A stretch of DNA of 64,000 bases from the NCBI GenBank assembly GCA_963744345.1, contig CAVUTD010000013.1, positions 20,415 to 84,414 of the forward strand, in the 5' to 3' direction. The translations under genes and the position numbers were made by a program. The DNA comes from an uncultured Verrucomicrobiae bacterium (GTDB lineage Bacteria; Verrucomicrobiota; Verrucomicrobiia; Chthoniobacterales; Terrimicrobiaceae). This document shows positions 1-64,000 of the stretch, in pieces. The notes beneath the pieces were generated by a model. The model was not told where the DNA came from. It saw nothing but the letters and a program-made list of their open reading frames with translations, and searched no databases. Position 1 is the stretch's first letter. Every line of letters starts with the position of its first letter.

Positions 1-828
1 GCGGTTCCCCAGCAGTCGCTGCACGTGGCTCGTTATGGGCAAAGCAAAATCTGTATCAGGGATAATCAGGCGGCGATTGGAATCGGAATTCACCATGAAA
101 ATATTCATGGGCGGCTCTCCTAAGAAACCCGCCACAAACTCGTTCGCCGGGTGATTGAAGACCTGCAAAGGAGTATCAAACTGTTGGAGCTTACCATCGT
201 TGAGGACGGCTATGCGATCGGCCAGCGCCATGGCTTCAAGTTGATCGTGGGTAACGATAATCGTGGTAAATCGCTGCTCGATATTCAGGCGTTTAATCTC
301 CGTGCGCATCTTCACCCGCAAAGCCGCATCAAGGTGGCTTAAGGGTTCGTCCAACAGCAGCACCGAAGGCCGGCGGATCAATGCGCGCGCAATGTTGACC
401 CGCTGCTTCTGGCCGCTGCTGAGTGCTGCCGGTTTCAAGTCGAGCAATTCCTCAACGTGAAGATATTTGGCGATCTCGGCGACGCGCTTGTCAATTTCAG
501 CTTGCTTAACTCCGTGCGCCTTCAGGTTGAATGCCAGATTTTCGCGAACCGTCAGCGGCGGGTAGAGCGCGTAATTCTCGAAAGCCAGCCCAATGCCACG
601 ATCTTTCGGATGGGTGTTATTGACCACTTTACCTCCGATGACAATCTGTCCATTGGAAATTGTTTCCAAACCTGCCGTCATCCGCAAGGTTGTCGATTTT
701 CCGCACCCGGACGGCCCCAGCAGGGCGATAAATTCCCCATCTTTGATGTTCAGATCTAGCTGATCGAGGGCAGGGGGAAGGTCCGGCCGATATTGCTTGC
801 CGAGCTTCTTGTACAGGAGTTCTGCCAT
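1..828 (-). CDS. ABC transporter ATP-binding protein (MalK/UgpC-like); 3' end cut off by the window edge
   Basis: Absent from the ORF track because it runs off the window. Reverse translation from the ATG at 828 gives MAELLYKKLGKQY..., with Walker A GPSGCGKST, signature LSSGQKQR and Walker B LLLDEPLSHLD. It starts 2 nt downstream of the stop of the next ATPase gene. Confidence 0.85.
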   Translation of the reverse strand, partial: MAELLYKKLGKQYRPDLPPALDQLDLNIKDGEFIALLGPSGCGKSTTLRMTAGLETISNGQIVIGGKVVNNTHPKDRGIGLAFENYALYPPLTVRENLAFNLKAHGVKQAEIDKRVAEIAKYLHVEELLDLKPAALSSGQKQRVNIARALIRRPSVLLLDEPLSHLDAALRVKMRTEIKRLNIEQRFTTIIVTHDQLEAMALADRIAVLNDGKLQQFDTPLQVFNHPANEFVAGFLGEPPMNIFMVNSDSNRRLIIPDTDFALPITSHVQRLLGNR

Positions 829-830
829 CT

Positions 831-1961
831 CTAAACCTCCTTCACGGTGTCCGTCGACCGCGCTAAGAACCTTTGCGTTTCCGAGTCGAAGACAATAAGC
901 ATACGCGGATCGACTCGAAACTGTGTTCGTCGTTCCATTTCAAACGTCAGATGGCCATCGACCAACGCTCGCACGAAGTTACCATCTGCGGCCTTCAGCG
1001 TTAGGATCGACTTGGTGCCGAGTGGTTCGAAGCTGTAGATGGTTGCGTGAAACGCGTGCTTGTCTCCTTCGGAAGCTATGCGGATGTCAGGAGGACGGAT
1101 CCCCACTCGAATTTTGCGGGTGTGCTTCTGGTTGAGGACCTCCGTCACATCGGCGGGAAGCGGCACCGAGATATTCTCGCCCAGCATCTGGATGCTCAGC
1201 GAGCCGTCGGACGATTTGAGCGCTGCATCAATGATATTGACTTCGGGGTCGCCGAAAAACCTGGCAACATCGATTGACGCGGGGCGGAAATACACGTCGT
1301 CAGGAGGGGCCAACTGCAGAAGGTGCCCTTCGTTGACCACCGCAACACGATCTCCCAAGCTCATTGCCTCCAGATAATCATGCGTGACATAGATCGTCGT
1401 GGCCCCAAGTTGCGTGCGCATTTCCTTGAGCTCGGCGCGCATCGAGTGCCGCAGCTTCGCATCGAGGTGGCTGAGCGGTTCATCCAGAAGAAAAACGTCG
1501 GGCTGACGCACCAGCGCTCTTCCCAAAGCCGTTCGCTGCCGTTGCCCATTACTTAGAGCTTGGATTGGCCGCTGCAACAAATGGTCTATTTTCATCACCT
1601 TGGCATGGTGGGTGACGCGCTCCTTAACCTTGTCCTCGGGCAACCGGAATTTCGGACTTCGCAAAGGAAAGGCCATGTTGTCATAAACGCTCAGCTGCGG
1701 ATAGAGAGCATAGCTTTCGAAGACCATCGCCACATTCCGGTCCGCGGGCTCGAACCCTCCGATATCGCGTCCTCCGATCTTGACCGTTCCGCTATTGGGA
1801 GTGACAATACCCGCGATGAGGTTCAGCGTCGTCGTCTTGCCCGCGCCAGCCGGACCAAAGACCGCCAGGAACTCCTTGTCCTTGATGTCCAGACTTAGAT
1901 TCTCGACGCCACGCCTTTTGCCGTAAAATTTCGTCAATCCTTGCAGTTCAACGCTCGCCAT
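831..1961 (-). CDS. Sugar ABC transporter ATP-binding protein (MalK/UgpC-like, with C-terminal regulatory domain)
   Basis: 376-aa ORF with an ATG start. Contains Walker A GPAGAGKTT, signature LSNGQRQR and Walker B FLLDEPLSHLD. Length fits the CUT1 ATPase class. Confidence 0.9.
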   Translation of the reverse strand: MASVELQGLTKFYGKRRGVENLSLDIKDKEFLAVFGPAGAGKTTTLNLIAGIVTPNSGTVKIGGRDIGGFEPADRNVAMVFESYALYPQLSVYDNMAFPLRSPKFRLPEDKVKERVTHHAKVMKIDHLLQRPIQALSNGQRQRTALGRALVRQPDVFLLDEPLSHLDAKLRHSMRAELKEMRTQLGATTIYVTHDYLEAMSLGDRVAVVNEGHLLQLAPPDDVYFRPASIDVARFFGDPEVNIIDAALKSSDGSLSIQMLGENISVPLPADVTEVLNQKHTRKIRVGIRPPDIRIASEGDKHAFHATIYSFEPLGTKSILTLKAADGNFVRALVDGHLTFEMERRTQFRVDPRMLIVFDSETQRFLARSTDTVKEV

Positions 1962-1965
1962 AATC

Positions 1966-2799
1966 TTAGCCTTTCACTGCACCGAAGGAGAGGCCCCGAA
2001 CCAGGTGCTTCTGAATTAGCAGCGCAAGGATCACTTCCGGCAGCGCTGAAAGCAGTGCTGCGGCAGCCACCCACCCGTAATGCACCGTGTCCGAGGCAAG
2101 AAACCTCGTCATCGATACGGTTGAGGTCTGTGTTGAAGCGCCACCGAGTTGCAGCGCAAAGGTGAACGAGTTCCAGCAGAAGATGAAACAGAGCAGTGCC
2201 GCGGCAACGATGCCCGGCTTCACCATCGGCAATAGGACCTTGAAGAATACCTGCCACCAAGAGTACCCGTCGAGCTGGGCAGCCCCCTCAATATCCGGCG
2301 AAATGTCTTCGAAGAATCCCCGAAGAATCCAGATCAAGAGCGGAAGACTTATCAGCTGATACACCCAGATCAAACCGAAGAAACTGTCAATGAGGTGGAG
2401 CTTCTGATAGATGAGGTAGAGGGGGATAATGACCAGAATCTCGGGAGCAAATCGAAAAGAAAGAAAGGTAAACGCGATGTCTTCCCTCCCTTTGAATTGA
2501 TACCTGCCGAGGGCGTAGGCCGCCGGCACTCCTACAATCAGGGAGAGGGTGACGGCCAGGCCGCTGACGATCAGATTGTTCCAAAGTGAGCGCAGGAATC
2601 CCTCCTGTCCGAGGACCGCCTTAAAGTTCTCCAGGGTCGGCGTAAAGATAAAGGTTGTCGTGAACATCTGCTCATCGGGCTTGAAAGAGAGGATCACCAT
2701 CCAGACCAGGGGAAACAGCGCGAAGAGCGCATAGAGAAAGAGCACGAAATTTCTTAGGATCGGGCCTAGCAAACTGAGTATACCTTTGTCCCGATCCAT
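1966..2799 (-). CDS. Carbohydrate ABC transporter permease (MalG-like)
   Basis: 277-aa hydrophobic ORF containing an EAA-like loop (EGAAQLDGYSWWQVFFKVLLP). Tightly packed with the neighbouring transporter genes. Confidence 0.85.
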   Translation of the reverse strand: MDRDKGILSLLGPILRNFVLFLYALFALFPLVWMVILSFKPDEQMFTTTFIFTPTLENFKAVLGQEGFLRSLWNNLIVSGLAVTLSLIVGVPAAYALGRYQFKGREDIAFTFLSFRFAPEILVIIPLYLIYQKLHLIDSFFGLIWVYQLISLPLLIWILRGFFEDISPDIEGAAQLDGYSWWQVFFKVLLPMVKPGIVAAALLCFIFCWNSFTFALQLGGASTQTSTVSMTRFLASDTVHYGWVAAAALLSALPEVILALLIQKHLVRGLSFGAVKG

Positions 2800-2802
2800 A
2801 GA

Positions 2803-3759
2803 TTACACAGCTCCAGAAGCCGCCTTTTGCGCTTTCTTCCAAAATCCAATCAGGATGAAGCAAATCACGTAAATGATGAACCACAAGAAAAGCAGCATCG
2901 GTATGGCTCCGCTAAGGTTGTAATATGGAAAGGCCTCGTTATAAGCCGCGACCGCCACGCTCAGGGTGCGGTCTCCAGGCCCGCCCTTGGTCGTCGCAAA
3001 GATAATGGCGAACTCCTGCAAGGAGGTCATCAATCGAAAGACCAGCGCAATCAAAAGCACGGGCGCAAGCATGGGAAGAGTCAGATTCCAGTAGACAAAC
3101 CACGCAGAGCCCCCGTCAATCAGTGCAGATTCGTAGGGAGACTTCGGCAACGAACGAAGACCTGCCAAAACCAGGATCACCACAAACGGGGTATAAATCC
3201 AAACATCGATGATAATGAGCGAGAACAGCGCCCAGTTCGGATCCGCGCTCCATCGAAAATCTCCGAGTCCAATCCAGCCAAGAGGTATGCGAAGGATACC
3301 GACTGAGGGATTGGTGATCAGGAGCCAAATCAACGCGCCGATTACCGGCGCGATCATGAGGGGAAAAATTAGAACCAGGCGCAAAAATCTCGAGAACGCG
3401 CTCTCGTGATTGAGCAAGAGCGCGATGCACATTCCCAGAACCATTTCCGCCGCCGTCGCGATGAACGCGTACCTCAGAGTTACTCCCACGGAGTGCCAGA
3501 ACTCGGGGTTGGTAAACGTGTCCACGAAATTTTGGAAGCCGACCATCTCATACTCAGGGCTTCGGAGCGTGAGGTCGGTAAAGGAATAAAAGATCGCAAC
3601 GAAGAAGGGTATCAGGATGCCGATCGTCAGCAAAAACGACGGGGCTAGCACCAAGTAGGGCCGCAGCGCCTTCTGACGCGCGTATTTCTCCCCAGCTTCC
3701 GAAAGACTGCTCTGCGGCGGTCTAGTCGCTGGCGCCGAAGGCGATGTTGCCGTGCTCAT
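2803..3759 (-). CDS. Carbohydrate ABC transporter permease (MalF-like)
   Basis: 318-aa multi-TM ORF containing the loop ESALIDGGSAWFVYWNLTLP. It lies 3 nt upstream of the MalG-like gene. Confidence 0.85.
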   Translation of the reverse strand: MSTATSPSAPATRPPQSSLSEAGEKYARQKALRPYLVLAPSFLLTIGILIPFFVAIFYSFTDLTLRSPEYEMVGFQNFVDTFTNPEFWHSVGVTLRYAFIATAAEMVLGMCIALLLNHESAFSRFLRLVLIFPLMIAPVIGALIWLLITNPSVGILRIPLGWIGLGDFRWSADPNWALFSLIIIDVWIYTPFVVILVLAGLRSLPKSPYESALIDGGSAWFVYWNLTLPMLAPVLLIALVFRLMTSLQEFAIIFATTKGGPGDRTLSVAVAAYNEAFPYYNLSGAIPMLLFLWFIIYVICFILIGFWKKAQKAASGAV

Positions 3760-3898
3760 TTCCGTAACAGGTCGCTTCTTGGCTGCTGCGAGTTCAAACG
3801 AGATCTTGTGCTGGGGGGCGCATCAAACGTTTTCTCTCGACCGCGGGAGCGGATGGGCGAACCTGACTCGCCCACCCGCCCGAAAACGGTGCGAACTC

Positions 3899-5287
3899 TT
3901 ATTGGAGCTTCAACTTCGAGGTGTCGCGACTGATCTTCTTTGCCAGGCTCTCCATCGCCTGGGCGGGATCGGCTCCGGAGAGCACAATCTTTTGGAGCGT
4001 CGCAGCCCACTCCGTGGTTGATTGGATGAAGTAGGGTTGAGGTGTAAACTGAATCGCCGTGTTCGGAATCGTCTTGGTAAAGGTGTCGTAATATCCCGCG
4101 ACTTTGCCGATCTTGTCTTTGAACTCCTGGTTATCCCAAACCGACTGGCGCGCCGGATCCACCGTTTTCGCATTCAACGCGGCCCAAAGCGTAAACTCCG
4201 GACCGGTGAAGTACTGCATGAAGAGCCACGCCGCTTTCTTGTTCTTTGAGCTACTGTTCATCGCCAATTGCCATACCCACTCATTAGATTTCGGCTGCTC
4301 ACCAGCCTTAGAGACAGGCGGCGGTGCAAATCCGATATTGCCGGACTGGCTCGTGCTTCCGGGAACATTCTGGAAATACCCATTGATGTCCGCATCATAC
4401 AGTATGGCGGCCTTGCCAGCGCCCAGATCGGCACCGCACTGATACCACGTGTAGTTCGACCATCCCGGAGGTCCTCCCTTCTTGATCATCTCCGCGAACT
4501 TCGCGGTCAAATCAACGGCTGCAGGCTGGCCCAGTGCAGACATGAGCTTTCCACCCTCGACGACGAAGTCCTTGGCGCCCGCGCTGACGAAGCTGCTCAT
4601 ATACCCAGGGTGGATTGTCGCCCAGTTCCGGGTGCCTCTAACCGCGACCCCGTACGATCCGGGACCGTTCCAATCCTTAAGCTTTGCCGCGAGTTCAGAG
4701 AGTTCCTCCAAGGTCGTTGGAACCTTCAAGCCCTTTTCGTCGAAATACTTCTTGTTGTAGGCAAGACAGTAGAGTTCGAAGCCGAGCGGAACGCACCAGA
4801 GCTTGCCGCTGCCCGGAGGCGATCCCGGCGTCAAATCCCACTTGCCCGCGTTGAACACCCCCTCAAAGATGTCCTTGGGGTTGTAATCCGGGCTGGTGGC
4901 GGAGGCGTCGCCGAGCATTTCGTCCAAGGGCTCGATGCGCTTGGCACTCGCATAGTCCCACATCTGGTACACCCCAGTCATGAACACATCCGGCACGCCA
5001 GTGGCCGCCGAAAGCTGCGTCGTGACCTTATCGAAGTAGTTTTCCTCGGGGGTGAGCTCGTATTTGACATCGATTCCCGTCTGCTCTTTGAACTGCGGCA
5101 ACCGCTGAATAATCGCATCCGCATAAGGGTGCTGGTTGAAAGATATGCTAATTGTCTTGCCTTCAGCTTGTTTCCAGTCAAAATCCGCCGCGTCCACGCG
5201 CGGAATGCCTAGCGAAGTGACTGCGAGACTTAGCGATAGAGCCGTTTTTGCCACTAAGCCGTGGCAGGCGTGTTTGGAGAGTTTCAT
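3899..5287 (-). CDS. Extracellular solute-binding protein (family 1, sugar-type)
   Basis: 462-aa ORF with an N-terminal signal peptide (MKLSKHACHGLVAKTALSLSLAVTSLG...). It is the first gene of the permease/ATPase operon. Confidence 0.8.
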   Translation of the reverse strand: MKLSKHACHGLVAKTALSLSLAVTSLGIPRVDAADFDWKQAEGKTISISFNQHPYADAIIQRLPQFKEQTGIDVKYELTPEENYFDKVTTQLSAATGVPDVFMTGVYQMWDYASAKRIEPLDEMLGDASATSPDYNPKDIFEGVFNAGKWDLTPGSPPGSGKLWCVPLGFELYCLAYNKKYFDEKGLKVPTTLEELSELAAKLKDWNGPGSYGVAVRGTRNWATIHPGYMSSFVSAGAKDFVVEGGKLMSALGQPAAVDLTAKFAEMIKKGGPPGWSNYTWYQCGADLGAGKAAILYDADINGYFQNVPGSTSQSGNIGFAPPPVSKAGEQPKSNEWVWQLAMNSSSKNKKAAWLFMQYFTGPEFTLWAALNAKTVDPARQSVWDNQEFKDKIGKVAGYYDTFTKTIPNTAIQFTPQPYFIQSTTEWAATLQKIVLSGADPAQAMESLAKKISRDTSKLKLQ

Positions 5288-5379
5288 GCTCTGAGAGATT
5301 TAGGTTAGTCTTATTGTGTCGATGTAGAGAACATCAGGGGGTGATGGGATACTTAGCTAACTGTTAAATTATCACCAGT

Positions 5380-7503
5380 TCAATTCTTTTGTTTATTCTT
5401 AGTGACTTGTTCGAGGGCGGCAGCAACCACGGCGTCGACAGTGAAGCCGAATTTTTTGACGAGTTTCTGCAAGGGCGCGGACTCGCCGAAGGTTCTCATG
5501 CCAATGCGGGCTCCGTCGATGCCAACGTAGCGCTCCCAGCCGAACCTGGCCGCCTGTTCAACCGAAACCCGGGCGCGAACATTGGAAGGAAGGACAGATT
5601 CGCGATAGGCGTCATCCTGGTCCTCGAAAAACTTCCATGAGGGCATGCTAATGACGCGCGCTTTTACTCCTTGCTTCTTGAGCTCATCCTGAGCGGCGGT
5701 GCACAGAGAGACCTCGCTCCCGGTGGCGATGAGCAAAACGTCTGCTTCGCCCTCGGCGTCGGCGAGAACATACCCGCCTCGCCGCAGCCCGGAGGCGGCG
5801 GCATACTTCGATCGATCGAGCGTGGGCAGTGCCTGGCGGCTCAAGATCAGAGCCACAGGCTCGTGCTTCAACTCGACGATAACGCGCCAGGCCTCGGCGA
5901 CTTCGTTGGCGTCGCAGGGACGGATATCAACGAGACCTGGAACCGAGCGCAGCGCGGCCAGATGTTCAACCGGCTGGTGGGTCGGCCCATCTTCTCCTAC
6001 GCCGATCGAATCGTGCGTGAAGACGTAGATCACCGGTAGTTCCATGATAGCGGCCAGGCGCAGGGAACCTTTTCCGTAGTCGCTGAAGATCAGGAAGCCG
6101 GATCCGTAGGCTCGCAGCTTGGCCAGCGCCAAGCCGTTGAGGATCGCTCCCATGGCGTGCTCCCGAACTCCAAAGTGAATATTCCTGCCCCCCAGAGAAT
6201 TGCGGCTTACTTCCCCCGCCCCCTCAAAGGTAAGGCGCGTTTTGGTTGAGGGAGAAAGATCCGCTGAGCCGCCAAGCAGCCAAGGGTGATGTTTGGCCAG
6301 CGCATTGAGCACCTTGCCTGAAGAGTCCCGGCTCGCGATTCCTTTGGCATCTGCGGGGAAGGTGGGAATCTCCGCATCCCAGCCTTTGGGAGGTTCTCGA
6401 TGTTGAATCGAAAGGGTTTCAGCAGCCAATTCGGGATACTTCTTCTCGTAAGCGGAAAACAAAGACATCCATTCATCGCGAAGCTTCTTGCCGCGATTCC
6501 CAAGCTTCGCCTGGAAATCTTCGCGCACACCGGGGGGAACCAAAAATTTCGCATCCTCTGGCCAGCCGTAATACTTCTTGGCTGCCTTGATCTCCTCTTC
6601 CCCAAGAGGTTCACCGTGCGCCGCGCTGGTGTCTTGTTTGGTGGGTGCGCCGTAGCCGATATGGCTGTCGACAATGACGAGTGTCGGGCGGTCTGTCGTC
6701 TTCTTGAAATGATCGAAAGCTTCCCGCAGGAGGTCCAGGTCGTTCGCATTGGAGACCCGTTCGACGTTCCATCCATAGGCCAGAAACCGTCCGGCAACAT
6801 CCTCGGAAAACGCCAGTGCGGTATGACCCTCAATCGTGATGTGGTTGTTGTCGTAGATCCAACAAAGGTTTGAAAGTCTCAAGTGGCCGGCCAGAGACGC
6901 AGCTTCCCCGCTAATGCCCTCCATCATGCAACCGTCTCCGGCAAGAGCATAGACGTCGAAATCAAAAAGCGGAAAGTCCGGCTTGTTGTACCGACCGGCG
7001 AGCCAATGGCTGGCGAGCGCCATGCCCACGCTGGTGGCTACTCCTTGGCCCAAAGGCCCTGAAGTTGTCTCCACACCAGAGGTCCAGCGATATTCCGGAT
7101 GGCCCGGACACCGGCTTTCCAATTGCCGAAAGTTCTTGAGATCGTCGAGCGGAACTGCCAGGTCGCCCAGCGTTTCATACTTTCGGTTCACCGCCTTTAC
7201 CCCTGTCAGGTGCAGCAACGAATAAAGGAGGGTGGAAGCATGGCCTGCCGAAAGGATAAACCGGTCCCGATTAGGCCAAATGGGATCCTCCGGATCAAAT
7301 CGAAGGAAATCCTGCCAAACCACATAGGCTACGGGCGCCATCGCCATCGGAGTTCCCGGATGGCCTGAATTCGCCTGCTGAACGGCGTCCATGCTCAGCG
7401 TGCGGATGGTGTTGATCGACAGTGAGTCAGCGTTCTGCTGGGAGGCAGGAGCCTTTGGCAGATTATCCGGCTTCAGTCGGGCCTCTCGTATGGCTTCATT
7501 CAT
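5380..7503 (-). CDS. tkt: Transketolase (single-chain, full length)
   Basis: 707-aa ORF. Contains SGHPGTPMAMAP, the ThDP motif GDGCMMEG...NN, and the central/C-terminal motif FTHDSIGVGEDGPTHQPVEHL. Confidence 0.92.
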   Translation of the reverse strand: MNEAIREARLKPDNLPKAPASQQNADSLSINTIRTLSMDAVQQANSGHPGTPMAMAPVAYVVWQDFLRFDPEDPIWPNRDRFILSAGHASTLLYSLLHLTGVKAVNRKYETLGDLAVPLDDLKNFRQLESRCPGHPEYRWTSGVETTSGPLGQGVATSVGMALASHWLAGRYNKPDFPLFDFDVYALAGDGCMMEGISGEAASLAGHLRLSNLCWIYDNNHITIEGHTALAFSEDVAGRFLAYGWNVERVSNANDLDLLREAFDHFKKTTDRPTLVIVDSHIGYGAPTKQDTSAAHGEPLGEEEIKAAKKYYGWPEDAKFLVPPGVREDFQAKLGNRGKKLRDEWMSLFSAYEKKYPELAAETLSIQHREPPKGWDAEIPTFPADAKGIASRDSSGKVLNALAKHHPWLLGGSADLSPSTKTRLTFEGAGEVSRNSLGGRNIHFGVREHAMGAILNGLALAKLRAYGSGFLIFSDYGKGSLRLAAIMELPVIYVFTHDSIGVGEDGPTHQPVEHLAALRSVPGLVDIRPCDANEVAEAWRVIVELKHEPVALILSRQALPTLDRSKYAAASGLRRGGYVLADAEGEADVLLIATGSEVSLCTAAQDELKKQGVKARVISMPSWKFFEDQDDAYRESVLPSNVRARVSVEQAARFGWERYVGIDGARIGMRTFGESAPLQKLVKKFGFTVDAVVAAALEQVTKNKQKN

Positions 7504-8284
7504 AACAACTGTTCACGGGCAAAACATTCCTTAGAATACGCCATTTTCGACCGCCAGGGCGAACCCTGTCATAGAGGGTTCTCCGCTCGGAGCGGCCGTT
7601 TCCAGGCGCTGCCTTCGATGGGAGCGCTCTGCTTCCCCTCCTGGAGTGGTTGAGGAAAAACTCGCACGCTGGTCTTCCAGCAGGTTAAAGCAGAATCCCT
7701 TATAAGAATCGAATCTCCACGCGTGCTGCAACAATTTCTTTCGCACTGTCGCCTCGATCGGACGACCAGCTCGGAGGGCGAGCGTCTTCATTCTCACGAT
7801 AGGGAGGAGCTATTGCGGCAGTCTTGGCGGGAAGTCCCGCTTGGGTGGGTGATTTATTCGCGACATCTGTTCAGAGGCAAGACAATTTTTGTAAAACTTT
7901 TGTCGTTGTTCTTATCAGAAGTGCTTACGAAGGTGTTCGCAGCAAAAGGGTTCAGACAATCATCGGAGAAAGCCGTATGAACGGATGGGGATTTCTTTGA
8001 GATTGAGATAAAAAACTGTTTCCTCGTTGTCGAGGAGACCTTTCTATTGTAGCCATTAGCAATCATTTCGCGACGGCTGAAAGCGTCGTTCAAGAGAGAA
8101 GTGTGGAAGGATGCCGAGTGTGCCGCGCCCATTGAGAACACAATTGCAGTGGAGAAACTCCTGTCGCTGCCCTGCCGCAGGTCAGGATGATGTAAGCGCG
8201 CCTGCCATGACAAGAAGACCTGCCGAGGCAAAGCCAAGAATCCCGCTGCTGCAGCAGGCAAGCCCCACGTCACGATCAAAGAAA

Positions 8285-10273
8285 ATGAAGAACCTGACGC
8301 AGTTCGAGTCTCGCCGCCGGTTGGATGTGATATGTGTTGGTCGCCTTGGGGTTGATCTCTATGCGCAGCAAATCGGGTCGCGGCTTGAAGATGTGACCAG
8401 TTTCGCCAAATATCTTGGCGGTTCTTCAGGGAACATTGCGGCCAACACGGCGCGGCTGGGGCTAAAGTCGGCCATGCTCACTCGCGTGGGGGACGATCAG
8501 ATGGGCCGTTTTCTCACTGAGACGTTGGCCAAGGAAGGATGCGACGTGAGCCACGTTGTCAAGGATCCAGAGCGTTTAACTGCACTGGTCTTGTTAGGGC
8601 TAAAGGATCGACAGACGTTCCCGTTGGTGTTTTACAGAGAAAATTGTGCCGACATGGCGTTGGAGGCCGACGACTTCGACGAAGCCTTCATTGCTTCGAG
8701 CCGCGCGCTCTTGATCACTGGGACCCACTTCTCCACCGCGCAGGTCAACGAGACAAGCCGGCGCGCTCTGCACCATGCTCGCCGCAACAATGTGCGCACG
8801 ATTCTGGATATCGACTATCGGCCGGTGCTCTGGGGTCTCACGGGCAAAGCCCAGGGCGAGGTGCGCTACGTTTCGAGTGAAGGGGTGACCAAGCACATGC
8901 GCGGCATCCTTCCTCTCTTTGATCTGATTGTCGGCACGGAAGAGGAGTTCGAAATTGCGGGAGGAGAAGAAGATCTCCTTGCCACGCTGCGGAGCGTGCG
9001 CGAAGTGACCAAGGCGACGTTGGTAGTCAAGCGGGGAGCCCTTGGGTGCTCGGTTTTCGAAGGCGAAATTCCCGGTTCTCTTGACCAGGCGCCGACGTTC
9101 GCCGGAGTCCAAGTCGAAGTGCTCAACGTTCTTGGTGCGGGTGACGCCTTCATGTCCGGCTTTCTAAGCAGCTGGCTACGAGGGGAGGATTATGAGGTAT
9201 GCGCGGCTCGGGGCAATGGCTGCGGGGCGCTGGCCGTTTCGCGGCACGGCTGCTCCATAGCGATGCCAAGCGCCGTAGAGCTCGACTATTTTCTCAAGGA
9301 AGCGACGTTGGACCCGGACCGCATGCGCCGGCCAAATCGAGACAGCATGCTGGCGCATCTGCATCGAGTTACTGTTCCCCGCCCTCGCTGGGAAGAGCTC
9401 CACATTTTCGCCTTCGATCATCGCAGTCAATTTGCAGAGCTGGCGCGAAGGGTTGGGGCACCCGAGAGCCGCATCCCAGTGCTGAAAAAATTGTTCGTTG
9501 AGGCGGTAGCGTCTGTGGAACGGGAACGGGCCGACTCTGTCGGCAAGCTCGGGATTCTTGCCGACGAGACCTATGGGCAAGATGCGCTCAATGCCGCAAC
9601 CGGCCGCGGGTGGTGGATTGGACGGCCGGTGGAACTACCGGGCTCCAACCCCCTCCAGTTTGAATACGGTCGATCGATCGGGACCAACCTGATTACCTGG
9701 CCCAACGAGCACGTGGCCAAGTGCCTTGTCTTTTATCATCCCGATGACCCCACAGAGCACCGACTCGAACAGGAGACCCAAGTGCGTGCTCTCTATCAAG
9801 CTACTCAAGCGAGCGGCCATGAGTTGCTGCTGGAGATCATCCCGCCGAAAGAGCGGACACAACTCGACACTGTGTATCGATGCCTCAAACAATTCTATGA
9901 TCTCGGCATCAAACCTGAGTGGTGGAAGCTTGAGTCTATGAACGCAGAGCAGTGGCATTCCATTGACGAGCTCATTGCCGAGCGCGATCCTTTTTGCCGT
10001 GGAGTATTGCTTTTGGGATTGAGTGCTCCAGTTGAGAGACTGGCCGAAGGCTTCAAGAATGCTTCGGCGTCAAAGACGTGCCGGGGATTTGCCGTGGGCA
10101 GAACGATTTTCGAGAAGGCGAGTCTAGCCTGGCTGGAAGGGCAGATCGACGACGAAGCGCTCATCGCCCGCACGCAGGAAATATTCTACAATTTAATTAC
10201 CCTCTGGCGCGAAGCACGTAAGAACGCGCCGGCAAGGTCAACCAAAACCATCCTTGAGGAGATCGCAGTATGA
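8285..10273 (+). CDS. iolC: 5-dehydro-2-deoxygluconokinase (PfkB) fused to a DUF2090 aldolase-type domain (IolC-type bifunctional protein)
   Basis: The N-terminal half is a PfkB kinase (VICVGRLGVDLY..., GAGDAFMSGFL). The C-terminal ~300 aa is the domain fused to IolC in many Gram-negative bacteria. The ORF is open from 8111, but the ATG at 8285 (MKNLTQFESRRRLD) fits the family N-terminus. ATGA overlap with iolD. Confidence 0.85.
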   Translation: MKNLTQFESRRRLDVICVGRLGVDLYAQQIGSRLEDVTSFAKYLGGSSGNIAANTARLGLKSAMLTRVGDDQMGRFLTETLAKEGCDVSHVVKDPERLTALVLLGLKDRQTFPLVFYRENCADMALEADDFDEAFIASSRALLITGTHFSTAQVNETSRRALHHARRNNVRTILDIDYRPVLWGLTGKAQGEVRYVSSEGVTKHMRGILPLFDLIVGTEEEFEIAGGEEDLLATLRSVREVTKATLVVKRGALGCSVFEGEIPGSLDQAPTFAGVQVEVLNVLGAGDAFMSGFLSSWLRGEDYEVCAARGNGCGALAVSRHGCSIAMPSAVELDYFLKEATLDPDRMRRPNRDSMLAHLHRVTVPRPRWEELHIFAFDHRSQFAELARRVGAPESRIPVLKKLFVEAVASVERERADSVGKLGILADETYGQDALNAATGRGWWIGRPVELPGSNPLQFEYGRSIGTNLITWPNEHVAKCLVFYHPDDPTEHRLEQETQVRALYQATQASGHELLLEIIPPKERTQLDTVYRCLKQFYDLGIKPEWWKLESMNAEQWHSIDELIAERDPFCRGVLLLGLSAPVERLAEGFKNASASKTCRGFAVGRTIFEKASLAWLEGQIDDEALIARTQEIFYNLITLWREARKNAPARSTKTILEEIAV

Positions 10274-12180
10274 ACGAGACCATTTTAGAGACGCCAACTT
10301 CCAGCAAACGTGGCACGGTTCGGCTTACGGCCGCGCAAGCTCTCGTGCGCTACCTTTCTGGATTATGCACCCGGCTTGAGGGACCTCAAGGCGACGAAAC
10401 GGTTCCTCTTTTCGGAGGAGTATTCGCCATCTTCGGCCATGGAAACGTCGCCGCAATCGGGGAGGCTCTTTACCAATATCGCGACAGACTGCCGACGTAC
10501 CGGGCGCACAACGAACAGGCCATGGCCCATGCGGCCATTGCTTACGCGAAGGCGCACTTCCGGCGCCGCATGATGGCTTGCACGAGTTCGATCGGACCCG
10601 GAGCGACCAACTTCCTTACCGCCGCGGCGCTGGCGCACGTCAATCGCTTGCCGGTGCTTTTTCTTCCCGGCGACGTTTTCGTCTCGCGAGATCCTGATCC
10701 GGTGCTTCAACAGGTGGAGGACTTCAGCGACGGAACTGTTTCGGCGAACGATTGCTTCCGTCCGGTGTCGCGTTATTTCGACCGGATCATTCATCCCTCT
10801 CAATTGCTCACCTCGCTTCCGCGTGCGATCCGCGTGCTGACCGATCCTGCCCTGTGTGGTCCGGTCACTCTTGCCTTGCCGCAGGATGTGCAGGCGGACG
10901 CCTTTGATTATCCGGTCGATTTCTTCGAAAGCCCGCTGGTGGAGTATCGAGCCCTGCCTCCAAATGAGGTGGAATTGGCCGCGGCCGTCCGCGTGCTGAT
11001 GGCCGCCAAGCGACCGGTCGTCATCGCCGGTGGTGGAGTGCTTTATGGAGGAGCCTGCGAGGCTCTGCGTCTCTTTGCCGAGCGCCACGGAGTGCCAGTT
11101 GGCGAGACGCAAGCTGGCAAGAGTTCCCTGCCTTCGGAGCATCCTTTGCAGTTGGGCTCTGTGGGAGTAACTGGCTCGCCGGCTTCCAATGCGCTCGCGA
11201 GCGAAGCCGATTTGATTCTCGCCGTGGGGACCCGCCTGCAGGATTTCACCACGGGATCAAACTCGCTCTTCACCAAGGCGCGGTTGGTTTCGCTGAATGT
11301 AAATCCCTTTGATGCGATCAAAGCGCGGGGCGTGCCCGTGCAGGTCGACGCGCGTTTGGGCCTGGAGGCTCTGATGAAGGCGCTGCCACACTGGCGAGCC
11401 GAGGCCGCTTGGACAGAACGCGCCAAGGCGGCCGCGGGCGCCTGGCGGTCCACGGTGGAGGCAATTACACAGCGTCGCGACTTAAATGCCGGCGAGTTGC
11501 CGTACGATGGTGAGGTCATCGGAGCCGTGCAACGCTCCAGCGCCGAGTCGATGACCAAAGATATCGTTGTTTGCGCGGCTGGAACGCTTCCCGCTGAGCT
11601 TCACAAGTTGTGGCGCACTTCGACGCCAGGCGGCTATCACATGGAATACGGCTATTCCTGTATGGGCTACGAGATTGCAGGAGCCTTAGGGGTCAAGATC
11701 GCGCGCCCGGAGCGGGAGGTGATCGTGATGGTGGGAGATGGCAGCTATCTGATGCTGAACAACGAAATCGCCACCTCGGTGATGCTCGACAAGAAGCTAA
11801 TCATCGTATTGCTCGATAACCGCGGCTATGGATGTATCAACCGCCTTCAGCAGCATTGTGGAAGCGCGCCTTTTAACAACATGCTCGTCGATAGCCTGCA
11901 GTTTGGTCCAGGGGCGCCAGCGATCGATTTCGCTGCCAACGCCGCCTCCCTCGGCGCGTTGTCAGAGAAGGTTAGCAACATCTCGGAGTTGGAAGCCGCT
12001 CTTCAGCGGGCCCGTGGAGCTGATCGCACCTATCTCATCTGCATTGATACCGATGACACTCGCACCACCAAAGAGGGAGGCTGGTGGTGGGAAGTGGCCG
12101 TGCCTGAGGAATCCCCCAGCGAGTCTGTCCGCCAAGCTCGCGCAGCTTACGTGCGTGGAAAGGAAAACCAGAAGCGATGA
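10270..12180 (+). CDS. iolD: 3D-(3,5/4)-trihydroxycyclohexane-1,2-dione acylhydrolase (ThDP enzyme)
   Basis: 636-aa ORF of acetolactate-synthase-like ThDP fold (GDGSYLMLNNE motif). It sits between iolC and iolB, with 4-nt overlaps on both sides. Confidence 0.9.
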   Translation: MNETILETPTSSKRGTVRLTAAQALVRYLSGLCTRLEGPQGDETVPLFGGVFAIFGHGNVAAIGEALYQYRDRLPTYRAHNEQAMAHAAIAYAKAHFRRRMMACTSSIGPGATNFLTAAALAHVNRLPVLFLPGDVFVSRDPDPVLQQVEDFSDGTVSANDCFRPVSRYFDRIIHPSQLLTSLPRAIRVLTDPALCGPVTLALPQDVQADAFDYPVDFFESPLVEYRALPPNEVELAAAVRVLMAAKRPVVIAGGGVLYGGACEALRLFAERHGVPVGETQAGKSSLPSEHPLQLGSVGVTGSPASNALASEADLILAVGTRLQDFTTGSNSLFTKARLVSLNVNPFDAIKARGVPVQVDARLGLEALMKALPHWRAEAAWTERAKAAAGAWRSTVEAITQRRDLNAGELPYDGEVIGAVQRSSAESMTKDIVVCAAGTLPAELHKLWRTSTPGGYHMEYGYSCMGYEIAGALGVKIARPEREVIVMVGDGSYLMLNNEIATSVMLDKKLIIVLLDNRGYGCINRLQQHCGSAPFNNMLVDSLQFGPGAPAIDFAANAASLGALSEKVSNISELEAALQRARGADRTYLICIDTDDTRTTKEGGWWWEVAVPEESPSESVRQARAAYVRGKENQKR

Positions 12181-12977
12181 TGAATCTGATCGTCAAACCT
12201 AAAAAAGGCTCGAAAGAAATCGTGTCGGTGACGCCGGCGTCGGCAGGATGGCGGTATATCAGCTTTTCGGCGTATCAACTGGCTGCCGGCCAAACCCTTG
12301 ATCTTTCGGACAACTCCAACGAGCTCTGCGCCGTGGTGCTGAGCGGGATCGTCTCCGCTGAGACCGAGGGCCACAGCTGGAAGGAGATCGGCGGAAGAAT
12401 GAGCGTCTTCGACGATGCCGCTCCCTACGCGGTCTATATTCCACCCCGCGCAAAGCTCACCATTGTCGCCAAGACGGCAGCCGAGCTAGGGGTAGCCGGG
12501 GGTCCTGCGAAAGGCGAGCTCCCAGCGCGGCTTATTGAGCCAGCGGCGATGCGGCGCAGCGCACGCGGCAAGGGCTCCAATACGCGCTACGTCTGCGACA
12601 TTCTCCCCCAAGATGAGCCCGCCGAGTCGGTCCTCGTCGTCGAAGTCAAGACACCGAGTGGACACTCTTCGAGCTACCCCCCGCATAAGCACGACATCGA
12701 TAATATTCCGCAGGAAAGTTTGCTGGAGGAGACGTATTATCATCGTATCAATCCGCCGCAGGGTTTTGTCTTTCAGCGCGTTTACAGCGACTCACGCGAT
12801 CTTGACGAGTCGTTATCGGTCGAGGATCGCGATGTCGTTCTGGTGCCTCGCGGCTACCATCCCGTCGTCGTTCCCCACGGGTACGAATCGTACTACTTCA
12901 ACGTCATGGCAGGTCCCAAACGCGTCTGGCATTTTCACAACGACCCAGCCCACGAATGGATTCTCTCCGCCAGTTGA
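12177..12977 (+). CDS. iolB: 5-deoxy-glucuronate isomerase
   Basis: 266-aa cupin-like ORF (SSYPPHKHD...EETYYH...GYHP) in the iolCDB context. Confidence 0.85.
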   Translation: MMNLIVKPKKGSKEIVSVTPASAGWRYISFSAYQLAAGQTLDLSDNSNELCAVVLSGIVSAETEGHSWKEIGGRMSVFDDAAPYAVYIPPRAKLTIVAKTAAELGVAGGPAKGELPARLIEPAAMRRSARGKGSNTRYVCDILPQDEPAESVLVVEVKTPSGHSSSYPPHKHDIDNIPQESLLEETYYHRINPPQGFVFQRVYSDSRDLDESLSVEDRDVVLVPRGYHPVVVPHGYESYYFNVMAGPKRVWHFHNDPAHEWILSAS

Positions 12978-13012
12978 CGCACCTCTGAACCCCAACTGAT
13001 CAACTATCGAGT

Positions 13013-14617
13013 ATGTCAACGAAAACTCTCAAGGAAAACGAATTGCCGCCGATGAGCTCAACCACCGGCCGGATAGAGCATTTCATCAACGGCAAACACG
13101 TCCGAGGGGGAGGACGAACGAGTGACGTCTTTAATCCCGCGACCGGAGAAATCGCCGCGCAAGTCACCTTGGCTTCCGCGGCGGAAGTGGACGCGGCAGT
13201 TTCTGCCGCGCGCGGCGCCTTCCCCGCTTGGTCTAAGCTCTCGGCGCTCAGGCGTTCGCGATACCTTTTCCGTTTCAAAGCCTTGCTCGAAGAGCATCAT
13301 GACGAATTGGCTAAGATCATCACCCGAGAGCACGGGAAGATTTTTTCGGATGCGAAGGGAGAAGTTGTTCGCGGCATGGAGGTGGTTGAGTTCGCCTGCG
13401 GCATTCCGCATTTGCTCAAGGGTCAGCACAGCGATGAGATTGGCGGAGGTATCGACAACTGGAGCACGCGCCAGCCGCTTGGCGTGGTCGCAGGAATTAC
13501 TCCGTTCAACTTTCCTGCCATGGTGCCGATGTGGATGTTCCCAGTGGCTATCGCTTGCGGCAATACGTTTGTCTTAAAGCCCTCCGAACGCGATCCTTCA
13601 ACCTCGATCCGGATCGCGGAATTGCTTAGCGAAGCCGGCTTACCCGATGGCGTCGTCAATGTTGTGCAAGGCGATAAAGTGGCCGTCGATGCTCTTATCG
13701 AGCACCCGCACATCGCCGCACTCTCCTTTGTCGGCTCAACGCCCATTGCCGAGTACATCTCCAAGGAAGCAACCAGACGCGGGAAGCGCGTGCAGGCTCT
13801 GGGTGGCGCGAAGAACCATCTTGTGGTGATGCCCGACGCCGATCTCGATCATGCTGCCGATGCTCTTCTTGGCGCTGCTTACGGATCGGCGGGAGAGCGC
13901 TGCATGGCCATCTCGGTGGCGGTCGCCGTCGGCAAGACCGCGGACAAGCTTGTCCAGAAGCTCAAACCACGCGTGCAGGCTCTAAAGATACGCGAAGGCA
14001 TGGATCCGGAGGCCGAGATGGGTCCGGTCGTCACCGCCACGCACAAGGCGAAGATCGAAGACTATATCGAGGATGGCGTGAAGTCCGGGGCGAATCTGGT
14101 GGTGGATGGACGTGGATTCAAGGCCGCAGGGCACGAGCGCGGCTTCTTTCTTGCCGGGACGCTCTTCGACAATGTCACCCCAGAGATGCGCATCTACCGG
14201 GAAGAGATTTTCGGTCCGGTGCTGTGCATTGTTCGTGTGCCGAACTTTGAGAGCGCGATCGAACTCATCAACAAGCACGAGTTCGGCAATGGCGTCTCGT
14301 GCTACACCCGCAATGGAGGAACCGCGCGTGAGTTTGCCCGGCGCGTTCAGATCGGCATGGTTGGCATAAACGTGCCCATACCGGTGCCCATGGCCTGGCA
14401 TTCATTTGGGGGTTGGAAGCGCTCGCTCTTTGGCGATCAGCACATCTACGGGGAGGAAGGAATTCGCTTCTATACTCGCTACAAGAGCATCATGCAGCGC
14501 TGGCCGGCCGGCGAACCCTCCGCCGTCGAGTTGGCCTATACCTCCGGCACCGAAGGCGATACCTCCACCCAAACCGAAAGCGCGTCCGGCGCGCAATTTG
14601 TCATGCCAACTAATTGA
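13013..14617 (+). CDS. iolA: Methylmalonate/malonate-semialdehyde dehydrogenase (CoA-acylating)
   Basis: 534-aa aldehyde dehydrogenase. Shows the MmsA-type N-terminus (HFINGK...) and the catalytic region GERCMA. It lies directly after iolB. Confidence 0.88.
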
Positions 14618-14833
14618 GCCGCAGCTTTGACGCTCCGGCTACGCAATGACAGAAATTCGTCTTTAGAACCTTCTTAGGCTCGCAGGAAACACGCTTAGCT
14701 AAGTCGAGTGGATCTTTCCCTTCCCCACTGAGGTGCTAGAGCTATGCCTTCGGACCGGCTGCCTTCACGACCGCGCTTGCTCCGGATCCATAACAGCCTT
14801 CGCCTCGCGCTGCTACTTCCGAGGCCAATGATC

Positions 14834-17764
14834 TTAGATTAAGGCATCATGCAGGATCTCGGCTGGATGCTGCGCCACTCGTGCGGTGCCGTCTTTGATC
14901 TGGTGCCGGCAACTCGTTCCCGGTGCGGCGATAATCGTGTCGGGTGGGGTGGCCCGGACCGCCGGCAGGAGGACGAGCTCGCCAATCTTCATTGAGATAT
15001 CGAAATGTTCCTTTTCGTATCCGAAAGAACCGGCCATTCCACAGCATCCCGACGGAATGACTTGGACCTTGTAGTCCACTGGTAACTCCAGCACTTTCAC
15101 GGTCGGCGTCAGCGAGGCGAGTGCTTTTTGGTGACAGTGGCCGTGGAGCTTGATATGGCGAGTTTCCTGGGTAAACGCTTCGCGTCGAATACGGCCCCGG
15201 TCAGCCTCGCGGGCGATGAATTCGTCGATCAGAAGGGCATTCTTGGCGAGCGACACTGCCGCACTCACCAGGCGCTCAGGCACGAGATCCGGCACTTCAT
15301 CCCGGAACCCCAAAATCGCCGAAGGCTCGATGCCCACCAGCGGGATTTCCGGAGTAACGACATCCTTGAGCAATTCGACGTTGCGGATGGCTAATCTGCG
15401 CGCCTCGCGAAGGAGCCCTTTGGAAATCTGCGCTCGACCGCTGTCCACATGCTTCGGAATGACAACCTCGAAACCTAACCGATTGAGCAGGAGAGTGGCT
15501 TTAATCCCGACATGAGCGTCATTGAAATTTGTAAACTCGTCGCAAAACAGAAAAACGCGTCCATTCGGAAACGGTCCATGCTTATTGGCATAGACCCGAT
15601 GCCAACGTCGCAGAGAACGCTTATTTAGCTTAGGCATTGACCGACCCTGAGCGAAGCCCGCGAAAGTTTTGAAGAGACTGGCGGTGGCGAAATTTGTGAC
15701 GAAAAAGTTGAACACCCCCGGAGCTATCGAGGCCAACGCCATGGCTCGTGAAAAGCCGCCGATGAGTCGCGCGCGCATGGGCACACCTCGAGCATCGTAG
15801 CGTTGCTGCAGCCATTCGGCCTTCAGACGAGCGACGTCAACATTAGACGGGCACTCCGCCTTGCATCCCTTGCAGGATAGGCAAAGATCCATAACCGGCG
15901 CGATTTCGTTGCTGTTAAAAGGATTGGCATTCGTTGAGTGGGTAAGCACCTCGCGTAAGATGTTCGCCCGCGCTCGTGTCGTATCCTTTTCGTTGCGGGT
16001 TGCCATATAGCTCGGGCACATCGTGCCGCCCATGAGATGGCTCTTGCGGCAGTCGCCCGAGCCATTGCATTGCTCGGCAGCCCGCAAGATGCCGCGTGCT
16101 TCCGAAAATTTCAGCACCGTCTTAAATTGACGGACAGTCTGATTCGGTTGGTAGCGCAGACTTGCATCCATCGGCGGCGTATCGGTGATCTTGCCGGGAT
16201 TAAAGATGCCGAAGGGATCCCAAGCGCGTTTGATCGCGCGGCAGAGAGCGTAGTTCTTCTCGCCCACCATCATGGGCAGAAACTCGCCTCGTAAACGACC
16301 GTCACCGTGTTCGCCGCTGAGCGAGCCTCCGAAGCGCTTGGTGAGTTGCGCGATTTCTGTCCCGATTACCCGGAAAAGCTTTTGATGCTCTTTAAGTTTA
16401 AGATTCAAGATGGGTCGCAGATGCAGTTCCCCCGAGGCGGCATGACCATAATGGACCGCGGAGAGTTCGTGACGCCCAAGGATCTCGTCGAATTCGCGCA
16501 CATAAGCGGGCATGTCTTGCGGGTCGATCGCCGTATCTTCAATCACAGCCACAGGCTTCGCGTCTCCTGGAATGTTGGCCAGAAGGCCCAACGCCGCCTT
16601 GCGCAAGTTCCACACCCGATTCTGATTGGCGCCCCAGACAACCGGAAAGTGGTAGCCGAGTCCTGCGGCGCGCAATTCACTCTCCAGTTGCGCGGCCTCT
16701 GCGGAGACTTGCTCGCGCGTACCGCCCGCCAATTCCACGGCGAGGATGGCGCCAGGGTCTCCTTGCACGAAAAAGCGGTTCTTACTTTGCTCCAGGTTGG
16801 TTTTCGTGCATTCGAGAATATTGTTGTCCATCAGCTCGGAGGCGCGTGGCGCATGGCGCAAAGCGACCAGGTTCGCACGAAGAGCCTCGTCGATGTTGGA
16901 GCAGTGCACGCAGAGCAGAGCAAGCTCACGCGGGGGAAGCGGTTCGCATGACAAGGTGATCTCGGTCAGGAAGGCGAGAGTCCCTTCCGAGCCTGCAAGC
17001 AGCCGGCAGAAGTTGAATTGAGGTCCTCCAGATGTAAACGGCTCGGAGTCTGCGAGCAGGTCGATGGCATAGCCTGTGTTGCGACGATGGATGGATTTCT
17101 TCGGAAAGCCGCGTGCGATTTCCGCTCTGTTTTCGGGATCACTAAGAAGTTTTCTCGTCTCACGGTAGAGCGAAGCTTCGAGCGTGTCGCCAGAACACTT
17201 CGCTTCGAACTGCTCCGTGGAAAGCGGTCCAAATTCCGCCATCGAACCATCGCTCAACACAGCGCGCGCGGATACGAGGTGTTCGCGTGTGCTGCCGTAC
17301 ACGACGGAGTTCGCGCCGCAAGCATTGTTGCCGACCATTCCTCCGATCATGCAACGGTTTTGGGTTGACGTCTCGGGCGCAAAGAAAATGCCATGCGGAA
17401 CGAGGTCGAGGTTGAGCTCATTGCGCACCACTCCCGGCTGAACGCGCACGCGACGCTGTCCTGCGTCAATTTCCAGGATGCGCGTCGAGTGGCGCGAGAC
17501 ATCGACCACAATTCCTGGTCCGACGACTTGGCCTGCCAGCGACGTGCCAGCCGTCCTGGGTATTAGCGAGGTCTTATGCTCCCGCGCGAAATGAACCAGC
17601 TTACGGATATCTTCCTCCGTCTTGGGAAAGGCGACTGCCTGGGGCATCTCGCGATAAACGGAGGCGTCAGTCGCATAGAGCTTTCGCATCGTCGAATCGA
17701 AGTGGAGCGAACCAGCCAACTCCGTAGCGAGGCGCTGGAAGTCAGAAATCTTCGGGGATGTCAT
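14834..17764 (-). CDS. FAD-binding (GlcD-like) plus Fe-S cluster/CCG-domain (GlcF-like) fusion oxidoreductase, YdiJ type
   Basis: ORF open to 17848 (1004 aa); the ATG at 17764 (MTSPKISDFQ) is the likelier start. N-terminal FAD-binding PCMH domain, central CxxCxxCxxxCP ferredoxin motif (CLSCKGCKAECP), and C-terminal cysteine-rich CCG repeats. Confidence 0.8.
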   Translation of the reverse strand: MTSPKISDFQRLATELAGSLHFDSTMRKLYATDASVYREMPQAVAFPKTEEDIRKLVHFAREHKTSLIPRTAGTSLAGQVVGPGIVVDVSRHSTRILEIDAGQRRVRVQPGVVRNELNLDLVPHGIFFAPETSTQNRCMIGGMVGNNACGANSVVYGSTREHLVSARAVLSDGSMAEFGPLSTEQFEAKCSGDTLEASLYRETRKLLSDPENRAEIARGFPKKSIHRRNTGYAIDLLADSEPFTSGGPQFNFCRLLAGSEGTLAFLTEITLSCEPLPPRELALLCVHCSNIDEALRANLVALRHAPRASELMDNNILECTKTNLEQSKNRFFVQGDPGAILAVELAGGTREQVSAEAAQLESELRAAGLGYHFPVVWGANQNRVWNLRKAALGLLANIPGDAKPVAVIEDTAIDPQDMPAYVREFDEILGRHELSAVHYGHAASGELHLRPILNLKLKEHQKLFRVIGTEIAQLTKRFGGSLSGEHGDGRLRGEFLPMMVGEKNYALCRAIKRAWDPFGIFNPGKITDTPPMDASLRYQPNQTVRQFKTVLKFSEARGILRAAEQCNGSGDCRKSHLMGGTMCPSYMATRNEKDTTRARANILREVLTHSTNANPFNSNEIAPVMDLCLSCKGCKAECPSNVDVARLKAEWLQQRYDARGVPMRARLIGGFSRAMALASIAPGVFNFFVTNFATASLFKTFAGFAQGRSMPKLNKRSLRRWHRVYANKHGPFPNGRVFLFCDEFTNFNDAHVGIKATLLLNRLGFEVVIPKHVDSGRAQISKGLLREARRLAIRNVELLKDVVTPEIPLVGIEPSAILGFRDEVPDLVPERLVSAAVSLAKNALLIDEFIAREADRGRIRREAFTQETRHIKLHGHCHQKALASLTPTVKVLELPVDYKVQVIPSGCCGMAGSFGYEKEHFDISMKIGELVLLPAVRATPPDTIIAAPGTSCRHQIKDGTARVAQHPAEILHDALI

Positions 17765-17856
17765 GGTTTCTCGCGAGAGTATTGAGAGGCTTTGGTTCCT
17801 TCGAGACGCTCTCACACTATCGGCGTCGCACCGGCTTCTTTTCAACAATTACCCGC

Positions 17857-18870
17857 TTATTGAATTTCCGAAACCTTGACGGGCCTATTTTCTCTCCAGC
17901 TCTTGGTCACGGCGATCGCCAGGCGAAGAGTCTCCAAAGCGTCCTCCGGCCCGGGCGAAGGTTTGCGCGCGGCTTGCAAATCCTCGAAAAACCGCTCCAG
18001 CTGCAGACGATAGGCCTTTTCAAAGCGATCCGGAAAATTCTCGAAGTGGTCGTAGGTGGACGCGAAATTTCGGGCGAAGAGGAGCGGCGTTTTTTGAGGG
18101 GCCTCAATGACCACCTTGCCGGCTGATCCAGCAACTTCGGTGCGAATGTCGTATCCCCACTGCGATCGGCGGGAGGTTTCCGTCACCCCCAAAACACCAT
18201 TTTTGAAGCGCAGGAGGGTGACGGCCGTATCCACGTCATTTGCTTGAGCAAAGCGATCGTCGATCAAAACCGATCCCCAGGCTTGAACTTCCTCGACCTC
18301 ATCAACCAGAAATCGCGCAAGATCAAGATCGTGCACGGCCATGTCCAAAAACAAGCCTCCGCTGCTTCGCAGGAAGGTTAGGCTGGGCGGATAGGTGTCA
18401 CGACTCAGCGCTCGAAAGGTCTCCAGTTTACCAAGTTCCCCTGCGGCGATCCTGGCCTTGGCTTGGGCGTAACCAGGATCGAACCGGCGCATGAACCCGA
18501 TTTGAACGAAAGCGCCTTTCTCCTGAACGAGCCGTACCACTCGAGACGTCTCCGCCAAATCCAGCGCAATCGGTTTTTCGCTGAAAACCGCCTTGCCCGC
18601 TTCGACCGCCATCTCAATAAGGCGCGCATGCGTTTCCGTGGGTGTGACGATAACAACCGCATCGACGCCGGGATGGGAAATCGCTTTCTCAACATCCGTG
18701 AAGACCCCTTCAGCATTGGCGAGGACTTTGCCACGCTCGGCTGCTTCTGCGTTTGGATCGGCAACTGCGACAACTCGCACCCCTCGTAGTCCGACGAGGT
18801 TTCGCAGGTGGGTTTCACCCATCCGCCCTAGCCCCAGAAAGGCTACGCCCGTCGTGCTTGCCGCAGGCAT
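17857..18870 (-). CDS. iolG: Inositol 2-dehydrogenase-like Gfo/Idh/MocA oxidoreductase
   Basis: ORF listed from a TTG at 18876; there is an ATG at 18870. Contains the Rossmann motif FLGLGRMG, EKP, GFMRRFDP and SGGLFLDMAVHDLD, all typical of IolG. Confidence 0.75.
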   Translation of the reverse strand: MPAASTTGVAFLGLGRMGETHLRNLVGLRGVRVVAVADPNAEAAERGKVLANAEGVFTDVEKAISHPGVDAVVIVTPTETHARLIEMAVEAGKAVFSEKPIALDLAETSRVVRLVQEKGAFVQIGFMRRFDPGYAQAKARIAAGELGKLETFRALSRDTYPPSLTFLRSSGGLFLDMAVHDLDLARFLVDEVEEVQAWGSVLIDDRFAQANDVDTAVTLLRFKNGVLGVTETSRRSQWGYDIRTEVAGSAGKVVIEAPQKTPLLFARNFASTYDHFENFPDRFEKAYRLQLERFFEDLQAARKPSPGPEDALETLRLAIAVTKSWRENRPVKVSEIQ

Positions 18871-18876
18871 TCGCAA

Positions 18877-19800
18877 CTAGCCAACGAGTTTCTTGATGCG
18901 CTCGCTCAGGTGCGGCGGAGACATTTGAAAAACGTCGAGCAGGTAGTCGTTGGGGGCGGACTCCCCCCACCGATCCTCAATACCGAAGCGGATAACCTTT
19001 CGTGGCGAGGCTTCCGAGAGAACTTCGGCAACGAGTCCGCCCAAGCCTCCATAGATGGTGTGTTCCTCCACCGTAACCACCAGCTTCACTTTCTCGGCTG
19101 CGCTTACGATCTCGTCTTTGTTCACGGGTTTGAGCGAAGGCAGATGCAAGACGCCGGCAGAGACTCCCTGGCCGTGAAGCAGATCGGCGGCTTCGAGGCA
19201 GCGTGCACTTTGCGGGCCTGTGGAAATTATCAAGACATCGCTGCCTTCTCGCAGAGAGATCGTCTTGCCTGGAACAAAGGTATACTTTTCGTCAAAGAGG
19301 TTTGGGGATGCATCCCGCGCCAAGCGAAGATAAACGGGTCCTTCAAATTCGGTTGCCCAACGGATGGTCGCCTCGCCTTCGATCGCATCCCCAGGCGCCA
19401 AAACGGTCATTTCGGGCATTGCACGCATGATGGCGATATCCTGGACATCCTGGTGCGTCTTGCCCGTCAAGCCGGTGAGCAGTCCGGAATAGGCCGCTCC
19501 AATCTTCACGTTCGCGTGGGTCTGAGCAACCAGCATCCGAATTGGATCAATGGCCCTGTGAGTAAAGAAAACCGTGAAGGTGGAAAGCCAAGGCACGAAG
19601 CCCAAGGTGGCTAAGCCAACAGCAACACCAACAAAGTTTTGCTCAGCGATTCCCATCTGAAGGAATCTATCAGGATAATTCACCGCAAACTTATCCGCCT
19701 TGGTCGAATTCGCTAAGTCCGCATCGAGGACGACCACATTCGGATTGGTCGAACCTAATGATACCAACGTATCTCCAAAAACGTCTCGTAGTGCCTTCAT
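18877..19800 (-). CDS. Transketolase, C-terminal (pyrimidine-binding/C-domain) subunit
   Basis: 307-aa ORF (GIAEQNFVGVAVGLA...). ATGA overlap with the N-terminal subunit gene. Confidence 0.88.
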   Translation of the reverse strand: MKALRDVFGDTLVSLGSTNPNVVVLDADLANSTKADKFAVNYPDRFLQMGIAEQNFVGVAVGLATLGFVPWLSTFTVFFTHRAIDPIRMLVAQTHANVKIGAAYSGLLTGLTGKTHQDVQDIAIMRAMPEMTVLAPGDAIEGEATIRWATEFEGPVYLRLARDASPNLFDEKYTFVPGKTISLREGSDVLIISTGPQSARCLEAADLLHGQGVSAGVLHLPSLKPVNKDEIVSAAEKVKLVVTVEEHTIYGGLGGLVAEVLSEASPRKVIRFGIEDRWGESAPNDYLLDVFQMSPPHLSERIKKLVG

Positions 19801-20675
19801 GCTATTGCCTCCTCGATGCCAAGCTCCTTGGCAATGATTTTAAGCTCTTCCTTTGTCGCAACCTTGGAATGCCATTCGTGCTTTCCTTCGGTAAAGTGCA
19901 CCCCCTTGCCTTTCGTCGTATGGGCAAGGATCATCGAGGGCTGATCGGAATCTCCCGATGCCTTGACGCTCTCCAACGCCGGAACAACCTGTGCAAAATC
20001 GTGCCCGTTGATCTCGATACAACGCCAACCCAATTTCTCGAAGATCCCGCGCAGGTCGATTCCCGACCAGGGATCCCGGCGGTCGCCGCGGTGCTGTTCG
20101 TTGACCGCAAGCACCCAACCAAATTGCTGCAGCCCATTCCAGTCCAGGATCGCCGTGAGGTTCCCGAGCTTGTACCTTGGAGCGATATGTAAGGCCTCCC
20201 AGGTCATCCCCTCCTGCAATTCCCCATCTCCAAGCATCACGAAAGTATGAAACTTCTGCCCGCGCATCCGCGCGCCTAAGGCAAAACCTAAGCCGACCGA
20301 AAGTCCCTGGCCGAGGGATCCGGTGGAGGTATCCAGACCGGGCAGCTTGGTGACATCAGGATGGCCTTGCAGCCTTGAACCGCCCTTGTCAAAGGTCTTG
20401 AGCTCATCGATTGGCAGGTATCCTCGCAGTGCCATGACACTATACTGCCCGATCGAAGAATGCCCTTTGGAAAGAATGAACCGATCGCGGTCGGCCCATC
20501 GCGGTTCTTCCGGCTTGATGTTCATCACCTTGAAGTAGAGGGCCACCAAAAGGTCCATTGCTGAAAATGGCCCGCCCACATGCCCGGCGCCGCTGCTTGC
20601 GACGGTGCTAATTGCCAGCCAGCGTGCCCTTCGAGCGAGCGCTTCAAGGTCCTTGTAGTCTTTATCGTTGCTCAT
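19797..20675 (-). CDS. Transketolase, N-terminal (ThDP-binding) subunit
   Basis: ORF open to 20846; the ATG at 20675 (MSNDKDYKDLE...) fits the family. Contains GHVGGPFS, SKGHSS and the ThDP motif GDGELQEG...NG. Confidence 0.88.
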   Translation of the reverse strand: MSNDKDYKDLEALARRARWLAISTVASSGAGHVGGPFSAMDLLVALYFKVMNIKPEEPRWADRDRFILSKGHSSIGQYSVMALRGYLPIDELKTFDKGGSRLQGHPDVTKLPGLDTSTGSLGQGLSVGLGFALGARMRGQKFHTFVMLGDGELQEGMTWEALHIAPRYKLGNLTAILDWNGLQQFGWVLAVNEQHRGDRRDPWSGIDLRGIFEKLGWRCIEINGHDFAQVVPALESVKASGDSDQPSMILAHTTKGKGVHFTEGKHEWHSKVATKEELKIIAKELGIEEAIA

Positions 20676-20703
20676 ATTTGATTGCCTAGTGCTTATCAGG
20701 AAA

Positions 20704-21873
20704 TTAGATCTTCGTCGGTACCCAGGTGCCCGAGCGGGTCGATCGATCGATCGCGTCGAGAATTTCTTGATTCCTTGCACCGAAGCTAAAATCGGGAAAG
20801 CAGCCCGTCTTCCTTCCGATGCCCTGAACCAGATCGTGAACTTCAATGACTTTCATATCAAAATAGCCGAGGCCCCCACCGGCGAAATCGAAACCAAAGA
20901 AAGCCGAGTATTGCGGCACCTGAGATCCGCAATAGATCGTTTTAAAGCCTCGATCGCGTTTCTCTTCCCCCATGCGAAAGACGTGAAGCTCATTAAACCT
21001 TTCCCCGTTGTTATAAATGGTTCCTTCCGTGCCCGACACTTCCCAAAAAATTCCGAAAACCCGTCCGGCGCAAACGCGCGATGCCTCGATGACTCCGGCA
21101 GCCCCTGACTCGAATTTAACCAGAGATTGAATCTGATCTTCGTTTTCCACGGCGCGCTTCTTCGCATCCGCAGCAACCTTGCTGCCATAACCGGCATCGA
21201 AATCCGGGATAGGACGCTCCTTGAAGACGATCTGGCTATGAGCTGACACCTCTGTGATGTCGCCCATGAGAAATTGGGCCACCGAAACGGCATGCGCGCC
21301 AAGATCTCCCAGCGCTCCCGTGCCGGCAAGCTCTCGTGAGCATCGCCAGGACCAGGGCAATGAAGGGTCGTTGAAGAAGCCTTGGTCAAATCTCCCGCGA
21401 AAACGAATCGGTTCTCCAATCTCTCCCCGATCGATGATCTGCTTAGCAACCATCGCTGCAGGAGTTTTGAGATTATTGAACGCTACCATGGAGTAAACTC
21501 CCGCCTTCGTAGCAGCTGCTGCCATCTTCTGCGCATCCTCAACCTTTACGGCCATCGGCTTTTCGCAGTAGACGTTTTTGCCTGCCTGAGCGGCCGCCAG
21601 AGATTGTTCCGGATGCAAATTGTTCGGCGTGGTGATATCGACCACATCGACCTTCGGATCTTCGAGCATTCGGCGCCAATCACCGTAAGCTTTCTCAAAG
21701 CCCAACCGGCGGCGGGACCTCTCAGCCAACTCGTCGTTCTGGTCCGCAATCGCATAGAGAACCGGAGCACTTGCAAGATCCTTATACAAGTTTCCCGCCC
21801 TCCTGTAAGCATCCGCATGGGCCTGTCCCATGAACCCGGAGCCAATCAGTCCGATGTTTAGTGTGTTTGCCAT
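20704..21873 (-). CDS. Gfo/Idh/MocA family oxidoreductase
   Basis: 389-aa ORF with the N-terminal Rossmann motif IGLIGSGFMGQAH and the EKP motif (VYCEKPMA). Confidence 0.85.
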   Translation of the reverse strand: MANTLNIGLIGSGFMGQAHADAYRRAGNLYKDLASAPVLYAIADQNDELAERSRRRLGFEKAYGDWRRMLEDPKVDVVDITTPNNLHPEQSLAAAQAGKNVYCEKPMAVKVEDAQKMAAAATKAGVYSMVAFNNLKTPAAMVAKQIIDRGEIGEPIRFRGRFDQGFFNDPSLPWSWRCSRELAGTGALGDLGAHAVSVAQFLMGDITEVSAHSQIVFKERPIPDFDAGYGSKVAADAKKRAVENEDQIQSLVKFESGAAGVIEASRVCAGRVFGIFWEVSGTEGTIYNNGERFNELHVFRMGEEKRDRGFKTIYCGSQVPQYSAFFGFDFAGGGLGYFDMKVIEVHDLVQGIGRKTGCFPDFSFGARNQEILDAIDRSTRSGTWVPTKI

Positions 21874-21895
21874 AGATTGCCTCTCCAGCGGTTTC

Positions 21896-22799
21896 TCAGA
21901 ACATTAGTTCTCTGATGGTCTTATAAGCCTTTTGCGCGTACAGCTGAGGAGTCGCCTTGGCGGGATCCTGCTCCGCTTCCACGACCAGCCAGCCACTGTA
22001 GCCGGAGGTTCGAACAAACTCAGCCACCTTTGAAAAATCTATGCAACCATCGCCCGGGACCTGTGAAAAGCCCTTCCCTGACTGCAGAGTTAAAGCTGAC
22101 ACCGCCCTTGCGCACCCAATCCAGGACGTTCGGGCGCACGTCCTTGAGATGAATGTGCGCGATTCGCTTTCCGAATCTTCGAAGAATTTCGCCATGATCC
22201 GCACCTGCGGCGTAGGCATGGCCGGTGTCGAGCAAAAGTCCCACAGACTCTTCGGTGGACTCGCAGAACGCCGTGATTTCCTCCGCCTTTTCGACCAGCA
22301 TCATGAGATGATGATGATAGGCCAGGGTTACGCCCCGATCCTTCAATCGCGCGGTAAATTCTTTCAGCTTCCCGGCGTAAACTGGCAGATCCAATGATTT
22401 GAGACTTGGACTTTGGCTCAAGGGCTCATCAAGAGGGGAATCGCCCGGCATCATCCCACTTTCTCCGTAGACGAGCACCTGGCAGCCGCAACCCACCAAC
22501 AGCCGGACATGATTTTGAGCAGCTGACCATTCCTCTTCTACGGATCGTTCCGCCAGATATCCCGAATACCAGCCTCCCGCCAGTTGAAGCCCATAGCTCG
22601 AAAGCTTCGGGGAGAGCTCCTGCGGATCGCGCGGAAATTTTCGTCCCAGCTCCACGCCTTCATAGCCGATGTCCGCGGCTTCCTTCAAGCAGAGCTCCAA
22701 AGGATTGTCGTCCCCGAGATCTGCAAGAACGTCATTCGTCCAGCTGAGCGGACTGACTCCTAAACGCACCCGTTTTTCCGAACTTGGAGAGCCTGCCAT
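21896..22799 (-). pseudogene. iolE: myo-inosose-2 dehydratase (IolE), reading frame broken by a 1-nt indel near 22053-22063
   Basis: The N-terminal ~245 aa lie in ORF 22020..23201, with the ATG at 22799 (MAGSPSSEKRVRLGVSPLSW...AYHHH...DTGH...HLKDV). The C-terminus VPGDGCIDF...GWLVVEAEQDPAKATP lies in ORF 21896..22219. The join reads GLFT|VPGDGCIDF, as in characterised IolE. Confidence 0.85.
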
Positions 22800-22923
22800 C
22801 ACCGCCCTCCGCTCTTGTGTGACCAGGAGGCGCATTTCTCTGCTGGGGACTGATGATGACCGCGCCTTGAGGCCAAAAGTCGTCCGGTGGTGGGATGTTG
22901 GGGGATCATAAATATAATTCATT

Positions 22924-22941
22924 CGTAAGCGATCCGTAAGC
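22924..22941. promoter_or_regulatory. Direct repeat CGTAAGC-N4-CGTAAGC (11-bp phasing) in the iolE/gabD divergent region
   Basis: Read directly from the sequence. It lies in an AT-rich non-coding region between divergent operon starts. Function is only guessed. Confidence 0.15.
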
Positions 22942-23045
22942 AAGGCGTCAAGCAAAACATTCCTCCTTCTGCGCCGCCAAATCTCTGGGCGGAAATCAGC
23001 TGGACAAGCGGGCTTTGGCAACAGTCGAGTTTGTTTAGCTTTTGA

Positions 23046-23062
23046 GTATAAATATTTTATAC
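23046..23062. promoter_or_regulatory. Perfect inverted repeat GTATAAA-N3-TTTATAC, candidate operator or -10-rich promoter element
   Basis: Read directly from the sequence. It lies about 140 nt upstream of gabD-1 and about 250 nt upstream of iolE, in the most AT-rich stretch of the window. Confidence 0.25.
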
Positions 23063-23199
23063 TGTTCTGGCTCTTCGGGGACGATGAAGCTACACGAAAG
23101 ATAAGTTTTTTCGTCGCTTCACGATTCTGGTCAACAAGATTCCCGATTTTATGCTTTCGCTTGAAAGTCCGTGTGATAAAGTTTCTGTGAAAGAAAAAC

Positions 23200-24669
23200 A
23201 TGACGACGACATTCTCTTTGAAAGATCCTGACCTTTTTCGTCAGCAAGCCTATATTGGCGGGCGCTGGTGCGATGCGGATAGCGGCGCGAGCCTGGAGGT
23301 CAATAATCCGGCGACCGGCGAGATCCTGGGGACAGTGCCCTTGATGGGCGCTAATGAAACCTGGCGCGCGATTGAGGCGGCCAAAGACGCCTTTGTCGAC
23401 TGGAGCCGAAGGCCTGCCAAAGAGCGCAGCGTGCTGATGCGCCGGTGGCATGATTTGATCATGACCAATGTCGACGACCTGGGCGCGCTAATGACTGCCG
23501 AACAGGGCAAGCCGCTGACCGAGGCGAAAGGTGAAGTCGCCTATGCCGCCTCCTTTATCGAGTGGTTCGCCGAGGAAGCCAAGCGGATCTACGGGGACAC
23601 CATTCCCTCTCCCTGGAATGATCGTCGCCTTGTCGTGATCAAGCAGCCCATCGGCGTTTGTGCGGCCATGACACCGTGGAATTTTCCCGCGGCGATGATC
23701 GCACGCAAGGCCGGACCAGCTCTGGCAGCGGGATGTACCATGGTGGCGAAACCCGCGAGCTCCACGCCATATTCGGCGTTCGCGTTCGCGGTGCTTGCCG
23801 AACGCGCCGGAATTCCCTCCGGCGTCCTTAACGTCATCACCGGCAATTCCAAGGAAATCGGTGGCGAGATGACTTCAAATCCCGATGTGCGCAAGATTAC
23901 TTTTACCGGCTCAACGGAGGTTGGCCGCCTGCTCATGAAGCAGAGCTCCGCCACGGTCAAGAAGCTTTCCCTGGAGCTCGGCGGCAACGCGCCCTTCATT
24001 GTCTTTGACGACGCCGATCTCGATGCCGCCGTTGAAGGAGCCATCATTTCCAAGTACCGCAACGCCGGCCAGACCTGTGTGTGCGCAAACCGGCTTTACG
24101 TGCAGGCCGGCGTCTACGATGCCTTTGCCGAGAAGCTCGTCGCGGCGGTCGGCAAGCTTAAGGTTGGCAACGGCTTTGAGCCGGGAGTTCAGCAGGGTCC
24201 TCTCATCGATAACGCCGCTGTTGAGAAGGTCGAGGAGCATATTGAGGATGCCGTTTCCAAAGGCGGCCATGTTCTTCTTGGAGGCAAGCGCCATGCCCTT
24301 GGCCAGACCTTCTTTGAACCGACCGTGCTGGCCGACGTTACTCCGAAGATGAAGGTCGCCAAAGAAGAGACCTTCGGGCCCTTGGCCCCTTTGTTCCGCT
24401 TCGAGACAGATGAGGAAGGGATCGAGATGGCCAACGATACGGAATTCGGCCTCGCGAGCTATTTCTATAGCCGTGACATTGGCCGCATCTGGCGGGCGGC
24501 TGAAGCGCTCGAATCCGGCATGGTGGGTATCAACACCGGTCTGATCTCCAACGAGGTTGCGCCGTTTGGCGGCGTGAAGCAGTCGGGGCTTGGCCGTGAG
24601 GGATCCCACTATGGGATAGAGGAATTCCTTGAAATAAAATACCTCTGCTTCGGCGGGCTCGATAAATGA
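23200..24669 (+). CDS. gabD: Succinate-semialdehyde dehydrogenase-type NAD(P)+ aldehyde dehydrogenase, copy 1
   Basis: 489-aa ORF. Contains the GabD-like N-terminus (FRQQAYIGGRW), ELGGNAP, and the catalytic Cys context GQTCVCANR. Confidence 0.85.
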   Translation: MTTTFSLKDPDLFRQQAYIGGRWCDADSGASLEVNNPATGEILGTVPLMGANETWRAIEAAKDAFVDWSRRPAKERSVLMRRWHDLIMTNVDDLGALMTAEQGKPLTEAKGEVAYAASFIEWFAEEAKRIYGDTIPSPWNDRRLVVIKQPIGVCAAMTPWNFPAAMIARKAGPALAAGCTMVAKPASSTPYSAFAFAVLAERAGIPSGVLNVITGNSKEIGGEMTSNPDVRKITFTGSTEVGRLLMKQSSATVKKLSLELGGNAPFIVFDDADLDAAVEGAIISKYRNAGQTCVCANRLYVQAGVYDAFAEKLVAAVGKLKVGNGFEPGVQQGPLIDNAAVEKVEEHIEDAVSKGGHVLLGGKRHALGQTFFEPTVLADVTPKMKVAKEETFGPLAPLFRFETDEEGIEMANDTEFGLASYFYSRDIGRIWRAAEALESGMVGINTGLISNEVAPFGGVKQSGLGREGSHYGIEEFLEIKYLCFGGLDK

Positions 24670-24681
24670 AGAGCACGTAGA

Positions 24682-26148
24682 ATGACGACAGTCTCTTTGG
24701 CGGATTCGGACCTTTTTCGTCAGCAAGCCTTTATCGGCGGACGCTGGTGCGATGCGGATAGCGCCGCGACGCTGGAGGTTAATGATCCCGCCACCGGGGA
24801 AATCCTGGGAACTGTGCCCTTGATGGGCGCAAACGAAACCTGGCGCGCAATTGAGGCGGCCAAAGACGCCTTTGTCGACTGGAGCCGAAGTCCTGCCAAA
24901 GAGCGGAGCGTGCTCATGCGCCGGTGGCATGATTTGATCATGGCCAATGTCGACGACCTCGGCGCGCTGATGACTGCCGAACAGGGCAAGCCGCTGACCG
25001 AGGCGAAAGGTGAAGTCGCCTATGCCGCCTCTTTTGTCGAGTGGTTCGCCGAGGAAGCCAAACGGATCTACGGGGACACCATTCCCTCTCCCTGGAGTGA
25101 TCGTCGCCTTGTCGTGATCAAGCAGCCTATCGGCGTTTGTGCGGCCGTCACACCGTGGAATTTTCCCACGGCGATGATTGCACGCAAGGCCGCGCCCGCT
25201 CTGGCAGCGGGATGTACCATGATCGCGAAGCCCGCGGAATCCACTCCCTACTCGGCCTTGGCACTTGCCGTACTGGCTGAACGCGCCGGAATTCCCGCCG
25301 GCGTTCTCAACGTGCTCACCGGAGCCGCCAAGGAAATTGGTGGCGAGATGACCTCAAATCCCGATGTGCGCAAGATTACTTTCACGGGCTCAACGGAGGT
25401 TGGCCGACTGCTCATGAAGCAGAGCTCGGCCACGGTCAAGAAGCTTTCCCTGGAGCTCGGCGGCAACGCGCCCTTCATCGTCTTTGATGATGCTGATCTC
25501 GATGCTGCCGTTGAAGGAGCCATCATTTCCAAGTACCGCAATGCCGGTCAGACCTGCGTCTGTGCGAACCGGCTGTACGTGCAGGCCGGCGTTTACGATG
25601 CCTTTGCCGAAAAGCTCGTTGCCGCGGTCGCAGAACTTAAGGTCGGCAATGGCTTCGAGCCGGGAGTTCAGCAAGGTCCTCTCATCGATAATGCGGCGGT
25701 CGAGAAAATCGAGGAGCATATCCAAGATGCGGTTTCCAAAGGCGGCCATGTTCTTCTTGGAGGCAAGCGCCATGCCCTTGGCCGCACCTTCTTCGAACCG
25801 ACAGTATTAGGGAACGTTACTACCCAAATGAAGGTTGCGAAAGAGGAGACCTTCGGACCATTGGCTCCTTTGTTCCGCTTCGAGACCGATGAGGAAGGCA
25901 TTCACCTGGCCAACGACACGGAATTTGGCTTGGCCAGCTATTTCTACAGTCGCGACATCGGCAGGATCTGGCGCGCGGCCGAAGCCTTGGAATGCGGTAT
26001 GGTCGGAATCAATACCGGCCTGATCTCCAACGAGGTTGCCCCCTTTGGGGGCGTCAAACAATCCGGGCTTGGGCGCGAGGGATCCCACTACGGAATAGAA
26101 GACTTCCTCGAGATAAAATACCTCTGCTTCGGCGGATTGAACCAATAA
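24682..26148 (+). CDS. gabD: Succinate-semialdehyde dehydrogenase-type aldehyde dehydrogenase, copy 2 (tandem paralog)
   Basis: 488-aa ORF, colinear with copy 1 and roughly 90 % or more identical to it by eye. It starts 12 nt after the copy 1 stop. Confidence 0.85.
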   Translation: MTTVSLADSDLFRQQAFIGGRWCDADSAATLEVNDPATGEILGTVPLMGANETWRAIEAAKDAFVDWSRSPAKERSVLMRRWHDLIMANVDDLGALMTAEQGKPLTEAKGEVAYAASFVEWFAEEAKRIYGDTIPSPWSDRRLVVIKQPIGVCAAVTPWNFPTAMIARKAAPALAAGCTMIAKPAESTPYSALALAVLAERAGIPAGVLNVLTGAAKEIGGEMTSNPDVRKITFTGSTEVGRLLMKQSSATVKKLSLELGGNAPFIVFDDADLDAAVEGAIISKYRNAGQTCVCANRLYVQAGVYDAFAEKLVAAVAELKVGNGFEPGVQQGPLIDNAAVEKIEEHIQDAVSKGGHVLLGGKRHALGRTFFEPTVLGNVTTQMKVAKEETFGPLAPLFRFETDEEGIHLANDTEFGLASYFYSRDIGRIWRAAEALECGMVGINTGLISNEVAPFGGVKQSGLGREGSHYGIEDFLEIKYLCFGGLNQ

Positions 26149-26354
26149 AGCCTTACGGCAATCCTTAGCTGTGATTTCTTTGACCAATTCGGAACTTTTT
26201 ACAGGCGGGTCTACCAAAGTTTACATGGCTGCACAAAGGTTGATAAGAGGCCATCGAAGGTCGGCGGACGCAGACAATGAGTAGGATTCGGCACGATCGG
26301 CGAGCGGCCCGGACTATACAATCGGTGCTGCTTACAAAAGCGTCTCCGCCCACA

Positions 26355-27113
26355 ATGGACGAACGCCGTGGGAGTATCGTCGAGTTCCTGAAGAAGGAGG
26401 GCAAAATAAGGGTCGAGGAATTGGCCGACAGACTAAAGGTAAGCCAAGTCACAATCCGGAAAGATCTCGACGCGTTGGAGAACCGGGGACTCCTGGAGAG
26501 GAGCCACGGCAATGCCGTATTCTCTCAGCAGAGCCGATTCAACATTGCCTTTCTGGAGAAACTCCAGCTGCAAGCCTCGGCAAAGGGGCTTATCGCTCAG
26601 GCTGCTGCCAACCATATCCACGAAGGGGATTCTATTATTTTGGATTCTGGTACTACTACGTTGGCGCTCGCCAAGGTCCTGGTCGGGAAGTTTCGCTCTC
26701 TCTTTGTCATAACAAATTCTGTGCCCGCAGCTTTGGAATTAACGAACGCAGGGTACGAACTTCTCCTCGTCGGCGGCCAGGTACGTAATCATAGCATGGC
26801 CCTGATTGGGCCGATGGGACTTAGGAACTTGGAAAATTACCATGTTGATCGAGCATTCATGGGTACCAGCGGAATTACTTTGAAGCACGGATACAGCACG
26901 CCCGATTCGCTGGATGCCCAAATGAAACAGGCGATGATCCGCGTTGCTGACAAAGCCTACGTTTTAACCGATTCGTCAAAATTCGGCCATAATTGCATAG
27001 TGAGCTTCGCCAAGTCTTCGGATATTCACCTCACGCTAACCGATTCCGGAATTCCTCCAAAGGTTGTCAAAGATTTCAAACAACACGGAATCGATATTCA
27101 AATCGCCGTTTGA
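26355..27113 (+). CDS. DeoR-family transcriptional regulator (IolR-like)
   Basis: ORF open from 26277; the ATG at 26355 gives the typical DeoR N-terminus MDERRGSIVEFLKKEGKIRVEELADRLKVSQVTIRKDLDALE. The C-terminal part is a sugar-phosphate-binding DeoR_C domain. Confidence 0.85.
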   Translation: MDERRGSIVEFLKKEGKIRVEELADRLKVSQVTIRKDLDALENRGLLERSHGNAVFSQQSRFNIAFLEKLQLQASAKGLIAQAAANHIHEGDSIILDSGTTTLALAKVLVGKFRSLFVITNSVPAALELTNAGYELLLVGGQVRNHSMALIGPMGLRNLENYHVDRAFMGTSGITLKHGYSTPDSLDAQMKQAMIRVADKAYVLTDSSKFGHNCIVSFAKSSDIHLTLTDSGIPPKVVKDFKQHGIDIQIAV

Positions 27114-27481
27114 AATGATCAGTCGGAGTCTGTCTGGTTTTCTTGGTCGTCGCGTTACCGGCGCTCGGCCGGTTTTCTGCTTAGCTTGCACTCACCAAGA
27201 GCATTCGGTTATGACAGCAAGCACTCGTTCACCAAATTTGAGTTCATTTTTGACCAAGAGCCGCAGGAAGCCCGATTCAGTACCTTCAGTTTTCGCTATA
27301 ATGTTCTTGCAAGCAAGACATCCATACCCTACGACCTTTTGTCGGCTAGATGGACGCCAATCGACTGCGGAGCGCTTGCTCGAAAGTTCGATCAAGCGGC
27401 TTTGGCCTAACCAAGAAGTTCCCGAACACCAGAACCAAATTAAATTAGCCCGGGCTCCGGGCCCAACTCAGGAGATTTGAA

Positions 27482-28405
27482 ATGAAACGCTTTCTACTAG
27501 CATTGGCAGCTTCCGCCATCATGATGACCTGTGCGGTGGCGCAGAACGTCGGAGTCTGTATGGCTTATTTCGACGATCTTTTCCTTACCAATCTTCGCGA
27601 AGCCATGACGGCAACGGCGAAGGAAAAGGGCGTCAAGCTTCAATTTGAGGACGCGCAGGGGGACATCGGCAAGCAACTCAGTTCCATACAGAATTTCATC
27701 GCCCAGAAGGTTGATGCGATTGTTGTCAATCCTGTCGATAGCTCGGCGACGGCGCAGATGACGAAGCTGATTCAAGGCGCGGGCATCCCCCTTGTTTATG
27801 TCAACCGCGCGCCGCTCGAGCCGTTAAAGGGCGGCGAACCGGTCGTCTACGTCGGCTCCGACGAAAACGTGTCAGGCAAGCTGGAAGCCGAGGGAATCGC
27901 CAAGATGCTGAACGGCAAGGGCAACGTGGTTATCATGATGGGTGAACTTGCGACCCAGGCCGCCATCCTGCGAACCGAAGGCGCTGAGAAGGTTTTCAAA
28001 GAGCATCCAGAGATAAAGGTCGTGCAGAAGCAAACTGCCAACTGGCGGCGCAATGAGGCCATTGATCTCATGAACAACTGGTTGGTTGCCGGCACGAAGA
28101 TCGACGGCGTCTGCGCAAACAACGACGAGATGGCCATCGGGGCGATTATTGCGCTTCAGCAGGCGGGCAAGGATCCCAAGAAAGTTATCATCGGTGGGGT
28201 TGACGCAACTCGGGACGCGCTTGCGGAGATGGAGAAGGGCAACCTCGCTGTGACAGTTTTCCAGGATGCCAAGGGTCAGGGCAAGGCTGTGGTAGACTCG
28301 GTCACCAAGCTGCTCAAGAAGGAGAAATTTGAGTCTCCCTATGTCTATGTTCCGTTCGAACTGGTCACTAAGGAAAACTACAAGGAGTACCTCAAGAGGC
28401 TATAA
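27482..28405 (+). CDS. Sugar ABC transporter substrate-binding protein (RbsB/periplasmic binding protein type I)
   Basis: 307-aa ORF with a signal peptide. An AGGAG RBS sits about 8 nt upstream. It is followed by the ATPase and permease genes. Confidence 0.85.
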   Translation: MKRFLLALAASAIMMTCAVAQNVGVCMAYFDDLFLTNLREAMTATAKEKGVKLQFEDAQGDIGKQLSSIQNFIAQKVDAIVVNPVDSSATAQMTKLIQGAGIPLVYVNRAPLEPLKGGEPVVYVGSDENVSGKLEAEGIAKMLNGKGNVVIMMGELATQAAILRTEGAEKVFKEHPEIKVVQKQTANWRRNEAIDLMNNWLVAGTKIDGVCANNDEMAIGAIIALQQAGKDPKKVIIGGVDATRDALAEMEKGNLAVTVFQDAKGQGKAVVDSVTKLLKKEKFESPYVYVPFELVTKENYKEYLKRL

Positions 28406-28473
28406 CCTTTGAAGCACCGGGTCCAGATGGCCGTGAAGTCTCTGCCTAATGTAAACGCGTTGAAAGATTAGTC

Positions 28474-30039
28474 ATGTCTTCTTCAGAGTCCTTGGGCTTG
28501 CACGAGCCCTTCAACGAAACTCAGGTCGCCGGAGTCTTTGCGGAAGCGCCTTATCTGCTCGAGGTGGAGGGCGTGCGCAAGGAATTCCCCGGCGTGGTGG
28601 CACTCGATGGCGTTCAGCTTCGGATTCGCCCCGGCACCGTTCACGCCCTCATGGGCGAGAATGGCGCCGGCAAGTCTACGCTGATGAAGATCGTGGCCGG
28701 CATTTATCAACCCGACACAGGAGAAATCCGCTTGAAGGGCAAACCAGTGAAGCTGCCGACGCCACTCGCTGCCCTCGATGCCGGGATCGCGATGATCCAT
28801 CAGGAACTTAACCTGATGCCTTATATGACGGTCGCCGAGAACGTCTGGATTCGCCGGGAGCCAATGAGGGGACTTGGCTTCATGGATTTCGTGAACCATG
28901 CGGAGATGAACCGCATGACGGAGCATTTGTTCCGCCGCTTGAATATCGACATCGATCCAAACCTTGAGGTTCGGCATCTAACGGTTGCCAACCGGCAGAT
29001 CATCGAGATCGCCAAGGCCGTATCCTTCGAATCCGATATCCTTATTATGGATGAGCCGACTTCCGCGCTCACTGAACGCGAAGTGGAGCATCTCTTTGCA
29101 ATTATCGCCGACCTCAAGGCCCATGGCGTCGGCATCGTCTATATCACCCACAAGATGGATGAAGTCTTCGCGATCGCCGACGACGTGTCAGTTTTTCGGG
29201 ACGGCCGCTACATTGCCACCCATCGTGCCAAAGACATCAATCGCGACATCCTGATCAAGGAGATGGTCGGCCGCGACCTCGACGCCATGTTTCCAAAAGA
29301 GACGGTCCCCATCGGCGACGTCGCGCTTTCTGTCCGAAACCTCGCCCTCGAAGGGGTTTTCTCAGATGTCTCTTTCGAGCTCCGCAAAGGAGAGATCCTT
29401 GGCCTTGCCGGTCTGGTGGGAGCAGGCCGAACGAATGTGGCCGAGACCATCTTTGGCGTAACTCCGGCAACCTCAGGAGAGATTTTCGTCAACGGCAAGA
29501 AGCTCATCGTCGATTCCCCGCAGATTGCCATGCGCGCAGGGATGGCGCTTCTGACTGAGGATCGCAAGGATACCGGCTGTTTTCTAGTGCTTTCTGTTCT
29601 TGAAAACATGGAGATGGCGGTGCTCCAGGACCGCTACGTCAGGAACGGATTTGTGACTCAGAGCACCTTGACGGCGGAATGCGACAAACTGAAGACGGCC
29701 CTCAGGATCAAGACGCCGGATCTCCACGAGCGCATCGAGAACTTAAGCGGAGGCAACCAGCAAAAGGGGCTGATCGGACGTTGGCTTCTCACCAAGCCGA
29801 AAATCCTCATCCTCGATGAGCCAACGCGCGGCATCGACGTCGGCGCCAAGGCGGAGATCCACAGGCTGATCTCGAAACTCGCGGGCGAGGGTCTTGCTGT
29901 CATCATGATTTCTTCCGAAATGCCGGAGATTCTTGGCATGAGTGACCGCATTATGGTCATGCATGACGGTCGGGTGACTGGGTTTCTTGACCGCTCCACG
30001 GCCGATCAAGTTAGTATCATGCACCTTGCCTCGGGCTAA
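28474..30039 (+). CDS. Sugar ABC transporter ATP-binding protein with duplicated NBD (RbsA/MglA type)
   Basis: 521-aa ORF. First Walker A is GENGAGKST. The second NBD has the degenerate Walker A GLVGAGRT, signature LSGGNQQK and Walker [13 protein letters not shown]. Confidence 0.9.
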
Positions 30040-30102
30040 TCTTGTGCCCGACCGCGCAGATACCCTCATGATGCAGCAACACCCATAGATGGAGAAGAAG
30101 TA

Positions 30103-31149
30103 ATGAGCAACGAGGTCAAAACTCAGACGGCGCAAGCGCCAGTTCCCACGGCGACTCCAGAGAAGAAACGGGGAGGACGCAAAATTCCCACGGAGGTGGG
30201 AATCCTGCTCATTTTGGTCGGCATCGCGGTGCTTTTCGAGATCTGCGGCTGGGTCTTTAAGGGGGACACGTTCCTCTTCAATCCTCAGCGCTTATTCATC
30301 ATTGTTCTTCAGGTCTCGGTCGTTGGCTTGCTTGCCATTGCGGTGACCCAGGTGATCATTACAGGGGGCATCGATCTGTCGTCAGGCTCTGTCCTGGCCA
30401 TCTCGGCGATGGTGGCGGCAAGTCTGGCGCAAACCCCGGAAAACACTCGCGCGGTTTATCCAGCGCTCACCAATCTTCCGTTCATCATTCCACTCCTGGG
30501 AGGTGTTTGCGTGGGGATGCTCGCCGGGTTTGTAAACGGGACGCTGATCGCGCGTACTGGAATTCCGCCTTTCATCGCCACGTTGGGTATGATGGTGGCG
30601 GCCCGCGGGTTCGCGCGTGCCTACACAGGCGGCCAGCCCGTCAGCATGCTGTCGCCAAACTTCACCTGGATCGGATCTGGCTACATGCCTGTGATAATCT
30701 TCCTCGTGACCGCGGTGATATTCCACATTGCGCTACGTTATACGCGCTACGGCAAATTTACCTATGCCATCGGTGCCAATCCGCAGGCCGCGCGAGTCTC
30801 AGGCATCAACGTGGGCCGTCACCTGATCATCGTGTACACGATTGCGGGCCTGCTATCCGGGCTCGCTGGAGTCGTTACCGCGGCTCGCGCGTCGACCGGT
30901 CAGGCCGGCATGGGCTTGGGCTATGAACTTGATGCGATCGCTGCAACCGTGATCGGCGGCACGAGCCTTACCGGCGGAATCGGCCGCATTTGGGGCACCG
31001 TCATCGGTATGGGAATCCTCGGCATCATGACGAGTGGGTTCACCTTTCTCGGCGTCGACGTCTATTACCAGGACATCGTCAAAGGCGTGATCATCGTCGC
31101 TGCGGTAGCCGTAGACATGTACCGCCAGCAGAAGCGCAGGAAGGCCTAA
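30103..31149 (+). CDS. Sugar ABC transporter permease (RbsC type)
   Basis: 348-aa polytopic ORF containing TGGIDLS and the GxxxGGTSLxGG motif (VIGGTSLTGGIG). Confidence 0.88.
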   Translation: MSNEVKTQTAQAPVPTATPEKKRGGRKIPTEVGILLILVGIAVLFEICGWVFKGDTFLFNPQRLFIIVLQVSVVGLLAIAVTQVIITGGIDLSSGSVLAISAMVAASLAQTPENTRAVYPALTNLPFIIPLLGGVCVGMLAGFVNGTLIARTGIPPFIATLGMMVAARGFARAYTGGQPVSMLSPNFTWIGSGYMPVIIFLVTAVIFHIALRYTRYGKFTYAIGANPQAARVSGINVGRHLIIVYTIAGLLSGLAGVVTAARASTGQAGMGLGYELDAIAATVIGGTSLTGGIGRIWGTVIGMGILGIMTSGFTFLGVDVYYQDIVKGVIIVAAVAVDMYRQQKRRKA

Positions 31150-31361
31150 GGACAGCTCACGGGTCGCGGCAAGGCTACGTCTGCCGTGAATGAGGGTGTG
31201 TTGCCATCCAACATGCCTAAGAGTTTGAAATATGAGCACAACCATCGCGTCTTTCCGATGTTCCAGCTTTGTTGTCCCGACTGGAAAGCTCACGATCTCG
31301 AGCCGACAGCTGATTTCGACTTTTTGCCGCAAGACGCCGCTGGTCCAGCAGATTCACAATT

Positions 31362-32525
31362 ATGCCAGATGAGAGTAGGCGAAAAGTGAAGGTAGGCATG
31401 GTTGGCGGGGCGCCGGGCGCCGGCATTGCTGGTTCACACCGGATCGCGATGCGCCTGGATGACAGATACTCTTTGGTCGCAGGCGTCTTCTCACGAAATC
31501 CAGAAAAATCACGCGCTGCCGCCAGGCAGCTGGGAGTTCCTGAGGACCGGGCATATTCCGACTATGCAATCATGGCGGAGGCGGAAAGCAAGCGGGGAGA
31601 CAGGGTCGAGGCGGTGACCATTGTGACACCGACCGACAGCCATTACAAAATCGCTAAGAAGTTCCTGGAATCGCGAATGAATGTCATTTGTGACAAACCG
31701 CTCTGCCTCTCGGTCGCGGAAGCTAAGGAATTGAAAGACCTCGCCGAGCAGAAGGGGCTAATTCTTTGCTTAACGCACAATTATTCCGGTTATGCCATGG
31801 TGCGCCACGCTGCACGCATGGTCAGAAATGGCGATCTGGGAGAGATCAAGGTCGTCCAAGCGGAGCACGCCTCCGGGTGGGCTGCGACGTTGCTGGAAAA
31901 GCAAGGCCACACCCAGGCCGCTTGGAGGATGGATCCCACGTTGCTAGGTGACGCTAGCGTTCTCTATGACCTTGGTACCCATGCCCATCAGTTGACGCGT
32001 TTTATTACCGGTCTTGAGGTCACCGAAGTGGCTGCGGAATTGAGCCAGATCGTAGCAGGTCGAGCGATCAAAGACAACGCGAACTTGTTACTCCGGTTTT
32101 CCAATGGCGCGCGCGGAACTCTTTGGGCTTCGATGGCAGCGGTGGGAAACGAACACGGTCTCCGCATTCGTGTCTACGGAGACCGCGGTAGCCTGGCCTG
32201 GCATCAAGAAGATCCTTATCATCTGCGCTATTCTCCCATTGACGGACCGCCTCAGATCCTCGCGCAAGGCGCGGCTTGGCTCTCCCCGGACGCAGACAAA
32301 TGGACGCGCGCGGGACTCGGGCATCCGGAAGGTTTTTTCGAAGCATTTACCAACCTCTACACGGAAGTGGCCGACGCACTCCTTGCCAAAGCTGAGGGGC
32401 AGGCCTTTGCGAAAGCAGAGCTGGGATTCCCCGATGCGTCAGACGGGCTCTGCGGCGTGGCTTTTGTCGAGGCGGCAATGCGCTCTTATAAAGCTGGAGG
32501 TGCGTGGACGACCTTAGAAACGTAG
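31362..32525 (+). CDS. Gfo/Idh/MocA family oxidoreductase
   Basis: 387-aa ORF with the Rossmann motif VGMVGGAPGAGI and CDKPL. It ends with a TAG at 32523-32525. Confidence 0.85.
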   Translation: MPDESRRKVKVGMVGGAPGAGIAGSHRIAMRLDDRYSLVAGVFSRNPEKSRAAARQLGVPEDRAYSDYAIMAEAESKRGDRVEAVTIVTPTDSHYKIAKKFLESRMNVICDKPLCLSVAEAKELKDLAEQKGLILCLTHNYSGYAMVRHAARMVRNGDLGEIKVVQAEHASGWAATLLEKQGHTQAAWRMDPTLLGDASVLYDLGTHAHQLTRFITGLEVTEVAAELSQIVAGRAIKDNANLLLRFSNGARGTLWASMAAVGNEHGLRIRVYGDRGSLAWHQEDPYHLRYSPIDGPPQILAQGAAWLSPDADKWTRAGLGHPEGFFEAFTNLYTEVADALLAKAEGQAFAKAELGFPDASDGLCGVAFVEAAMRSYKAGGAWTTLET

Positions 32526-33277
32526 TAGAAATAAGTCGAGGGTGGGGAGGGGGAAGTGAGGTGAGGAGTGTAGGGGGAGGTGGGGGGTAGGGTGTGATGA
32601 GGTGAGGAGGAGGGTGAGGAGGGGGGTGGAGTGGGAGGGTGAAGTAGGATGGAGGTGAGGAGTGGGAGGGGGTGGAGTGGGAAGGAGTGTGAGGTGGGGT
32701 GGGGGGGGAGGAGGGTAGAGGTGGTATGTGTTGTGGGGAGATGGGGGGGGGGATGGGGGAGAGATAAGGGGGGTGGAGCATATGTGAAGAGGAGGAGAGT
32801 GGGGAAGGTGGGGGATGGTGAGAAAAGTGCGGGAGGATGAGTGAGAATGTGGAGGAAAATGAAGATGGTGAAGGGAGCGAGGGGAGCGCAAGAGGTGGAG
32901 GGGGAAGGAGCAAGATGCAAGATGGAATGAGTGGATAAAGAGGAGGAGAGGAGGAGATGTGATGATAGAAATGGTGGAGTGATAGAGAAGGAGTGGAAGG
33001 GAGAGATAGGGATGGGGGGGTGGAATGAATGGAGTAGAAGGAGAAGAAGCAAAGAAGTGGGTGAATGCACAAAAGGAGGGTATGGGGAAGCAGGAACGCG
33101 AGAAGATAAGAGGGGCGGGGGGAAGCGCGCAAGCCAGCGGCAACGCGAGGGAGTGAGTAGAACATGGAGAGGAGTGGAGAAAAGACAAGGGAGAAGGAAG
33201 TGAAGAAGAGGAGAGGAAAAAAAGAGAGGAAGTAAAAAAAGGAATGCGAAATAAGTATCTCAGAGAAGAAGGATCTT
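32526..33277 (+). repeat. Cytosine-depleted polypurine low-complexity tract (G-rich grading to A-rich), non-coding
   Basis: Manual count gives about 30 C in about 750 nt. There is no C at all at 32538-32778. G-runs reach 10 nt (32743-32752) and A7 runs occur near 33218-33240. Only degenerate short word repeats are present (GGTGAGGAG, GGAGGAGA x2 at 32942-32957). All three minus-strand frames are open purely because of the composition. Confidence 0.9.
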
Positions 33278-34273
33278 ATGATTAAAGTAGCCGTACTCGG
33301 AACAGGTTTCATTGGTTCTGTTCATGCGAAGAATGTCGCACGTCACCCGGCCACGGATTTGGTTGCCGTATGCGACGTGAACCCGGAAGCCGCCGGGAAG
33401 CTGGCAGCCGCGACAGGAGCCAAGGCGGTGGGCGATGCCGCAGAGATTTTCAAGAACAAGGACGTTGAGGCCGTCTTCATCTGCACGTCAACGAACACCC
33501 ACGTTGATTACCTCAAGCGATCAGCTCAAGCGGGCAAGGCGGTCTATTGCGAAAAGCCAATCGGCTTGGATTATCAGGAAGCGGTTGATGCCGTTAGCGC
33601 GGTCCGTGCGGCGAAGGTCCCCGTTATGCTCGGCTTCAACCGCCGATTCGATCCCAACCATGCCGCGCTGTGCGAAGAGGTTCGGCGCGGTGAAGTCGGA
33701 AATTTGGAGATCATTCAGATGACATCACGTGGCCCAAGCTTGCCCGCGATCAGTTACCTGGCTACTTCGGGAGGTCAACTGCGCGACCAGACGGTTCATT
33801 TCTTCGACCTTTTGCGGTGGATCACCAACGATGAAGCCGAAGAGGTGTTCGCCCTTGGAGCCGCTATGGTAGATCCCAAGGTCGCCGAGGTCGGAGATGT
33901 GGACACCAGCGCCGTAACGATTCGGATGACCTCCGGAGCGCTCTGTCAGATCGACTCTTCTCGACGCACGGGTTACGGATACGATGAACGGATTGAAGTC
34001 TTCGGCTCCAAGGGGATGATTGAATCGCGTCGTCAGCGCGCCCGCGGAGTCTCAAGATATTCGGGCGACAAAGTCATTGAGGATGGCCTCCATGCGGGAT
34101 GGTTCGAGCGGATCGAGCAAAGTTATTATCGCGCTCTGGATTCCTTTGCGGAGGCGATCGCTAAGGGCACTCCACCCAGTCCATCGCTTGAGGATGGCTT
34201 GAGAGCTCAATTGCTGGCCGACAAGGCCACGGAATCGCTAAGGACAGGACGATCAGTCACAGTTGCAAGTTAA
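33278..34273 (+). CDS. iolG: Inositol 2-dehydrogenase-like Gfo/Idh/MocA oxidoreductase
   Basis: 331-aa ORF containing VAVLGTGFIGSVH, YCEKP, GFNRRFDP and SGGQLRDQTVHFFD. Confidence 0.75.
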   Translation: MIKVAVLGTGFIGSVHAKNVARHPATDLVAVCDVNPEAAGKLAAATGAKAVGDAAEIFKNKDVEAVFICTSTNTHVDYLKRSAQAGKAVYCEKPIGLDYQEAVDAVSAVRAAKVPVMLGFNRRFDPNHAALCEEVRRGEVGNLEIIQMTSRGPSLPAISYLATSGGQLRDQTVHFFDLLRWITNDEAEEVFALGAAMVDPKVAEVGDVDTSAVTIRMTSGALCQIDSSRRTGYGYDERIEVFGSKGMIESRRQRARGVSRYSGDKVIEDGLHAGWFERIEQSYYRALDSFAEAIAKGTPPSPSLEDGLRAQLLADKATESLRTGRSVTVAS

Positions 34274-35189
34274 TCACTTCTTAAGGTATTCCTTATAGTT
34301 CTCTTGGGTGACAAGCTCGAAAGGGATCCATACAAAGGGCTCAACTTTCTCGCCCTTGATGAGCTTGACCGCGGTCTCCACGGCACCCTTCCCCTGACCA
34401 TTTCCGTCTTGGAAGACGGTCACATCGAGGTTGCCCTTTTCCATCTCAGCAAGCGCGTCCGGTGTTGCGTCAATTCCCCCGATGACAACTTTCTTTGGAT
34501 CCTTGCCGGACTGCTGCAGCGCGAGGATCGCTCCGATTGCCATCTCGTCGTTATTCGCGGCGACGGCGTCGATCGGCGTTCCGGCAACCAACCAGTTGTT
34601 CATGAGGTCGATGGCCTCGCTCCGCCGGAAGTTAGCGGTTTGCTTTCCGACAATTTTCATCTCCGGGTGTTGGGCGACGACTTTTTCTACGCCCTCGGTG
34701 CGCAAAACGGCGGCCTGGGTCGCCAGTTCGCCCACCATGATGACCATATTGCCCTTGTTGTTCAACAATTTGGCGATCGCCTCGCCCTCGAGCTTACCCT
34801 ACACGTTCGCGGTCAGAGGCACCATAGGCGACGCCCTTGGGCAAAGTTTCCTCAGCAGGCCTAAGGTTGACATAGACCAGAGGAATGCCGGCAGCGGTAA
34901 CAAGCTTCGTCATCTTTGGTGTCGCCGTGGTATCGACAGGGTTGATGATGATCGCATCCATCCCCGCAGTTATGAAATTTTGTATCTGATTGAGCTGCTT
35001 TCCGATATCCCCCGAGGCGTCCTCGAATTGGATATCCACTCCCATCTCCTTTGCTTTTGCGGTCATGGCCTCACGGACTTTGACGAGAAAAAGGTGCTCG
35101 AAGGCGGACAGAGTGACTCCGATTTTTTGGGCCATCGCAGACGTCATTAGTGTGGCAAAAGCCGCGAATGCTATTATCAGGCGTTTCAT
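34274..35189 (-). pseudogene. RbsB-like sugar-binding protein paralog, disrupted by a frameshift plus an in-frame TAG
   Basis: ORFs 34794..35189 (signal peptide plus N-lobe) and 34274..34768 (C-lobe) are colinear with the intact protein at 27482..28405. At the junction, ...YGASD switches frame to ANV-TAG-GKLEGEAIAKLLNNKGN. The TAG is at 34799-34801 and the frame change at about 34808-34815. Confidence 0.8.
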
Positions 35190-35500
35190 CTCATTCTCCT
35201 ACCGTTGACACCCCGACATCGGGTGCAGTTCTTTTTCTTGATTCTTGGGGGCACATCACTACCGCGCCTCTAAACTTTCCGTAACGGCTCGGCGCGCGAT
35301 AAGGTTACGGCAAAAACGTTTAGCACGCAAGAGTGTATTACTACCAGTCCAAGCGACGCGAACGTGCCTAAACCACGCGCTTTTCTGTTCACACTACTAT
35401 TCTGATTGACTTTGGCGGACGACCAGCGTACCAAAATAATCGCGAAGCTGGTCGCTCTCGCTTTCCCTTCTAGCTAAGCAATCAGCGTAGTCATTCTCAA

Positions 35501-36472
35501 ATGAAACTTTGTGCAGTCTCAGACGGTTTAGGGCATCTTCCCTTCGAAGATGCCGCCAAGGCATTCTCAGAACTTGGAATTGCCGCACTGGAAGTTTGCA
35601 TGGGCAATTGGTCCGGGGCTCCGCATGCAGACCTGCAATCCTTGCTCGAGAGCAAGCAGAAGCGTCAAGACTTCCTCTCTGTGCTTGAGCGAAACGAATT
35701 GTCACTGGCGGCCCTCAACTGCAGTGGCAATCAGCTTCACCCGGTCGAAGGGGAGCGGCACAGCAAGGTTGTCTATGATACGGTGCGGCTCGCTGAACTG
35801 CTCGACGTTCAAACGATTGTCCTGATGTCTGGTTTGCCAGCCGGAGGACCGTCGGACGTGAGACCAAATTGGATCACGTGCGCCTGGCCGCCGGAGAAGG
35901 GCGAGATTCTAGACTGGCAATGGAACGAGAAATTGCTGCCCTACTGGACAAAGCTTGCCGCGGCGGCCAAAGATTGCGGCGTTACAAAGCTTTGCATCGA
36001 GATGCACGGTGATCAACTCGTCTACAACGTTCCGACGCTACTGAAGCTGCGAAAGGCGGTCGGGCAGGTTGTCGGCGCCAATTTTGACCCAAGCCACCTA
36101 TTCTGGATGGGCGCCGATCCCCTGGCCGCCATTCCTGCCCTCGGTGATGCCATTCATCATGTGCACGCCAAGGACACAATGATGAATGATCCCGCGCTCA
36201 ACCTAACTGGCCGCCTTGAAACCATTGGACACGAGAACGTCAAAGATCGCGCCTGGAGCTACATCACCGTCGGCTATGGCCATGACGAAAAATGGTGGCG
36301 TGAGTTCTGCTATCGGTTGCGCCTCAACGGCTATGACGGCTGGTTGTCGATTGAGCATGAGGATATTGTTCTTTCGCGCATGGAGGGAATGCGCCGGTCG
36401 GTTGATCTTCTCCAACGGGTCTTGCTTGACGAGCCGAGCGACTATGCCATGCCGGGCCCTCCCGGTGGATGA
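35501..36472 (+). CDS. Sugar phosphate isomerase/epimerase (xylose-isomerase-like TIM barrel)
   Basis: 323-aa ORF with metal-ligand contexts typical of the fold (IEMHG, FDPSH, HVHAKD, SIEHED). Confidence 0.75.
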   Translation: MKLCAVSDGLGHLPFEDAAKAFSELGIAALEVCMGNWSGAPHADLQSLLESKQKRQDFLSVLERNELSLAALNCSGNQLHPVEGERHSKVVYDTVRLAELLDVQTIVLMSGLPAGGPSDVRPNWITCAWPPEKGEILDWQWNEKLLPYWTKLAAAAKDCGVTKLCIEMHGDQLVYNVPTLLKLRKAVGQVVGANFDPSHLFWMGADPLAAIPALGDAIHHVHAKDTMMNDPALNLTGRLETIGHENVKDRAWSYITVGYGHDEKWWREFCYRLRLNGYDGWLSIEHEDIVLSRMEGMRRSVDLLQRVLLDEPSDYAMPGPPGG

Positions 36473-36600
36473 TGTCCGTGCCTCAGGCGGCGCCGCTAGC
36501 ATAAGAAGCACTTCTGGCGCACACAGTCATTCGCCGCCCCCTACCCTAGGTAAACTGAATCAACACACAAACGCCTTAACAGGCTACAGGAAACGTCACC

Positions 36601-37435
36601 ATGAGATTTTCGATTTGCGCCTGGACGTTTGGGAACACGCCAATTGACAAAGTGTTCGAACTCGTTTCCTCGGCAGGCTATAAATCAATTGACTTAACAG
36701 CTACAGTGGACGCTTGTGATTGGCCTCAAGCCGCTCGACTGGGCGAGAGATTCTCTCTTGAAATCAGCGGCCTCACGTGTGACAGCGGTTGGCCGACTGA
36801 GGATCATGACTTAGCAAATAAAGACGCGTCGAACCGACAAAAGGCTGTCGACTATTTTAAACGCCAGATCGAATGCGTCAGAATCGTTGGAGGTGACTAC
36901 TTGATCGTTGTTCCTTCTGCCGTAGGCAAGTTTCGTTCGATGGCAGGCGATACCAGTGAAGACTGGAAATGGGCCGTTGAATCCGTCGGCAATCTTACGG
37001 AGACTGCGGCGAGCAATCAGGTGGCCCTCGTGATCGAGCCGCTCAATCGCTATGAAAGTTGTGTCGTCAATACCGCTGAAGATGTGTCGCGATTTGTGAC
37101 GGAGGTAAACCATCCAAACGTAAGGGCATTGTTGGACACCTATCATATGAATATTGAAGAATCCGACATGGAGAACGCCTTTCTAACCGTGCGGGATTGC
37201 GTGGAAGTTGTTCATTTTGCCGATAGTAATCGACGTGCCCTCGGTCGAGGGACATATCGATTTCCGGCCCGTGGTAGCCGGCATGAAGGCAATCGGCTTC
37301 GACAAGACCATCGTCCTCGAGTGCACCGCGCCGGGTCCCGATCCGTTCAGAGCCGACAAAGGCGACGCGACGACGCAAACCATGGCACAATATGCAGAGG
37401 AATCACTCGCTAAGCTAAAAGAGTGGTTTACTTGA
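36601..37435 (+). pseudogene. Ketose 3-epimerase-like (D-tagatose/D-psicose 3-epimerase family) TIM-barrel protein, 1-nt frameshift near 37258-37263
   Basis: ORF 36601..37413 carries EPLNRYES...LDTYHMNIEE...VHFADSNRRALGRG and then goes out of frame. ORF 37208..37435 supplies the expected continuation HIDFRPVVAGMKAIGFDKTIVLE. Confidence 0.75.
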
Positions 37436-37511
37436 ACGCTCGCCATGACTCATTTATCATGGCCGTCCCGGTGTTGGAAGGCGCTTACTTCAAACAGGAA
37501 GAACCAAGGAA

Positions 37512-38505
37512 ATGTCTAGAGTAAGGATTGGGATTTTGGGGGCCGGCTTTATTGCCAAGGTGCATATCGGGAATTTGAAAAATGATGAACGCGTCGAAAT
37601 TGCTAGTGTAGTCGACTTGTATTTGGATAAAGCTAAGACGCTTGCCAAGGAAGCGGGACCTCAGGCGAACGCTTTCAGTTCCTTGGACGAGCTATTCGCA
37701 CAGTGAGGTAGACGCGGTCTACGTGACAACGCCTAACACGTTACATGTCGAACCGGTTCTCAAATGCCTGGAAAACAACGTGAACGTATTCTGCGAAAAG
37801 CCAATGGCTACTTCGTTGCGTGAGGCGGAACAAATCAAGGAGGCACAGGCAAAGTCCAAAGGGATTTACAATCTTGGGATGAATATGAGGTATGGTTATG
37901 TCTTTAAGAGAGTAAAAGAGCTAATCGACTCGGGAGAGGTGACGCCTTATATGGTGAACGTAAAACTGAACCGTGGAGAGCTGCTGAATCCGCCGTGGAC
38001 GGCGGACCCTAAAGTGACGGGAGGTTTTCTTTATGAAACGCCGATTCATTTGTTCGACATCTGTCGGTACCTGTTTGGGGAAGTGGCCACCGTGAAGTGC
38101 GAGGCAAGACAGAGTATTTCGCAATCTGAGTTTGATGATTTCGCCGTCCTGCTTACTTTTGAATCCGGGACGATTGGGACCTTCGTAACCTCTGCGCATG
38201 CGGGATGGAGTTATCCTTTTCAGAGGTTGGAGATTTATGGCAAATACTCCACCATCGCAGTGGAAGATATGGAGAAAGTAATTTACGCCCCGGGTCTGAA
38301 GCGGGCAACGGAGGAAAGCGATTTTAAACAGGTTCCCTTTGAGGAAAAATGGGGATATGTTGAAGAAGACCGTCTATTTGTTGATGCGATTCTCAATGGG
38401 ACCAAACCTCCTGTTACGGCAGACGACGGATATCTTTTGAGCAGGCTATTGGATGGAATCTACGAGAGCGCCAAAACAGGTAATCAATTGGATTTTCGTC
38501 AATGA
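37512..38505 (+). pseudogene. Gfo/Idh/MocA oxidoreductase split by a frameshift near 37690-37705
   Basis: ORF 37512..37706 holds the Rossmann N-terminus (IGILGAGFIAKVH...SSLDELFAQ-stop). ORF 37642..38505 continues with SEVDAVYVTTPNTLH...FCEKPMA. Confidence 0.8.
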
Positions 38506-38643
38506 TCTTTGGCGCGAAAGACTAAGATTTGACGCGGAAATCGTATCAGCGCTCGCGAGCGAATGGTTTTCACAGAACTATGACTACCCAGCGCGCCGAA
38601 GCTTAAGGGCTCTGCAAACGCCCGCCCGACCTGTGGCAGGCGA

Positions 38644-39672
38644 TCAGCCGTAGATGCTGGGCTTGCTCTTCAAAGCAACGGCCACCTTCTCACCACTCTT
38701 TTGCGCGGCCACGCCTGCCTCACAACAGGCCGCCGTGGCATAGCCATCCCAGGCGGTGGGACCGTCGACCTCGCCCCGTTTGGCTGCCGCGACCCAACGC
38801 TGTATCTCGGTGTCGTAGGCTTCTCTGAACCGGTCGACGAAACTCGGGGTAATCTCCCCTCCCCAGCGTCCTGCGCTGCGAATGTAAGGTCCGCCGTCCT
38901 CACCAATGTTGACGATACCTTTTTCGAACACAGCCTGAGTCGCCACTTGGTAGCCGAATTGGGCATTCACGAAGATTTCCACATCAGCCAGCACACCGTT
39001 GACGGTCTCGATGAGTACGTGCTGGGGATCGTGCTGGCCGGAAGGGGCATGGCTCGAGGCCCGGCCGAGCCTGACTTGAACGCTCTTGATTTCGTCACCG
39101 GTGAGATAGCGGATCACGTCGAACTCGTGCACCACTGAGTCATTGATGAGCATCTCATTGGTGAACCCCGGGGGTGTATCAGGATTTCTGTGCGCGCAGT
39201 GGAGCATCAATAGCTCCCCCAGTTCACCGGAAGCTATTATGCCTCGCAGACGCTGATACTCTGCATCAAAGCGGCGCATGAAGCCGACCTGGATACGTTT
39301 CTTTCCAAGTCGCTGCTCCGCCTCCAGGACTTCCCAAGAGGACGGCGCGTCCGGGGTTAGTGGTTTTTCACACAGAATCGGCATATCGTGCTTTAAAACC
39401 TGAAGCAACATGTCTCTGTGGAGAAAGCCAGGGGTGGCAATTAGGACTGAGTTGACATCCCCCTGGTCCAGAGCCTGTGCGATATCGGAAACCGCCGCGG
39501 CTGAGGGAATCCCTTCGACGGCCTTTTTTGCTCGCGAAACGTCCGCGTCGACCACTGCCGAAACCTCTGCCCCGACGATTCGGCGCGTGAGACGGTCGAT
39601 ATGATCCGCGCCCATTCTGCCCGCGCCGACCACACAGACCCTCAGTTTGCTTGAGTTAGATTCGGACTTCAT
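38644..39672 (-). CDS. Inositol dehydrogenase-like Gfo/Idh/MocA oxidoreductase
   Basis: 342-aa ORF containing VCVVGAGRMGADH, LCEKPL and GFMRRFD. Confidence 0.75.
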   Translation of the reverse strand: MKSESNSSKLRVCVVGAGRMGADHIDRLTRRIVGAEVSAVVDADVSRAKKAVEGIPSAAAVSDIAQALDQGDVNSVLIATPGFLHRDMLLQVLKHDMPILCEKPLTPDAPSSWEVLEAEQRLGKKRIQVGFMRRFDAEYQRLRGIIASGELGELLMLHCAHRNPDTPPGFTNEMLINDSVVHEFDVIRYLTGDEIKSVQVRLGRASSHAPSGQHDPQHVLIETVNGVLADVEIFVNAQFGYQVATQAVFEKGIVNIGEDGGPYIRSAGRWGGEITPSFVDRFREAYDTEIQRWVAAAKRGEVDGPTAWDGYATAACCEAGVAAQKSGEKVAVALKSKPSIYG

Positions 39673-39841
39673 TGTTGACTCCTTATTTTTTCCTCAGATC
39701 GAGTTGGCTGGCGAGAAACAGGCTGGTAGACTCCGCCGCGTGTCTTAGACGTCCAGCGCAAGCTTCCTGGCCATGAGAGCCGAGGCCTTGCGTTCCCGGG
39801 TGATTACCGCAATCCTCGATCGATTCCTCGAGCGGGATTCG

Positions 39842-40861
39842 TCACTCATTCCAGGTCACTTCGCAGTTATCTTTGAGTTCGACAGCCTGCCCGAGACGGA
39901 GCGACGCTCCCGCCGCCTCGGCCAGATAGACCGCGCGCAATCCGTCGATGGCATTTACGGGGAGCGGCGTGCCTGCGGACACACAGCCAAGAAAGGTTTC
40001 AATTTCTTTCCGGTAGCTTCCGCCATAACGGTCCATGTAGAAGGTAAAAATGCGATCCGGCGCTCCGAAGCTTGTGCCGGAATACCGCACGTTGCCAGTA
40101 GCTCTTGGGTTGTCGGAGATGACCATCCCCTCAGAGCCGAAAGCCTCGATACGTTGGTCATATCCATAAACAGCCCGCCGAGAATTCAAGATTACAGCCT
40201 GCTTGCCGCTCTGCGTAACCATCGTCACGCAGGCGGTGTCGATGTCGCCAAGCTTGCCGATCTCAGGATCAACGAGGCTGCTGCCGCTGCTATGGAGTCT
40301 GACCGGCTCCTCGCCGAGCATCCATCGGGCCATATCAAAGTCGTGAATCATCATATCTCGAAAGAGACCTCCTGACTTGGGGATGTAGTCGAGCGGCGGT
40401 GGCGCCGGATCGCGGCTGGTGATCGTGAGTTGCTCAAGCCTTCCAATTTCGCCTTCATCGATCGCCTTCTTGAGCCCAGCGTGCCCGGAATCAAAACGCC
40501 GATTGAATGCGAGCAAGACATTCTTGGTCTGAGCGCCCAGAACTTCGACACATCGCTGCGCGTCAGGCAGGTTCGGCGCGAGGGGCTTTTCACACATGAC
40601 GGCCTTTCCGGCCTTAATCGCCCGCAGCACGAGATCGACGTGTGTGTCCGATGAGGTCACCACCAGAACGGCATTGACATCAGGGTGCTGCAAGGCCTCA
40701 TCGACACTGCGCGCGACTGACGCTTTGCTATCCGCCGCGAGAGACTTGGCCGCCGACTCAACGACATCGTAAACAATTACGAGTCTTCCTCCCGCTTGAC
40801 CGATGGCTTTGGCATGCACCCGCGCCATTCGACCTGCGCCCATTAAAGCTATTCCAATCAT
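39842..40861 (-). CDS. iolG: Inositol 2-dehydrogenase-like Gfo/Idh/MocA oxidoreductase
   Basis: 339-aa ORF containing IALMGAGRMARVH, MCEKPL, AFNRRFD and SGGLFRDMMIHDFD. Confidence 0.75.
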   Translation of the reverse strand: MIGIALMGAGRMARVHAKAIGQAGGRLVIVYDVVESAAKSLAADSKASVARSVDEALQHPDVNAVLVVTSSDTHVDLVLRAIKAGKAVMCEKPLAPNLPDAQRCVEVLGAQTKNVLLAFNRRFDSGHAGLKKAIDEGEIGRLEQLTITSRDPAPPPLDYIPKSGGLFRDMMIHDFDMARWMLGEEPVRLHSSGSSLVDPEIGKLGDIDTACVTMVTQSGKQAVILNSRRAVYGYDQRIEAFGSEGMVISDNPRATGNVRYSGTSFGAPDRIFTFYMDRYGGSYRKEIETFLGCVSAGTPLPVNAIDGLRAVYLAEAAGASLRLGQAVELKDNCEVTWNE

Positions 40862-41039
40862 GATGCTCCTTTGTTCGAAATTTCCGAAGCTCCGTTATGT
40901 TCTAACTGCTGCCAGCACCCAATCCCTGGTGCTGTCACTTCCAAGGTCGTTCATCTGCGAGAATATCTCTATTCTGCGCATACGTGCGGGATTCTGCGGA
41001 CAACATTAAAGATCAATCCAAAATGCTACCGAGGATCAA

Positions 41040-41939
41040 TTAAAAACCCAGCTTGTGAACAAACTCGCGATTGCGCCTGGCTGATTCCTTTGGTGCGCCC
41101 ATGCCCGGGAGAACATCTTGTTCCACAACCCCCCAGCCGTCATAGCCTATGCGACTCAGTTCTTTCATCAGGGAAGGAAAATTTACATCTCCTTTGCCCA
41201 GTTCGCAGAAGACGCCGTTTTTCACTGCTTGAAAATAGTCCCAGCCTTCGGCGGCGGCTCTTTTGGCAACCTCCGGCTGATGGTCCTTGAAATGGAAGTG
41301 CCAAACGCGATCACCATATCTGCGCAAGCCCTCCTCCGGATCGCCACCGCCGAAGCGGTAGTGGCCGCAGTCGAAGACGAGGCCAAGTAAATGTGGCTCC
41401 GTCAAAGACATCAGTTTTTCGATCTCGGCTGGGGTTTCCACGTAGCCTGCGCAGTGATGGTGAAAAGCGGTGCGGAGGCCAGTTTCCCTCTTCACAGCCT
41501 GGGCTACCTCCATGGCGCTCTTTGCATAGATCTCCCACTCTGAATCGCTCAATCCCATCTCAGGTGTCACCCGGCCGGCGTTTTGCCTCCGCTCAGGATC
41601 TCTTGCGTTGTCATCCGAGAGAATCAATAAAGGGAGATTTCCCTCCACACCGGCAAGCAAACGAGCGGTCCGCACAGCGATTTCTACGCCCGCAGCGAGT
41701 ACGGAAGGATCTTTGAGAAACACAGGCACAAAGGCCCCAAGGAGCACAAGGTTGCGCCCGTGAATCTCCTCAGAGAGCTTTTTCGGGTCGGTAGGCATAA
41801 AGCCCCAGTCCCCCAACTCTGTGCCCGCATAGCCCGTCTCGACGATTTCGTCGAGTACCTGTATATAACCGGGCGCTTCGCCTTCGAGGTCGAATTCGAG
41901 TGCGCCCCAGGAGCAAGGAGCGTTTGCAATCTTGATCAT
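41040..41939 (-). CDS. Sugar phosphate isomerase/epimerase TIM-barrel protein (IolE/IolI-like)
   Basis: 299-aa ORF containing MIKIANAPCSWG..., FHHH, FDCGH, HFKD and VVEQD, the ligand pattern of the xylose-isomerase-like fold. Confidence 0.7.
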   Translation of the reverse strand: MIKIANAPCSWGALEFDLEGEAPGYIQVLDEIVETGYAGTELGDWGFMPTDPKKLSEEIHGRNLVLLGAFVPVFLKDPSVLAAGVEIAVRTARLLAGVEGNLPLLILSDDNARDPERRQNAGRVTPEMGLSDSEWEIYAKSAMEVAQAVKRETGLRTAFHHHCAGYVETPAEIEKLMSLTEPHLLGLVFDCGHYRFGGGDPEEGLRRYGDRVWHFHFKDHQPEVAKRAAAEGWDYFQAVKNGVFCELGKGDVNFPSLMKELSRIGYDGWGVVEQDVLPGMGAPKESARRNREFVHKLGF

Positions 41940-42338
41940 GATTCTTATCCCATTGTCACGTCACCTATGTACCGAAAAGCGAAATTGCATCCGCCTAGAA
42001 GCCTTGCCAGCCGCGGGGGAGGGTGCACAGCCTGATCTTCGATGAACAGCATGAGAAAGGTCAAGCCCCGCGCGAAGCGAGTTCCTCAATGTCTAAGTCT
42101 TCCACTTATTTAATGAGCCTTGAACGACGCCGTTGTGTCTCTGCTACTGACCGTCCGAGCCGGCATTCCTCTTCCCGCAACAATCTTTGCCAATCAAGGT
42201 TTTCGGCCGCTCGTTTTCGAGGCGTTTTCACAGACGTCACCCATGAGACTGCGCTAGCCGAGATCAGGACATCTTTTGCAAAGCAGGCTTTCCCGACCGA
42301 GAGAGAGCCGCCCCATGGTCTGCGCGCCATCGCGTAGT

Positions 42339-43283
42339 TTATCCTCGCCTTTCGGACGGGCAAAGCTCGGCCTCCCCCAGCCCGATCGCGAGCCAGCGGG
42401 CCTCAAATTGTTCCCAGCGTTTCTCCTCTGGCAGCGTCGTGTGGCTCACGGGGAATTCCATGATCTCGATCGGAGCACAGAAATGGTTCGCAATGGAGTA
42501 AACCGTTTCCGGCGGAACTACCGGATCATGAAGCCCAAGGCCGATCAGCGTGCGACAGGAAACCAACCCGGCAAAGTTCATCGCATCGAAATAGCGGAGC
42601 ACCAGCATCACATCTTCAGCATGCTCCGGGCGAGCTTCAAGATAACGCGCGATCTCCGCACCCGAGCCTGATTTCACGAGGAAATATCGCCCCTCCGCCC
42701 ATCCGAAGGTCGGCACGCCCAAGACGAGAAGATCCGATAATCCCCAGAGCGCCTCGGCCATCAACGCGATGCCGCCCGCGAAGCTGAGCCCGTGCGTCAG
42801 GTGGCGCGTTGTTCGCCCTTTGAAGAGATCGCGCGCTATCTGCATGGTGCGCAGGTAATCGCAGACGGCTCCGCGGAGGACGGAGCTTTCAGGTGACTCA
42901 ATGCCGGTGAGAACGTAGCCCCATCGCGAGCGGGCCGGCAACGCCGTCTCCGATCTGCCAAAACCGCGGATATCAATGCCAACCACGTTGTATCCTGCTT
43001 CCGCCCATTTCCTTTGAATGTCGCACTGTGCGCCGTAACCATGGCTATGCACGACAAGAGGCCGAGGTTCGTCGCTCCTGGATGCGATGCTGTAGCCGGT
43101 AACCTCGACACCGCCCAGTGAACGGAATGTCAGCCAGGAAAGTTCTCGCGTCCGGCAGTCCTCGCCAGCCATGGGTGTTAGGCGAACCTCCGATTTTACG
43201 CTGCTGAGTTCCTCGCGCGTTTTCGCCCAGAATCGGTCGAAGTCCGGCGGACGCGTCAGGATTGGACGAAGATCGCGTTCCAT
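42339..43283 (-). CDS. Acetyl xylan esterase / cephalosporin-C deacetylase-like alpha/beta hydrolase
   Basis: ORF open to 43454; the ATG at 43283 (MERDLRPILTRPPDFDRFWAKT) matches the family N-terminus. Contains the nucleophile elbow GLSFAGG. Confidence 0.65.
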   Translation of the reverse strand: MERDLRPILTRPPDFDRFWAKTREELSSVKSEVRLTPMAGEDCRTRELSWLTFRSLGGVEVTGYSIASRSDEPRPLVVHSHGYGAQCDIQRKWAEAGYNVVGIDIRGFGRSETALPARSRWGYVLTGIESPESSVLRGAVCDYLRTMQIARDLFKGRTTRHLTHGLSFAGGIALMAEALWGLSDLLVLGVPTFGWAEGRYFLVKSGSGAEIARYLEARPEHAEDVMLVLRYFDAMNFAGLVSCRTLIGLGLHDPVVPPETVYSIANHFCAPIEIMEFPVSHTTLPEEKRWEQFEARWLAIGLGEAELCPSERRG

Positions 43284-43342
43284 GAGACGGCTGCCGAAGA
43301 TCGCGGTTTGCCCGCACGAGGGCGGCAATATATTGTCGGACC

Positions 43343-43822
43343 ATGACGGCCGTTGAACAGGTAGTCGAAATTCCATTTTTTCAGAGCCTTCCCGCTGAGG
43401 CGTTGCGAGAGGTGGCGGCCAAATCGAGCGTGCTCGCGCTCGAACGCGGAGCAACTCTCATTTCGCAGAATGCTGCTGCCGAATATGTATTCTTCCTGAT
43501 CTCTGGCTCTGTGCAGATTTATATTCACTTTCACGGCGTGGACGATTTGTTGGTGGGCACAATGCGCGAAGCGGGAGTCCTACTCGGTTGGTCAGTTGTC
43601 CGCAAGCCTCATCGCTACACCGCGACGGTCCGATGCGAGGAGGAGTGCCGGGTGCTGCGGTTGCCACGGGAAGTCCTGACCCAGCTGATTGAGACACAGC
43701 CGCGCCTTGGTTATCTGCTTCTCAAGCGCATTGCAGCGACGCTCGCAAACAGACTGGAACAGACGCGCGACATTCTGGTCCCACCACAAGCATCGCGCGG
43801 GGAGCCAACACCAGACGCCTAA
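43343..43822 (+). CDS. Stand-alone cyclic-nucleotide-binding domain protein
   Basis: 159-aa ORF (FFQSLPAEALREVA...FFLISGSV...) consisting of a CAP-effector-type beta-barrel only. TAATG overlap with the next gene. Confidence 0.75.
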   Translation: MTAVEQVVEIPFFQSLPAEALREVAAKSSVLALERGATLISQNAAAEYVFFLISGSVQIYIHFHGVDDLLVGTMREAGVLLGWSVVRKPHRYTATVRCEEECRVLRLPREVLTQLIETQPRLGYLLLKRIAATLANRLEQTRDILVPPQASRGEPTPDA

Positions 43823-45321
43823 TGAAATCGATTGCGGACCTCCTTCGTGAATCACCGTTTTTTGAAGCCTTCTCGCCGGCGGACATCGATGCGCTCGCCG
43901 CGCATGCCGTGATGCACAGCGTCCCCGCAGGCGACGTGATCCTGCGCGAGAATGAGCCGGCTGAGGCTCTCTACATGATCGTGACTGGCAAGGTCTCTCT
44001 ATCATTCGAAACATTTGATGCTTCCGCTGCGAACGAAAGGGCTGGCGAGGCCCAGGTTCACCTCCGAACCCTGACGGAACCGGGAAGAGTCGTGGGGTGG
44101 TCGGCCCTCGTCGAGCCCTATCATTACCGGGATACTGCCACTGCGACGGATGATACCAATCTGCTCGTTTTTGAACGCCAGTGGCTCGAGTCCCGCGCGG
44201 AGGAGAATCCGAAATTCGGCGTCGAACTGATGACCCAAATCTTGTGGGTTCTTGGAAATCGGCTACGCGAAACGCGCATCCGGCTGGTGGCGAGCCGCTA
44301 TAAGGAGGAGGCGCTTGCGGTCCGGGCGCTTCTCGAACATAGCGCCTCGCAGCTCAGCGTCACATCGCCGCTGCACAAGCTTCCTATCTACCTGGAGAGT
44401 CGACTCACCCTTTCCGATGCGTTTCAGACGCTCGAGGTCCTGCGAAAACATGGGGATCCATTAGAAGCGAGCATCGCGCGAATGTGTCTCGAAATTCTGG
44501 AGAATGTTCGCAAGGAGCTGGAGGTTTATCGTCGACTCCAGGAAATCTACGAAACGGTGAGCGAGGCTCCGGCGGACGCAACACCGGAGCAAGTTCGCAG
44601 ACGGTGCTGCGTGGAATTCTGCAAGCTATTTCAGCGCGTCAATCACGTCATTCGAGGTGAGGAAAATCTGCCCGGCGAGTCCGGGCACATTTTCATCATG
44701 AACCACATTGTGAGTCACCCGGAGAACACCCTGCCCAACGATTTTCAGCTTACGCTCGACACTCACTTCGTCGCATGCATGTTGCTGGCGCGAAAGTACG
44801 GGGAACCGCCACTGCGGGTGGTGCGGAAATCGCATCCCCATGAGTATGGACACCAGAAATACTTTGACCGGCTTGGCTACATCTATGTTTACGCGAAGCA
44901 CATGGATGAAGACGAAGAGAACCCGAAGTTGCTCGCGGAACAGAGGCGATTGGCATTTCTCGACACGGCCGCGCGCTGTCTTGGCGAAGGCAAAAATCTT
45001 GTGATATGTCCCGAAGGCACATGCACCACAACCGAACGTTCTCCGCTTCCGCTTAAAGCGGGCGCCTTCCGCCTTGCCGCGTTCGTTGAACCGGAGCCCC
45101 TCATCGTTCCCATTGTCATCGCCAATTTCGATCGCAAAATCACCCGGACGACGCTCGTTGCGCACGTGCACACACCGTTTCGCTTGTCAGATCACGTCCC
45201 GAAGCCGATGCTAGATGAGGCGCTCTTCGCATTTATCGCGGATTTGGGAGAGCGGATGCGCTCCTGGGTGGGCGAGGCGTGCGAGCACGCCTCCCGGATG
45301 CCCGCACGTGCGCCTGCATAA
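43822..45321 (+). CDS. Cyclic-nucleotide-binding domain fused to a PlsC/LPLAT-like acyltransferase domain
   Basis: 499-aa ORF. The N-terminal cNMP domain has FFEAFSPADIDALA...MIVTGKV. The C-terminal part has acyltransferase blocks LVICPEGT and LIVPIVI. Block I reads NHIVSHPE, which is not the canonical NHxxxxD. Confidence 0.65.
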   Translation: MKSIADLLRESPFFEAFSPADIDALAAHAVMHSVPAGDVILRENEPAEALYMIVTGKVSLSFETFDASAANERAGEAQVHLRTLTEPGRVVGWSALVEPYHYRDTATATDDTNLLVFERQWLESRAEENPKFGVELMTQILWVLGNRLRETRIRLVASRYKEEALAVRALLEHSASQLSVTSPLHKLPIYLESRLTLSDAFQTLEVLRKHGDPLEASIARMCLEILENVRKELEVYRRLQEIYETVSEAPADATPEQVRRRCCVEFCKLFQRVNHVIRGEENLPGESGHIFIMNHIVSHPENTLPNDFQLTLDTHFVACMLLARKYGEPPLRVVRKSHPHEYGHQKYFDRLGYIYVYAKHMDEDEENPKLLAEQRRLAFLDTAARCLGEGKNLVICPEGTCTTTERSPLPLKAGAFRLAAFVEPEPLIVPIVIANFDRKITRTTLVAHVHTPFRLSDHVPKPMLDEALFAFIADLGERMRSWVGEACEHASRMPARAPA

Positions 45322-45607
45322 AACTCTGGAGACATCCGTGAAGGGATCACCGACATCGCTGATCTATGGCGGCCAAGTTCACATTCGCCCAAAGTTACAC
45401 GGACGTGCTCCTTTAGGCATTCCCTCTCTGCTCGCTGCTGTGATGTCTCGGGCGTAGCTTCGGGCGTGGCACATCAACAAGCAACATCAACGCGATTACA
45501 GCTGCGAGTCCCCGTGCACTCATGAACCAAGACACAGCGCTCGCCTTGCGGCGAAAAGCCAAAACACGCCAGCCGTAGCCTGATCCTGGGTAAATCCTTG
45601 CGCCAAT

Positions 45608-45793
45608 TCACCGACAAGCTGGCCCCGCGTTACCGATATAGCCAATGCGACCGGCCTCACGTGCCGCTTGCTGCTGACGTTCCAGTTGAGCAGTCCACAT
45701 GCGGTCCGCGCCCCTAGATACGGGTGGATTGCTGGCGCATCCGAGGAGCAGCAAAAAGACTACGGCTGCGAGGAAAGCAAGGCGAAAGCTCAC
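45608..45793 (-). CDS. Small putative lipoprotein
   Basis: 61-aa ORF with a GTG start and the lipobox LLLGC. There is no other support. Confidence 0.35.
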   Translation of the reverse strand: MSFRLAFLAAVVFLLLLGCASNPPVSRGADRMWTAQLERQQQAAREAGRIGYIGNAGPACR

Positions 45794-45953
45794 ATAATGC
45801 CCTACGACCCGCGCGATCGTTTGGGTATTTCCTTCCTTCCCTTGCCACTATGCTCGGCCCGCGTTCACAAAGATGGAACCAGGGCACCCATAAGGAAAAA
45901 GCCCGCGAGGACCCATCTCTGCCGAAAGGCGCGCCGGGCGTTTGAGCGTTAAC

Positions 45954-46109
45954 TTAGGCGATAGCTTTTTTGCGGCCCGCGGCAAGCGTCAAAAGTCCAA
46001 GTTCCAAGAGGATGGCAGTGCTTCCGTTATCAGGAACTTTAGGCCGCGCCGCATCGTGGCTGTTCAGAAGAGCGAACGGCGGAGAATCGAAGCCAACACC
46101 GTCGATCAA
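45954..46109 (-). other. VPDSG/PEP-CTERM-type C-terminal sorting signal, out of frame with the upstream secreted protein
   Basis: Translation gives ...FDSPPFALLNSHDAARPKVPDNGSTAILLELGLLTLAAGRKKAIA-stop, that is a VPDxG motif, a hydrophobic helix and a basic tail. There is no ATG or GTG start; only TTG or CTG codons are available. The frame opens at 46145, inside the 3' end of the upstream gene. Confidence 0.6.
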
Positions 46110-46570
46110 TTGGCGTAAGCCAGGCGAATCTTCCAGTGCCGGGCATCACGAACATAGATCGCTACATAGCAGCCCTGTTGAGTGATATAATGATGACTTA
46201 AATCCGACATGGCGCATATATCGTTGCCGATCATATACACCTGAACAACGGTATGTGACAGCTTTCTGGGATTCGATACAAACAGGCTTGCATACCTTTT
46301 CTCGATGGCTTGCTGACCGACTGCCACGTCAGCCGCAGGCTCCCACGCCACTACTTCAATTGCGTTCTGTGTGTAAAGGGCTGCGAGTGCGGCCGCGTCG
46401 TGTTTATTATACGCCTCCTCATACTTCCTTATTGCCGCTTCAATCTGCTGACGCAACTCTGGATTGGCCGAACGCACTTCTGGATCGGCCGAATCTTGCT
46501 CTGGGGCGAGGGCTGGCGCGGCAATGCCGATTGCCAACGCTGCGAAGGTAGATAGCAGGCGCATTTTCAT
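46106..46570 (-). CDS. Secreted DUF4440/SnoaL-like (NTF2-fold) protein
   Basis: ORF open to 46804; the ATG at 46570 gives a signal peptide (MKMRLLSTFAALAIGIAAPALA). The NTF2-like pattern is IRKYEEAYNKHDAAALAALYTQNA... Confidence 0.6.
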   Translation of the reverse strand: MKMRLLSTFAALAIGIAAPALAPEQDSADPEVRSANPELRQQIEAAIRKYEEAYNKHDAAALAALYTQNAIEVVAWEPAADVAVGQQAIEKRYASLFVSNPRKLSHTVVQVYMIGNDICAMSDLSHHYITQQGCYVAIYVRDARHWKIRLAYAN

Positions 46571-46902
46571 TGTCTCTAAACAACCGCGCGCAGGCAGCGA
46601 ACGCGACGAGAGCAGAAAGCGTGAGGAGAGTTGAAACACCCGTGTGGCCGGAAGAATCTGGTAGCGGTAGACTTGGTAGATTTCGGTTGATGGCGAACCA
46701 TAGAATCGGACGAATCGGCTACTCAAAGACATCGCTTTACGAGACCAACCAGCGCTAAGGCCTCGTCCCATGCGCGGCGATAACCTTTGACAAACCGTCT
46801 GCAATTTTTACAGAAATTGCAATTTGGTGTTTCCCTAGTAATCACCAGCAGATCCTTTATTCATGTGGATTAGAGAGTGATTTGACCGTGTTGAGACACT
46901 CG

Positions 46903-46975
46903 CAGCGCATACGGGATTCGAACCCGTGTACCGGCCTTGAGAGGGCCGTGTCCTAGGCCTCTAGACGAATGCGCC
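46903..46975 (-). tRNA. tRNA-Glu (anticodon CUC)
   Basis: Folded by hand. Sequence is GGCGCAT-TC-GTCT-AGAGGCCTAGGAC-A-CGGCC-CTCTCAA-GGCCG-GTAC-ACGGG-TTCGAAT-CCCGT-ATGCGCT-G. The cloverleaf has a TTCGAAT T-loop. CCA is not encoded. The ends are good to about 2 nt. Confidence 0.85.
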
Positions 46976-47044
46976 TTGAAGAATCCGTAATCTAGAGCAC
47001 TACTTGAAGCTGACAAGCGACAACTCGGGAACGCAGCGAAGAAC

Positions 47045-47293
47045 ATGGAATTAAACCTATACATCAAGCCATGGTGCCCCTGGTGCATTGAGGCCATCGC
47101 ATGGCTTGAAGAGAATGGATATAAGTTTAACAAGATCGATGTGCTCGCTGATCCCGTGGCGTACGAGCGGATGCGTCGCATCTCAAGGCAATCGCTCACT
47201 CCAACCTTAGAAATTTCGGCGGGTTTGGTGCTGCCTGATTTTGATGTCGCCGACCTCGAGAAGTTCGTGCTAGAAAACGCACCACTGCCTTGA
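47045..47293 (+). CDS. Glutaredoxin-like protein (CPWC active site)
   Basis: 82-aa ORF containing LYIKPWCPWCIEAIAWLEENGY and ...TPTLEI, a thioredoxin-fold pattern. Confidence 0.7.
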   Translation: MELNLYIKPWCPWCIEAIAWLEENGYKFNKIDVLADPVAYERMRRISRQSLTPTLEISAGLVLPDFDVADLEKFVLENAPLP

Positions 47294-48111
47294 CAATCTC
47301 TCATCTGCTCTTCGTTCTCGGGGTGGCTTTTTTTAGCGCAGCCCTGCGATCTTTTCAAAATTCACTGCTCTTTCGCTTGGGCACCCTGGGCGTAGTGGTG
47401 ACGTCGTTTCTCGTTGGGTGGCTGCTGGGCGGAAGCGTTATTCTCGGCGCACTCCTCGCCGCAAGTTGGCTCTTTTTGCCTTGGCTCGAGATTCTGACAA
47501 AAGTACGCCGCCTGCGGCTTCCCCTTGAGCGAAGACTCGAGCCGCGCTCTCCGCCCACCCGCAGTTCCTTTCCCGGCTTTCAAGAAATGACCGAGGAGAT
47601 CGAAAGTCACGGCTACGTACACCTGGAGGATGTTGGCTGGGACTACCAGGAGAACCGCCACTTCTATCGTGTCTTTCACCGACCAGAGTGCAAAACCCAG
47701 GCGTGTATCTGTCTCTCAGAGCAGGAAGACATGGCTTTCCATTACTTGACAATTACCTCCCGCACCCAAGATGGGCGAGCTTTCATAACCTGGAACTACC
47801 CGTTTTCCTACGGCTTAAAGTTGCAGCCCCACCTCTTTACTAATAGATGCCTTAGTCAGGGACCCTTCGCGGAGATGCGAATGGCCCACGAGACGTTTCT
47901 GCGTTCCCACAGCGTGGATCCCTCTGCCCTTCTCGACCCCTCGCCGGAGGAAACAGTTCCGACCATGCAGAAGGAGATGCGAGCTCAGATCACGCACAAC
48001 ATCACCCTAGGCTTGCTTGCTCAGGATGGAGATCACTTTATTCGCTACACAACACGCGGAATGTTCTACCTCTGGTTCCAATTTCTCCGAGACCTTGTCC
48101 GGCTTTCTTGA
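47290..48111 (+). CDS. Hypothetical membrane protein
   Basis: 273-aa ORF with a TTG start that overlaps the glutaredoxin stop (TTGA). It has about three N-terminal TM helices. I do not recognise the family. Confidence 0.45.
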   Translation: MTISHLLFVLGVAFFSAALRSFQNSLLFRLGTLGVVVTSFLVGWLLGGSVILGALLAASWLFLPWLEILTKVRRLRLPLERRLEPRSPPTRSSFPGFQEMTEEIESHGYVHLEDVGWDYQENRHFYRVFHRPECKTQACICLSEQEDMAFHYLTITSRTQDGRAFITWNYPFSYGLKLQPHLFTNRCLSQGPFAEMRMAHETFLRSHSVDPSALLDPSPEETVPTMQKEMRAQITHNITLGLLAQDGDHFIRYTTRGMFYLWFQFLRDLVRLS

Positions 48112-48352
48112 CAGGAGCGCAGGCCGCCAGCCGCAGGAAAGCGACGTGCGGCGACGACAACCTTTGCATAAAAGTAAGGTTATCGGCTGAGCATAGAATG
48201 ACCTGACGTTTAGAAGTTAATCAGAGTTCGATTTCGAGCTATGCAAATGCCGGCCTTGGCTTTTCCGTACTGCCGACAAAGAAGGGCAATTTGTGTGTTC
48301 CGCGAAGCAGAAGAGCAACGATCTGAGCTTTGCATGACCATGAGCAGCTTCA

Positions 48353-49042
48353 TTAGGGCAGGCTCCCGATGCGCTTGGGACGAACAGCTTTGTCAGGAGA
48401 TAAGGCGCCTTGTTGGTAAAGAAACTCCGACAAAGCAGCGGTGACTTCGCGCGAAGTGCGAAGGATGTCAAAGGTGAGTCCCGAGCGCGTGCCTTCGAAG
48501 AGGTTTGCCGCGGAAAAGAGTGCCGTAAATCCTGTGACGAAATAGGCGACGCTGCCAACGGCACCCGGCATTGCATTGGAACCTCCGGTCGTCTGCATCA
48601 GGAGAAATGGCCTTGGTCTCCTCTGCGAGAGATCGTAGACGACGGTGCTCATATCAAGTTTGGTCCCGCCTGCGCCGAATCCAACGACAGACCTGAGCAG
48701 ACGACTGCCTTGATTGACTCCGTCAAAGCGTGCGGCAATCAGCCAGTAATTTCCTCCGGGCAATGGAGCGGTCGAGGCGACAGCTTGCGCCGGCGCGATA
48801 TGTCTGGAAAGTTGTTGCACGAGGTTGCGAGTAAATTTTTCCTGAAGTTCGTATTTGAAGTTTTGCAGGTTAACTCCGCTACGATCAACCCGAAGAGCAG
48901 GATCATAGAAGGTCGGAGGTCTTACCAGGATTCGCTCCGGGCTTCTTGTCGGCGCACGCGCGGTCAGGAGGTCAGATCTCTCGACACTTACCGAGGCGCA
49001 TCCGGCAAGCGCAGCGCACAACAGGAGAAAGCAGCATCTCAC
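48353..49042 (-). CDS. Lipoprotein (DUF4410-like)
   Basis: 229-aa ORF with a GTG start and the lipobox LAGCAS. It has Gly-rich C-terminal segments (GFGAGGTKL, GGSNAMPGAVGS). Confidence 0.5.
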   Translation of the reverse strand: MRCCFLLLCAALAGCASVSVERSDLLTARAPTRSPERILVRPPTFYDPALRVDRSGVNLQNFKYELQEKFTRNLVQQLSRHIAPAQAVASTAPLPGGNYWLIAARFDGVNQGSRLLRSVVGFGAGGTKLDMSTVVYDLSQRRPRPFLLMQTTGGSNAMPGAVGSVAYFVTGFTALFSAANLFEGTRSGLTFDILRTSREVTAALSEFLYQQGALSPDKAVRPKRIGSLP

Positions 49043-49263
49043 TTCGAAGATCCTAGCCGTTCAGCAAGCAAGACAATGATTTTCTCGTTGCCAATACGCT
49101 GGATGCCCTTTTGTTCAAGGCTTCATACAGATTAAGGAAGGCGCGAGAACAATGATCAACGCATCGCTGACGAGTTCGGGATACACCACTGATCGCAACC
49201 ACAAATCTTTTCTCCAGGCATATTCTCGCCTGACGACTACATTACCCTACGGAGGATTTCTTG

Positions 49264-49878
49264 ATGTTCACCGGTCTCATTGAAGAAGTCGGTGATTGCC
49301 TTTGGCTTCGACGTGGCGCGAACTCGATTGAGTTCGCTCTGGCGGCCCCCGGAATGTCGCGCCAGATTCGCACCGGGGAGAGTCTCGCAGTCAACGGAGC
49401 ATGCCTTACCGTCGCTTCGCAAAGCGAAGAGCACTTTTATTTCCATCTCTTGCAGGAGACGCTGCTCCGCACCAACCTTGGCGATCTGCGTCCTGGCTCA
49501 AAAGTCAACCTGGAACGCGCCTTACCAGCAGACGGTCGTCTCGGCGGACACTTCGTTCAAGGTCACGTAGATTGCACCGCGAGAGTGGTTGCTTGCGAAG
49601 AGCACGGCGGTGATTTGAAACTTGCGTTGCAGCTGCCTTGCGAGTTCTCGCGATACGTCGTGATGAAGGGTTCGATCTGCGTCAACGGAGTGAGTCTCAC
49701 CGTAGCTGAGCTGACAGAAATGTCCTTTTCCGTTTGGATCATTCCTCATACCAAAAGGCTAACCAACTTGGGAGACCTTGCTGAGGGGAGCCGAGTCAAT
49801 CTAGAATTTGATATTCTTGCAAAATACGCGGCGCGCATCTTGGCTAACGGGCTTAAACCCCAGACGCCTTTTTCATGA
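49264..49878 (+). CDS. ribE: Riboflavin synthase (alpha chain)
   Basis: Begins MFTGLIEEVG at the ATG at 49264 (the ORF track starts at a TTG at 49261). It has the duplicated barrel repeats (...SLAVNGACLTV... / ...SICVNGVSLTV...). Confidence 0.88.
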   Translation: MFTGLIEEVGDCLWLRRGANSIEFALAAPGMSRQIRTGESLAVNGACLTVASQSEEHFYFHLLQETLLRTNLGDLRPGSKVNLERALPADGRLGGHFVQGHVDCTARVVACEEHGGDLKLALQLPCEFSRYVVMKGSICVNGVSLTVAELTEMSFSVWIIPHTKRLTNLGDLAEGSRVNLEFDILAKYAARILANGLKPQTPFS

Positions 49879-50005
49879 TGAACGTTCCCGTCGGTCCCCA
49901 AATGGGAGAGCTTGATTTGCCAGAGGCCCTTGCCGACGGATCGAGGCGCTTGGGCCAGAGCGCGGCTTTGGCACCTGGCATGTCCGTGGAGAGCAATTAG
50001 ATGAT

Positions 50006-50917
50006 ATGCGGGCAAAGTTAATCGTGCGTCCGGCGGGGAGCGAAGCTTATGAAGTGGAAGTGGGTAATACCGCCACGATCGGGCGGAGTCGCGACAACAC
50101 GGTTAGTCTGCACACCAATCCCCATGTCTCCCGGCAGCACGCCGTTATCCGCTGCCATAACGCCTGTCAGTTTCAGATTATGGACCTGGGAAGCCGTAAC
50201 GGTACCTTTGTTAACGGACGGCGGGTTATCACGCCCACGCTTCTCACAGATGGCGCGATAATTCGCATCACCAATAACGAACTCGTCTTCGAGCAGTTTG
50301 AAGCGGCTCAGGATGGAACTTACGATATTACGATCGCCACAGGAATCGACGCCGCACAGGACCTGAATGCGGTCGTTGCCGTGATGGTCTGCGACATCCG
50401 CGGCTTCTCCACAATGGCAGAAGTGCTGACCGAGGACGAGCTCGCGCGAAAGCTCGGGCAATGGTTCCGAGACGCAGGCAATATTGTGCACGAGACGGGC
50501 GGAACCATCGACAAGTTCATTGGCGATGCCGTGCTCGCCTACTGGGCCCGAGAGACCCACGATGGTCGCGAGTCACACTGCGCGCTCGAGAGCGCGCTGA
50601 AACTTTTGAAAGCTGCCGACGGGCGAAGTTGGTCGGGGGCTGAGACAAGAAAGTTCGAGATCGCCGTCGCCTTGCACTATGGAGTCGTCACGTGCGGAAA
50701 CATGGGAGTTGTCGCGCAGAGGGATCCGACCATTATCGGAGATACGGTGAACACCGTCTTCAGAATCGAAAGTCTGATGAAACAACTTAATCAGAAGCTC
50801 ACAGCCTCCCAAGATTTTCTCAGCACGCTTTCCGATCCAAAGATTACCCTTGCTGATCTCGGCGAGCACCGACTTAAAGGAAAATTTCAGACCGTTCGCT
50901 TATTTGGCATGGCTTAG
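50006..50917 (+). CDS. FHA domain fused to a class III adenylate/guanylate cyclase
   Basis: 303-aa ORF. FHA part: IGRSRDNTVSLHTNPHVSRQHAVI...GSRNGTFVNG. Cyclase part: MVCDIRGFST...IDKFIGDAVLAYW...GDTVNTVFRIES. Confidence 0.85.
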   Translation: MRAKLIVRPAGSEAYEVEVGNTATIGRSRDNTVSLHTNPHVSRQHAVIRCHNACQFQIMDLGSRNGTFVNGRRVITPTLLTDGAIIRITNNELVFEQFEAAQDGTYDITIATGIDAAQDLNAVVAVMVCDIRGFSTMAEVLTEDELARKLGQWFRDAGNIVHETGGTIDKFIGDAVLAYWARETHDGRESHCALESALKLLKAADGRSWSGAETRKFEIAVALHYGVVTCGNMGVVAQRDPTIIGDTVNTVFRIESLMKQLNQKLTASQDFLSTLSDPKITLADLGEHRLKGKFQTVRLFGMA

Positions 50918-50949
50918 GGTGGAGACACCCACGACGGTCGAGGCATCTT

Positions 50950-52860
50950 TTATCCCCTTTCTTTTCCGCGAAGGGCGAACCACGCTGCCCAATAGGCGCA
51001 AACGCTCCAAGCTGCAAGGGTCGCCAAACCCCAAAGAGCGGGATTTGCGTTCATGTAAATCTGTCCGTTCTTTAAAGACTTGTCCCGATTCAGATTCGAG
51101 AACGCTGATGGATAGTCTACCCGCATCGCCCCACCGATTTTCCTCTGCCAAAACAGACTTGTATCCATCACGCCTTGCACTGCTGCGCTGGGCATGATCC
51201 TGGAAACGAAATATGGCCCTGCCTTCATGTCTCCTGCTGGGGGAATGAAGCCGGAGAAAAGAATCTGCGGAATCAATACCAGAGGAACTATCATGACTGC
51301 CTGGAGAACAGATCGTGCCGCCGCAGAAATCGCCAGGCCAATGCCCACAGCGGCGCATGAAGCGAGGATTAATCCTGGAATCTGCCAACCGCCAGAGCCG
51401 GTCGGGCCGCCGATAAGGAGCTGCATCACCCCGTAGAGCAGCAAGCTTTGCACGCAAGTGACGCCCGCGAGGGAGAGGAACTTCGCCAGCAAGTATTCGT
51501 GGCGTCCTAGTCCGATCAAGCGCTCACGGCGGAACATCGGAACCTCCTTCACAATCTCCTGAGCTGCGTTCCCACACCCGAACCATAATGTTGCGATGCA
51601 AGCAAAGAAGAGAACGAGCGGCGGGTCGTTGCTCACCCATGTGACGAGCAACCCAATGAAGACCGGTTGGCCAAGAGCAAGCAGCAAATTTTTCCAGTCG
51701 GCTCGAAAGATGGCCCACCGACGCAGCAGCAGGATAGGCAGGGCTGAGCTGCGCCTGTGCTTTCGGGGAAGAACGGGCATGGCCGACGGCACAACGGGAT
51801 TTTCGGAGTGCGGCGGCCAATTCGATGGCGGCTGGTTGGAAAGGGCGTCGTAGAGAAGTGTCAGCCGTTCGACTTCGAAGTATTTCAAGGCGTCTGCGGG
51901 CTCACCGAAGAATACCAGCCGCCCGCCGAACAGGACAGCCAAGCGATCAAAAAGAAAGGCATTATCCAGGACATGGGTCGTGCAAAGAATGGTGCATCCC
52001 GTCGCTGCCAGATGTCTCAGGGATTCCATGAGCCTAAATTCAACCGCCGGATCCAAGCCAGAGGTTGGCTCATCCAAGAACATCAACCTGGGGCGGCAAA
52101 GCAATTCAGCGCCAACACTGACTCGCTTGCGCTGTCCTCCGGAGAGTCTTCCTACTGGTGTGTGGGCGCGGTCTTCAAGTCCGAGAAGGCGTATTGTATG
52201 CCCAACGAGCTTACGCGTCTCGGCCGCCGACGTGCCCTGGGGCAGGCGAAACCTGGCACTGAACAAGAGCGCTTGCTCGATAGAAAGTTCGAGCGGCACA
52301 ATGTCATCCTGCGGCACATATCCGAATTCTCGCCGTAACGCATCGTAGTTGGCGTACAGGTCCACGCCATCGATCATTACCGTTCCTGAGTCTGCCGGTC
52401 GAAGAGCGCAGAGAGCATCGAGAAGGGTAGACTTGCCCGCGCCGCTTGGTCCGATAACGCCGACAAATTGGCAGGGAGATACGCTCAGAGAAATTCCCGA
52501 GAGGACTGGAATGCCGAGGGCGGATTTCTCGAGATCGCGGGCGTCAAGGCGTGCACCGGTTGTGCCGGCGGTCTCTTGCAGGAAGCGCCCGTCGAAGCGC
52601 AGGCTAAACGGGCCGATCCGCAAAAGATCTCCCAAGATCAGCTCTTCGGCTTTGAACAATCTACCGTTGAGAAACGTACCACTGCGGCTGCCTAAGTCCT
52701 CCACACGCCAGCCAGAGGCGGTTTTATGCAAGAGCGCGTGCCGTCGCGAGACGGCAGTATTTGGAAGAATCGCATCCGCTTCGGCGCTCCTTCCAAGGAC
52801 CAGTCCATCGCGCAGCGGAATGGGCGCGAGCCCGCTTTTAGCCGGGGTTTCGCTGCTCAA
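50950..52860 (-). CDS. FHA domain plus ABC ATPase plus ABC-2 type permease (ABCG-like half transporter)
   Basis: 636-aa ORF with a TTG start that overlaps the upstream stop. FHA part: LGRSAEADAILPNTAVSRRHALL...GSRSGTFLNG. ATPase part: Walker A GPSGAGKST, signature LSGGQRKR, Walker B LMFLDEPTSGLD. The C-terminus has six helices. Confidence 0.85.
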   Translation of the reverse strand: MSSETPAKSGLAPIPLRDGLVLGRSAEADAILPNTAVSRRHALLHKTASGWRVEDLGSRSGTFLNGRLFKAEELILGDLLRIGPFSLRFDGRFLQETAGTTGARLDARDLEKSALGIPVLSGISLSVSPCQFVGVIGPSGAGKSTLLDALCALRPADSGTVMIDGVDLYANYDALRREFGYVPQDDIVPLELSIEQALLFSARFRLPQGTSAAETRKLVGHTIRLLGLEDRAHTPVGRLSGGQRKRVSVGAELLCRPRLMFLDEPTSGLDPAVEFRLMESLRHLAATGCTILCTTHVLDNAFLFDRLAVLFGGRLVFFGEPADALKYFEVERLTLLYDALSNQPPSNWPPHSENPVVPSAMPVLPRKHRRSSALPILLLRRWAIFRADWKNLLLALGQPVFIGLLVTWVSNDPPLVLFFACIATLWFGCGNAAQEIVKEVPMFRRERLIGLGRHEYLLAKFLSLAGVTCVQSLLLYGVMQLLIGGPTGSGGWQIPGLILASCAAVGIGLAISAAARSVLQAVMIVPLVLIPQILFSGFIPPAGDMKAGPYFVSRIMPSAAVQGVMDTSLFWQRKIGGAMRVDYPSAFSNLNRDKSLKNGQIYMNANPALWGLATLAAWSVCAYWAAWFALRGKERG

Positions 52861-53525
52861 GGCAGCACTGCCCAGACTTCAACCACGCGGTTTTTTGCGA
52901 GATCCTGCGCGTCGAAGATGTCGGAACTTCCCATGCCCACTGAGTGGATGACGTTCATAATAGCGCACCGCTCCTTAAGGGTTTTGGCAATGCCTTCGGC
53001 ACGCTGCAAAGAAATGGCCAGATTCTTCTGATCATCGCCCTTTCTATCAGCGAAACCCAAAACGACGAAAACGACCGTAGGGTCTTCAGTGAACCTCTGA
53101 ATTTGAGGCAGATTCAGCTTCTCTTTCAGATCAACGAGCTCAGAGGATCCGACGCTCACCTTGCCTGTCGAAAACGGTATGGTGACAATCCTGCCCATGC
53201 CGCGAGCGCGTTCGACCTGCACGTAAAGCTTATCCTTTTCCTCCGGATTAAGCCTCGGCATCACGTCAATGCGCGCAAGCACTTCAGCCTTCACCAGACG
53301 ATTTTCGGAATCGGCCGAATCTAGATTGATCTCTGCCGGCGCTTCAACGCTGGTGGAAGCTTGCTCGTCGCCGGCCGACGGCGATGTCGGACTCTCCTCC
53401 ACGGCAATGTTCTTCGGAGTTGGCACCGAAGCCGATGGTGGAGATGGCGCGGCAGTTCCTGTGCCGGACGGCGGGCCACATGCCCACAAAGCACAGAGAA
53501 TGATAACTAACGATGTCTTGCGCAT
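52857..53525 (-). CDS. OmpA-like domain lipoprotein
   Basis: ORF open to 53636; the ATG at 53525 gives MRKTSLVIILCALWACG (lipobox). This is followed by a Pro/Ser-rich linker and a C-terminal OmpA-like motif (GFADRKGDDQKNLAISLQRAEG...NRVVEV). Confidence 0.7.
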   Translation of the reverse strand: MRKTSLVIILCALWACGPPSGTGTAAPSPPSASVPTPKNIAVEESPTSPSAGDEQASTSVEAPAEINLDSADSENRLVKAEVLARIDVMPRLNPEEKDKLYVQVERARGMGRIVTIPFSTGKVSVGSSELVDLKEKLNLPQIQRFTEDPTVVFVVLGFADRKGDDQKNLAISLQRAEGIAKTLKERCAIMNVIHSVGMGSSDIFDAQDLAKNRVVEVWAVLP

Positions 53526-53777
53526 GGTCCGGCCACGATCGAATTTAATTCGACTTTGTAGTTTCCGGACCATTGATGTCAATTCGTTGAGAATGCGAGA
53601 AATCCACCCCGTGGACGGGACGTCAACCAATCGCAATATCTTTGGGTTGGACTGAAGTTGACGAGAAATGACCGCACCTTCGGCTCGGAACCGAATAGCC
53701 GCCTGAGGAAAACCGGGGTTTATCGAGCAGACCGCGCGAGACCGGGAGCGGTCTTGTCCTCCACAACGAACACCTTC

Positions 53778-55514
53778 CTATTCCTGTATGAGATGTATGG
53801 CGGTGGTGTTCGCGGAAACGGTTCCGAACACACGGTCGAGGGATGCACGCAATTCCGGCACCAGGAGCTCACGGTCGATACGTCCGAGCAGCCGGCGAGC
53901 TTCATCAACCCGCCCGCACGCTGAAAGAACGAGGGTGTAGTAAGCAGTTCCTTCACTGCTGAGACGTTCCAGGTCCTTGCGCGAGTCGAGCATATCCGCG
54001 CCTTTCTTCGGGTTACCAAGAAGAGAGAGGGCGAAGGCATAAAGGGCGGTATTTGCCAAGGCATCGGGATCATCTTCGTAAAGTTCCTGGGCAAGACGAC
54101 CGGCGCGTTGGATCTGACGACCCGTCGCCATTAGCAAACTTGCGACATTGTACCTCGCAGCGCGATCGCCTGGATTTTCTTTCAAGACCAGTTCCATCAT
54201 GCGAAGCATTCCGTCTGCGTTTTTCTCATACCAATAAGCTTGATAAAGTTCCTTTCGCGCGGAGATGTGCCGGGGATCCTTTTCGGCGATGATCCAAAGA
54301 ACCTGTCGCACATCTCGTTTGTCGGCTTTGGCTATGAGAAGGAGGCGATCCAGGTGCGTCGGCTGCCTTTCCGCCGCCGCAAGAGCAAGCTGCCAGGCTT
54401 GCTCTGAGCTTTTGAGATTTCCCTGCCGCGCCTGCGCCCGTGACAACAACGCCAAGCGCACCGCCTCGAATTCCTGCCATCCGCTTGGGCTTGTGAGAGA
54501 CTCAAGGTCGCTCCAGCGAGCGAGCGCACTGTAGCACTCTGCCAGCAGAAGGCTAATTGCCGGCTCACGGCGCAGGCGCCCCGGTGCGCTCTCGAGCCAC
54601 ATGGCAGCGCTTTGCGGCCCCGCGGCGCTCAGTTTCCACTTTCCAAGTTGCGCCGTGAACTCCGGATGTTCCAGCGCGCTCCTCTCGAGTTCAATAAGCC
54701 CGCGCTCATAGGCGGCCGACTTGGCCGCTGACAGCGCCTGGAGCTGCTGCAAGCGATCGGAAAATTCTGCTCGCGGCATTTCGCAGGCGCGCGCGGACCA
54801 CGAGAGCGCCGCCGCATGGTCTTGCCTTCGCAGCGCGTCATGAGTCAGAGCTCGAAGAGCAATCAGCCCAAATTCGTCATCGTTGGCCAGCGATTCCATT
54901 TCGGCGCGAGCAGCATCGTGAGCCTGTTCGAGACCGCTTTGCAACTCAAGCGCTGTCAGCTTGACTTGAGCGCGGCGATTTTCTGGATGCCATTCGAACA
55001 ATTCACGATATGCCTCGAGTGCCAGATCGGCGCGGCCACGCGCGAGGAAGAATTCCGCTCGAAGCTCGAGGAACTGCGGGGTTTTGCGGTTTGCTCCTTT
55101 GACCCTTTCAAGAACCTTACCGGCTTCCTCCGGTCTATCGAGCAGCAACGCCGTGCGCGCATACGCCAGCTTGGGCTCCAGGAGCTGGGGCTGAACATCC
55201 ATTAGGGTTCGCCGGTGAGCGAGGGCTTCAGAAGAATGGGCCGACTCGAGAAGCGAAGCGATGGCGCGAAGTGCTTCAAAATGGTGAGGGCAATAGCGGA
55301 GCGCAGTCCTTAGACTTAGAATGCTGTTCTGTGCGTCATTGTTTTCGAGAAAGGATCTCGCCTCTCTTATCGCCCGCTCTCCCTGCCAACGGCAGTACGC
55401 ATGATAAGTAAAGAATGAGCCGCCGAAGGCGAGAAGTATCGCCACGAAGGCCACGGAGATCCAACCGCCTCTTCGAAGTCCCTTCGCCCGGCGTGGCAGA
55501 ATGTCCGCGCTCAT
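53778..55514 (-). CDS. Membrane-anchored tetratricopeptide-repeat protein
   Basis: 578-aa ORF with one N-terminal TM helix (GWISVAFVAILLAFGGSFF), followed by an Ala/Leu/Arg-rich helical-repeat sequence typical of TPR. Confidence 0.65.
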   Translation of the reverse strand: MSADILPRRAKGLRRGGWISVAFVAILLAFGGSFFTYHAYCRWQGERAIREARSFLENNDAQNSILSLRTALRYCPHHFEALRAIASLLESAHSSEALAHRRTLMDVQPQLLEPKLAYARTALLLDRPEEAGKVLERVKGANRKTPQFLELRAEFFLARGRADLALEAYRELFEWHPENRRAQVKLTALELQSGLEQAHDAARAEMESLANDDEFGLIALRALTHDALRRQDHAAALSWSARACEMPRAEFSDRLQQLQALSAAKSAAYERGLIELERSALEHPEFTAQLGKWKLSAAGPQSAAMWLESAPGRLRREPAISLLLAECYSALARWSDLESLTSPSGWQEFEAVRLALLSRAQARQGNLKSSEQAWQLALAAAERQPTHLDRLLLIAKADKRDVRQVLWIIAEKDPRHISARKELYQAYWYEKNADGMLRMMELVLKENPGDRAARYNVASLLMATGRQIQRAGRLAQELYEDDPDALANTALYAFALSLLGNPKKGADMLDSRKDLERLSSEGTAYYTLVLSACGRVDEARRLLGRIDRELLVPELRASLDRVFGTVSANTTAIHLIQE

Positions 55515-55622
55515 GCGCCATGATGGGTATCCCGTTCGGCGATAGTCAAGTGGAAAGAATGCGTCGGAACCGCTTGGCTGCGCAGACTTCTGCTTAGGCC
55601 CTGGGCTCTGCGGAGTTCGAAA

Positions 55623-57260
55623 TCAGCCGCGTTCGATACGGGCAAGCAACTGCTTTAATCGCTGCTCTTCCATATCGAAGTCGTATTCGATACGCCGGCG
55701 GACTTCCTCGGAAATGAGACCCCGGCGCCGCATTGTCGCGAGGCGGCGCCGGCTGCGATCCATGAGTTTCGATATCAAGTGGCGATCCTTGCCGGCCGTG
55801 TAACGTTTGATTTCCGTCGGAAGGGCAATGCGCCCCTTTAAAGCCTTGAGCCGATCCTGATAGTGGATCCGCCAGCGTTCGAGTGATTCCCGGTAGCCAA
55901 CGTTTTCTTCCTTTTCAATGAGGTTATCTATTTCGGCGACGAGTTCCTCCAGAAGCGTGCTGCGCGCTACGACTTCGCTCTCGAAATCGGAAGCGGTTTC
56001 CTCCACCGCGAGTTTGCGGGCGAGCCAGGGCAAGGAAAGACCCTGCAGCACCAGCGTCGTGAAAATAACACAGAACGTGAGAAACAAGATGATATGGCGG
56101 TGCGGGAAGGCCTCGCCCATCGCAGTACTCAACGGCAGCGCGAGCGCGGCGGCAAGGGATACTACACCGCGCATGCCCGCCCACGAGGCCACGACAAGCT
56201 CACCAAACGACAAGTAGTCCTTATCCTCCCTTTGGAAAAAGCAGCGTTCGAGAGACGCCATCGGAAAGACCCAAAGAAATCGCACCGCGATGACAACCAA
56301 GGAAATCGCCACGCCAATAAAGATCATCTGTGCCACCGGAATTTTCATTTCGCGCACGATCGTGGGAAACTGAAGTCCTATGAGGATAAAGATGACGCTG
56401 TTCAACAAGTAGTCCAAGAGCTGCCAGACAGTGTCGCGCTGCAAGCGGCTTTCTGGACGGAGCGCCTCCCAGGATCGGTGACCGATGTACAGGCCTGCGG
56501 CAACCACGGCGAGCACCCCGGAAAATCCGAGCCTTTCCGCAGGAAGATAGGCGATATAGGGTGTGAGAATGGTAAGCGTGACCTCAACGGCTGGGTCGCG
56601 CAAGTGACGATGAAGATGGGCGGCAATCATTCCTATCGCCAAGCCAAAGGAAGTTCCCCCAACGGCCATCCAGACGAAGTCTCCGACCGCTTCGCCCAGT
56701 GAAAAAGAACCCGTCACCACCGCCGCTACCGCAAATTGATATGCCACGAGGCCGCTGGCGTCATTAACGAGGCTTTCGCCCTCCAGGATGTCGGAGAGGC
56801 GCTTGGGCACACGAAGATTCTTCAAGACCGCACTGGCCGCCACGGCGTCTGGAGGTGAAACGATCGCACCGAGGACAAATCCAGCCGCCAGTGTCATCCC
56901 CGGGATGAGAAAGTATGCGGCGTAAGCGACGCACAGAATCGTGGCGAAGACTAGCCCGACAGCCAGGGCAAAGATTGGCACAAAGTTCGAGCGAAAGTCA
57001 TCCCAAGGGAAATTCCATGCCGCCGAAAAGAGCAGCGGCGGAAGGAAGACGAGAAAGACAACCTCCGGATCAAGCTTCGCATCCGGAAGTCTCGGAACCA
57101 AGCCGATCAGAAGTCCGGCAATCACGCACAGGATCGGAAATGGAAATCTAACTTGCTCGGCCACGACAGCCAACACGCTAACGATGCCGAGAAGAACGAG
57201 CAGAATCTGGATTTTCTCGACGATCATAGGCAAGACAAGGATGCCGGACTCCAAGCTCAC
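55623..57260 (-). CDS. Na+/H+ antiporter (CPA1/NhaP type) with cytoplasmic C-terminal tail
   Basis: 545-aa ORF with a GTG start at 57260 (alternative ATG at 57227). It has about 12 TM helices, including ESLVNDASGLV, which is the CPA1 ND motif context. Confidence 0.8.
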   Translation of the reverse strand: MSLESGILVLPMIVEKIQILLVLLGIVSVLAVVAEQVRFPFPILCVIAGLLIGLVPRLPDAKLDPEVVFLVFLPPLLFSAAWNFPWDDFRSNFVPIFALAVGLVFATILCVAYAAYFLIPGMTLAAGFVLGAIVSPPDAVAASAVLKNLRVPKRLSDILEGESLVNDASGLVAYQFAVAAVVTGSFSLGEAVGDFVWMAVGGTSFGLAIGMIAAHLHRHLRDPAVEVTLTILTPYIAYLPAERLGFSGVLAVVAAGLYIGHRSWEALRPESRLQRDTVWQLLDYLLNSVIFILIGLQFPTIVREMKIPVAQMIFIGVAISLVVIAVRFLWVFPMASLERCFFQREDKDYLSFGELVVASWAGMRGVVSLAAALALPLSTAMGEAFPHRHIILFLTFCVIFTTLVLQGLSLPWLARKLAVEETASDFESEVVARSTLLEELVAEIDNLIEKEENVGYRESLERWRIHYQDRLKALKGRIALPTEIKRYTAGKDRHLISKLMDRSRRRLATMRRRGLISEEVRRRIEYDFDMEEQRLKQLLARIERG

Positions 57261-57328
57261 AGGTCAATGGCAGGAAGGAGCTGCGCAACGTCCTTGCATA
57301 GCCGCTCGGAGCAATGCATTAGATCCTC

Positions 57329-58468
57329 ATGGTTTCCATCGAACATACTGATCCGGTGAATGCGCGTATCCTGTCGGTTTCAGAGGACAAAATTGCTGGC
57401 TTCGTCCGCGATCCGTTCGCGGAAATTGCGCGCAGAAGCGGGCTGCCGCTTTCGACCGTGCTGGAACGCATTCGCGAGATGCTCGAAGCGAAAACCATTC
57501 GTCGGGTGCGCCAGACTCTTCTTGCCACAAATCTTGCCTCCGGCGCTCTGGTCGCCTGGAAGGTGGCTGCAGAAAAGCTGGAGGCGGCTTTTGACTTCAT
57601 GTTTCAGGAGGATCCCTACTCCGGACACGTGGTCATTCGCTCGACCGACGCCAAAATTCCAGGCGAGGCTTACAAGCTTTGGACGACCTTAAAGGTACCC
57701 GCGGGTTACTCGCTCGATGCGCATTGCCAAATCTTGTCTCGGTGCACGGGCGCCGAGTGTTATCGGCTGATGCCGGCAAAGGGAATCTTCGCTCTCGGCG
57801 TCGGCCATGTGCGACGCAAAACGATCAATCCTGGCGATAAGGCGGCTGAACCTGCCAGGATGCAGGTTGTCGAGACCATCACTCTCACCAACCGCGAGTG
57901 GCGCGTCTTAACGGCCTTGAAGCGGGAGTTTGCGCCGGAGGAAATTCAGGAGCCCGCCTGGAACGCTCGTGCCGCCGAGTCGGGCATTTCCCTTGGAGAA
58001 TTTTTCGCGATCGCCGAGTCCTTAGCGGCCCGCAAGCTGGTCGGTCGTTTCTCAACTTTTCTCGAACACGTCAAACCCAGCCAGACCGGCACGCGGGTCA
58101 CGCGCTTCAACGCCTTGTTCCATTGGGCGGTCCCGCCCGGGCGCGAAATGGAGGCGGGCGGCGAAGTTGGGCGTCACGAAATACTCACCCACTGCTATTG
58201 GCGCGAGGCTGGACCCGAGTTCAATAACGTCAATATCATGGGAGTAGCTCACGGAATGGACAAAGAGCGCTTGCTTGAGCACAAGGCGGCGATCGACCGA
58301 CATCTCAACTCGGTGGGAATTCCACTTGCCTACACAAACGTTTTCTGGGGTGGGCGCAGCGAAATCAAACCCTCTGAGATTTCACCTTACGCGTATGGCG
58401 AGTGGTTGGCAAAACAGGCGCCGGCTCACGGGATCAAACCGGAACCCGACGCGGTATCATTGCAATAA
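57329..58468 (+). CDS. Tandem Lrp/AsnC-like protein resembling fused siroheme decarboxylase subunits (AhbAB/NirDL-like)
   Basis: 379-aa ORF made of two HTH-plus-ligand-domain halves. The second half has THCYWRE, comparable to the NHNYxR motif of the family. The call rests on recalled family patterns only. Confidence 0.4.
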   Translation: MVSIEHTDPVNARILSVSEDKIAGFVRDPFAEIARRSGLPLSTVLERIREMLEAKTIRRVRQTLLATNLASGALVAWKVAAEKLEAAFDFMFQEDPYSGHVVIRSTDAKIPGEAYKLWTTLKVPAGYSLDAHCQILSRCTGAECYRLMPAKGIFALGVGHVRRKTINPGDKAAEPARMQVVETITLTNREWRVLTALKREFAPEEIQEPAWNARAAESGISLGEFFAIAESLAARKLVGRFSTFLEHVKPSQTGTRVTRFNALFHWAVPPGREMEAGGEVGRHEILTHCYWREAGPEFNNVNIMGVAHGMDKERLLEHKAAIDRHLNSVGIPLAYTNVFWGGRSEIKPSEISPYAYGEWLAKQAPAHGIKPEPDAVSLQ

Positions 58469-59821
58469 CGCCCGGAGATCAGCTCGGCTGATTTTACCCC
58501 GCGCGTTCAGCGGAATTTGTTTCCAAAAGAGCCATCGCCTTGGCACTTGCCAGCTCGGAAGGTTAAGTGAGCAAAGTTTACGCAGTTCTTCCTCAGTCGC
58601 CTCGCCCGCCACGCAGGCTGTCACCTCCTCACCGCGGGTCCGAACAGGCAAGCCCAGCACCACCGCCTCCTGCACACGGGGTGAGAGTTTCAAGATTCTC
58701 TCGATTTCAGCCGGATTGACCTTGCGGCCGCTCACATTGATCACATCCGAGATCCGTCCTGTGATGACATAGCCGTTTGTTTCCTGCTCCAGCAAATCCG
58801 CTGGGCGAAACATGCCATGCTGGAAATTCCTGGCATCCTGCTCCGGATAGTATCCTTCGCCGACGGCTTGGCTGCGCACTTCGACCTGCGATGGCCCCTC
58901 ATGTTCCATGCGCACCTCCACATTCGGCAAGGGCGGACCGACATAACCTGGTGGAACGTCTGCGGATTCACTCGAGTCGTAACAAATTCCACCGCACTCG
59001 GAGGAGCCATACAGCGAGTGGAGCTTGAGTCTCCAATTGCTGAGAAATTTCGCGGCGACCTCCCGGCTCAGCGGAGAGCCTGCCGAAATGCATAAGCGCA
59101 GCGAATTGCCGGTCCCGTCAACTTCAGCCAATGCTCGAAAAATGCCTGGCACTCCAGCAAGCAACGTTGCGCGGCTGGAGGCGAGACCATCGACCAGCGC
59201 TCGGGGCATAATGTCAGTGCCCGCAACTAGGGGGACGCCGCGACAGAGCAGCGGTGTGATCAAATTGCTGAATCCATAGGAATGGGCGAAGGAAACAACG
59301 CCATAGTTGAGATCATCTTCCCGCAAGCCCATGCCGTCGCAGACATTGTCGCAATCTGCAAGCAGCTGCCTGGCCGTGAAGCGAATCACACGAGGTTCAG
59401 AGGTCGTTCCAGAGGTCAATTTAAGCAGATGGCTCCGCACATCGACAGAGGGATTATCAAGGCGCATGATCTCTACCCCAGCTTCACTAAGCACGAAGCG
59501 CAGACCTACGCCGCAGAGCTTCTCGATTCGGTCACGACTAACGAACGGCATTTCGTTCTCCATCGGTACCAAGGCGTGATCCGTTCGCCACCCTGCCAGC
59601 AGCAGGGCGGGCCAAGCGACGCAATTGCCGGTTTGCAAGCAGATCGCTTCGCTGGGCTGATCAATTATCTGATCCGCCCAGCGGCAAGCCTCCTCCTCGA
59701 GCCCGGCAAACGTTCTCAGAATGCTTCCGTCCGGGGCAAGTATAGCCGGTTCTCGCTTCTTGGCGGCGACGATCTGCTCCCAACGGGTAAGGATCGGATT
59801 GTTTTCGTGATTGCAGGACAT
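58457..59821 (-). CDS. AMP-dependent synthetase/ligase (acyl-CoA ligase-like adenylating enzyme)
   Basis: ORF listed from a GTG at 59851; the ATG at 59821 is likelier. Contains the adenylation motifs LTSGTTSEPR, YGSSECG and the C-terminal GKISR. Confidence 0.75.
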   Translation of the reverse strand: MSCNHENNPILTRWEQIVAAKKREPAILAPDGSILRTFAGLEEEACRWADQIIDQPSEAICLQTGNCVAWPALLLAGWRTDHALVPMENEMPFVSRDRIEKLCGVGLRFVLSEAGVEIMRLDNPSVDVRSHLLKLTSGTTSEPRVIRFTARQLLADCDNVCDGMGLREDDLNYGVVSFAHSYGFSNLITPLLCRGVPLVAGTDIMPRALVDGLASSRATLLAGVPGIFRALAEVDGTGNSLRLCISAGSPLSREVAAKFLSNWRLKLHSLYGSSECGGICYDSSESADVPPGYVGPPLPNVEVRMEHEGPSQVEVRSQAVGEGYYPEQDARNFQHGMFRPADLLEQETNGYVITGRISDVINVSGRKVNPAEIERILKLSPRVQEAVVLGLPVRTRGEEVTACVAGEATEEELRKLCSLNLPSWQVPRRWLFWKQIPLNARGKISRADLRALLQ

Positions 59822-59855
59822 ACCTTCCCTGCTAGTTTGAAAGGTTTTCACAGAA

Positions 59856-60092
59856 ATGAAGTCCGCGATTCATCCCAACTACGTCGAAACCGTCATCATT
59901 TGTGCCTGCGGTGCGACGTATCGCACGCGCTCGACCCGCGAGAACATCAAAATCGGTATTTGCGCGGCGTGCCATCCCTTTTTCACGGGCGAGCAAAAAT
60001 TCGTCGACACCGCCGGTCGTGTGGACAAGTTCAAACGCCGCTACGGAACGCTGCGCGCTACTCGCGCAGTGAAGTCCGCCAAGAAGGCTTAG
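59856..60092 (+). CDS. rpmE: 50S ribosomal protein L31
   Basis: 78-aa ORF: MKSAIHPNYVETVIICACGATY...CHPFFTGEQKFVDTAGRVDKFKRRYG. Confidence 0.93.
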   Translation: MKSAIHPNYVETVIICACGATYRTRSTRENIKIGICAACHPFFTGEQKFVDTAGRVDKFKRRYGTLRATRAVKSAKKA

Positions 60093-60162
60093 ATTCTTCT
60101 CCGTCGCGAAACGGTGATCGCGCTCTCCCGCGCTCTCACCGTCTCGCTCGCTGGTGCCCAGC

Positions 60163-61239
60163 ATGAATTTCTCTCTCCTCATTGAAAAAAAGCGGCGGCG
60201 TTATGAAGAACTCGCAGCCGAACTTGGGGGAGGAACGCTCTTCGAAAACGCTCCTCGTGCTCGAGAACTCCTTCGCGAACATGCCCGATTGAAGGAGCTC
60301 CTCACACTGTGGCAGGATTACGAGAAGACGTCCCGGGAACTCGAGGAGAGCCGGGCTCTTGCGACGGGCACTGACGCTGAGATGGTCGAGCTTGCCGTCG
60401 CCGAGTTGCCAAAGCTCGAAACGCGCATGCCGCAACTCGAGATGGACCTCCAAATCGCGCTGTTACCGCCAGAGCCTGGAGAAGATCGTGACGCGATTGT
60501 GGAGATCCGCGCCGGAACCGGTGGCATCGAGGCAGCGCTCTTTGCGGCGGACCTCTACCGAATGTACAGCCGTTTCGCGGAGAGCCATGGCTGGAAGGTG
60601 GAGACGTTGGACTCAAGCGAAGCGGATCTTGGCGGTTTGAAGGAAATCGTCTTCCGGCTTTCAGGCGATTCCGTCTTCCGCAAAATGCGCTATGAATCGG
60701 GAGTTCATCGTGTGCAGCGCGTCCCTGCCACCGAGGCACAGGGGCGCATCCATACTTCTACAGCTACCGTAGCGGTTCTCCCCGAAGCTGAGGAAGTCGA
60801 CATCCAACTCAACATGGATGACCTCCGGATCGAGGTGTGCCGCGCGGGCGGACCTGGCGGCCAAGGCGTCAACACCACGGACTCCGCCGTGCAGATCCTT
60901 CATGTCCCCACCGGCCGGATTGTGCGTTGTCAGGACGGGCGAAGCCAGCAGCAAAACAAGGAGCGCGCGCTGCAGATTATGCGGGCGCGACTTCTTGAGG
61001 ACAAGCGGCGCGAGGAAGAGGAGAAATACTCTGCCCACCGAAGGAGCCTCATCGGAGGGGGTGGACGGGAAGAAAAGATCCGCACCTACAATTTCCCGCA
61101 GAATCGGGTAACCGACCACCGTATCGCTCTAACCCTCTACAATCTCGATCGATTCATTGAAGGCGATCTGGACGAGATGATCGAGAGCTTGCAGGCGAGC
61201 GACATTGCGCAGCGGCTCAAGGAGGCGGACGTAGAGTAG
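60163..61239 (+). CDS. prfA: Peptide chain release factor 1
   Basis: Contains the PAT tripeptide context (RVPATE), the GGQ motif ([16 protein letters not shown]) and [14 protein letters not shown]. The ORF track starts at a GTG at 60154; the ATG is at 60163. Confidence 0.93.
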
Positions 61240-61307
61240 TGTGGGTCACGGGTTAAGACCTTGCAAGGTCATTCAGCAACCATCAAATCTGATCCATCGA
61301 CCAGCCG

Positions 61308-62159
61308 ATGACCGTCCTTGAGGTTTTGACTGCCGCTACTCGATATCTCGAGGATCATGGAGTAGAAAGTCCGCGCCTCAACGCCGAACATCTGCTCGCC
61401 CATGTGCTCCGCAAGAGACGATTGGATCTTTATCTTGAATTTGACCGTCAGCTTTCCGAGGGGGAGCGAGCCCCGCTGCGCGAGCTGGTCCGAAACCGCG
61501 GCGCTGGGAAACCCCTTCAGCATTTGCTGGGCACGACGGAATTTTTCGGCCGCTCGTTCCTCAGCGATGGACGAGCTCTGATTCCCCGACCTGAAACCGA
61601 GCAACTTGTGGAGTTGATCCTGGGAGATCTGGACTGCCGTAACAGCCGAATGAGCATCCTGGATGTGGGTACCGGCTCCGGAGTTATCGCGATTACCCTG
61701 GCTCTGGCGCTTCCTTTCGCTACAGTCGCAGCGACCGACATCTCCGCTCAAGCGCTCAGCCTTGCGCGTGAGAATGCTTCACGGCATTCCTTGGAGGCGC
61801 GAATTTCCTTTTGGGAGGTTGATCTCTTTCCACCCGGCTGGGAACGCTTTGACTGCATCGTTGCCAATCCCCCGTACATAGCCAAGGGAAATTTTTCCAA
61901 CCTGCAAGTGGAAGTTCAGCATGATCCGCTCACTGCACTCGACGGCGGATCCGATGGCCTTTCTCTTATTCGAAGACTTATCGATCTCGCTCCGGAGCGT
62001 CTCGAGGCAGAGGGATTCCTGGCCCTGGAAATCGGACACGATCAGTCACCCGAAGTGCTTGCGCAATTTGCTGTAAAAAAGTACCGCAAGATCCGTGTGC
62101 ACAAGGACTATCAGGGATTCGAGCGTTTCGTTTTGGCAGCCTCGCCACATAGACCTTGA
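61308..62159 (+). CDS. prmC: Release-factor glutamine N5-methyltransferase
   Basis: 283-aa ORF containing the SAM motif ILDVGTGSGVIA and the catalytic NPPY (IVANPPYI). It lies immediately after prfA. Confidence 0.9.
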   Translation: MTVLEVLTAATRYLEDHGVESPRLNAEHLLAHVLRKRRLDLYLEFDRQLSEGERAPLRELVRNRGAGKPLQHLLGTTEFFGRSFLSDGRALIPRPETEQLVELILGDLDCRNSRMSILDVGTGSGVIAITLALALPFATVAATDISAQALSLARENASRHSLEARISFWEVDLFPPGWERFDCIVANPPYIAKGNFSNLQVEVQHDPLTALDGGSDGLSLIRRLIDLAPERLEAEGFLALEIGHDQSPEVLAQFAVKKYRKIRVHKDYQGFERFVLAASPHRP

Positions 62160-62243
62160 GGCAAGAGGATTATCGGACGACAGGGGAATTTTCGCGACAC
62201 AGCTTTCGAAAAACACTATCAAATAACCGCATGTTGACTGTGT

Positions 62244-63503
62244 ATGGATAAGATGATCGTGCATGGCGGACATCCGCTTAGCGGATCCGTGCGAATCGGC
62301 GGCTCGAAAAATTCGTCGCTCCCCATCCTCGCGGCAACCCTTCTGACTTCAGAGCCATGTGTGATTTCACGGGTGCCCGACCTGAGCGACATCCATTACA
62401 TGCTTACCATCCTCAATGAGCTTGGCTGCGAGGTGGAACGCGCGAGTGGTACCGTGACTGTCAAGGCGGGAAGCGTTCTCACGGACGCCCCCTATGATAT
62501 TGTGCGGAAGATGCGGGCGTCGGTGTGCATTCTCGGCCCGCTACTTGGAAGGGAAAAGGAGGCGACGGTATCTCTCCCAGGAGGATGCGTCATTGGGGAT
62601 CGACCGATCGATTTGCACCTCCGCGGGTTTGAAGCGCTCGGCGCAGCTGTGCGCGTGAAAGGCGGCAATGTGAAAGTGCTCGCCCCGGACCTTCATGGTG
62701 CGACCATCAATCTGCGCGGCCGGTTCGGCTCGACGGTGCTCGGCACCGACAACGTGATGATGGCTGCCGTGCTTGCCGAAGGGACCACGGTCATCGACGG
62801 AGCCGCCGAAGAACCCGAAGTCGAGGATTTGGCTAATTTCCTCATTGCGATGGGGGCGAAAATTGAAGGCGCGGGTACGCGAAGAATTATTATCGAGGGC
62901 ACACGGGAACTGCATGGCGCCGAGCATGCGGTGATTCCCGACCGAATCGAGGCCGGAACTTTCCTGGTAGCGGCGGCGGTTATGGGGGAGAAGGTCACCA
63001 TCACCCGAGCGGAACCGCGGCACCTCAAGGCGATCCTGGATCCCCTCAGCCAGGCGGGCTTCTCCATCTCGGCAGGCAATGACTATGTCACCCTGAGCTC
63101 CAACGGAGTTGGCCGTCCATTGAAGCTCGAAACGCTCCCCTACCCCGGTTTTCCCACAGACATGCAAGCACAGATGTGCGCCCTTCTCTCCACAATTGAC
63201 GGGATCAGTGTGGTTACTGAGAATGTTTTTCCCCAGCGATTTATGCACGTCGCAGAACTAAAGCGTATGGGCGCAAATATCGAACTTCAAGGCTCGACCG
63301 TCGTCATCAATGGCGTTCCTAAGCTCAGCGGAGCGCCGGTGATGGCGAGTGATCTGCGAGCTTCAGCAGCTCTGGTGCTGGCCGGCTTAAAGGCCGAAAA
63401 TTCCACCGAGATCAACCGCGTCTATCACATCGATCGTGGGTACGAAAGCATCGACGAGAAGCTAAACTCGCTGGGCGCGCAGATTGAACGCGTAAAGGTC
63501 TGA
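62244..63503 (+). CDS. murA: UDP-N-acetylglucosamine 1-carboxyvinyltransferase
   Basis: 419-aa ORF: MDKMIVHGG.PLSG.V.IGGSKNSSLPILAATLL. The active-site Cys context is LPGGCVIGDRPIDLH. Confidence 0.93.
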   Translation: MDKMIVHGGHPLSGSVRIGGSKNSSLPILAATLLTSEPCVISRVPDLSDIHYMLTILNELGCEVERASGTVTVKAGSVLTDAPYDIVRKMRASVCILGPLLGREKEATVSLPGGCVIGDRPIDLHLRGFEALGAAVRVKGGNVKVLAPDLHGATINLRGRFGSTVLGTDNVMMAAVLAEGTTVIDGAAEEPEVEDLANFLIAMGAKIEGAGTRRIIIEGTRELHGAEHAVIPDRIEAGTFLVAAAVMGEKVTITRAEPRHLKAILDPLSQAGFSISAGNDYVTLSSNGVGRPLKLETLPYPGFPTDMQAQMCALLSTIDGISVVTENVFPQRFMHVAELKRMGANIELQGSTVVINGVPKLSGAPVMASDLRASAALVLAGLKAENSTEINRVYHIDRGYESIDEKLNSLGAQIERVKV

Positions 63504-63513
63504 CGGAAAACGC

Positions 63514-64000
63514 TCAGCGAACAGTCTTGCGGTGGATCCAGATGCTCTGGAGAATACCCAAGCTGAAGAGAATCATCGTCAGAAAAGAGCCGCCGTAGCT
63601 GATAAGGGGAAGAGGCAGCCCGGTAATCGGCGTGATTGAGATCGTCATGCCAATATTGAGAAAGGTGTAGGTAAAGATTAGCACGACAATGCCCACGGCC
63701 AGCAACTGGCCAAGACCGTCCTCTGCCTTAATCGCGATGTAGAGACCGAATAGGAGCAGCAATGTCAACGCTCCAATGAGCAAGATGCCGCCCAGGAATC
63801 CGTGTTGCTCGCCTAAGACAGAGAAGATAAAGTCGTTGTGCTTGATCGTGGTGGGGAGAAATCCCAATTCGTTCAATGTATTGCTGGCCTTGAACCCTTT
63901 GCCGTAGAAACCGCCGGAACCTACCGCTGTCAGCGATTGGATGATGTTCCAACCATTGCCTTGTGGGTCCAGGTAGGGATTCACAAAACTGGTGATACGG
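63514..64000 (-). CDS. rodA: FtsW/RodA/SpoVE family (SEDS) protein, RodA-like; 5' part lies outside the window
   Basis: C-terminal sequence is ...DFIFSVLGEQHGFLG...TGLPLPLISYGGSFL...IWIHRK. The frame stays open to the window end. Confidence 0.7.
   Translation of the reverse strand, partial: RITSFVNPYLDPQGNGWNIIQSLTAVGSGGFYGKGFKASNTLNELGFLPTTIKHNDFIFSVLGEQHGFLGGILLIGALTLLLLFGLYIAIKAEDGLGQLLAVGIVVLIFTYTFLNIGMTISITPITGLPLPLISYGGSFLTMILFSLGILQSIWIHRKTVR

What the first reader, a model, noticed from the sequence alone, without database searches (positions are those of the whole stretch)
32526..33277. 750-nt cytosine-depleted polypurine tract filling an entire intergenic spacer
This tract is the whole spacer from the TAG of the oxidoreductase gene ending at 32525 to the ATG at 33278.

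- **Composition:** it is almost only G, A and some T on the plus strand. My manual count is about 30 C in about 750 nt (about 4 %). The flanking coding DNA uses all four bases normally.
- **Gradient:** the 5' part is about two thirds G, the middle is mixed GA, and the 3' part is A-dominated with A7 runs.
- **Repeat structure:** it is not a clean tandem repeat. I see only degenerate recurring words: GGTGAGGAG, GGTGGAGTGGGA(G/A)GG about 44 nt apart, and GGAGGAGA twice in tandem at 32942-32957.
- **What it is not:** it has no CRISPR-like spacing and encodes no believable protein.
- **Context:** both flanking genes are on the plus strand, so the tract would be transcribed as a C-poor, G/A-rich RNA within or between two Gfo/Idh/MocA genes of the cyclitol cluster.

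I know of no described bacterial element with this architecture. Extreme strand-asymmetric purine tracts of this length are rare in bacterial chromosomes.
Basis: partly seen in the sequence, partly recalled or inferred. Interest (0 to 1): 0.85.

Follow-up and report, generated by a model that had tools for sequence, protein, structure and literature searches.

The report
Purine-rich 720-bp insertion in operon spacer
A soil verrucomicrobial genome carries a one-off 720-base insertion of almost cytosine-free, random-looking G/A-rich DNA between two inositol-pathway genes; about 30 related genomes lack it, so it is more likely recently acquired non-coding DNA than a conserved functional element.

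Summary
Window 32526-33277 is 752 nt with 30 C (4.0%), 51% G, 32% A and 13% T, and it grades from G-rich to A-rich. It is the only such region in the window and in about 0.95 Mb of related loci.

It is not the ancestral spacer. In about 30 Terrimicrobiaceae/Chthoniobacterales relatives the same gene pair (387-aa oxidoreductase, then iolG) is separated by only 21-99 nt, including the closest relative at 92% aa identity. The window equals that short spacer plus exactly 720 bp, bounded by a perfect 9-bp direct repeat, GAAATAAGT (32528-32536 and 33248-33256).

- **What the 711-nt body is not:** it is not coding, not a repeat array, has no Rfam hit and has no homologue.
- **Odd sequence rule:** pyrimidines are almost never adjacent.
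- **Physical properties:** it has almost no Watson-Crick folding potential, holds all four G-quadruplex motifs of the window, and is rich in Shine-Dalgarno-like words.
- **One outside match:** a metagenome contig made of G/A islands carries the 9-mer joined to the insert's first 20 nt. This favours homology-guided integration of foreign DNA over a simple staggered-cut duplication.

Best reading: a young, lineage-specific, probably unselected insertion. An assembly artefact (about 0.18) cannot be excluded without reads.

The parts
31362..32525 (+). Upstream flank: 387-aa Gfo/Idh/MocA oxidoreductase, intact
   Evidence: ORF. NCBIfam gives Gfo/Idh/MocA-type hits only. Orthologues at 74-92% aa identity in Terrimicrobiaceae/Chthoniobacterales.
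32526..32536 (+). Native 5' part of the spacer (TA + GAAATAAGT). Copy 1 of the 9-bp direct repeat is at 32528-32536.
   Evidence: Aligns with the relatives' spacers. A relative's spacer (L062) also contains GAAATAAG.
32537..33247 (+). Insert body, 711 nt: G 374, A 224, T 86, C 27. Non-coding, non-repetitive, with isolated pyrimidines.
   Evidence: YY dinucleotides 2 against 18 expected, P = 2e-6; no codon periodicity. (RNA MFE -33 against -253±16 kcal/mol). No Rfam, protein, plasmid or phage match.
32537..32780 (+). G-rich, essentially C-free 5' zone of the insert. Holds three of the four canonical G-quadruplex motifs (32612-32639, 32696-32715, 32735-32759). The first 20 nt, CGAGGGTGGGGAGGGGGAAG, are shared with metagenome contig L087.
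33091..33146 (+). Patch with near-normal C content (16 of the tract's 30 C), embedded in the A-rich half. Origin unknown.
   Evidence: C positions. No matching template elsewhere in the window.
33150..33247 (+). A-rich 3' zone of the insert with two A7 runs, ending in ...GGAATGC
   Evidence: Longest pure purine run is 31 nt, starting at 33202.
33248..33256 (+). Copy 2 of the 9-bp direct repeat GAAATAAGT
   Evidence: the only two occurrences in 64 kb (0.26 expected) lie exactly at the two borders of the tract, 720 bp apart.
33257..33277 (+). Native 3' part of the spacer, with the purine-rich ribosome-binding region of iolG (ATCTCAGAGAAGAAGGATCTT)
   Evidence: Collinear with the relatives' spacers.
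33278..34273 (+). Downstream flank: iolG (inositol 2-dehydrogenase), intact, last gene of the + strand operon
   Evidence: TIGR04380, 370 bits against a cutoff of 355. Synteny in relatives.

Best explanation
The tract is a recent, lineage-specific insertion of 720 bp: a 711-nt body plus a second copy of the 9-mer GAAATAAGT. It sits in the short (about 38 nt) conserved spacer between the penultimate and last genes of an inositol/sugar operon in a Terrimicrobiaceae-like verrucomicrobium.

The inserted DNA is non-coding, non-repetitive and strand-asymmetric, with G/A plus isolated T on the + strand. It most likely came from outside this locus.

**How it got in (inferred).** It was most likely integrated by recombination or template switching at a 9-nt identity shared by donor and target. 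An independent metagenome contig carries that 9-mer joined directly to the insert's first 20 nt. A donor bounded by the 9-mer on both sides, that is a small circle or a concatemer of about 720 nt, would give exactly the observed structure after one crossover.

**What it does (inferred).** It is probably not maintained for a function. Its expected physical effects are:
- on the DNA, a G-rich non-template strand prone to G-quadruplexes and R-loops;
- on the mRNA, a leader of about 0.7 kb without Watson-Crick structure and crowded with Shine-Dalgarno-like words.

Together these would uncouple iolG from the upstream genes and probably lower or destabilise its expression. iolG keeps its own ribosome-binding site.

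**Shown versus inferred.** Shown: the insertion, the direct repeat, its absence in relatives, and the composition and statistics. Inferred: the foreign origin, the integration route and the effects on expression.
For: 1. **Insertion, not ancestral.** About 30 orthologous loci keep permease-oxidoreductase-iolG with a spacer of 21-99 nt (median about 32) and no purine tract. The closest known orthologue (92% aa, L081) has a 33-nt spacer. With the 720 bp removed, the window aligns collinearly with those spacers.
2. **Insertion signature.** GAAATAAGT occurs only twice in 64 kb (0.26 expected), exactly at the two borders.
3. **The donor carried the 9-mer.**
   - L087 positions 2611-2647 match 35/37 nt of [insert 3' end + 9-mer + insert first 20 nt].
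   - This is the only site in L087 within 2 edits of GCGAAATAAGT.
   - None of the other 16 hits to the 20-mer extends beyond it.
4. **Not a gene, repeat array or known RNA**.
5. **Not copied from nearby DNA**. No transposase, integrase or reverse transcriptase was found in any ORF checked: 24 by HMM search, the rest only by inspecting the first residues of their translations.
6. **Physical properties**.
   - RNA MFE is -33 kcal/mol, against -253±16 for control windows.
   - All four canonical G4 motifs of the window lie inside the tract, and 31% of 25-nt windows have a G4Hunter score above 1.5.
   - GGAGG, AGGAG and AGGAGG are 17-37 times enriched.
7. **Tolerance is plausible.** The window holds several other Gfo/Idh/MocA paralogues, and the neighbouring binding-protein gene is already frameshifted.
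8. **The assembly is otherwise clean.** There are about 55 long intact ORFs. The tract's longest internal exact repeat is 15 nt, so it can be assembled unambiguously.
Against: - No reads are available, so physical reality is unproven.
- The source genome and close strains are absent from every collection searched. Presence/absence polymorphism and other copies in the genome could therefore not be checked.
- The link to a donor rests on a single unclassified contig (L087).
- The similarity to L087 stops after about 37-55 nt. The rest of L087 is organised differently, as 56 G/A islands of 18-100 nt.
- Only 6 of 7 extra bases favour a circular or concatemeric junction over a plain match to the window's 5' junction.
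- No known biological source of such DNA has been identified.
- No recombinase or other integration machinery was found in the window.
- The effects on expression are purely predicted.
Confidence: 0.5

Rival explanations
1. Sequencing or assembly artefact. The 711 nt are not in the organism's DNA: they are junk carried in by a chimeric or noisy read, an amplification by-product, or a mis-join.
For: - The composition is extreme and unique, and there is no homologue anywhere.
- The source genome is absent from all collections, so no independent assembly confirms the tract.
- G- and A-rich junk is a known failure mode of two-colour chemistry, and template switching at microhomology is typical of MDA chimeras (own knowledge, not checked here).
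- The only frameshifted gene seen in the window lies 1.5 kb away.
Against: - The rest of the window is clean, with about 55 intact long ORFs.
- The tract is 711 nt long, far more than a short read. It is non-repetitive (longest exact repeat 15 nt), so several overlapping reads would need to carry identical 'noise'.
- It lies exactly in an intergenic spacer with both genes and the iolG RBS intact, and it is bounded by a perfect 9-bp repeat.
- Part of its junction sequence recurs in an independent JGI sample.
- T is 12% with a strict no-adjacent-pyrimidine rule, which is not the pattern of poly-G dropout.
Confidence: 0.18
2. De novo product of template-independent DNA synthesis. A purine-preferring untemplated polymerase (an Abi/UG class 1 reverse-transcriptase-like enzyme, or terminal-transferase-type activity during break repair) made a long random strand. 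That strand was converted to duplex DNA and captured at a chromosomal break.
For: - Apart from composition, the sequence is statistically random and has no codon phase.
- It uses essentially two letters plus isolated T. Pyrimidines are never adjacent, and T is followed by G in 80% of cases. That is what stacking-driven untemplated addition could produce (inference).
- There is precedent for biased random DNA. AbiA makes almost exclusively A+C, while AbiK uses all four nucleotides (PMC11077055). DRT4 makes random ssDNA with a preference for dATP and dGTP (PMC12783706).
Against: - A random product should not share a 20-mer plus the adjoining 9-mer with an unrelated metagenome contig.
- Reported DRT4 products average 62-80 nt in vitro, are single-stranded and are protein-linked. 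No route to chromosomal integration is known.
- No RT-like gene was found in the window.
- The smooth G-to-A gradient is unexplained.
Confidence: 0.12
3. Non-autonomous mobile or retroposed element. A novel short element moved by a trans-acting enzyme and generated a 9-bp target-site duplication, with an A-rich 3' end as in target-primed reverse transcription.
For: - A perfect 9-bp direct repeat at the borders.
- An A-rich 3' end with two A7 runs next to the 3' repeat.
- A junction motif shared with another sample.
Against: - There are no terminal inverted repeats (0 inverted repeats), and a purine-only strand cannot form them.
- There is a single copy in 64 kb and none in 0.95 Mb of related loci.
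- The terminal 20-mer finds only one relevant hit in 241 million metagenome records and none in viral contigs.
- No transposase or RT is nearby.
- The 9-mer seems to belong to the donor as well, which does not fit a true target-site duplication.
- The 3' end is not a homopolymer.
Confidence: 0.08
4. Selected cis-regulatory element. The tract is kept because its G-quadruplex/R-loop-forming DNA, or its unstructured Shine-Dalgarno-rich RNA, tunes iolG expression or insulates it from the upstream genes.
For: - Strong predicted G4 potential, unique in the window, together with very low RNA structure and SD-word enrichment.
- It sits inside an operon, upstream of an intact iolG with its native RBS.
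Against: - It is absent from all of about 30 orthologous loci, including the closest at 92% aa identity.
- There is no sequence family, no covarying structure, no promoter-like or terminator-like site inside it and no Rfam hit.
- Only this one instance is known.
Confidence: 0.07
5. In situ expansion. A purine-rich motif of the native spacer expanded by replication slippage into a micro- or minisatellite that has since decayed.
For: - The native spacer is itself purine-rich (GAGAAGAAGGA).
- TRF finds weak periodicities of 8-33 nt.
Against: - Repeated k-mer content equals that of composition-matched shuffles, and the best TRF score is only 99.
- The G-rich 5' half resembles nothing in the spacer.
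- The body is bounded by a 9-mer repeat rather than growing out of a motif.
- The junction is shared with L087.
Confidence: 0.03

Closest known systems
Long G-rich, strand-asymmetric R-loop/G-quadruplex-forming tracts of eukaryotes (e.g. immunoglobulin class-switch regions, polypurine·polypyrimidine tracts)
   Same: - Hundreds of nt with G clusters on the non-template strand of a transcribed unit, and almost no C on that strand.
- Canonical G4 motifs and a high G4Hunter score.
- Degenerate rather than perfectly repeated words.
   Different: - This one is bacterial, a single copy and not conserved.
- It has no recognisable repeat unit.
- It is only 84% purine with interspersed T, and mirror repeats are at chance level. 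It therefore does not qualify as an H-DNA tract.
- No associated machinery is present.
Filler DNA / microhomology-mediated insertions at repaired breaks or stalled forks (MMEJ, template switching), and Campbell-type integration of a small circle at a short shared core
   Same: - A foreign segment inserted cleanly in a non-essential spacer and bounded by a short perfect direct repeat.
- The same short sequence appears to be present in the donor.
   Different: - Filler insertions are usually tens of nt and copied from nearby DNA. Here there are 711 nt with no template in the window.
- No recombinase or attachment-site family was identified.
- The circular or concatemeric donor is inferred, not observed.
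Products of template-independent Abi/UG reverse-transcriptase-like polymerases (AbiA, AbiK, DRT4)
   Same: - Long DNA of random sequence with a strong nucleotide bias. AbiA makes A+C only, and DRT4 prefers dA and dG.
- The tract is random-like apart from its composition.
   Different: - Those products are protein-primed single strands made during phage defence. They are not known to be integrated into chromosomes.
- DRT4 products average 62-80 nt in vitro.
- No such gene is present in the window.
- The shared junction with L087 argues for inheritance from a template.
Pan-edited mitochondrial cryptogenes of kinetoplastids (G/A-rich, T- and C-poor pre-edited genes)
   Same: From my own knowledge, not tested here: the base composition and the length range of some hundreds of nt are similar. 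The L087 contig's G/A islands have the same flavour.
   Different: - The host here is a bacterium.
- T residues are strictly isolated rather than in runs.
- L087's inter-island DNA is 48% GC overall with 28% C, unlike AT-rich maxicircles.
- No comparison with edited mRNAs was possible.

Membership tests
Tandem repeat array (micro/minisatellite) | Head-to-tail copies of a recognisable unit, in excess of what the composition predicts | tested here: not met
   TRF gives only weak rows (best score 99, 65-100% matches, 2-6.5 copies). Repeated 6- to 12-mers have z = -0.2 to 1.4 against block shuffles, and the longest exact repeat is 15 nt, within the shuffle range.
CRISPR array | Regularly spaced near-identical direct repeats separated by unique spacers | tested here: not met
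   The repeat finder gives only three two-copy families at 81-94% identity with irregular spacing.
Protein-coding gene (either strand) | Codon periodicity and/or homologues | tested here: not met
   - Base-by-phase chi-square is 2.3 (p = 0.89), against p about 1e-10 for both flanking genes.
- All three minus-strand frames are open simply because TTA, CTA and TCA are absent from the + strand.
- The 321-aa minus-strand ORF has no hit in NCBIfam or among 5.8 billion protein clusters.
Known structured RNA (Rfam) | Match to a covariance model | tested here: not met
   No hit at gathering threshold across the window except one tRNA elsewhere. No hit at E <= 1 in 32300-33500. The predicted MFE is only -33 kcal/mol for 711 nt.
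DDE transposon / MITE | Terminal inverted repeats | tested here: not met
   0 inverted repeats in 32400-33400. The ends are CGAGGG... and ...GGAATGC.
DDE transposon / MITE | Target-site duplication of fixed length | tested here: inconclusive
   A perfect 9-bp direct repeat is present. However, the 9-mer is also joined to the insert's start in L087, which suggests shared donor/target homology rather than duplication.
DDE transposon / MITE | Multiple copies in the genome or in relatives | tested here: not met
   A single tract in the window and none in 0.95 Mb of loci. The terminal 20-mer gives no second copy in metagenome or viral collections. The rest of the source genome is not available.
Retroposed (target-primed reverse transcription) insertion | 3' poly(A) tail abutting the 3' duplication, and an RT source | tested here: inconclusive
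   The last 52 nt of the spacer tract (33226-33277, which includes the repeat copy and the native 3' spacer) are 48% A, and the insert's 3' zone has two A7 runs. However, the insert ends in GGAATGC and is not homopolymeric. No RT domain was found in the 24 window ORFs checked by HMM search.
H-DNA (intramolecular triplex) tract | Homopurine·homopyrimidine mirror repeat | tested here: not met
   One mirror repeat (arm 11, spacer 8), against a mean of 1.05 in shuffles. The longest pure purine run is 31 nt.
G-quadruplex-forming sequence | Four runs of at least 3 G with loops of 1-7 nt; G4Hunter above 1.5 | tested here: met
   Four non-overlapping motifs, the only ones on either strand of the 64 kb. 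G4Hunter mean is 1.22, maximum 3.08, with 31% of windows above 1.5. Folding in vivo was not tested.
Untemplated Abi/UG-RT product | Random sequence with enzyme-specific nucleotide bias | tested here: met
   Random-like k-mer statistics. 84% purine, comparable with the dA/dG preference reported for DRT4.
Untemplated Abi/UG-RT product | Made de novo, so no templated relatives, and a cognate polymerase gene is present | tested here: not met
   The junction segment is shared with L087. No RT-like ORF was seen in the window. The rest of the genome is not available.
Site-specific integrated element (attL/attR around a shared core) | Identical core at both junctions and in the donor; a recombinase | tested here: inconclusive
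   The core is present at both junctions, and in a donor-like sequence with one extra base. No integrase or recombinase was found in the window. No circular form was observed.

The most novel reading that the evidence does not exclude
The tract is the integrated copy of a small circular or concatemeric G/A-rich DNA of about 720 nt, of a kind not yet described. It could be the duplex form of a purine-biased polymerase product, or an unknown replicon or organellar-type sequence related to the G/A-island DNA of contig L087. It would have entered the chromosome by recombination at a 9-nt core. Bacteria would then occasionally fix such 'non-genic' synthetic-looking DNA in their chromosomes.
Probability: 0.1. 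Interest if true: 0.8.

Novelty: new variant of a known kind. Interest (0 to 1): 0.45.

Why it matters
If the tract is real, it is a rare natural example of a long, strand-asymmetric, G4/R-loop-prone tract sitting inside a bacterial operon.

- **Natural experiment.** It shows how such DNA affects transcription, translation coupling and genome stability in a bacterium.
- **Origin question.** It is a clean, datable insertion of DNA with no recognisable source. That raises the question of where 0.7 kb of near-random two-letter DNA comes from. Candidates are foreign eukaryote-like DNA, a small circle, or the product of an untemplated polymerase.
- **If an artefact.** It would be a useful warning case for genome quality control.

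It is not conserved, so it says little about inositol metabolism itself.

Tried and rejected
1. **Identical flanking proteins in public assemblies.** Exact look-ups found nothing. The closest orthologue is 92% identical, so strain-level polymorphism could not be tested.
2. **Similarity searches with the region.** The 2.9-kb region gave no plasmid match by megablast. The insert gave no plasmid or phage match by sensitive blastn, with the low-complexity filter on.
4. **Junction 20-21-mers in viral contigs.** No hits.
5. **Proteins.**
   - The minus-strand 321-aa ORF has no homologue.
   - An ORF of L087 covering the shared motif also has no homologue, so L087's organism remains unknown.
6. **L087 itself.**
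   - It has no Rfam hit at E <= 0.1 and no tRNA.
   - It has no similarity to the window or the other loci under standard low-complexity-filtered blastn/tblastx; the 37-nt junction match appeared only in the unfiltered short-word search.
   - No long ORFs appear after its G/A islands are excised.
7. **Templated patches.** No part of the insert is copied from elsewhere in the window beyond shuffle level.
8. **Rejected on composition.**
   - Hypermutation by cytosine or adenine deamination: T is not enriched.
   - Bisulfite-like conversion.
   - Channel failure in two-colour chemistry: the G fraction is too high, and the T pattern is too structured.
9. **L062's disrupted orthologue.** It is an internal duplication plus frameshifts in a noisy MAG, unrelated to the tract.
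Full report
**1.

Window 32526-33277 is 752 nt with A 243, C 30, G 383 and T 96. That is 4.0% C, against 27.9% for the whole window. GC skew reaches +0.98.

G falls from 61-65% in the first 200 nt to 27-41% at the 3' end. A rises from about 20% to 43-48%. A 241-nt stretch has no C at all.

It is the only window-scale depletion of any base in the 64 kb. It is also the only strongly purine-rich region in 947 kb of window plus fetched loci.

One refinement is needed: purines make up 84%, and the longest uninterrupted purine run is 31 nt. 'C-depleted G/A/T tract' is therefore more exact than 'polypurine tract'.

**2. It is an insertion, not the spacer**

The upstream protein places the locus in Verrucomicrobiota, in the Terrimicrobiaceae/Chthoniobacterales. 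About 30 of the fetched loci keep the order permease, oxidoreductase, iolG. In them the last two genes are separated by only 21-99 nt (median about 32), and none has a purine tract.

The closest protein among 5.8 billion clusters is 92% identical. Its contig has a 33-nt spacer.

GAAATAAGT occurs at 32528-32536 and 33248-33256, exactly 720 bp apart. These are its only two occurrences in 64 kb, where 0.26 are expected. With the 720 bp removed, the window's spacer reads TAGTAGAAATAAGTATCTCAGAGAAGAAGGATCTTATG. This aligns collinearly with the relatives' spacers. One relative's spacer even contains GAAATAAG.

So the ancestral spacer was about 38 nt, and 711 nt of new DNA plus a second copy of the 9-mer were added in this lineage.

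**3. What the 711 nt are not**

- **Not coding.** Base composition does not differ by codon phase (p = 0.89), whereas it does strongly in both flanking genes (p about 1e-10). The long ORFs in all three minus-strand frames arise because adjacent pyrimidines are missing from the + strand, so TTA, CTA and TCA never occur there. The 321-aa ORF has no family or homologue.
- **Not a repeat array.** TRF and the repeat finder give only weak, short matches. Repeated 6- to 12-mers are no more frequent than in block shuffles that keep local composition (z = -0.2 to 1.4).
- **Not a known RNA**.
- **No inverted repeats**.
- **No promoter-like or terminator-like site inside it**.
- **No similarity to plasmids or phages**.
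- **No piece copied from elsewhere in the window**.

**4. What is unusual inside it**

Apart from composition the sequence behaves like a random string, with one strong rule: pyrimidines are almost never adjacent. There are 2 YY dinucleotides where 18 are expected (Poisson P = 2e-6). TT occurs once where about 10 are expected, and T is followed by G in 69 of 86 cases. The spacing between T residues is otherwise geometric.

A patch at 33091-33146 holds more than half of all the C residues.

**5. Physical properties (predicted)**

- As RNA the + strand has an MFE of -33 kcal/mol, against -253±16 for other 711-nt windows. It has essentially no Watson-Crick structure.
- All four canonical G4 motifs of the 64 kb are in the tract, and 31% of its 25-nt windows exceed a G4Hunter score of 1.5.
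- Shine-Dalgarno-like words are 17-37 times enriched.
- Mirror repeats, which H-DNA requires, are at chance level.

Both flanking genes are on the + strand. The G-rich strand is therefore the non-template strand, which is the arrangement that favours R-loops (inference from established knowledge).

**6. One related sequence elsewhere**

I scanned the metagenome collection for the insert's first 20 nt and found 15 hits. The same scan of viral contigs found 2. Sixteen of the 17 lie in ordinary high-GC DNA and do not extend beyond the 20-mer.

The exception is L087, a 5.1-kb JGI contig. There GGAAAGCGAAATCAAGT directly precedes the 20-mer. This matches 35/37 nt of the window's [insert 3' end GGAATGC + GAAATAAGT] followed by [insert start]. 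It is the only site in L087 within two edits of GCGAAATAAGT.

L087 itself is unusual. It consists of 56 G/A islands of 18-100 nt, all on one strand, alternating with pyrimidine-leaning stretches of 4-93 nt. It has no long ORFs, no tRNA, no Rfam hit and no protein homologue. I could not identify its organism.

The implication is that the 9-mer belonged to the donor DNA as well as to the target. This favours integration guided by a 9-nt identity over a staggered-cut target duplication. The route could be a single crossover with a small circle or concatemer, or two template switches. This rests on one contig. Only 6 of 7 additional bases distinguish a circular junction from a plain match to the window's 5' junction.

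**7. Context**

The window is an ordinary chromosomal inositol/sugar catabolism region. It encodes an iolC-like kinase fusion, iolD, iolB, an aldehyde dehydrogenase, several xylose-isomerase-like TIM barrels, several Gfo/Idh/MocA paralogues and ABC transporters. No reverse transcriptase, transposase or integrase was found in any ORF checked; 24 were checked by HMM search and the rest only by inspecting the start of their translations.

The assembly looks clean, with about 55 long intact ORFs. The one visible defect is a +1 frameshift in the convergent binding-protein gene just downstream of iolG.

**8. Interpretation**

The best-supported reading is a young, lineage-specific insertion of foreign, non-coding DNA at a 9-nt homology. 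It is tolerated in a redundant locus and not selected for a function. Predicted side effects are G4/R-loop formation and uncoupling of iolG from the upstream genes.

The rivals, with my estimated probabilities, are:

- an assembly artefact (about 0.18);
- a captured product of an untemplated, purine-preferring polymerase (about 0.12);
- a novel mobile or retroposed element (about 0.08);
- a selected regulatory element (about 0.07);
- a decayed in situ expansion (about 0.03).

The artefact reading cannot be excluded without reads. It is disfavoured by the clean insertion signature, the non-repetitive 711 nt, the clean surroundings and the L087 match.

The untemplated-polymerase reading has real precedent in the literature. 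AbiA makes A+C-only random DNA (PMC11077055), and DRT4 makes random ssDNA with a dA/dG preference (PMC12783706). It conflicts with the shared junction, however, and no integration route is known.

**9. Novelty**

No known family fits. The tract resembles eukaryotic G-rich R-loop/G4 tracts in its physical properties, and filler or small-circle integrations in how it probably arose. I rate it a new variant of known kinds, of moderate interest. Interest would rise sharply if a circular or polymerase-derived origin were shown.

Noticed in passing
window 34277-35189 (- strand): The periplasmic sugar-binding protein gene convergent with iolG is split into two ORFs (34794-35189 and 34274-34768). The cause is a single extra base relative to the intact 304-aa orthologue in L082, and it is not in a homopolymer. 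It is either a pseudogene or a local sequence error, about 1.5 kb from the tract. An intact paralogue lies at 27449-28405 (69% identical to the L082 protein).
   Followed up: partly
L087 1-5121 (JGI Ga0179593_1605417): The whole 5.1-kb metagenome contig consists of 56 G/A islands of 18-100 nt, all on one strand, alternating with pyrimidine-leaning stretches of 4-93 nt. G runs reach 13 nt. It has no long ORFs, tRNAs, Rfam hits or protein homologues. The organism is unknown. It shares a 37-nt junction motif with the window's insert.
   Followed up: partly
window 23191-24669 and 24670-26148 (+ strand): Two back-to-back aldehyde-dehydrogenase-like genes (490 and 489 aa) have nearly identical N-termini. 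They look like a recent tandem duplication.
   Followed up: no
window 37612-38505 (+ strand): This Gfo/Idh/MocA ORF matches only positions 59-117 of the 120-position NAD-binding domain model, starts at TTG, and follows a 198-nt gap. It may be an N-terminally truncated paralogue.
   Followed up: no
L062 6001-7500 (MAG MFD06742.bin.3.549): The orthologous oxidoreductase gene in this relative carries an internal duplication of about residues 123-236 plus frameshifts. iolG is also frameshifted. This is probably a noisy or collapsed long-read assembly. Its spacer contains GAAATAAG.
   Followed up: partly
window 45584-49135: The region around the only tRNA gene (46903-46975, - strand) has short ORFs, weak codon-position GC signal and two ORFs without Pfam hits (47245-48111, 48404-49135). 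It may be non-coding or decayed sequence.
   Followed up: no

Follow-up and report, generated by a model that had tools for sequence, protein, structure and literature searches.

A purine-rich 711-nt insertion private to one Terrimicrobiaceae assembly, and its probable technical origin

A sugar operon with an enlarged spacer and its empty site in relatives

We analysed a 64-kb stretch of DNA (hereafter, the window) whose closest genomes belong to the Terrimicrobiaceae/Chthoniobacterales (Verrucomicrobiota), many of these being Microflora Danica (MFD) metagenome-assembled genomes (MAGs). Within the window, an inositol-type sugar operon contains two co-oriented genes for oxidoreductases of the Gfo/Idh/MocA family, and a sugar ABC transporter, named as an inositol transport system in other sources, is encoded upstream of both. 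Over its full length, the first oxidoreductase is 82-89% identical to relatives. The spacer between the two genes (32527-33277, 751 nt) consists of 383 G, 243 A, 95 T and 30 C, and is thus 83% purine. Most of this spacer is occupied by an insert. Since the insert ends before the AAGGA ribosome-binding site of the downstream gene (~33269-33273), that gene retains its own site. The features of the locus are as follows.

31362-32525, plus strand: upstream Gfo/Idh/MocA oxidoreductase gene, 387 aa, intact, with its stop codon 2 nt before the left repeat
32347-33312, minus strand: spurious Pro/Ser/Leu-rich open reading frame, 321 aa, overlapping both real genes in antisense, with no Pfam match, homologue or periodicity
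32528-32536, no strand assigned: left copy of the direct repeat GAAATAAGT, 9 bp, resembling a target-site duplication
32537-33247, no strand assigned: 711-nt insert, delimited against the empty site of same-species strains by BLAST and alignment (loci L082 and L192-L195)
33248-33256, no strand assigned: right copy of the direct repeat GAAATAAGT, 9 bp
33278-34273, plus strand: downstream Gfo/Idh/MocA oxidoreductase gene, 331 aa, intact

Four independent contigs of the same species, found by exact-protein look-up in four different ENA assemblies (ERZ25039456, ERZ25039531, ERZ25039541 and ERZ25039576), are 95.5-98.1% identical to the window. All four align with it through position 32536 and resume at 33248, with GAAATAAGT aligning on both sides; therefore, 711 nt are inserted in the window, between the two copies of a 9-bp direct repeat. 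Each of these contigs shows the empty site ...ACGTAGTAGGAAATAAGTATCTCAG..., in which GAAATAAGT occurs once, and a single copy is what we observed in L082 and L192-L195. In relatives at 88-89% amino-acid identity, the two genes lie 13-35 nt apart, and the reconstructed ancestral spacer, TAG-TAGAAATAAGTATCTCAGAGAAGAAGGATCTT-ATG, fits the spacers of these relatives in length as well as in sequence. A comparable tract was found in none of 162 related loci (1.3 Mb, from GTDB genomes and JGI metagenomes). Judged by these alignments, the tract is an insertion private to one assembly.

Sequence content and predicted structures

The insert is purine-rich, with 374 G, 224 A, 86 T and 27 C (53, 31, 12 and 4%, respectively), and its composition drifts smoothly from a G-rich 5' end with 67% G+C to an A-rich 3' end with 36% G+C. 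It begins with CGAGGGTGGGG... and ends with ...AAAGGAATGC; read inwards, its termini are CGAGGGT (5' end) and GCATTCC (3' end, reverse complement). Its 5' third attracted attention in the original prediction as a stretch devoid of cytosine on the plus strand. By our count, there is indeed no C between C32537 and C32779, that is, over the 241 nt from 32538 to 32778, which contain 158 G, 46 A and 37 T (66, 19 and 15%, respectively) and have a GC skew of +1. This run stands as described, but it is not the full extent of the anomaly, which is the entire 751-nt C-poor spacer. The features within the insert to which we refer below are these.

32538-32778, plus strand: C-free, G-rich run, the 5' third of the 711-nt insert
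32612-32639, plus strand: canonical G-quadruplex (G4) motif 1
32696-32715, plus strand: canonical G4 motif 2, containing the G8 run
32735-32759, plus strand: canonical G4 motif 3, containing the G10 run
32999-33020, plus strand: canonical G4 motif 4, in the middle of the insert
33202-33232, plus strand: longest uninterrupted purine run of the insert, 31 nt, A-rich, near the 3' end

The C-free run is statistically extreme. At a C content of 27.9%, the chance of a 241-nt run lacking C is ~0.72^241, or ~1e-34 per position by our own arithmetic. The runner-up C-free run in the 64-kb window outside the spacer is 35 nt long, and G-free runs in the window reach 27 nt at most. Across ~1.3 Mb of related loci, we found no C-free or G-free run of 58 nt or longer, 58 nt being the length of the shortest among the top 15 single-base-free runs in these loci, all 15 of which are free of A or T.

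Apart from its composition, the insert shows the properties of a random heteropolymer. Repetition of 6- to 12-mers is about that of 40-nt block shuffles (z from -0.01 to 1.3), the lengths of the G runs are distributed near-geometrically, and pyrimidines are nearly always isolated, with the dinucleotides TT, TC, CT and CC occurring twice in total, compared to ~18 expected. The period-3 z-score is -1.0 for the insert vs 10.0 and 18.7 for the flanking genes. In a two-letter S/W alphabet (G or C vs A or T), 17 of 20 control windows score >3, and codon periodicity was detected in the insert in neither alphabet. Searches of the insert gave no Pfam match, no protein homologue among 5.8 billion clusters, and no DNA match in JGI metagenomes (exact 25-mers), plasmids or phages. 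Rfam yielded no match at the gathering threshold, nor at E<=1 over positions 32300-33500, and BLAST revealed no second copy of the insert in the 64-kb window or in 1.7 Mb of related loci. No promoter-like or terminator-like sites were found within the insert.

The G-rich content translates into a propensity for G4 formation in silico. The G-run example given in the original prediction, GGGTGAGGAGGGGGGTGGAGTGGGAGGG, sits at 32612-32639, and the G8 (32701-32708) and G10 (32743-32752) runs are present at the positions claimed for them. With canonical motifs defined as four or more runs of at least three G with loops of 1-7 nt between them, we identified four non-overlapping motifs, three in the C-free run and one in the middle of the insert, bearing out the claim that such motifs are possible; both strands of the remainder of the 64-kb window were scanned and contain none. 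G4Hunter, which had been proposed as a check, gave a mean score of 1.82 and a maximum of 3.08 over 32538-32778 (25-nt windows; the usual threshold is 1.2-1.5). Because both flanking genes are on the plus strand, the G-rich strand is the non-template strand within the operon, as originally noted. The tract thus combines a G-rich non-template strand and positive GC skew with a conserved operon that is presumably transcribed, features expected of R-loop-prone DNA, and a propensity for R-loops is, like that for G4s, present in silico.

The suggestion of intramolecular triplex (H-DNA) potential fared less well. The complementary strand had been described as a near-pure pyrimidine tract; however, ~15% of the 241-nt run is T on the G-rich strand (85% purine), and purine runs within the C-free run do not exceed 15 nt. 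H-DNA requires an uninterrupted homopurine-homopyrimidine mirror repeat with arms of ~10 nt or more and a short spacer, and a search for homopurine mirror repeats (arms of 10 nt or more, spacer of up to 8 nt) yielded none. The H-DNA potential of the tract is therefore predicted to be weak.

At the RNA level, the 241-nt run can form no canonical helices in the sense orientation: the minimum free energy (MFE) computed with ViennaRNA is 0.0 kcal/mol when G4s are disallowed, compared to -73.9 +/- 12 kcal/mol for genomic segments of the same length, and -112.8 kcal/mol when G4s are included. The antisense RNA, which is G-free and C-rich, is predicted to be unstructured as well (MFE 0.0). The motif GGAGG occurs 17 times in the insert, which amounts to 23.9 per kb vs 1.44 per kb elsewhere. 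The termination factor Rho prefers C-rich, G-poor RNA. The antisense RNA would accordingly be predicted to provide an excellent Rho loading site, and the sense RNA a very poor one because it contains almost no C.

Assembly quality and the origin of the insert

The window shows signs of consensus error. Frameshifts affect three conserved genes within a 4-kb segment (at about 34750-34840, at 37249, where GG became GGG, and at 37701); two of the three frameshifts, including the GG-to-GGG change, are single-base insertions that are missing from a sister contig. The window contains five private indels in 11 kb. Each sister contig has different frameshifts, and hence these are consensus errors rather than shared pseudogenes. 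The same-species contigs bear Flye-style names, and proteins identical to those of the window are present in 'NCBI, ENA' records only. The MFD MAGs, to which close relatives of the window belong, were obtained from Nanopore reads only, using Flye (--meta --nano-hq) and one round of Medaka, with no short-read polishing; MFD samples also have shallow Illumina metagenomes (PMC12313526). From the records and this pipeline, we infer that the window is a Nanopore-only assembly. Given that the window resembles an error-prone assembly of this long-read-only kind, the tract may not be real DNA.

On balance, we lean towards the explanation that the sequence content of the insert is a technical artefact, possibly one that marks a real structural difference between strains. 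Under this explanation, the insert would be junk, or sequence of aberrant composition, introduced by a Nanopore-only read and consensus pipeline (Flye plus Medaka style) into a 33-nt operon spacer. Two routes to such an outcome can be envisaged. A backbone read could have contained an internal stretch of miscalled signal, after which the true flanks resumed within a few bases, leaving the 9-nt overlap, and the junk stretch would have been too long for polishing to remove. Alternatively, the polisher could have garbled a site at which co-occurring strains differ structurally, for example, where a minority of reads carried a real insertion with a 9-bp target duplication; this hybrid case, in which a real strain difference was garbled by the consensus step, fits all the observations. 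By either route, the tract would have no evolved function, and its G4 and R-loop propensity would be incidental to composition.

There are precedents for artefacts of this kind. About 40% of Nanopore reads that had been flagged as chimeric were shown to represent sequencing errors, with the two flanks mapping within 50 nt of each other (Courtine et al. 2020, GigaScience, PMC7500977), and in the same study, Medaka produced inserts 'of aberrant sequence composition' that had no read support. The insert resembles this Nanopore junk and the inserts made by Racon and Medaka in that it is of low complexity and without homology, is bordered by flanks that resume within a few bases, and occurs in a single long-read-only assembly with homopolymer frameshifts. 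It differs from them in that the reported polishing artefacts are rich in A/T homopolymers rather than in G and A, and no exact 9-bp flanking repeat was described for them.

The 9-bp repeat is an argument against an artefact, given that an exact repeat at the junction is what integration at a staggered cut leaves behind, and the chance of such a repeat, estimated from local composition, is ~1e-5. We know of no demonstrated mechanism by which a basecaller or assembler would generate an exact 9-bp flanking repeat. The integrity of both flanking genes and the clean junctions also speak against an artefact, and we found no documentation of purine-rich junk produced by the current R10.4.1 models. 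On the other side, we know of no finished bacterial genome from which a non-repetitive purine polymer of 711 nt has been reported. In a survey of prokaryotes, oligopurine and G-cluster patterns were found to be normally represented (PMC4060949).

We also considered two ways in which the insert could have been derived from ordinary sequence. The G+C content of the insert (56.4%) matches that of the genome (56.2%), and we therefore entertained the idea of a 'purinised' copy, with C converted to G and T to A; this candidate found no support, the S/W match of the insert to the window being no better than that of shuffles and the insert having no codon periodicity in the S/W alphabet. For a 'thinned' copy, from which C and T would have been deleted, no source was found in 1.7 Mb, where the best alignment in G/A projection scored 148, compared to 135-143 for shuffles.

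Tracts with a superficially similar pattern, namely, G runs followed by at least 150 non-C positions, were found at 28 places in IMG/VR. These look-alikes have C-free runs longer than 170 nt, several of them G-rich, and are heterogeneous, including herpesvirus tandem repeats, Gly-rich coding repeats, poly-G contig ends, a telomere-like array (L190), a C-less coding block in a phage contig (L179) and TT-rich, C-poor junk in the middle of three contigs from one metagenome (L168, L169 and L171). None of the look-alikes shares the sequence or the dinucleotide signature of the insert. A shared artefact signature with L168, L169 and L171 was specifically rejected because the dinucleotide statistics differ, and neither of the two look-alikes checked for a comparable flanking repeat (L168 and L169) has one. 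The clustering of junk in one dataset shows that such tracts can be dataset-specific.

The most serious competitor of the artefact, possible although we consider it the less likely of the two, is that the insert is genuine: a recent, strain-private and non-adaptive insertion of filler DNA that looks template-independent, placed in the operon spacer at a staggered break of 9 bp. The 9-bp direct repeat, present once in the empty sites, is a classic mark of staggered-cut integration, and the G>A>>T>C order of base frequencies, the isolated pyrimidines and the geometric runs fit stacking-driven, template-independent polymerisation. Such an order of base frequencies is expected of untemplated polymers from what is known of terminal transferase (TdT), polynucleotide phosphorylase (PNPase) and the A-rule. 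The A-rich 3' end of the insert also suits this interpretation, as do its computed consequences, that is, an MFE that changes from 0 to -112.8 kcal/mol when G4s are allowed and the density of GGAGG. Candidate sources include the product of non-templated extension by a terminal-transferase-type enzyme or a reverse transcriptase (RT), a reverse-transcribed G/A-rich heteropolymeric RNA tail of the PNPase type, and captured foreign polypurine DNA. Like the insert, PNPase tails and TdT or RT additions are purine-dominated and non-repetitive, with isolated pyrimidines and drifting composition; unlike the insert, they are RNA tails or short DNA additions. We know of no pathway that would turn such products into a chromosomal insertion of 711 bp flanked by a target duplication, and of no bacterial process at all that inserts hundreds of untemplated bases with a target duplication. 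PNPase does make heteropolymeric RNA tails, and these occur in bacteria that lack PAP I (PMC5872136). Genuine filler is further disfavoured by the failure to find another copy or a similar tract and by the confinement of the insert to a single assembly that itself contains consensus errors. In its strongest form, the integration of a template-independent, purine-rich polymer of 711 nt at a staggered break of 9 bp, a phenomenon undescribed in bacteria, the proposal appears improbable.

The same 9-bp repeat and precise empty site, along with a size within the range of small elements and the A-rich 3' end, could be taken to indicate a non-autonomous mobile element (MITE-like or SINE-like) with a 9-bp target-site duplication. 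Staggered cuts of 9 bp are made by DDE transposases of the IS1 and IS4/IS10/IS50 types and by some of the IS256 type, and their insertion leaves an exact direct repeat of which the empty sites of sister strains have one copy. However, the insert lacks the terminal inverted repeats of such elements, which are impossible here because an arm free of C offers no pairing partner to a G-rich arm, and its content is random and purine-rich. It has neither an open reading frame nor a match to any family, the window ORFs tested yielded no transposase, and searches of the window, of 1.7 Mb of related DNA and of metagenome, plasmid and phage collections brought up no further copy. A mobile element is therefore, in our judgment, very unlikely. 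Still less credible is an evolved structure-forming element (G4, R-loop or H-DNA) that controls the downstream oxidoreductase gene, as the original prediction implied. The high G4 propensity, the location on the non-template strand within an operon and the complete GC skew of the run would all be consistent with such a role, and immunoglobulin switch regions and the G4s of bacterial promoters and untranslated regions (UTRs) likewise have clusters of G on the non-template strand, G4Hunter scores >1.5 and canonical motifs. Yet the tract is missing from the four same-species contigs and from every related locus examined, and so is not conserved; beyond its composition, it shows no architecture of repeats or motifs, and it lacks H-DNA mirror repeats and promoter-like or terminator-like sites. 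Switch regions are tandem arrays of conserved units, and the G4 elements of bacteria are short as well as conserved, whereas the insert is neither repetitive nor conserved and is private to one assembly. The last alternative, an expanded minisatellite or other tandem repeat, or else low-complexity coding sequence (Pro-rich on the minus strand, Gly/Glu/Arg-rich on the plus strand), is already largely refuted and hardly tenable. Tandem Repeats Finder (TRF) reported arrays with periods of 25 and 33 and 68-76% matches, the range over its arrays being 66-76%; these arrays are no more repetitive than block-shuffled sequence, and k-mer repetition does not rise above that of block shuffles. All three minus-strand frames are open, over 194-321 aa, because a G-free strand permits only TAA stops, and the longest of these overlaps both real genes in antisense; on neither strand is there codon periodicity, a Pfam match or a homologue.

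Implications of an artefact or of a real insertion

If the insert is an artefact, as we are inclined to believe, MAGs built from Nanopore reads only and now used to represent species can carry clean-looking junk on the kilobase scale between intact genes, and such junk inserts can even mimic target-site duplications. Scans of composition for G4, H-DNA or R-loop motifs would then flag junk as spectacular outliers.

If the insert is real, bacteria can gain long, untemplated-looking purine tracts at staggered breaks. The sense transcript of this operon would in that case include a segment without Watson-Crick structure but with many RNA G4s and 17 GGAGG sites resembling Shine-Dalgarno sequences, and the segment would be a strand-asymmetric substrate for Rho, immune in the sense orientation and ideal in antisense. 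Should it be a template-independent polymer, it would rank among the densest G4- and R-loop-prone tracts in prokaryotic transcription units. A real insert would thus amount to a natural test of how an operon tolerates a 700-nt spacer that is G4-prone, structure-free and rich in Shine-Dalgarno-like sites.

Sequence differences around the insert

The stop-codon context of the oxidoreductase gene upstream of the insert varies across the five strains compared (GTAGTAG, GTACTAG, GTCACTAG), and in one sister contig (L082/L193, approximately 14051-14094, versus window 32520-32530) the TAG stop is lost through an indel, with read-through to a TAA that overlaps the start of the next gene. This variation could represent either real microvariation or consensus errors. 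On the 3' side of the insert, a segment of 1198 nt (window 34274-35471), carrying a periplasmic sugar-binding protein gene on the minus strand, is missing in all four same-species ENA contigs, where about 60 nt are found instead, and is present in two more distant relatives (L001 and L002). In the window, this gene contains a frameshift at approximately 34750-34840.

Two further genes in the window are each frameshifted by a single-base insertion:

36601-37432, AP_endonuc_2 gene
37512-38502, Gfo/Idh/MocA gene

Compared with the sister strain, GG is replaced by GGG at approximately 37249, and an extra C is present at approximately 37701. Both insertions look like long-read consensus errors.

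The tRNA gene and its neighbors

Rfam gives a single match within the 64-kb window:

46903-46975, minus strand, tRNA gene

Of the adjoining ORFs that were tested, some encode DUF4440/SnoaL or DUF4410 domains and the others match nothing in Pfam; no integrase or transposase was found in the vicinity.

Composition outliers in related loci and viral contigs

Among the related loci, the 200-nt window with the highest pyrimidine content (73.5% C+T) lies in L026 (11380-11800), and the sequence there is ordinary and structured in appearance. Within the 108-kb viral contig IMGVR_UViG_3300033141_002573 (L190), positions 3131-3337 are occupied by an internal telomere-like tandem array, TAGGGG/TTGGGG.

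In three viral contigs from IMG metagenome 3300041964, C-poor mid-contig stretches extend over 0.2-2.4 kb and include G20-G30 homopolymers:

L168, 701-914
L169, 5955-6538
L171, approximately 2400-4800

In L171 and L169, the G content of these stretches is about equal to the G+C content of the flanks, as though C had been read as G. Because all three contigs come from one dataset, a dataset-specific technical cause is suggested.

The 62-kb viral contig IMGVR_UViG_3300006930_000010 (L179) has a single C in 2.3 kb of its plus strand (5528-7832), which leaves C-free runs of 922 and 1382 nt; the region is not G-rich (38% T, 37% A and 25% G). This region looks like a C-less coding block of a phage, given that it includes plausible ORFs with no Ala, Pro, Thr, His or Gln in their products. 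It is a phenomenon distinct from the C-poor tract of the window, and might be of interest in its own right.
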